32,000 nt of DNA from Wallemia ichthyophaga EXF-994 (GCF_000400465.1 NW_008806281.1:180001-212000), one strand, 5' to 3'; positions 1 through 32,000 are shown, numbered from the stretch's first letter. The notes: generated by a model not told the origin, from the letters alone. Numbers and translations are program-made.

Positions 1-329
1 ACGGTATACCAACAGACTTATTGGACAGATGTATGATCATTAAGACCACTCCATACAGCAAGGAAGAGATGAAGGTTGTCCTGAGCCTTAGATCCAAGGT
101 CGAAGGTTTGAAATTGGGAGAGGCTGCACTCGATCAATTGGCTGAGAAGGGTGCAAACACATCGCTGAGATATGTCTTGCAAACACTGACTCCAGCTTCA
201 ATCCTTTCCAAGAATAGTAACAGGGCAGAGATTTCTCCAGAAGACGTGTCTGAGCTGGATGATCTTTTCATTGACGCAAAGACTTCTGCAGACTTCACTG
301 CTGCCACTCGCCAACCACATTCATCCTAG
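1..329 (+). CDS. RVB1: RuvB-like AAA+ ATPase 1, 3' end only (gene starts before the window)
   Basis: The frame from nt 3 reads GIPTDLLDRCMIIKTTPYSKEE...SLRYVLQTLTPASIL...DLFIDAKTSA, matching the Rvb1/pontin C-terminal signature (GIPxDLLDR, SLRY, LFxDAKxSA). Stop TAG at 327-329. Confidence 0.93.
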   Translation, partial: GIPTDLLDRCMIIKTTPYSKEEMKVVLSLRSKVEGLKLGEAALDQLAEKGANTSLRYVLQTLTPASILSKNSNRAEISPEDVSELDDLFIDAKTSADFTAATRQPHSS

Positions 330-419
330 ATATAAAATCTGATTATGATTAAGTTATATGTGTATAAAATACAATAAATAATGCAAAAGTTAGCTTTCTA
401 TATATATGGTACGTAAAGG

Positions 420-1224
420 CTAGGATTGACCATTTGTTTGCCTATATTCTTTCAGTATTTGATGCACGGCAACAGAGTTTCGAATGTTTTCATCAGCGAG
501 CTTCTCAAAAGCTTCCGTGACGCGTTTATATGCTGCTTCTAGATCCGCTGTTCTGGTGGTAGTGTTGTTGGGAAGATTGAATTGACTTGAATAATTATCA
601 TCATCATCGAAACCTCTCATACTCATTCTAGCAGGCGGTCGTTGTGGGTAGCCTTCTTGGGAATATGACGGGCTAGCTGAATGATTCATGTAGTCATCCA
701 AAACAGATTCAGTCTGTCTGTCTCTATCTTTCATTTTGAGTGTATCTCGTCGATTGTCGATATCATCAAGTGCTTTTTCTTCTTCAGTATCGGTGACTTG
801 ATCAAGCTCCTTTCGCACACGCTTAAACCAAAGCGGATCGGCGTTCTTATGTGCGTCTTTGGATTTCAAGAGATTCCGTAGTACTTCAATGTCGTTGTCG
901 CTGTTCTCTTCAAATACCTTTAATTGTTGAGTATGGCTATGGTTGCTGCTCGTACCCTCCACTTGATAGTTGAGTTGATCTCTCTGATGCTGTAAAACCA
1001 GGATACGCCTTCTCATCAAACGCTCTCTACTGTCGAATTCTTGTAGAGTATCTCTTACGAGGACTGCAAGATTTTTAAGCTCGTTTGCATTAGGATAATC
1101 TGAGCGTGATTGGGTTAGTTGATTTGTGGGTAAAGCTTATTAACGTACTAGCGAAATTATTCTTTAAAATTTCAATCTCCTTGCGAAGGTTGCTGTTCTC
1201 CTCAATCACTCTCTTTATCTCCAT
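420..1224 (-). CDS. Hypothetical coiled-coil protein, about 251 aa, 2 exons
   Basis: Exons 1224-1149 and 1099-420. Intron 1148-1100 (49 nt: GTACGT donor, ACTAAC branch, CAG). The spliced length of 756 nt closes in frame and extends the 420..1019 ORF to MEIKRVIEENSNLRKEIEILK. No family recognised. Confidence 0.7.
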
Positions 1225-1268
1225 TTGTTATGATGTGATGATGGAAAAGGTGGAACAAGGGAATATGT

Positions 1269-2822
1269 TCAGCTCATAACCATAACCTCTGCATAAATAA
1301 CAAAGAATCCTACCAAAGCTGTTATTATCAGTGGAAATATGTTCATCCACAAAAACTGCAGACGCGCTATCCTGATTCCTTTTGATTTCAGTATCTTATC
1401 CCATAGTAGCCCCGCTAAGCTAGCCGAGAGCGTGAATGAGTATGCACCAATATTGCTTCCGAAAGCTATACCGAGCATCCCTGCACGTACTGTTTTTGGA
1501 TTCCTGCTCGACTGAACGAGAACTTGGGACATAAGCACAGTTGCACCGATGTTAGTGCTGCCATTGCACAGCACTATCTCTATCAAACCCAATACCCACA
1601 CTGCCCGTAAAGTATCATCACCTATTGCTTTCTGTGCCCAACTGGCAAAGATGTCTATCCAGCCAACTGCTTGCAATGAGTTGACGAGAATGAATTGTGT
1701 GATGGCAAATGGTATAAGGGCGAATGGCAGACGGCTACCAACTGTCAACACGGTAGGAAATGACAGGTTGACAGTTCGCAGCCACCCAATCCTCTTCTCC
1801 ACCTTGCTCTTGAATTTGGCATGATGGCGCCAGTCATGTACCAGGTCTCTAACAAAGACAACGAATGCAGCGGGTATTGTAATCCAACAAACATGCATAC
1901 CTTCAATCAAAACGCTGCAAATGACCAATGAAACCAGTGTTGCTGTTAATATCACGCTGCTAAAGATTGCCCCAGTTCTATCAATCAAGACACTGCGAGG
2001 ATTGACCTCAGGTGCGCTCAAGCGAGAAGGGATATACACTTCGTTATCATCACGACTGAGTAATTTGTTGTATGGTGAGAATTGAATGAACAAAACTCCT
2101 AGCAATGCTATTGCAGAGAAGAAGACTGGTAAAATGAGATAAAGCGCGTAAGTGAGGAAGCTAGTAGAAGTTGTAGACGTTAAAACTAAATTGGTTGGAT
2201 TCGAAGGTGGGAGTACTGCCGATGCTAAGTTCGCCGCTGTGAACTGAGAGAACAGAAACGCGATTGGTGGATGGAGTCCAGTAACTCTAGTAAAGTAAGC
2301 CAGAAATGCCGTTCCACTTAATATAACTGGATCCTGTAAATATACACATAAGCGTCTGCCGAGATAAGGTCAAGAGCACTTACATTCCCGACGAACGTGG
2401 CTAGAAAGATAAAGAAGCAATAAAAGTAAGCATATAAAGCGTATCCAGAGTTTTTGCCTTTATTTGATACCCAAAATGCAAGATACTGGAGTAATCCCGT
2501 TGCATCGAGCGATAACGCAATATAAGCCTATGAAATCATAAGCTTTGATAGTACAAGGAATGCAATCAATAAACCTCACCAGTGACAAGAACAGTAGGAG
2601 AATATCATACGGCCTTAGATGAGTCTCATCGCCTACGAAACCGTATTTCAACTGCTCTCCACCGATGCACCTGCTAGCCAATAGCACGATGATGCAGAGA
2701 ATTGGAACGGTGTGAAGGTTTAAATAGATGCTGAAATTGTTGAAATTGATTTTGAATGGCTTCAGTGTAAAGAAATTGCTAATCAAGAAGAAGATTATGG
2801 TCACTATAGCCTCATACCTCAT
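1269..2822 (-). CDS. ArsB/citrate-transporter (IT superfamily) multi-pass membrane permease, about 483 aa, 3 exons
   Basis: Exons 2822-2580, 2527-2384, 2333-1269; introns of 52 and 50 nt. Motifs PYDILLLFLSLAYI, GNDPVILSGTAFL, SNPTNLV, GSNIGAYS..SASLAGLLW are typical of fungal ArsB-like permeases. Substrate not determinable; start codon is my best estimate. Confidence 0.8.
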
Positions 2823-2972
2823 AGTTAAGCATGAAGGGACAGTCACGAACACAACGTCAAACTTGAAGTTACAATGCAGAAATTTAAAATTCATGCTAGC
2901 TAGAATACTATCGAGATATGCTAAAAAAAGAAAAAGAAAGTAAATCAGACATGTAAGATTAAAACTTGGTTT

Positions 2973-5900
2973 CTATGACAGCAAGAAACCTTTGCCTTCA
3001 CTCATTGCTATCGTAAGCTTTTGCTTCAATACATCCTTGTCGCTGTAATCGGGCAGCTTGAGATAATTGGCGCAAGTCATAACACTAGGAAGCGAGTCGT
3101 CCGCTTTGTACCCAGCTTCTGGCGACTTGCGAACGACAGTGAGCTGAGGATGCAGTCCTCGGAAGCCTGATTCAGAGTTAGCAATTACCTTTCACAAAAA
3201 ACATACCACTGACCTCCAATTGGCAACTTGGGAGAACCAGTGAGGAATTGCAAGAAGTCTCTACGAGCGACCTTGTCAAATTCAGATAAGGCCTCAATTA
3301 ATCTACGCAATGCTGGACTGTCATTGTTGAAACCATGGTCAGCCTTGATGACTTCGCTCAACGTCTCAGTCGTCCAATCTTCATCAGCATTGCCGAACAA
3401 GCTTGTGAGCTCCTCAGGTGTGAAGATCTTCATATCTTCAACGGACAATATCTTTGAGAAACCTTCCACAAATGCATCTACTTGCTTGGTCACACCACTG
3501 ACGAGAGTCGCGTCGATCACTTTATCAATGAAATCGCCAACGTTGTCGAGAGTAACATCGACATTTTCGCCTTTTTCGACCAACTGGTATTCAGGCTGAC
3601 CTGGTAAAGTGAAGTCGAGTGCGAGGTTATCAATCTTATCAGCTATTTGACCCTTGGACAGCTCTGTTGAACCAACAATCTTTTGCACTTCCTCGATACT
3701 CTTTCCGACCAAAGGATCTACAAGCTTGACACCTGCAACTGACTTTGGAATATTCAAACCCATAACCAAATTCATGAGGAGAGGGTTAAATGATATGTCG
3801 ATAATCCTAGAGTCGAGTAAACCCTTAGCGAGGAATTGACCCAAAATTCTGAACAACTTGATCCGCTCTTCACCTCTATCTGATTCAATTTCCTTTGCTG
3901 ACATTGGCATTGGGAAAAGACCAGTCTGTGAGTAGACATATGGTGATTCTGACGAATCTGAGCTTCCTCTCCACAACTTCAAGTCTTTACGTGCGAATTC
4001 TTTACTAACCAAAGAATAGAACTCTAACGTAGGTCCCAAGCCTGTTCCGACTTCTTCAAAGTATTCGATCTCTAATATGCTTGATGAGCCACCGTACAAC
4101 TCAAATACCTTGATGGCAGACTCCAACACGTATTCCCTGGAAATTCTAACCTTTTGTCTTTGCATCCTACCTAGATGAGATGTCGTAGGATCAATTCTAC
4201 GGCTGTCTGAAGATGTGCGTGATGCCTCGTTCTGCCACTTGGTAATCAACCTTGCTGTACCCCAGCTCTGTGCTTGTAAGAAAGCGTATCGGGTCTGGAA
4301 CGTAAAAAGGAAGGGGAATGCAGTTGGCAGGTCGATTGCCCAATCAGGAAGACAGGAACTGTGTTAAAAGTTAGGATTTATTTTCTCGTCAGATACCAAC
4401 GCACCTAGCTATCAACATAGGCTCTTCAAGTTGACGATTGAGCTTAGCGGTAAGCTTGTTGTTGACAAACGTCATCTCTCCAACACCAGTTTCTTGAGAA
4501 AGAGCCGCACCAGGTTGGTTGAGCACATTGACTTCTTGTACACCTGTGCACATAGCATGGAGAACTCTAAGAAGTTGAAGAATGAGAGCATGCTGAGAGT
4601 CTTGAGCGACAGATGCAGGAAGCTGTGACCACGTGTTTTGTACACTTTCAGACGTGATGGCGCTGATATTTGGCTTAACGTCATTCTTCTCTTTCTTAGG
4701 TACTGGTCCTTCCTTACGTCTAAATTTAAGAGTGTAGACGTTTGCGAAAACGTTTCTCGAACCAGCATCATCATTGTCATGTAGATTACTGTAGATGGTT
4801 GACCCCAGATCGACCTTTTCGCCATTCAACTCAAACTCGAGGTGGAAGTCGGTTGGCTTTGTCTTGAGTGCCGATGCGTAAGATCCTTTTGGTTTTGCTT
4901 CCTTGGTACCTTCTGAAGACTCAGGCTTCTTGGAGCTAGATTTGGATGACTTTCTCGCACTCGGTGAAGCTTCAGAAGCAACTGCTGGAGACGGTATACG
5001 CGTACCTTCAGGAGTCTTGGCTTCAATTTCCTTGCCATCATCCTTAACATCCAAATTGATGGTTTTCTCCTGGCCCAGTCTACCTTCACCCACCATGTCA
5101 GCTTCCATCTCATCGTCATACAACTCATCATCAAATTCATCAACGAATTCGCCTGCAAACGGATCATTTCTATCATTTTCATCCTCATCATCCTCGTGTT
5201 CATCATCATCCTCTTCCATAGCACGAAGCTCCTCCTCATCGATATCATCCTCGTCATCTTCGTAATTATCCTCATCATCCTCATCACCTTGGGCCGATTC
5301 CTTGCCCTTTCCTTTTGATTTGCTTTCCTGGTTTGATGCTGTCGGTGTACCAGACAAATCTTCCTTGGAGCTGCGACGGCTACTGCTCTTACTACTTCCC
5401 TCCTTTTTGTCCTTATTTTCCTTCTTGCTGGAGTTCGGTGAAGATGCATCTGCTTCTGGAGGAGGAATGCCGGTTGCGGCGGCAAACGCGGCAAGCACAC
5501 CAGAGAGTCTTGATGAACCACTACCACCTTTACCTGAAAGTCCATTAATGATTCTAGGACGTAAATAGTCGTTTAGAATTTGGAAGGTTGCAATAGCGTG
5601 AACAGAGACGACCATGGTAGGTTGCACCTTGCTTAACTCTGGATCATCAGCCACCAAACGCAGTCTGACTTGACGACTAAGTGCTGAGATCGGGCTACGG
5701 CGACTATCATCACCAAGATTTGATCCAACTGTGCTGACAGAAAATGGTTCCAATCTGCTGAGCGATTCTTGAAGACGTTTAACCAGAGATAACAGAGCAG
5801 ATGGCGAGCCAGGAATTTGTGATCGTCTACTTGAAAATATTTCAATTACTAATTTATGTCTGAGTGCTGTAGGAAGAGAATCGGTATTACCAGTAATGAA

Positions 5901-8670
5901 CGCGAGCAGACCCTCAATCAATCCACTGCGGAGTAACTCAAAGCTAGACATGCTATCTTCACGAGTAAACCAATTGCCAAGCTTCTGCAGTGTTTCCTCT
6001 ATCTGTTCAGCAGGTGTAGTTGAGGATTTGAGACCTTGAACCATCTCACGAATTTCTGCAAGCGCAACTTTGGCATCATCGTAAGTTTCAGCACCATTTT
6101 GTTCCTCCAACTTTGCGAAGATTTCCTTCAGTGCCCTAGCTCTGGCAATAGCTGCATCAGATGGATTTACATTCGAAGCTCTATCGAGGCTCGCAGGTGA
6201 TGCGGTACCCGCAGCTGCTGAAGCAGCAGCGCTACCGGCAGCCAAGTAAGATGCGAGTCTGTTGGCTGGATTACCAGTTCCAAGACTAAGGAAACCTGGT
6301 GATGACTCAGCTTGCGGTATGTCAACTCTAAGGGCTCTTGCGAGGTTGGAAACAGGATCACCACCAAGTGGACCCTCGTCTCTTTCAGCCGTTGAGTTAG
6401 GCTCGGTCTGTTTCTCCTTATCGTCCTTTTCTGAGTTGAGCTTGTCATCGGCAATAACCTCAATCTCGTACATAACACCTTGGCGTCTGAGTGCTGAGTG
6501 ATAGACTTCAGGTAACTTGTTGACGAGAAGCTCAACGAGCTGAAGAGCACCAGTAACCAAGTTAGGGTTATCGCGTGAAGAAAGTATACCTCCAATAAAG
6601 CTAGCCATTGGAATAAATCTGAGTAGGTTCTGTAGTTCAGGTTCCTCTGCAAAGCTGACTATTTTGAGAAGACCAGCTAGTGCTTTACTGCGGACAGGTA
6701 AAGAGACAGATGCAGCGAAAACTTCCACAAATACGGGAAGCATAAGAGACATAAAGCGATCGATTGAAGCTGGGTTAGAGCGGAGACATTCAATGCGGTT
6801 ACGCATTGCTTCTTGACGTGTGGCCTCTCTCTGTCTGGTACGGTTGACAAGGCTTGGCGGTGCATGACTTTCAACCTCTTCATTTGCTCGTGAGCTCTCA
6901 TCTTGGCCTTCACCTGTTTTGTTTACGTATGACTTGTTATCAAATACACCAACTAATGGTTCGTTAGCTAAGTTAAATAAAAGGGAGCTACTCACCAGGT
7001 ACGATGGGTGGAAGTAGCTCTAACGAAAGACTGAGAGCCTCATCGACTTGATCTTTTGGCCTGTGAGCCAAGTTTTCGAGAACGACCATATCAGCTAAAC
7101 CGCCTTCACCAGGGGCAGAACCATCTTTCATTGCTTGCGTAGTTGGATCAGTTTTCTCTGGAACGAGTACACCAGTGAGAATGTTATAAAGAGTGTCAAC
7201 AATGCTGCCATCTAACAAGGCGATGGCAGCCTTAGCACTAGCTTTGCTTGCTGATGACATGGAGCGTAGGAGTGCAGTGAAGGTGTTAATAGTGATCAGA
7301 GGCGTACCTCCTGATCCAGAGGGTAAGAGAAGGCTGACGACTGCAGTAATAAGTGTGCCATCCTCGAGTAGCTTTTCGATAAGATCAGCTTTGTTCTTGT
7401 AACTGTCAATGATACGAACGACACAAAGACAAGCTTGCTCTACTAATCTTTGATCGGAATAACCAAGAACGTCGCGTATTTTCGGAATTGCGTCGTGAAC
7501 CATATCGAAGCTGTCTGGAGGAAGAGCGCGACAGCAGTTGGCGGCAGCGGTGAGCGCAGTACGTTGGACATGGGAATTGAAAAAGTCGAGGTATTGGAGA
7601 ATCGCGGTGAGACCGCCTTCTGAGACAATTTTGTTTGGAACCTCCTGAGCGAGTTTGCCAAGAGTAGAAACAGCTTCTTCAGCGAGGTCAACGTACTGAA
7701 CATCACGTAACTTTGAGCAAAGGATAGGGATAGCGCCGTTTTGAGCAACTCTAATTGATGAGCCGGGGAGGGCTTCCATGAGATTGGCCAAACAACGGCA
7801 AGCGAGGAGCTGAGCCTCACCAACGTTGTCACCGAAGCCACCACCACCAGAAGCAGCGAGAGCGGCCATTATCTCGGCTTCCTCCTGAGCTTCAGCTGAA
7901 AGAGGTTCTTTCTTATTTGATTGATCGGTTGTAGTCGGAGGATCGCCATTCATGATTGCAATTAGTTCTTTAGAGAAAGCTTCAACCTGGAAAGAGCCAG
8001 CGAGAGTTTCTTCAGTAGAAACAGCTAAAACTTCAGCTAACTCTTGAAGAGCAATCATGAGCTGTGTACCATCACCAGAGCCTAAGGGATGAGGACGTTC
8101 GCGGAGGTGTTGGAGGATATTCTTGTAGCGTGAGGATTGACCGAAGATCAAGCCACTGAGCATTCTATAGTCAGCAAGGAGAGCGTGATCGTCTTGAGGG
8201 ATTTCATCTAGGTGGTTGTCGTCGTCGTCGTCATGGTCTAAATCCTGGTCTAAATCAAGGTCATGGTCGTTGTGTTGCTGGTTGTGATGTTGTGGAGAAT
8301 TATCAAGGTTGGGTACGTCATTGCGAGCTTCTGCAGCAGCATCAGCTTCAGCCATGAGAAGGTCATCGTCGTGGTAGGTTGAGGAGTTTCTTTGTGGATT
8401 ACGTCTGTGGTTGGAAGTGTTTGGTTGACGAGATTTCTTAGATTTTTCATTTGGAACGTTTAATTGCTTCTTATCCATTTCTTTATTAGTAGATCTGAGG
8501 TTATACTTTGATTTCTTGTTACTTGTGGTTTCAACTGGTTGCTGGCTCTTTCTCTTTGAAGAACCTGGCTGTGGATTACTGTTGCTGTTGCTGTTGTTTG
8601 TATTGCTCGATTGACTTGTAGATTGCTGTGGATAACTTGGCTTATTTGATTTATTCCTCTTTGGTGGCAT
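2973..8670 (-). CDS. UFD4: HECT E3 ubiquitin ligase, Ufd4/TRIP12 family, about 1853 aa, 4 exons
   Basis: Exons 8670-6996, 6952-4405, 4358-3214, 3166-2973; introns of 43, 46 and 47 nt; 5562 nt in frame. ARM-repeat motifs (LLACRCLANLMEALP, YLDFF..VQRTAL), NNKLTAKLNRQLEEP, EVGTGLGPTLEFY, FLQFLTGSPKLPIGGF and catalytic LPSVMTCANYLKLPDYS. Confidence 0.95.
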
Positions 8671-9164
8671 CTGATTTTTAATTCAAGATATCCATCAAAC
8701 GATCTCAATTTCTTATTTAGCTTGTGATGGTCGTTCGAGAGAAAGATCTAATCACGCTGTATCATATAAAGACTTTTAAATGAAAATATTCTTCTTATTT
8801 ACAATACATTTTTGGCCTTTAGATCTCTGGCTTCAAGCACTGTACAGCTCAAACCCACGTTTGTCTAAATTAACCAATCTCTATAGCCCTCCTCCGTTAG
8901 CAGCAATAGCGTGTACGCTAAAGCTCCTGCAGATGCTTTTCATCTACAAAAGGGCATTATCGTCTAATCGATTCCCCCAGTGACACACCCGCTATAGTTA
9001 ACTACTCACACGCACAATTTAAAATATATGCCTGAGATAAATAAACTTATAGCTGTATTTTACTCTTTTTAAAACCTTCATTATGCTCATCGTCGTTACT
9101 ACGAAACGAGCGACAATTTCCCTTTCTCCTGGTTGAATAAAAAATCTCGTAGGTTTCGACGTCG

Positions 9165-11907
9165 ATGGATCTTGCAAATAAGAACAGCGACGAGGAAGCA
9201 CCATTGCTATCTTCCTCATCTACCTCTGAGATGTCTATCCACGATAAGATGGCCACATCCCATGTTTATCCGCTTATCTGGACAATACGCAGAGATATCA
9301 TTAGAATTATTGAAACCCCTTTTTCCTGGGAGCAGCTACAATCTCCCCATATTACTTACAATGTCGTTCAAATCCTCGCTCTCAAGTATGGTTCCTTGTA
9401 CCACCAAAATTTGGCTATTGGTGTGTGTCCATTGGTTTCCTAGCTACTTGCTCATACCCCTATAAGTCTACTGTCTTCTCGTCAATAGAGTTCACTTTAT
9501 TAGCGAGTCAAGTTCCCCGGTGTGCACATCATATTGCGTCATTTTCTCTTTCTCTAACATAGCTGCAGACCCACATGGGCGTAAATGCAACCAGAGCTAA
9601 CCTCTGTGAACTACTTGCTCTCAAAGTCCTTCGAGTCTATGCTGATAAAGCTTCTTCCAAGATTGACTTAGCCTATGTCTTAGCTGGGCCATTCAGACTC
9701 TTTCAAGGTGCTTCAGAAGACGTCGTACAGAAAGTCATCGAAGAAGAAGGTGAAGGTCCTCTCTACAAAGCCAGCAATGCACTTGAGATCGCAATAGTGG
9801 GAAATGCAAAGCGCTTTATAAAAAGTGCACATTGTCAGAAAGTTATCAATTCCATTTGGAATGGCTCTGTAGTGTATACACCTGTTAACAAACACGCCTT
9901 TATCAGTGATTACTACAAGGTAAAGCCAATCACTTTCTTCAACCCCCGTCAATCACCTCTGCTAGATCACTATCGTCTAAAAGTTCCTCGTATACGCTCT
10001 GTCATTGAATACGTCAACTTCTGTATTTTATTCGCACTATTCGTTTTTGCAATTGAGTCTAATGAGCAACATTCTTTCAATATCATCGAAATCGGCTTCA
10101 TTTTTTATGCTCTGGGTTTCACATTGGAAAAGCTGGCAAGTACACAGGAGCATGGTTGGAAAGTATACTCAGCAAATCTTTGGAATGGGTTCGATTTGCT
10201 TTTCATTATCGATTTTCTCCATTACCTCGCTTTTAGAGTGTACGGTATCTGGTATGATCATCCAAAATATTCACTTCTCGGACTCGAAGTATTATCATGC
10301 GCAGCTGCTCTGCTGTTCCCTAGGTTGGCATTTGTTACGCTATCAAACAATCTTATGATTCTGTCAATCCGAGCTCTTTTCCTCGATTTCCTCTTCCTGA
10401 TGGCACTAGCCTTCTTCTGTTTCACCGGGTTTCTCTATGCTCTCTGGACCCTCGGTAGGGGTGCGTATACTTGGGAGGAACTAGCAAAATATATGCTTTT
10501 CATCGTGAGTTGAGTTTCTTTTTTAAAGACATTTCTCAACAACAGCAGTGGTTTGGATTGGATGGGACTGGATTCACCATAGCCCCAAACCTTCATCCAG
10601 TATTTGGGCCTGTGCTAATTGTGTTATATGCGTGTATCAGCAATACGCTTTTGCTCACAGTGCTCGTCTCGATTCTGTCTACGACATTTGCGAAAATAGA
10701 TGCCGACGCCGAAGCTGAGTATATGTTCAGACAGGCGGTGCAGACTATAGAAGGAGTCAAAAGTGATGCTTTGTTCGGGTACCAGCCACCATTGAACATA
10801 TTTGCATGGCTAGTGATGGCGCCTGCGCGATGGATACTGTCCCCACGGTGGTTCCACAAGTTCAACGTTTTCATGGTCAGAGCTACTGCGGCACCCATCC
10901 TGCTTATCATCTCGCTTTATGAGAGATATGAGCCAGAGACGCTGCGTTCCGTGTTGCCCTTCTACAAGAGGATCCAAGCGATGGCGGACAAGATTGGCGA
11001 GAGCCTGCCTCGGAAACTGAAAAACCTAACTCTGCTTGAAGGGTTGGTAGGGTCTGGCAAAGATGTAGCAGCTGCATTCGAGTACCATCCCGATCAAGGC
11101 TGGGATGAAGATGAGGAGGAGGATCTCGACTTCGTTGGCAAGACGCAGTTCAATCATGACGAGGTACAGCGCGCGACTACTGTGGCACGCGAGCAGCACT
11201 ATGGCACCGAGGAGAATGAACTGCATAGACGTATGTGCGAGGAAATTGAACAGCGCAGATTGAGTCAGATACCTTCGCGTAATGTACTCTCCCCTCAACG
11301 CATACAGCAGCAGAGGTTGCGCGATGAGCTGGAAGTGCTACAGCCTGGTTTTAGCAAAAGTGTGGGCAAAGAGCCAGAGTTACCCTTTCCTCAGACGCGG
11401 ATGGAGAGCGATGACAATGAAGATGCCGTCAGTCCACTGCTTAGTCAGACCGATCCTCCACCAGGAGTAAGCAACAGGAGGAAAACAGAAGGATCAACAG
11501 TTCTACGCCCCACCACTCAAGACACGGATAATGCCAGACTGCAGCGCATCCAAAAGGGACGCCCTCGCAGAATGTCGAATGTGGAACATACCCTCAGTCG
11601 CAATATAGGCAGTCTGAACAGCCCGCTGGCCAAAGCCTTTTCAACACGGCCGATGCTTAGCGCGTATAGGAAACCACGATCACATGAGTCGAATATTGGA
11701 TCGATACTGGCTAATCCAATTCAACAAGAGGGCGCTTTACAGCCGTCACGCAAAACCAAGAGTGACAATACATCGCCTCATCCCTCTCAGAATGTTCTTC
11801 AGGATAGCACCCAGTCGGAACAGATGCATGAAAAACTATCGACTATTGATGCTCGCCAGGCGCGAATGGAAAGCATACTCGAGCGCCTAGCCAAAAGTAT
11901 CGAATGA
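9165..11907 (+). CDS. YVC1: Fungal TRP-like (Yvc1/TRPY1 family) cation channel, about 869 aa, 4 exons
   Basis: Exons 9165-9420, 9467-9519, 9563-10504, 10549-11907; introns of 46, 43 and 44 nt. Motifs RANLCELLA, ALEIAI..AKRF...CQKVINSIWNG, RLKVPR, LFPRL, WFGLDGTG, NTLLLTVLVSILS, YQPPLN. Long disordered C-tail. Confidence 0.85.
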
Positions 11908-12017
11908 GCACCAGGAAATGCCAACGAGTAGAGCCTTCATGTAAACATGTGATGGTATTCATAAAGAAATTTCGTTACTTTGTCGTACGTTATACATTCC
12001 TAGTAACTTAATTCAGC

Positions 12018-13485
12018 TCATTGCTCGTTGATGATGATACTAGCTTTGCCCATTCCCGTGCCCTGAAATGCGATTAAATTGTTTCAGGTGAGAAGACATC
12101 CAACCTACAATGCACATAGAGGTACATAAAACCTTAGCACCAATTCTCTTAGCTTCTGATAAGATGGTTGCAATCTGACGAGCACCAGTGCATCCAAGAG
12201 GATGACCGAGGGCACTGCAAGTACGTTAGTATAACTAATTCGCGACATAGGCTAACGTACATGGCACCGCCGTTTGGATTGACTTTGACAGGATCTAATC
12301 CAAGTTTCTGAACGCAGTAGAGTGCTTGCGATGCAAATGCCTCGTTGATCTAGACATATCGTTAGAGTATTAAATTCACAACACCCACTCACCTCGTAGA
12401 TATCGACATCAGAGCTAGACAAACCAGCCTTTTGAAGAACCTTTGGAATAGCAACAGCTGGACCAATACCCATAATACGTGGTGGACAACCAACGTCAGC
12501 CGAAGCGACGAATTTGCCAAGAATAGGTAATTTAAGCTTCTCTGCGTTACTGCGCCTTGTGAGAACGACGGCAGCTGCACCATCTGAGACTTGAGATGCG
12601 TTGCCTGCGTGCGTACAACCATTCTGATCGAATGCTGGCTTCAGCTTGGCAAGAGTTTCCTTGGTGACGCCATCTCTGATACCATCGTCCTTGTCGATAA
12701 GTTTATGGGTACCATCTTCACTGTTGACCATGATAGGGGCGATTTCGTTAGTGAACTTGCCTGCCTTTTGAGCGGCTGCAGCTTTCTGCTGAGACTGTGC
12801 AGCGAATTCATCTTGAGCTGCGCGAGAAATACCGAAATCTTTAGCGACATTCTCAGAAGTGATACCCATTCTAAAATATTGTTAGGAGGGTTTAGAGTGT
12901 TGAAGAAAGACCCACGGAATTAGGCAATCGGCTGACTCTTGATTAGAGAGAACATCTTGGTCGAGGTTAGGTGGCATAGCGCCAGCGCCGTAGTGAGCAG
13001 TCATAGACTCAACGCCTGCACCAATACCAACGTCGATCTGGCCAGAAGCGATTTCGAGTGCGATCTGAGACACTGCTTGTAAACCAGACGAGCACTGGCG
13101 ATTAACGGTATTAATAGCTGCCGAGTGGGGAATACCAGCGTAGAGTTGGGCCATACGTGCAAGGCTGGCACCTCCACCTGGTGGCAAAACATTTCCAACG
13201 GCGATATCCTAATAAGCGAGTTAACCGGGTGAGTGATATCAGCAGTGCATACACACTTCGATAAGCTTTGGATCTAATTTGCCACGCTGGATGGATTCTT
13301 TAAAAGCGTGGGCCAGCAGTTTCTCTGGGAGAGTACCGGCTAAACCACCCTTTCTAGCCTGTGTGACGGGTGAGATATAAGTTTGGGATATGAGGAGATG
13401 GACGCACCCGAGTAATTGGTGTCCTTACAGCAGATACAATTACTACGTCATTTGCGTTCTTTGAGATTATATTTTGCTTTGCCAT
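12018..13485 (-). CDS. POT1: 3-ketoacyl-CoA thiolase (beta-oxidation type, Pot1-like), about 396 aa, 7 exons
   Basis: Exons 13485-13408, 13358-13257, 13208-12916, 12870-12393, 12349-12261, 12214-12109, 12062-12018; introns of 43-49 nt; 1191 nt in frame. Catalytic motifs [44 protein letters not shown]. Confidence 0.92.
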
Positions 13486-13542
13486 CGTCGTTGTGGTTAA
13501 AGAGATGTTGGTCACGTACACCCAAGTCTGATCAATTGACTA
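13486..13542. promoter_or_regulatory. 57-bp gap between the divergent start codons of thiolase and CAT; candidate bidirectional promoter core
   Basis: ATG on - at 13485 and ATG on + at 13543. Contains TCACGT (13512-13517) and the palindrome TCAATTGA (13532-13539). Function is inferred from geometry only. Confidence 0.5.
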
Positions 13543-15694
13543 ATGAGATTTCATTCACGGCTTATGAATTTGAAGCCATCTCTTATCAATAAACCCGCTG
13601 ACGGTGTTAGGCCTGCAATTTGGAAGTCACTCGCACCGTACATCTCCAACCACCATCTTAAATTACCTGCGTTGCCAGTCCCATCTCTGGAAAACACTGC
13701 AGATCAAGTCTTAAATTCTATCAAGCCATTGACTAATGACGTCAACCAATTTACGCATCTTGAGGGGAAATTGCACAGATTTCTAGCCAACGAAGGCCCA
13801 GCACTCCAGCAGAGACTTATTTCACGCAGTCAAGATCCAGAGCACGTCAATTGGCTTGAGATGTATTGGGACGACGCAGCATACATGTCCTATCGCGATT
13901 CTGTCGTCGTCAACGTTTCTTACTTTTATGGTTTCGCACCACCAAAGCAAAAGCTGGATTTACCTCAGTATGCTGCTAGAGTTGCTCACCACGCTCTTCA
14001 ATTTAGAAAGTTGCTCTATGACGGCCAAATCGAACCTGATGCGATCGGTAGAGACAATTCACCAATTTGCATGAACTCGTACAGGTTCCTCTTTGACGCC
14101 TGCCGCATACCAGCCAAGCCAGCTGATTACGTCAGTGTGCAAAGACAAGGTATCGGCCATGTCGCAGTCGTTTACCGTGGTAATTGGTGGAGCATCCCGT
14201 CAACCACGGGCGACGGTACACCTCTCTCGATTTCAGAGCTTGAGCAAAATATAGAATACATCCTTGATCAGCAAGCCGAAGAGGGGTACGTTGGTCTTCT
14301 TACGACACGCAACAGAGATAAGTGGGCAGATGTGAGTGATCTTGGTCAGGAATACTTTTGCTCACGCTATCTAGGATCGATCTGCTCTGTTGCAAATTGA
14401 CAAAAAGAATGAAGAGTCTTTAGCTGCAATCGAATCAGCTGCCGTTGTTATCACATTAGACGGTAACCAAGCAATCAACTCGCCAGTCGATAAGTCTAGA
14501 CACCTCTGGCATGCAGGTGAAACAGGGAGATTCTCTAACAACCGCTTTGTCGACAAGCCCCTCCAATTCATCTGCTGGCAGGACGAGTCTTCTGAGACAG
14601 CTAGTGGTGGTTTTATGGGTGAGCATTCCTGTGCTGACGGGACGCAACCTCAAAGAGTCTGTGATTACGTTATGGAGAGCATTCAAAAGGCTTCACTGCC
14701 CTCAAATGAGCTGCTCGATCAAGATACTGTTAATGCAGAGAGAAGAGATACCCAAACACCAATCCCCCTCCCGTTCAACCTCGACGGTCTTCAAGGGTCA
14801 ATAAATGATGCCTGGAATGAGATCAAGGAGCTGGCAAATAGCCAAGTTCTTGGATATATCTTAACTAATTATGGCAAAGGAGCGATCAAGAAAGCAGGTT
14901 TTTCACCAGATGCGTGGACGCAGATGGTCATACAGCTCGCTTACTCTCGTTTGGCAGCTAGAGAAGGTGAAGAAGCATTCCCAGCTCCTACATATGAAGC
15001 AGCAATGACACGTTCATTCGCTAATGGCCGTACTGAATGTATTCGCTCAGCCACCACTGACAGCGCGACATTTACTAATGCTATGAACGATCCTTCTAAA
15101 ACCGCTGATGAACGTATAAACGCCTTGGAAGTCGCTGTAAAAACACACTTGAAAAATGCGAAGCAGGCCGGTTTAGCTCAAGGTTGCGATAGACATCTGT
15201 TTGGTAGGCAATTCAATCAGCTTTTAGCACGTACTTTGCTAATAGGTTCTTAAAAGGTCTGAAGAAATCACTGCTTCCTACTGAACCTGTGCCTGAGATT
15301 TTCAATGACGGGCTCCTCTCAAAATCAGGCACTTGGACACTGTGAGTGTAGAGAGCTGTGATTTAACTACACTTAACGACACTTCAGCTCAACCTCACAG
15401 ATATCATCAAAATACTTTGACACATATGGATGGGGCGAAGTGGTGCCAAGCGGGTGAGAGGTTTAGCAGTACCATTTGAAATATTCTAACCTTAATTCTA
15501 GTTTTGGAGTCGCCTACGCTATCTTCGAGGATTATCTTCAATTCACAGTAACAAGTCATAGCGCTTATGGCACAGCTTCAGAGAAGAATGACATGGGCAA
15601 AGAACGTAACGAAGCATTTTTGAAGGATTTGACCACAGCTGCGAACGACATGTTGTCGCTTTTTGGGTCTTCTGAACGTCAATCTAAACTTTAA
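13543..15694 (+). CDS. CAT2: Carnitine O-acetyltransferase with C-terminal PTS1 (SKL), about 653 aa, 5 exons
   Basis: Exons 13543-14331, 14375-15203, 15257-15341, 15388-15453, 15502-15694; introns of 43, 53, 46 and 48 nt; 1962 nt in frame. Motifs LPALPVPSLE, NWLEMYWDDAAY, catalytic GEHSCADG, YEAAMTRSF..GRTE, G.GCDRHLFGL, WTLSTS. Ends ...RQSKL*. Confidence 0.94.
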
Positions 15695-16342
15695 GTCTAG
15701 TTGAGGGACCGCTGTGTCAGATATTTGCATAACGTTTACGATTTAATTAAACTCCATATAAATAATGAATACCTTTGATAAAACCAGCTGGGATTTGGTT
15801 ATCGAAAACCTGAAAATGGTCTCACTTCTGCTGATATGTGGTTAAGATAAATCTAACTTGGTAGCAAAATAAATTCAACGCAACATTCCAATTGCTTTCA
15901 TCGTACAGTACTCTACAAGATAACCTCGTTGAAGTGGAGGTTGCAAAAAGTTCTATGGATTGGCGCACATTGATAACAACAGGATTTCGTTTCATGTTAT
16001 ATTAAGCATGCTGAAAAAATTTTGATAAAAAACCAATACATGAACGCATTTAGTACCAACTGATATCAATATTGCGCGATAATCTTATAAATGAACTGCG
16101 ACTAGCATCACCGATTGCAAATCAGTCTCAAATTTGCGTTGAAATGCACATATTAAAGAATGTGTACTCGAATTTTAGGTCCTTTTATAACGTAATAAAG
16201 TAAAACCCTTATCCCCTTGACATCAAGACACAAATTGTCAGATAGTAAACCAAGACTTAGACCAGCCACAAGATACGATGAAGATCATGTCGCGTCGATC
16301 CACCCTACCTCCACATCCATATTCAAAAGGAAAAGAGCTAAA

Positions 16343-17003
16343 AAACCAGCTGATGGTGTTAGGCCTGCTTTGTGGAAGTCACTCACGCCGTACATCTCAA
16401 ACCATGATTTGAAGCTGCCTGCGTTACCAGTGCCATCTTTGGAGAATATAGTCGTGCAGTTGTTGACATTTGTCAAACCATTGACGAATGACGTCACCCA
16501 AGTCAGAGATCTCGAAGGCAAACTGAAGAAATTTCTAACAAAAGAGGACCTCAAGCTCCAGAAGAGGATAATTTCACACAGTCAAAATCCAGAGCACGTC
16601 AATTGGCTCGAGCAGTATTGGGACGACGCAACCTACATGTCTTATCGTGATTCTGCCGTTGTGAATGTATCTTATTATGCTGGATAGAAATCAATGAATC
16701 ACAATTGTAACTTAATTTAATATGCAGCTCGAATGGCTCACTTTGTTCTTCAATTCCGAAAGATGCTCTACGACGGCAATATCGGACCTGATACACGGCT
16801 GCAACAAAACGCCAATGTGCATGAACGCATACAGATTCATCTTTGATGCCTGCCGCATACCAGCCAAGCCAGCTGATTACGTCAGTGTGCAAAGACAAGA
16901 TATCGGTCACGTCGCAGTCGTTTACCGTGGTAATTGGTGGAGCATCCCGTCAACCACGGGCGACGGTACACCTCTCTCGATTTCAGAGCTTGAGCAAAAT
17001 ATA
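16343..17003 (+). pseudogene. Partial tandem copy of the CAT gene 5' part (pseudogene fragment)
   Basis: Collinear with 13591-14253 at offset 2752, then 2750. In-frame stops TAG 16685-16687 and TAA 16718-16720, a 2-nt deletion near 16793-16797, no in-frame ATG upstream of the homology, and an abrupt end at 17003. Confidence 0.85.
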
Positions 17004-17159
17004 ATGATGATGAAATCTGATTATATTGTTAAGACGATACATGTTATAAACCGCGTCCATCAATACTTCTTAAAGCATGAGGAGTCAAAGGGGATGCGGA
17101 ATTTACTGGAAGCGTTTCTTTACTAGCGTCGTAATTTGTAAATTGTTGGTGGTTCTCAA

Positions 17160-17826
17160 TTACATTGAACCATCGGAGTATCTTTGGTACGTAGTCAATT
17201 GCGGTTTGAAGAACTCGTAAAGGGCTTGTAAAGAGTGTGTGTTTCTGAGTATTGGACCTAATTCGAACCGAATATTGATCTTGGTAATCTTCCTTCTTAA
17301 TGTGATTCTGGCCATTATGTGTCTTTTGAGTATGAAGATTCTATGCGAGATGGTGTCCTCTGTGCCATACGCACTGTATTTAGGTGAATCAATCAGTCGG
17401 AACCGGTAACGGTAAGACTTAGTCGTAGGGTAATGCCCTGACCGTAGCTGGGTGGCTAGGCATCTCGTTGAGTACCTTGGCCGTTTTTGCTGCTGTAAAT
17501 CTTCCAGTTGATGTTTTTGCGGCGTTGGACTTAAAAGATAGAAATCATAATACATAGTCAAAAGCGTTACAACTATAAATAATCTTCGCTTACCTATACT
17601 TCTTGTACATAGAAAGCTGACGATAATAGTAACTCAAAGGGATGCGGTTCTTGATACGTGTGCCGTAAATTGGGAGGTAACTACGTGGAGCTACCGGAAG
17701 CGCGCGTGTGGGTCCTGAGCTGGTTTTTGAAGAGCTCGTAGAGAGCGCGTTGGACTTAATGTCTAATATTTTGGAGGCTTCTACTTTTAGGGATGCTGTA
17801 TAGTGCTCACATATTCTGCGTCGCAT
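17160..17826 (-). CDS. Putative orphan basic protein, about 200 aa, 2 exons
   Basis: ORFs 17826-17590 and 17561-17160 join in frame through a 64-nt intron 17593-17530 (GTAAGC donor, TTGAC branch, AAG acceptor; phase 2 gives ...KKYSPTPQK...). 603 nt total. No recognisable family. Confidence 0.45.
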
Positions 17827-17940
17827 TGCTGAGTGTAAGGGTACTCCACATAGTCCGAAAAAATTTCCCGAAAAGGATTTGAAGTAGTCAATGTCTAATA
17901 TTTACGATGTTGTTGCTACTTGAACGGTTCACACCATCAA

Positions 17941-18013
17941 GCCTTGCTAGCTCAATCGGTAGAGCGTGTGACTCTTAATCACAAGGCTGCGGGTTCGAGC
18001 CCCGCGTGGGGCT
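17941..18013 (+). tRNA. tRNA-Lys, anticodon CTT, intronless, 73 nt
   Basis: Cloverleaf checked by hand: D stem GCTC/GAGC, anticodon stem TGTGA/TCACA with loop CTCTTAA, T stem GCGGG/CCCGC with TTCGAGC, discriminator T, internal A and B boxes. Confidence 0.96.
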
Positions 18014-18017
18014 AATA

Positions 18018-18039
18018 TTTTTGCATCGCTGTTTTTTTT
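18018..18039 (+). terminator. RNA polymerase III oligo-dT terminators of the tRNA
   Basis: T5 at 18018-18022, four nt after the tRNA, and T8 at 18032-18039. Confidence 0.75.
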
Positions 18040-18408
18040 CCAGAATTTAGCATGGTGAACCATTTTGTGCAGGGATATGAGAATAGGAGGATTTTTTTTT
18101 TTGCATCGACGTAGTCGCAGAAGCATTGCAATAGAAAAGGATTAATTGATGGAATGTAAGATATCTTATTTCCAAAATTCTCGCTAATGTATTTTTGGTA
18201 ACTGGTCTGCCGTGAACGTTTGTTTGGATAGGTGATAGTAGAGAGCTTTCAGTGTATCTTGCAGGTGGAGGATAGATCTTACGTTGTGGAAAAGAAATCA
18301 TCTAAAGCTTAACACTCACATGTAAAAATCTCAACAGAACCACACACACACACTTCTATAAATACAATAAAGTATGAATGAGTACAAAACCAATCACTTA
18401 AGTTAAAC

Positions 18409-19727
18409 TTAAGCGAGACGGCCAGAGGTAGAACCGTAGAAGGCAGCCTTTTCAGCTGAAGTTTGGAATTTACCGTGACCAATCTTGGATGATGTATCGA
18501 TGAACTTGAGGTTGACCTTTTCGAGGTGTGCTCTTGAGGTGTGCACTTGGTGGGACTTTCTCAAAGTGATAGCTCTCTTCTTTGGACCAACGATACAACC
18601 CTTGAGCATGATGAAGTCGTTTTGAACAACACCGTAGTGAGGGAAACCACCCATTGGAGTGATTTGCTTGTCAGTTGGGTCAAAGTCGGTAGAAGCGTTC
18701 TTGTTGTCTTCACCGTTTGCGATTCTGTACACCTTCTTGTTGAGTTCGGTACGGTGGTGGAAACCATCCTGACCAGAACGCGCAACAGTGAACATGACGT
18801 TGGATGGGTGCCAAGCACCAATACAAGCAACCTTTCTAAGACCCTTGTGAGTCTTTCTTGGGAGACGAGTGACGTTCCATCTCTTGGTGACACCCTCGTA
18901 ACCTCTACCCTTGGTGATACCGATGGCATCGATGACCTCGTCTTGTTCGAAGACAGATGAGGCGTTGAAGGTCTTCTCGAAGTGAGACTTGGCGAAGTCA
19001 ACCTTGTCAGCGACTGAGCCACCGTTCACTTGAATCTCCATGAGGTGGGCCTTCTTTTGCTGGAGAGAAGTCTTTGAGACTTGGGTGTGAGCCAAGACAC
19101 GAACGACTTGACAGTACTTCTTGATACGCTCGATTTCACGAGAGATGGAAGCACCAGAGTTCTCAGAGTGCTTCTTAGCGTACTTGGTGAAAGCCTTCTT
19201 CTTTGAGCGGTACCAGTTCTTGTAGAAGCGACGCTTGAGTTCGTCACTAAGGTGCTCAGCCCAAACGGTGGTGAGTGAGCGGAGACCTCTTGGAGTCTCG
19301 ACGTAACCGACAACACCGACGACAGCCATTGGAGGAGTTTCGACGATGGTGACTGGCTCAACGACTTCACGCTTGTGCATCTTTGAGCCTAAGAGGGTGT
19401 AAGAGGAGGATGAAAAATTTCTAAAAACACGAACCTGGTCTGTCGAGGTCTCTGACGACGTGGGTCATACCAGCCTTGTAACCCATCAAACCAGTGAGGT
19501 GGACTGGCTTCTTAGCGTCATCCTTAGGGAAAGACTTGCACTTTCCTCTAGCACTGGGTGGGTGTTAGGCTGTGAAGCGGGAAGACAGCCAAATAACTTA
19601 CCCGACGTTAGTGCAGCGCTTCTTTGGCAAGAATCCTAAAGAACCGTGTCTTGGGGCCTAAATTTGATTAGAGTTCGTCTTGGTTGGTGTACGTGTGGCT
19701 ACTCACTTCGTACTTTCTGTGAGACAT
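18409..19727 (-). CDS. RPL3: 60S ribosomal protein L3 (uL3), about 389-391 aa, 4 coding exons
   Basis: Exons 19727-19707, 19657-19602, 19553 (or 19547)-19435, 19388-18409. Reads [18 protein letters not shown]...GYKAGMTH...[21 protein letters not shown]...[16 protein letters not shown]. Strong codon bias of a highly expressed gene. Confidence 0.98.
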
Positions 19728-19825
19728 CTGAGAAGACGTTAGAATGATGCAAATGAGAGGGAATAAGTCCCAATATGAGAAGGAGTGTACTGCATAATAT
19801 CCACCAGCATTTCAACCTTCCTTAC
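19728..19825 (-). other. Predicted 5'-UTR (leader) intron of RPL3, 98 nt, acceptor directly abutting the ATG
   Basis: On the - strand: GTAAGG donor at 19825, CTAAC branch and a pyrimidine-rich tract ending CAG|ATG at 19728. A weaker alternative donor GTACAC would give 63 nt. Confidence 0.6.
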
Positions 19826-20341
19826 GCTCACGCTTTAAACTAAGCTAAATCTGATTCCGCAGATAAAACGCAGCAACTCTTATTCAAATACTGGGACTTG
19901 TCTAAACCTACCCTCAAGTGGCCGTTGTTCGAGCTAAAGAGCAATTTCTGATTGATTCTCGAGCGATGCGTCAAATTTACATTTTCAATCAAAAATCCAA
20001 AATTCTGAATAATGGGTTAAATTAAATTTAAAATCCATTATTCTCATCTGAAATACTATTCTTTCTAAATTACTGATTATTTACACTTTCAACTGACGTG
20101 AAGATTTTCAATCGATAATGCAAAGAGATAAATGGGTTGGATGTATTCAAATGAGCTATATGTACTATAATATATATAAATTACTATCGAATTGCACCGA
20201 ATTGAGTTAATTGATCGTATGTCATAGGGACTCAAACTGCTGAGCGATTACGCTCTATACCTCTGTACAATATTGGTAATACACATCAGCCGAAGCCTTG
20301 AGCCTTCCGTCACCATCTCTTACCTCAACAACCAACAGCCA

Positions 20342-22077
20342 ATGAACGATCCGCTTACATCCAAATTCAATTACGAGGAAGACTTTAAATACGATAACAG
20401 CAACGACGACTCGGAGGAATTCGTTTATGAAAATGCAGATGCAGATAATCTCGTTGAGCCCACCAGAGAAGTCAGCGAGCAACTCGAGAACACATTGCAG
20501 CTCAATACAGGCAAGGAGAAAGACAAAGAAAACTCGCAAGATGTCAGTGATGAGTATTTATCACGTCTATTCAAAGCAGCTTCCTCCGGCGATCTAGATA
20601 CTCTCGAATTTCTCCAACCCTCATTCGCGCATTCAAATGAGACTAATAAAAGAAGCGGAATCACTCCTCTTCATGCTGCTTCTAGTAATGGACACTTGGA
20701 TGTCGTCAAGTACCTCATTCAAGACGCTGGTGCGATGCTCGAGTTGGAAGACAGGGAAGGTGAAACCGCGCTGTTGAGAGCCTCTCACAAACCAGCCAAC
20801 CTTCCGACTGTCGCTTATCTTCTTGGTGCTGGCGCCAATGTCGCACACGTTGACAGCGACGGTTGGAATGCCCTACATAACGCCTCTGCTAATGGATCTG
20901 AAGATGCCGTCAGAATTATACTTAACAACGCTGACAAGGATATCATTGATAGCGTCGGCGGTATGCAAGGTGGTCCTGGATATACTCCTCTAATGAATGC
21001 AGCAAGCAGAGGTCATCTCCACGTTGTCATTTTCCTTCTCACTGAGGCGAGCGCACCTGCAGATCCTTTCATTCGCAACAAATCTGGTGCTACTGCCTAC
21101 TCACTAGCAGCTGAGAGCTTGAATTTTGATATCTGCGAGGTGAGTGTGTTTCAATACCCTACACAATACCAACATTGTCCCAGTTCATTCTCGAGTCTGA
21201 GAAGGGGCTCGTAAAGGATCCTGCTTCTTATAACCCTCTCAAATACCATCAGTCAGCACCTATCGCCATCCTCGAAAACCAGCGCTTGGATTGTCGTATG
21301 TCAACGCTGGCGAAAACAGGCGGTATTCCGCGTTGGTCCAACTCGGGCTTAGGACAGGGCGGTAGAAGACCTAAGTGGGAGCTACTAGATGGTCGTCCAA
21401 TAGATGCTACAGATCCTTTCAACGATGTACAGATACCTTCAATCGGCAAACCGTTCACACTCAACCTGACAACGGTATCAGGAAAGCCATCAAGCAATCG
21501 TGGCGCGTATCACTGGACTACTGATGACTGGCTAGTATGGAGATCAGCCGGTAAAGAAGATGGCGAGGGATGGATGTATGCACACGACTTTAGTGCTAAT
21601 GGCCTTCAATGGAAGGGGAACAAAAACAAGGAAATCGAGAATCTCGAAAAGGGTACCGGATTAAGCTCTATCAAGGCTACACAGATGTTTGGTGGTAGAT
21701 CCGGTAAGAGTGGTAGCAAGACAACATCCTCAGACAATGTAGACAAGAACTACTGGGTGAGGAGGCGAAGATGGGTGCGAGTGCTTCAAAGAGATCCAAG
21801 TAGGCTTTCATATATTTTTACAATACTTTCTAACCAGCATACAGCCTTGACACTTGCATACACAACCCCGGAACTCAAAACACCAAAGGCAAGACCAAGT
21901 GGAATGGCCGATGTAGCATTGAAGGATATACCACCAGCACACAGCAACACAAACGACAGTAAAAGCAAACTTAGTGCTAAAAGCACTCCGTTCAATCCAG
22001 CCAATGCAATGAGTATGTCTACACCCTCACTGCCAGCAGCGACGACCAACTTCAGCGCACGATTCCCCAAGGCATGA
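20342..22077 (+). CDS. UPA1: Ankyrin-repeat + DysF-domain protein, Upa1-like, lacking FYVE/RING, about 548 aa, 3 exons
   Basis: Exons 20342-21139, 21184-21799, 21845-22077; introns of 44 and 45 nt; 1647 nt in frame. About five ankyrin repeats (TPLHAASSNGH, TALLRAS, NALHNASANG, TPLMNAASRGH), then ENQRLD..TLAKTGG.PRWS.SGLG and a DysF signature (DW...EGWMYA..F...WVRRRRWVR). Family assignment is from recalled similarity. Confidence 0.75.
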
Positions 22078-22186
22078 TAGCAAGGCTTGAAAGCGAATGA
22101 GAGTAAACCGTAGGCATTGAATTGTAAATACCTAGAATGATTAAATAGCACTCGTTATCTACGCACTTCCATCATCTCGTCATAGA

Positions 22187-24669
22187 ATGCTGCAAAATCA
22201 ACAGCGCAAACGGCCGCACTACAATGAGGAGGATATAAAAGCGCAGTTGTCGCAGGTACATTTGATAGAATTCGATAGCTCGAATGTGCAGGACGAGTCG
22301 CTCGAGCAACTTGGTCCAATACTAAAGAATATCAACGAATCGCAGCAGGAGAGAGACTATGTGAAGGCATTAGATGCTTTCATAGCAGAGAAGGACAAGG
22401 AGATTGAGGAGCAGTGCAAATACAATTATCAGGTGAGTTGTACAGCAGCGGCACTGAGAAGCACGGCTGATCAAATGTTTGAAGGACTTTGTAGGATCAG
22501 TGAAGACGCTTCTTGGAGTGCGCAAGAGCACAATGCAGCTTAAGCAGAAGATCGTCCAGGTAAATGATGACATGCAGTCTGCAGGAAGATCTCTAGTCAT
22601 GAAGGTGTGTATTACAACACATACATCATAATGCACATCTAATATTCCTTACAGAAGAAGGAATTACTTGAAATAAACAGAACAAACGGTAATATCGACC
22701 AAGCTACAGAAATGATGCGCGCATTTCAGCATGTACTCGAAATGATGAAAAGAGTTGATGAGCTGATAGAGAGTAGGAAATACTACGCAGCTTTACGCTC
22801 TCTTGACGATCTCGCTATTCACCATCTTCCACCATTAGCGAATTACACACTCGGTGCTCACCTATTAGATGGTATTCCAGCAATGCGTCGTACAGTCTGC
22901 GATAGTGCATCATTCGAGTTGAAAGACTGGCTGCTCGGTATCAGGAACATTCAGCGCATAGTCGGTGCTTTAGCTCTATCCAACACGAATGAAAGACAGC
23001 AGCGATGGCGCAGCAAAAAGCAATCAGATCCCCTATTAGTCAACAGCGGTATTAACTCCCCATTAGAACTGGTCATGAATCAAGATAATTTCGATCCACT
23101 AAATAACAACGACGTTAGTATCGACTTCAAGCCGCTACTGCACTGTATACACATCTACGACGCACTGGCAGCTAGACAAGACTTAAGGAAAGCGTATCAG
23201 GAGGACAGAAAGTCGCAAGCTGATTTGATTTTGTCAACAAGAAGTGATCACGATTTCTCGCATTCGTTGCAGCATCTCCTACAGGACGTTGTCGGATTCT
23301 TTATCGTCGAGAGGTATGTACTCAGTCTGACTAGTGGCTTCAGGAGCGAGAGTAATGTCGATGATCTGTGGGATCTCATATGCTCTGGTATATCTAGCGT
23401 AGTTAGGGATGGTCTGCGCACATCACAGTCGCATGTGACAGTCAAAGAAAATGTAATGACGTTTATTTGGACGCTCGAAAGCTACGATTTTGACGTACAG
23501 CAATTGAACACGCTACTTCACGCATTGTTCGAAGAATATACCACATTACTTCATGATAACTACTCAAAAGAGCTAAGGAGCGTATTTGAAGGCAGTGATC
23601 AGCAAGCTCTTGTGGTCCAGTCTTCTGAGGATCTCGAAAGTATACTTAGTATTTGCTGGGTTGACAACTCTTCAGTCTCAGCCGTATATTCTCAGAAACC
23701 ACCTATTCATTTACCCTTTTCAAGCATATACCCAGATTCATGCAGATTATTGCGACAATTTATCGAAGATTTTTACAAATACACGGATGGATACGCTCAA
23801 GTGGATACTAACAGTCTAATCGTGGATGGCTTAGACAGTGTGATGAGAGATGGAGTAGTCAAAGCGCTAAGCGTGATTGCCGAGGGTGTCTTTAATCTCT
23901 CACAAGCGGTCCAGTTGGCTGTAGATGTCAGTTATTTCGAGTTTGCAGCTGGAGAGCTAATCAAGTGGTTGAGTGCTCTGTTTGGAGGTGTACACGACAC
24001 ATCCCGTTCGTCTCACCAGCTGAATTGTATCAAAGACGTTAAGAAGCTGTCAAAGCAAACTTTGACGCGTATAAGTGCTCTTATTGGCGACAAACTCGAC
24101 TCATTATTCGAGATGGCAGAGGTTGAATGGACCCCAGACTCTTCTACGGCACTCAAGAGTGACGTAAATCCGAGCGAGTATTTAAGGGAAATGACAGATT
24201 ACCTCTCTTTTATCAGCTCATCGGTGCTGACTAATTTGCCTACTAGTCTGCGCGACCAGGCTTATGCGAATGCTGTGCAACATATTGCTGAAGGTATACT
24301 TGATTTGTTGGTCGGTAGCGAAGTGCAAGTGATTAATGAAAAGGGACTAGATAACGTCAGAATCGACGTCAATTTCCTCATGACACAGTGTATTAGCGAC
24401 CAAAAACCACCAACGCTTACTGAACTGGATCAGATACTGAATTTGGTAAAGCTGAATCACATACAGGCATTCTTTGATAGTTCGACGTGAGTGCTAGATT
24501 GACAATGTTCAATTTATCTAACCAACACTTAAGATTCAGGAGAACTAAATATGGTAATGTGACGCCCAAGGTGAGTTACGACTTATCTAGACTCTTTAAA
24601 CTTAGCAGAGAACAGAACTTATTGGCGGTGTTGGACAAGCTGAGCAAAAGTCATTTAACTAGATTGTGA
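22187..24669 (+). CDS. SEC15: Exocyst subunit Sec15, about 762 aa, 5 exons
   Basis: Exons 22187-22432, 22485-22604, 22655-24486, 24534-24570, 24616-24669; 2289 nt in frame. Motifs LEQLGPILK, KYYAALRSLDDL, ELKDWLLGIR, IDFKPLLHCIHIY, VVGFFIVE, PSEYLREMTDYL. Confidence 0.9.
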
Positions 24670-24739
24670 ATTTGTCTATATTTTTGTAATTTCGTCACTG
24701 TCTGTCTAATCGACTATTGTTATCATCATCACCATCATC

Positions 24740-25555
24740 ATGGACGGAGATCAAAATCAGCGGAAAATATCAGTTTTCAAACCATACGAGAAGACGAGTT
24801 GTATGTGGATGCTGAAATTCGCGACTTGTATTTACACGATATAGCCACGCAGGAATACCCAGAATCGTACTTTGAGCCTACGTCGAGCGAGCTTGCAAAA
24901 GCACACACAGCGACATCGAAGCGATTAGAGAGTGAATATGAGGGCCCATTAAAGACGCGAGTGATGAGGGAGAGAGAGGAGAAGCAGCGCAAGGCTAGAT
25001 GGCCGACAGTAAGTGAAGTGTTATGACGTACGTTTGTACGACACTGACACTGCCAACTCCCCATACAGACGAATATACGCGTGAAGTTTGCAGATAGAAG
25101 TATCATACAGTCAGCATTCAGCAGTACTGAGGTTATAGCGCGGGTTTATGACTTTGTGAAAGATACGCTGGACGATAAGTACACAAACGAGGAATTTGTT
25201 CTGTGTGAGTGTTGGTGGTGCATGGAGTGTATTGTACACACAAAGCTCACAATACACAGACCAAAGTCCACCGAGGATTGAATTCAAACCAAACGAAAGC
25301 AAACGCCTTATTGACTTGGGGCTAGCCCCGTCATCGGTGCTCATGATAAAGTTCAAGACAGACAGCCTCAATGCTTCGACATCGAAAGCTCCTCTGAAAG
25401 GTAGTCTCACTGCGAGTGCTCACTCGCTGCCTACGCCTCCGAGCTTCGAGTCGGAACAGAGGACGGAGAAGAACACAGTAGAGAAGCCAGTTCCGAGTGG
25501 AGAGAAGAAGGAGAAAAAGATACCAAAGTGGCTGCTGAAAGGACTAAAAAAGTAG
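24740..25555 (+). CDS. Small UBX-domain protein (Cdc48/p97 cofactor, TUG/UBXN6-like C-terminal module), about 218 aa, 4 exons
   Basis: Exons 24740-24800, 24845-25008, 25069-25204, 25260-25555; introns of 44, 60 and 55 nt; 657 nt in frame. Motifs YPESYFEPT, PLKTRVMRE, IRVKFADR, VYDFVK, LYQSPP, LGLAPSSVL, KIPKWL. Confidence 0.85.
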
Positions 25556-25604
25556 ATTATGTACGAAGTTATGTCATTGGTTAGATAGCGCTATAGTTGA
25601 GAAT

Positions 25605-25713
25605 CGCGTGTGATCAGGGGTATATCTTGTGCGACAATTACCTATACTATACCTCATTTATTTGTCTTCAAAGTTCCTTGGCTCGCGTTCGCGCCGCTGC
25701 TAAAAGCGCGAAA
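25605..25713. promoter_or_regulatory. Cluster of four CGCG cores (MCB/SCB-like) upstream of the mannoprotein gene
   Basis: CGCG at 25605, 25684, 25690 and 25707, including CGCGAAA at 25707-25713, within an otherwise AT-rich 258-bp intergenic gap. Confidence 0.35.
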
Positions 25714-25813
25714 TGAGATATGAATATGCACTAAAATAACCCAAAAACCGGCAGATCCGACTTGAACACTAACCAACAACTCAAATCTATCCAACTTTAC
25801 TCAACTTAACCAA

Positions 25814-26945
25814 ATGGTTGGAAAACTTTCCCTACTCTCTCTTGCAGCAGTGGCTGGTGTAGCATCGGCGCAATCGATCGACTATCCCGGAGTGGTCTCG
25901 TCGAATGAAAACGGACCTACAAACCCAGACGAACCGGAACTGGGCACTGACACGCCGGACGACTCGACAGCGCGACTGCTCACAGTGAACAACATTGATG
26001 TGAGTAATGATAAATGAGGCACGCGCGCCCGCACTTACACCCAAATCAGGATTTCTGTATATTCGGACCAAAGGAAGCCGACAAAACGATTGGCGACACG
26101 GAATCTGAGCAGGTAGCTTGGTGCACGCAACCGCGCAACAACGCGCGCCTGATTCCCGAAGATACTTTCACGGGTGCGTAGGATTATAAGTGCAGGAGTG
26201 CGCGCATCGAGACAGTCGCTCACAACACCGCACAGGCCTGCACTTCGTCAAGACACCCTACTACATCCAGCTGCAAGGGTGGGGAGATCTGACCAAGATC
26301 GGGGTGAAGGACGGCGACTACGGCGGCGAGCTCGACCCACACGGTGCCGAAGGAAATGGGAACCCTGTCGGTGGGAATGTCACATCTAACATAACTGGTG
26401 ATGCGGTATTCTACGAGGAGTGGATGGAATTCATTTCGTATGAGCAATTCTGTCTGCGTGTATGTACGGCAGCGGACGATATGTGGGATGCGTCAACTAT
26501 GTGCGAGCACAAGCTGGACGAGATGGGCTGTGGGTTCATCATGCCTGGTGATTATGCGGGCAAGCAGGATGAATTTATTTCGTGCGATGCAGACGCAGCT
26601 TTCCCCCCAGGTGTTTATCCAGATGGAGACGGCTACAGCACTTTCAACCAGCGCTACACGGGTACTATCACCTCTAACACTTATGAGGTATACACCGTAG
26701 GCGATACAGCTACCCCGTCGGCACCGTACAGCACACCTTCTAGCTCCAACTGTGCCACCCAGTCCAGTCTGCATATGTACGTGCACACAGAGAGCGAAAG
26801 CGACGGCCCGCAATCAACCTCCGACGACAGCGGCAACAGTAGCACACAGGCAGAGAACGGTGATAGCGGTGCACGTAACATGGCTCTCGGCGCCATCGCT
26901 ACTGTCTCCATTGGGCTCATTAGTGCATTCGCTGTCTTGTCTTAA
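25814..26945 (+). CDS. Secreted, probably GPI-anchored mannoprotein (MP88/macrophage-activating glycoprotein-like), about 339 aa, 3 exons
   Basis: Exons 25814-25999, 26050-26173, 26236-26945. Signal peptide, then DFCIFGP, VAWCTQPRNNARLIP, GGELDPHGA.GNGNPVGG, FCLRVC, CEHKLDEMGCGFIMPG; Ser/Thr-rich tail and hydrophobic C-terminus after ...GDSGA. Confidence 0.85.
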
Positions 26946-27111
26946 TTACACTCTTTAATGTATTTATTGTATAATTGTATGGTGAAAATGAATGAATAGT
27001 ACAAGTGTGTTGATTTTTAAACATGCTAATTTGATATCCTGAACAATGCAAACTACAACTACACTTCTGCATCTACAGCAGTCTCCTCAGGAACCGATTT
27101 TGACTGCACTA

Positions 27112-29866
27112 CTAGTACCTGCGGACAGCCCATTTCGTTCCTCTTGTTTGAACAGCCGAGGTCGAGTGAAACAGATTGTGCGACGGAGCCTGTGTAGTGT
27201 ATGAGATAATAGCATCAAGTAAAGAGCTCAACCCACCTAAAACCCTACCAATATCACTAATCTCGCCTCTTTCCTCTGTGCTTATATCATATGCGTTCCC
27301 CCTCAGCAGTTCCTCCGCCTGGGACCGAAAGAGCGATGTGCGCTGCTGGTCGAGTTTCGCGCGCCCGACGACGACCATATCCTCTGAATGAGGATCAGGC
27401 AGTGCCGAGTGAAGCGAGTCTAGTAGGGTAGTGAGGATGCTTTCCGCGTCGACCTTTATATCGATACGGTGAGGAGTGCCATCGGGAGGAGTGTCGGGCA
27501 CATCATTCTGAGCAGAAGCGGTTGCGCCTTCACCACCACCCTCGTCATCACCAAGCCCGCCCGCACCCACATCGTGCGACGCGCGTCTGTGGAACATATG
27601 ACTCAGACCTCTGCTCTCCTGTATACCAGGTGCGACCATAGTGATCTGACCATGAAGCGTGTTATCGTCGTGTTTTTGTGGCAGCCCCATTCCCGGAGAA
27701 ACCATTTGAGTGAGCTCAGCCTCCTGTGCCAATTTGCTCTCGTGCGTTTCCGATTGAATGGTCAAGTTGAGTATGACGACATCGACAGATTGGATCCGTC
27801 GCACTATCTCTCGCGCACAATCATCATCTTTGCCACCGAAAAAGATGAGAAGGACTTTAGGACGTCTGGGAGATTTCTTCGCATGGCTGCTAGCATGTCG
27901 CAGTATATCGAGGGGTTGCACTATCACGCCCATCTCCGCTATGTATTGTGACTCTTTCAGTAACGCACCAGCGAAAGAGCGCGGCTTGTTGATGTCATTC
28001 GCAATTGTCGTCGCTGCAGTTCCGAAAGCCCCGCTGGATGGTATCCACGGCGTTATGACTATGCCTGAGGTGGAGATGGATTGCATGTACTCGAGCGTCA
28101 CGCGCACATGATCGACACGCTCAACTAGTAAAGATGTGGACTTGTGGTGAGTGTTGACTAAGCCGGATAGCTTCTCGAATGAGGTTAGCGCATTAACTAG
28201 TTCCAGACCCTCACTGTTTATGTTCATGTGCGAGTGTCCAAGGTACTCGGCTGCAGTGGCACGTGCTATGTATGCACGTGAAGTTATGTCGATTGCATGC
28301 AAATGAAGATTGACTACGTTGAAGCCGGGCGTCGATGACGACAGGAGCGAAAGAAACTTGAGGGTAGGGGTTAAAGGAGGAGCCATGGTATTAAAGACAA
28401 TAAGAACGCTCTTGGAGGCTGACGGAGATTCCTCTTGAGTAATACCCCCCTCATTCTTTTCAATGTCCTTCTCGTCGACGGGGTGTGCGTGGAGATCGAT
28501 TCTGTTGAGATAGACCCAGTCTGCGAGCGGACGTACGGTGAGAGTGGTAAGAATAAAGACCATGACAAGCTGTGCGTAGACTAGTTCGGAAATAACACCA
28601 AGCTCTAAACCGACAGAGAGAATAACGAGCTCTATAACACCCTTGGATTGCATCAAGAAAGCTACACACATGGCTTGGCGCCACGGGAGACCGACTAAAA
28701 GACAGCTAACGGCGGTGCAGCCACCCTTGCTAATAAAGGTGGCTGCAAGGAGGAGGAAGATAAGACCCCAAATCTTACCGCTATCGAGAAGGATAAAGTT
28801 GGTGTTAAGACCGCTGGATACGAAATAGAGAGGGAGAAGGAAAATCATGATCGGAGTTTCGATTCTTTCAGTCATCTTCTCTGGGAAATCATGCTCGTGG
28901 GGACAGCAAGCGCCAAAAGCGAAAGCACCGACCATAGGGTGCAAGCCTAGGATGTCAGTAAACCAAGAGCTGATAAGGGCGCCAACTATAGTAAGAGTAG
29001 CGATACCAGTAGTCAGTTTGTACTCGTTTCTGCGATAGAAGTAGCTGATAATGTGACGAGTGACAAACCACATGAAGATGACTTCGCCAATCAAGCAGAG
29101 AAGCTCCCATAGGGCGTTGATCTGATCACCGCCAGAGGACACGGCAGTGGAGATAGCGAGAAGAATGTAGCCCATGGCGTCATTGCAGACACCTGCAGCT
29201 ATAGCGATTGCACCGAGTTTAGTGGAAATGATGTTGAGTTCAACGAGAATGCGAGAGAGAATAGAGAGAGCGGTAACAGCCATTGAAGTTGCGATGAAGA
29301 GGAAAAAGCCGATAAAGTTGATGGAAGGGTCAGCGAATTCTTGGTACATGAGTACAGACACGCCAACAGATACGCCGAAAGGAACTAGGAGACCTGGGAT
29401 AGTGGTAACCATAGTTTCCTTCCACAAACGTTTCATCAAATCGATATCAGTCTCTAGGCCGACAAGAAAGAGGAAAAGGGCGAGACCGACGTTGCTGGTG
29501 AGGGCTGGAGGGGGTTATTAAGGGGAAATGAAGTATAAAGGATCCTACTAACACAACAAAGCCTTGTGTTCGTCGCTGAATATTGTCTGGGTGAAACCGG
29601 GTATTGCGCCAAAGGCCTGGGGAGAGTGAGCGACTAAGGATGGGAGATTGCAGCAAAAAGATACACACTGTTGGACCTAGTAAAATACCCGCGATAATCT
29701 CACCGACGACTGGTGGCTGCTTGATGAATTTTAACCCGAATGATAAGATTCGGCATAAGATGATGATGATGATAAGCTGGAGGAGGAAGACGGTAATGTT
29801 TTTTACAGGATTATTCTCGTCGTTAAGTGGATTTTGCTTTGCCAGGATGCCGTATAGGGACGACAT
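27112..29866 (-). CDS. KHA1: K+/H+ antiporter, CPA2 (Kha1-like), about 884 aa, 3 exons
   Basis: Exons 29866-29669, 29616-29553, 29504-27112; introns of 52 and 48 nt; 2655 nt in frame. Motifs QPPVVGEIIAGILLGPT, LFLFLVGLE, SVTALSILSRILVE, AGVCND, GLHPMVGAF.FG, LPLYFVSSGLNT, MQSKGVIEL. Long divergent cytosolic tail. Confidence 0.88.
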
Positions 29867-29973
29867 GATGGCTGTTGGGGGACAAGGGTTGTGACAGCCA
29901 AGAGACGCAGCTTCAGGGGTATTTGACAAGTATGACAATTATTAATTAAAATCAATTTACAAGATTGAATTCA

Positions 29974-30800
29974 TCAGGTCATTGCGGATTGAGCATCCAA
30001 TTGAGCCTGCAATCTAGTCTTCCTTCTGTCGTCTTCTTCCTTGTTTTCCCTTTCAATGGCTTCTACAATCTGCTCAACCTGGGCAGATTCCAGCTGCGTG
30101 CTCTTCTCGCCCTTCTTGAGAATTGATATGTCAATGTTCTTAGCCCCAGTTTGCACGACTTGGAGGAGTGATTTGATAGTGAGCTTGATAGCGTCATCGT
30201 CGCTGAGATCATCCTTGTAGTTCTTCTCTAAGAATTCCCTGACAGTCTTTGATGATCTACCGATGCTGTTTGCTTTCCATGCAGTATAAATCCCAGAAGG
30301 CTCAGTCAGGTATAATTTTGGAGTATTTTCGTAAGGATCGAACCCAGAAAGCAAGCAGCTAATACCAAACGGTCTAACACCACCAGATTGAGTATATTTT
30401 TGTTGAATTTGAGCTATGTGGCGGGTTATATACTCCACTGTAACAGCGTCCTCTACGGTGAGTCGGTGTGACTGGCATTCGAGCCTAGCTTTATCAACCA
30501 ACACTCTAGCATCAGCTGTAAGTCCTGCAAATGCCAATGAAATGTGGTCATCCAATCCAACAACCTTCTTCAACGATCTCGCGTCTTGAAGCTGTAAAAC
30601 TGACTTCTTCTCGACAGCAAGAATAACGCAGTCTTTACCAACTAAACCAACTGCGCATGTTCCCTTTCTCACCGCCTCCAACGCGTATTCCACCTGGGAC
30701 ACATACGTAAGCCACGAATAACACAGCGCACACAACAAACCTGGAATAAGTGACCGTCTGGTGAGAATACCGTGAGTGCTCTATCATATGATCTGGACAT
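29974..30800 (-). CDS. PRE6: 20S proteasome subunit alpha-4 (PSMA7), 259 aa, 2 exons
   Basis: Exons 30800-30741 and 30693-29974; 47-nt intron. Reads [28 protein letters not shown]...AGLTADARVL...KYTQSGGVRPFG...VREFLEKNY. Confidence 0.97.
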
Positions 30801-30864
30801 TTTCTCTTATTTGCGTGATGGTGAAAGATAGAAGCTGGCTCAATGGGTCTGGCTCAATCGAAAC
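30801..30864. promoter_or_regulatory. 64-bp gap between the divergent start codons of PRE6 and COG6; candidate bidirectional promoter core
   Basis: ATG on - at 30800 and ATG on + at 30865. Contains the direct repeat CTGGCTCAAT at 30835-30844 and 30849-30858. Confidence 0.45.
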
Positions 30865-31960
30865 ATGTCAAATCAGGATATTTTAAAAAGTTTAAATTAC
30901 CTCGACAATTTAGATAATTTAGATATAAAGCTATCGAAATTAAATTTAAAATCTTCAACACACTCCCATTTACTCAGTCAGGTGAGGTGTTATCGAGATG
31001 AGCTAGGGAGGTATAAGGAGAGAGTAGATAGCAATTATGACGACATAAGTGTTATCAATGGAAGTATTCAAGCTATCAACACGCAACTCACACGAGCCAT
31101 CGAGCATAACACTCAATTTACCAGCTCAGTCCGTCAATTACTCAATTCCACACACACACTCCAATCCAAGTTGCAATCCACAGAGCAATTCCTCGAAACC
31201 TTCACTCTCCCTCCCCAAGCAGTCCTCTTGCTCAGTTCGAAAGACTACAACATGGATTACCCACTCCTCGACGCGCTAACGCGTCTGAACGACATCCGCC
31301 ACAAAGCCCAATTGCTACACACGCCCACTGGCGACCAATCCACGGCAGCTCTCGACATTCTCCACACATCCTCACCGCTATGTGAAACCGCGTATGTGAA
31401 AATTTGCAAGTATCTCAAACACCAATTCGACATGCACTATGCCAAGAGGGGCGGAGGGGAGGTCATTGTGGAAGGGCTGCACGTTGCGTGTCTGGAGCAC
31501 CTAGCCCAACGTGATGATCTCTACCATGAGGTGCTAGTACATCTGGCCAAACTCCGCAGAATGCTTCTACAATCACAATTCCTTACTGCCCTCGCAAACT
31601 TGGAAAGCAATGAGGATATCATCACCCATCCCGTTCGCTTCGCGGGCGAGTTGCTCGCGTGGCTCCACCAGCATGCGGCTGATGAGAAGGAGTTGATGAG
31701 CGACCTCCTCGCAAAGAAACCCGTCGAGGAAACTCTCTCTAGCGCTCTGTTGGATGTATCGCGGAGGATTAGGGTGGGTTTGCGCACTATACTCAACACG
31801 CTTCGCTAACTCACTCCCCGTCTCTCAGCTTCACCTAACACACGCACTCAGCTTCACTCACCGCTCGGAACAACTCACTGACCTTATTGGCTTCTATAAA
31901 GACACACTCACACAAAGCATACCTGTAGCTAGCATAACCGATCTATTTGCCTATCTTTGA
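30865..31960 (+). CDS. COG6: Conserved oligomeric Golgi complex subunit 6-like, apparently C-terminally shortened, about 346 aa, 2 exons
   Basis: Exons 30865-31773 and 31829-31960; 55-nt intron (GTGGGT, GCTAAC, CAG). Cog6-type motifs FLETFTL, LLDALTRL..IR, AY.KICKYL, HPVRFAGELLAWLHQ.AA.EKE, then L.DLIGFY..T. Stop TGA at 31958-31960. Confidence 0.7.
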
Positions 31961-31968
31961 CATGTCCA

Positions 31969-31981
31969 TGTGTGTGTGTGT
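31969..31981. repeat. (TG)6 microsatellite in the COG6 3' flank
   Basis: TGTGTGTGTGTGT read directly from the sequence. Confidence 0.8.
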
Positions 31982-32000
31982 CTATATGAATGTATAACTA

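What the first reader, a model, noticed from the sequence alone, without database searches (positions are those of the whole stretch)
20342..22077. Minimal Upa1-like endosomal mRNA-transport adaptor: PAM2L and PAM2 motifs kept, FYVE and RING missing
Seen: two acidic-FxY motifs at the N-terminus (EEDFKY 20375-20392; DDSEEFVY 20405-20428), about five ankyrin repeats, a DysF domain and, near the C-terminus, SKLSAKSTPFNP (21964-21999), which fits the PAM2 spacing SxL[NS]xxAxxFxP with Ser at the Ala position. The ORF stops at 22077 and SEC15 starts 109 bp later, leaving no room for more exons. Established: Ustilago maydis Upa1 couples Rrm4/Pab1 mRNPs to Rab5 endosomes using an N-terminal PAM2, PAM2-like FxY(P) motifs, ankyrin repeats, a PI3P-binding FYVE and a RING; DysF domains of Pex30-family proteins and TECPR1 act at membranes. 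Inference: a roughly half-size adaptor with a relocated PAM2 and no FYVE could tether mRNPs to another membrane via DysF, or work with a split-off FYVE-RING partner. That would be a rewired mRNA-hitchhiking system.
Basis: partly seen in the sequence, partly recalled or inferred. Interest (0 to 1): 0.78.

Follow-up and report, generated by a model that had tools for sequence, protein, structure and literature searches.

The report
Wallemia Upa1 orthologue lacking FYVE and RING
This gene is the Wallemia ichthyophaga counterpart of Upa1, the fungal adaptor that hooks mRNA particles onto endosomes, but it has lost the endosome-binding half while keeping the short motifs that bind the mRNA carrier, so it cannot work the way the Ustilago model says.

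Summary
A three-exon gene (20342-21139, 21184-21799, 21845-22077, + strand) encodes a 548-aa protein. It is identical to XP_009267952.1 of Wallemia ichthyophaga EXF-994, which NCBI names "E3 ubiquitin-protein ligase mib1"; it has no RING, so the name is misleading.

The layout is a disordered N-terminus with three FxY motifs (two fit the published PAM2L code [DE][DE]FxY), ankyrin repeats, a DysF-type domain and a short disordered tail. SEC15 starts 109 bp after the stop.

The best named relatives are 800-950-aa ANK–DysF–FYVE–RING proteins. They include the published Upa1 homologues of Coprinopsis, Coniophora, Auricularia and Rhizophagus. In agaricomycete orthologues the acidic F[VI]YP motifs sit at the same place before the ankyrin repeats.

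Five Wallemia-clade genomes all end the gene just after DysF, so the FYVE/RING loss is real and old. DysF domains in Upa1 orthologues were already published.

The C-terminal "PAM2" is only a near match (Ser at Ala7). It is kept within Wallemia but deleted in the most distant relative.

The DysF-tether idea is untested. It is weakened by U. maydis Upa1ΔFR, which is cytosolic and non-functional. Whether Wallemia has Rrm4 could not be checked.

Verdict: a new variant of a known family, of moderate interest.

The parts
20342..21139 (+). Exon 1 (aa 1-266): disordered N-terminus plus ankyrin repeats
   Evidence: ORF and splice sites. The spliced product equals XP_009267952.1.
20366..20374 (+). FxY motif 0 (FNY, aa 9-11)
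   Evidence: F[NS]Y is conserved in the window, L007, L006, L003 and W. hederae. The residues before it are not acidic.
20375..20392 (+). PAM2L-like motif a (EEDFKY, aa 12-17)
   Evidence: Fits the published code [DE][DE]FxY. It reads EEEFRY in L003 and EQDFKY in L006. AF2 pLDDT is about 50, i.e. disordered.
20405..20428 (+). PAM2L-like motif b (DDSEEFVY, aa 22-29)
   Evidence: Matches the published core [DE][DE][DE]FVYP except for Pro->Glu. It aligns with agaricomycete EEFVYP motifs 60-110 aa upstream of the first ANK repeat. It is conserved in all five clade members.
20549..21139 (+). Ankyrin-repeat domain (aa 70-266, 5-6 repeats)
   Evidence: Pfam Ank_2, Ank_4 and Ank, E down to 6e-32. AF2 pLDDT is above 93.
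21140..21183 (+). Intron 1 (44 nt, GTGAGT..CAG)
   Evidence: The same position is used in L006 and L007; the intron is absent in L003.
21184..21799 (+). Exon 2 (aa 267-471, plus the first base of codon 472)
21220..21798 (+). DysF-type domain (aa 279-471): ENQRLD ... W..DW ... GWMYA..F....W ... WVRRRRWVRV
   Evidence: Aligns with the matching region of ANK–FYVE–RING orthologues, with invariant W/R columns. The DysF part of Pfam PF06398 is hit by 6 of 16 family members, and by the window protein at E=0.53. AF2 shows two long strands at aa 290-302 and 458-469, with a confident core but mean pLDDT 62. Foldseek against the PDB found no match.
21800..21844 (+). Intron 2 (45 nt, in frame, GTAGGC..CAG, CTAAC branch site)
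   Evidence: An intron is present at the same position in L003, L006 and L007.
21845..22077 (+). Exon 3 (aa 472-548 plus TGA): disordered tail
   Evidence: pLDDT below 50.
21964..21999 (+). PAM2-like motif SKLSAKSTPFNP (aa 512-523)
   Evidence: It has the L3, [NS]4, F10 and P12 of the consensus xxLNxxAxEFxP, but Ser at position 7 and Pro at position 9. It is conserved in L007, L006 and W. hederae and deleted in L003.
22051..22074 (+). C-terminal FSARFPKA (aa 541-548)
   Evidence: FS[AS]RFP at the extreme C-terminus is the only tail element kept in all clade members, L003 included. Its role is unknown.
22078..22186 (.). 109-bp intergenic spacer before SEC15 (ATG at 22187)
   Evidence: The same arrangement is seen in L003, L006 and L007.

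Best explanation
This is the Wallemia-lineage orthologue of the fungal Upa1 family (ancestral layout: PAM2L–ANK–DysF–coiled coil–PAM2L–FYVE–RING).

Shown: the whole C-terminal half (coiled coil, second PAM2L, FYVE, RING) has been lost. What remains is under purifying selection: a disordered N-terminus with a cluster of acidic FxY (PAM2L-type) motifs, the ankyrin solenoid, the DysF-type domain and a short tail.

Inferred mechanism:
- The FxY cluster still docks an MLLE3-type domain of an Rrm4-like RNA-binding protein.
- The protein cannot bind PI3P endosomes through a FYVE domain. Any link to a membrane or organelle must therefore come from the ANK–DysF module (lipid binding as in Pex30 or TECPR1 DysF, or an ANK-bound partner), or from a separate FYVE–RING (Pib1-like) protein.
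- Within Wallemia proper, the tail has gained a PAM2-like motif that may recruit the Pab1 MLLE domain.
For: Identity and orthology:
- The protein is an exact match to XP_009267952.1 of W. ichthyophaga.
- The best named hits (35-42% identity over 60-80% of the query) are 800-950-aa proteins with Ank, FYVE (PF01363) and RING (PF13639). They include C. cinerea, Coniophora puteana, Auricularia and R. irregularis, the species listed as Upa1 homologues in PMC4466420.
- An exhaustive profile search gave 1148 relatives. The full-length ones share the ANK–DysF–FYVE–RING layout.
- DysFN/DysFC in Upa1 orthologues is published.

PAM2L motifs:
- Agaricomycete orthologues carry [DE]nF[VIT]YP 60-110 aa before the first ANK repeat. 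The window has FKY and FVY at aa 15 and 27 and LHAAS at aa 110.
- BLAST against an ustilaginomycete-type orthologue starts at the motif itself.
- The FxY core with acidic flank is the published determinant. The Pro after it is dispensable.
- aa 1-30 are 63% identical between the window and the 60%-identical relative L003. The following linker is only 21% identical.
- The motifs lie in a predicted disordered region.

Loss of FYVE and RING:
- Five clade genomes end the gene right after DysF, with SEC15 next.
- tblastn with agaricomycete FYVE and RING pieces finds nothing in the window, L003 or L006.

DysF lipid binding elsewhere: TECPR1 binds sphingomyelin (PMC10476172) and Pex30 binds phosphatidic acid (PMC12101077).
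Against: - No Rrm4, Upa2 or Pib1 search of the Wallemia genome was possible, so the partner is unproven.
- In U. maydis, Upa1 lacking aa 1048-1287 (FYVE+RING) is evenly cytosolic and non-functional. There, the ANK/DysF-like part alone does not target a membrane.
- The motifs lack the Pro of FVYP.
- The DysF assignment for this sequence is weak (Pfam E=0.53, no Foldseek hit).
- The PAM2-like motif deviates at Ala7 and Glu9 and is absent in L003.
- W. ichthyophaga grows as cell clumps rather than long hyphae (my own knowledge). Long-distance endosomal mRNA transport may therefore matter little there.
Confidence: 0.5

Rival explanations
1. The ANK–DysF protein has left mRNA transport altogether. 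Rrm4 is lost or lacks MLLE domains in Wallemia, as reported for Malassezia globosa and Cryptococcus neoformans. The conserved acidic FxY cluster then binds some other partner, and the protein acts in a different membrane or stress process.
For: Secondary loss of Rrm4 and Upa2 in some basidiomycetes is documented. The Wallemia genome is very compact (my own knowledge), and the window is gene-dense. The engineered FYVE-less Upa1 is non-functional for mRNA transport in U. maydis. The tail motifs are lineage-specific.
Against: PAM2L motifs are reported to be kept in the basidiomycetes that retain Rrm4, and Vps8 PAM2L sequences are absent from the M. globosa homologue. Here the motifs are kept across about 40% sequence divergence in a disordered region, which argues for a retained MLLE3-type partner.
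Confidence: 0.3
2. Gene fission. The FYVE–RING half survives as a separate Pib1-like gene elsewhere in the genome, and the two products act together. The system would then be split rather than rewired.
For: Most ascomycetes have exactly such short FYVE–RING orthologues without ANK. The break lies at a domain boundary just after DysF.
Against: No FYVE or RING is found within the 32-kb window or the 13-17-kb syntenic loci. Nothing is known about the rest of the genome. No interaction surface between the two halves is known.
Confidence: 0.15
3. Artefact. The FYVE and RING exons exist but were missed because of a wrong gene model, an assembly break or read-through.
For: Automated annotations of other W. 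ichthyophaga strains and of W. hederae fuse this gene with SEC15 and a UBX gene into 1446-1478-aa models.
Against: Those fused models simply read through the 5' UTR of SEC15 and add no FYVE or RING. Four independent assemblies show the same stop and the same C-terminal FS[AS]RFP, with SEC15 following shortly after. tblastn finds no FYVE or RING.
Confidence: 0.02
4. A decaying remnant with no function.
For: It corresponds to a loss-of-function truncation in U. maydis.
Against: The ORF is intact and intron 2 keeps its position in all four assemblies whose DNA was read. ANK is 68% and DysF 60% identical between the window and a relative that differs by 15 points of genomic GC.
Confidence: 0.03

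Closest known systems
Ustilago maydis Upa1 (UMAG_12183, 1287 aa)
   Same: It shares homologous ankyrin repeats. The following DysF-like region is seen in orthologues of the same subphylum, not in U. maydis Upa1 itself, which I did not examine. It also has acidic FxY (PAM2L) motifs in a disordered N-terminus and a PAM2-type motif somewhere in the protein.
   Different: The window protein has no FYVE, no RING, no second PAM2L and no coiled-coil region, and is under half the size. The PAM2-like motif is C-terminal and non-canonical. The FxY motifs lack the following Pro.
Agaricomycete Upa1 homologues (e.g. Coprinopsis cinerea, Coniophora puteana CONPUDRAFT_72656; about 900 aa)
   Same: These are the closest named relatives, at 35-42% identity. 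They share the N-terminal twin [DE]nFxY motifs at the same distance from ANK, and the same ENQRLD…GWxYA…WVRRRRWVRV DysF region followed by LP[FY]xxP.
   Different: They continue with a coiled coil, EEFHYP, FYVE and RING. The Wallemia protein stops about 80 aa after DysF.
Engineered U. maydis Upa1ΔFR (aa 1048-1287 deleted)
   Same: It has the same kind of domain content as the natural Wallemia protein: PAM2(L) motifs plus ANK and the middle region, without FYVE or RING.
   Different: Upa1ΔFR is cytosolic and non-functional in U. maydis and still holds PAM2L2. The Wallemia form is conserved by selection, so it must have a FYVE-independent role.
S. cerevisiae Pib1 / mammalian Rififylin, and the short ascomycete Upa1 orthologues (FYVE–RING only)
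   Same: They belong to the same wider family according to the literature.
   Different: They are the complementary half. They keep what Wallemia lost and lack what Wallemia kept.
DysF domains of Pex30-family peroxins and TECPR1
   Same: They share the DysFN/DysFC-type W/R-rich motifs. Family members hit the DysF part of Pfam PF06398. These domains bind phosphatidic acid or sphingomyelin.
   Different: The window protein has no transmembrane or reticulon-like region and no β-propeller. Its own Pfam score is below threshold, and lipid binding is untested.

Membership tests
Upa1 family (endosomal mRNP adaptor) | Sequence homology or orthology to Upa1 and its published homologues across ANK and the following region | tested here: met
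   the best named hits are ANK–FYVE–RING proteins, including the C. cinerea, C. puteana, Auricularia and R. irregularis homologues (E 1e-75 to 1e-42). Searches show the alignment. A strict reciprocal best-hit test against the whole Wallemia proteome was not possible.
Upa1 family (endosomal mRNP adaptor) | PAM2-like motif: acidic stretch plus FxY core in a disordered region | tested here: met
   Two matches to [DE][DE]FxY, at aa 13-17 and 25-29, plus FNY at aa 9-11. They are positional homologues of agaricomycete FVYP motifs, conserved in five clade members and in a disordered region. The Pro after Tyr is absent, but it is published as dispensable.
Upa1 family (endosomal mRNP adaptor) | Canonical PAM2 (xxLNxxAxEFxP) for the Pab1 MLLE domain | tested here: inconclusive
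   SKLSAKSTPFNP has L3, S4, F10 and P12, but Ser7 and Pro9. It is conserved in four Wallemia genomes and deleted in L003. A Ser7/Pro9 variant (GLNPHSKPFVPA) occurs at the N-terminus of another family member, P0027. PAM2 is dispensable for U. maydis Upa1.
Upa1 family (endosomal mRNP adaptor) | Ankyrin repeats (five in Upa1) | tested here: met
   Pfam Ank families. AF2 solenoid at aa 70-266.
Upa1 family (endosomal mRNP adaptor) | PI3P-binding FYVE domain | tested here: not met
   There is no Pfam FYVE hit. The ORF stops at 22077 and SEC15 starts at 22187. tblastn with agaricomycete FYVE pieces is negative in the window, L003 and L006.
Upa1 family (endosomal mRNP adaptor) | C-terminal RING domain | tested here: not met
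   RING is dispensable in U. maydis.
Upa1 family (endosomal mRNP adaptor) | Binds Rrm4 MLLE3 and shuttles on Rab5a endosomes | not testable with these tools
   This needs the Wallemia Rrm4 sequence and experiments. No paper mentions both Wallemia and Rrm4.
DysF (dysferlin/peroxin) domain proteins | DysFN/DysFC sequence signature or the DysF part of Pfam PF06398 | tested here: inconclusive
   The window protein scores E=0.53, below cut-off. Six of 16 aligned orthologues hit the same profile region, down to 9.4e-8. SMART DysFN/DysFC is reported for Upa1 orthologues.
DysF (dysferlin/peroxin) domain proteins | DysF fold (two long antiparallel strands with a W/R ladder) | tested here: inconclusive
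   The AF2 model shows two long strands holding ENQRLD and WVRRRRWVRV, with mean pLDDT 62. Foldseek against the PDB gave no significant match. A profile search of PDB sequences gave none either.
MIB1-type E3 ubiquitin ligases (the current NCBI name) | RING, MIB/HERC2 and ZZ domains | tested here: not met
   Only ankyrin repeats are detected. The resemblance to MIB1 is limited to ANK.

The most novel reading that the evidence does not exclude
The N-terminal PAM2L–ANK–DysF half of Upa1 is an autonomous unit. In Wallemia it ties Rrm4-type mRNPs to a membrane through DysF–lipid binding, independent of PI3P and FYVE. If so, the ANK–DysF region ignored in U. maydis studies would be a second cargo- or membrane-binding module of the whole family.
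Probability: 0.15. Interest if true: 0.7.

Novelty: new variant of a known kind. Interest (0 to 1): 0.45.

Why it matters
Upa1 is the textbook example of a protein that couples mRNPs to moving endosomes, and in U. maydis its FYVE domain is essential for that job.

A whole basidiomycete lineage keeps the Rrm4-docking motifs, the ankyrin repeats and the DysF domain under selection while having discarded FYVE and RING. That makes it a natural separation-of-function allele. It suggests the poorly studied ANK–DysF half has a role of its own.

It also gives a concrete system for testing two questions. One is whether DysF can replace FYVE as a membrane anchor. The other is whether the family also acts away from endosomes.

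It also corrects a misleading database name ("E3 ubiquitin-protein ligase mib1") and flags fused gene models in other Wallemia annotations.

Tried and rejected
- Foldseek of the C-half model against the PDB gave no match with E<1.
- A profile search of PDB sequences with alignment A1 was swamped by ankyrin columns. The ANK-free profile A4 gave only one chance hit.
The two halves were therefore modelled separately.
- An exact look-up of the SEC15 ORF found no contig.
- A literature search for the SRA/ENA sample accessions found nothing, and neither did a search for Wallemia plus Rrm4.
- A 23-aa tblastn hit of the FYVE N-terminal piece at window 16826-16758 (-) with E=0.003 lies in a frame full of stops inside a carnitine acyltransferase gene. 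I rejected it as chance.
- I considered that proteins listed without PF01363 might be other FYVE-less forms. They are 775-954 aa long, some still list a RING family, and several gene models visibly break at the intron inside FYVE. I did not count them.
- I considered the fused 1446-1478-aa models as evidence for a longer protein. I rejected this because they read through the SEC15 5' UTR.
- A search of the Wallemia genome for Rrm4, Upa2 or Pib1 was not possible.

Full report
**Gene and organism.** The region 20342-22077 (+) holds a three-exon gene: exons 20342-21139, 21184-21799 and 21845-22077, with GT..AG introns of 44 and 45 nt. The spliced 548-aa product is identical to XP_009267952.1 / EOR01161.1, [quoted passage not shown]. 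The window is therefore from this halophilic basidiomycete. The stop is at 22075-22077 and the SEC15 ATG at 22187, 109 bp later.

**Anatomy.**
- Pfam detects only ankyrin repeats.
- AlphaFold2 models aa 70-266 as a confident ANK solenoid (pLDDT above 93). aa 1-69 are disordered, with pLDDT about 50 and no secondary structure in aa 1-41. The FxY motifs are therefore accessible.
- The C-half model has a confident core built on two long strands that carry ENQRLD and WVRRRRWVRV, and a disordered tail.
- Foldseek and PDB sequence searches gave no DysF hit.
- The window sequence touches the DysF part of Pfam PF06398 only at E=0.53. Six of 16 aligned orthologues hit the same profile positions, down to 9.4e-8.
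- Müller et al. state that some Upa1 orthologues contain DysFN and DysFC domains. I accept 'DysF-type domain' on that transitive basis.

**Family.**
- A search with the C-half alone found agaricomycete ORF fragments with the same signature: ENQRLD, GWxYA, WVRRRRWVRV.
- On one such contig (L001) the gene continues downstream into a third acidic FxY (DDDDESFHYPGA), a FYVE domain and a RING. Upstream it starts with DDDSSEEFRYPGADDSSEEFVYPGAEED, about 45 aa before the ANK cap helix.
- The exhaustive profile search found 1148 relatives. Among the top 150 listed, the full-length proteins (800-1200 aa and longer) from several fungal lineages show ANK–DysF–(coiled coil)–FYVE–RING.
- The full-length query gave named hits at 35-42% identity carrying PF01363 (FYVE) and PF13639 (RING). 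They include Coprinopsis cinerea, Coniophora puteana CONPUDRAFT_72656, Auricularia subglabra and Rhizophagus irregularis. These are the species whose proteins the Feldbrügge laboratory lists as Upa1 homologues.
- The window gene is therefore the Wallemia member of the Upa1 family.

**PAM2L motifs.**
- The published determinant is an FxY core preceded by acidic residues, with search code [DE][DE]FxY and core [DE]3FVYP. The Pro is dispensable for MLLE3 binding.
- The window protein has EEDFKY and SEEFVY, plus FNY just upstream.
- Across agaricomycete orthologues, one or two [DE]nF[VIT]YP motifs lie 60-110 aa before the first LHxAA of ANK. In Wallemia the motifs are at aa 15 and 27 and LHAAS is at aa 110.
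- Five Wallemia-clade sequences were compared: the window, L007 at 85% identity, L006 at 76%, W. hederae, and L003 at 60% identity with 30% GC.
- In those, aa 1-30 are conserved like a folded domain: 63% identity between the window and L003, against 21% for the next 40 residues.
- Two such motifs within 15 aa never arose in 20000 shuffles.
Binding remains untested.

**Loss of FYVE and RING.**
- In L003, L006, L007 and W. hederae the gene ends shortly after DysF with the same C-terminal FS[AS]RFP, and SEC15 follows.
- tblastn with agaricomycete coiled-coil, FYVE and RING pieces finds nothing real in the window or the syntenic loci. One 23-aa hit lies in a frame full of stops.
- ORFs downstream of SEC15 show no Cys-rich domain.
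- The 1446-1478-aa models in other Wallemia annotations fuse this gene with SEC15 and a UBX gene by reading through the spacer. They add no FYVE.
- The truncation is therefore real and predates the divergence of these species.
- Homology to the long forms runs through LP[FY]xxP just after DysF and then stops.

**PAM2-like motif.**
- SKLSAKSTPFNP has the Leu3/Phe10 spacing and the Pro12 of xxLNxxAxEFxP, but Ser at position 7 and Pro at position 9.
- It is the only match of its kind in six frames of the window. A relaxed pattern hits 1.4% of shuffled proteins.
- It is conserved in four Wallemia genomes but lies inside a segment deleted in L003.
- Other family members carry N-terminal PAM2 matches: TTLNAQAPAFVPS in P0064, and a Ser7/Pro9 variant GLNPHSKPFVPA in P0027.
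- A PAM2 in this family is therefore plausible, but here it is unproven. In U. maydis the PAM2 is dispensable anyway.

**Mechanism.**
- In U. maydis, deleting aa 1048-1287 (FYVE+RING) leaves Upa1 evenly cytosolic and non-functional. RING alone is dispensable.
- The Wallemia protein is a natural equivalent of that truncation, yet it is conserved. It cannot act as a PI3P-anchored adaptor.
- My best reading (confidence about 0.5) has two parts. First, it still docks an Rrm4-type MLLE3 domain through the FxY cluster. Second, it uses the ANK–DysF module, or a separate partner, for localisation.
- DysF domains of TECPR1 and Pex30 bind sphingomyelin and phosphatidic acid. That makes a lipid anchor conceivable, but the U. 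maydis result argues against assuming it.
- The main rival (about 0.3) is that Wallemia, like M. globosa and C. neoformans, lost Rrm4, and that the protein now serves another process. Gene fission with a surviving Pib1-like partner (about 0.15) is a variant of the main reading.
- None of these could be resolved, because the Wallemia genome could not be searched with the remaining tools.

**Novelty.**
- The Upa1 family, its PAM2L motifs and the DysF domains of its orthologues are all published. The protein itself is in NCBI under a misleading name.
- What appears new is a basidiomycete lineage whose Upa1 orthologue lacks FYVE and RING but keeps the PAM2L cluster. Müller et al. describe FYVE plus PAM2L as conserved in the basidiomycetes that have Rrm4 and Upa2.
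- I rate it a new variant of a known kind, interest 0.45.

Noticed in passing
window 20342-25600; proteins P0283-P0293 and P0297: Annotations of other W. ichthyophaga strains and of W. hederae merge this gene, SEC15 and a UBX/TUG-like gene into single 1446-1478-aa 'hypothetical' or 'UBX domain-containing' proteins. The junction reads through the SEC15 5' UTR (…PANAM|TLVIYALPSSRHRMLQNQQRK…), so these look like annotation artefacts. Some of the models also splice out part of the DysF region.
   Followed up: partly
window 20342-22077: The NCBI/UniProt name 'E3 ubiquitin-protein ligase mib1' is misleading. The protein has no RING, MIB/HERC2 or ZZ domain. Only its ankyrin repeats resemble MIB1.
   Followed up: yes
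L003/L004/L005 (ENA ERZ27248842, ERZ27248865, ERZ27248852): An unidentified relative of Wallemia with only about 30% GC (60% protein identity) recurs in many metagenome assemblies of what looks like one ENA series. It keeps the ANK-DysF/SEC15 pair, but RPL3 lies on the other side. It lacks intron 1 and the PAM2-like tail segment.
   Followed up: partly
proteins P0068, P0075, P0085, P0088, P0093, P0101, P0104, P0105, P0113, P0153, P0155: A second group of family members carries a conserved N-terminal motif PP.PGE.H.[FY]YG..H……LP instead of the acidic FxY cluster. The one named member, P0075, is from Ambispora (Glomeromycotina); the others are unnamed. It could be their counterpart of PAM2L or a different docking site.
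   Followed up: no
proteins P0027, P0064, P0069: Some Upa1-family members have N-terminal PAM2 matches: TTLNAQAPAFVPS, TNLNAQAPTFVPS, and a Ser7/Pro9 variant GLNPHSKPFVPA. The last has the same deviations as the Wallemia C-terminal motif.
   Followed up: partly
window 22051-22074: The extreme C-terminus FS[AS]RFP(K/I) is the only tail element conserved in every clade member, including the one that lost the PAM2-like segment. It matches no short motif that I know.
   Followed up: no
window 13543-15253 and 16217-17126 (+): Two carnitine/choline O-acyltransferase genes lie in tandem on the + strand. A thiolase gene lies on the opposite strand just upstream (12252-12869, -). This looks like a small fatty-acid/acetyl-unit shuttle cluster.
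   Followed up: no
window 17940-18014 (+): A tRNA-Lys(CTT) gene lies between the second carnitine acyltransferase gene and RPL3.
   Followed up: no
window 3185-8670 (-): A large HECT E3 ligase with TRIP12-like TPR/ARM repeats (Ufd4/TRIP12 type) spans several ORFs.
   Followed up: no
window 25814-26945 (+): A probable secreted protein. It has a signal-peptide-like start (MVGKLSLLSLAAVAGVASAQS), a Cys-containing middle, a Ser/Thr-rich stretch and a hydrophobic C-terminus (GPI-anchor-like). It has no Pfam match.
   Followed up: no
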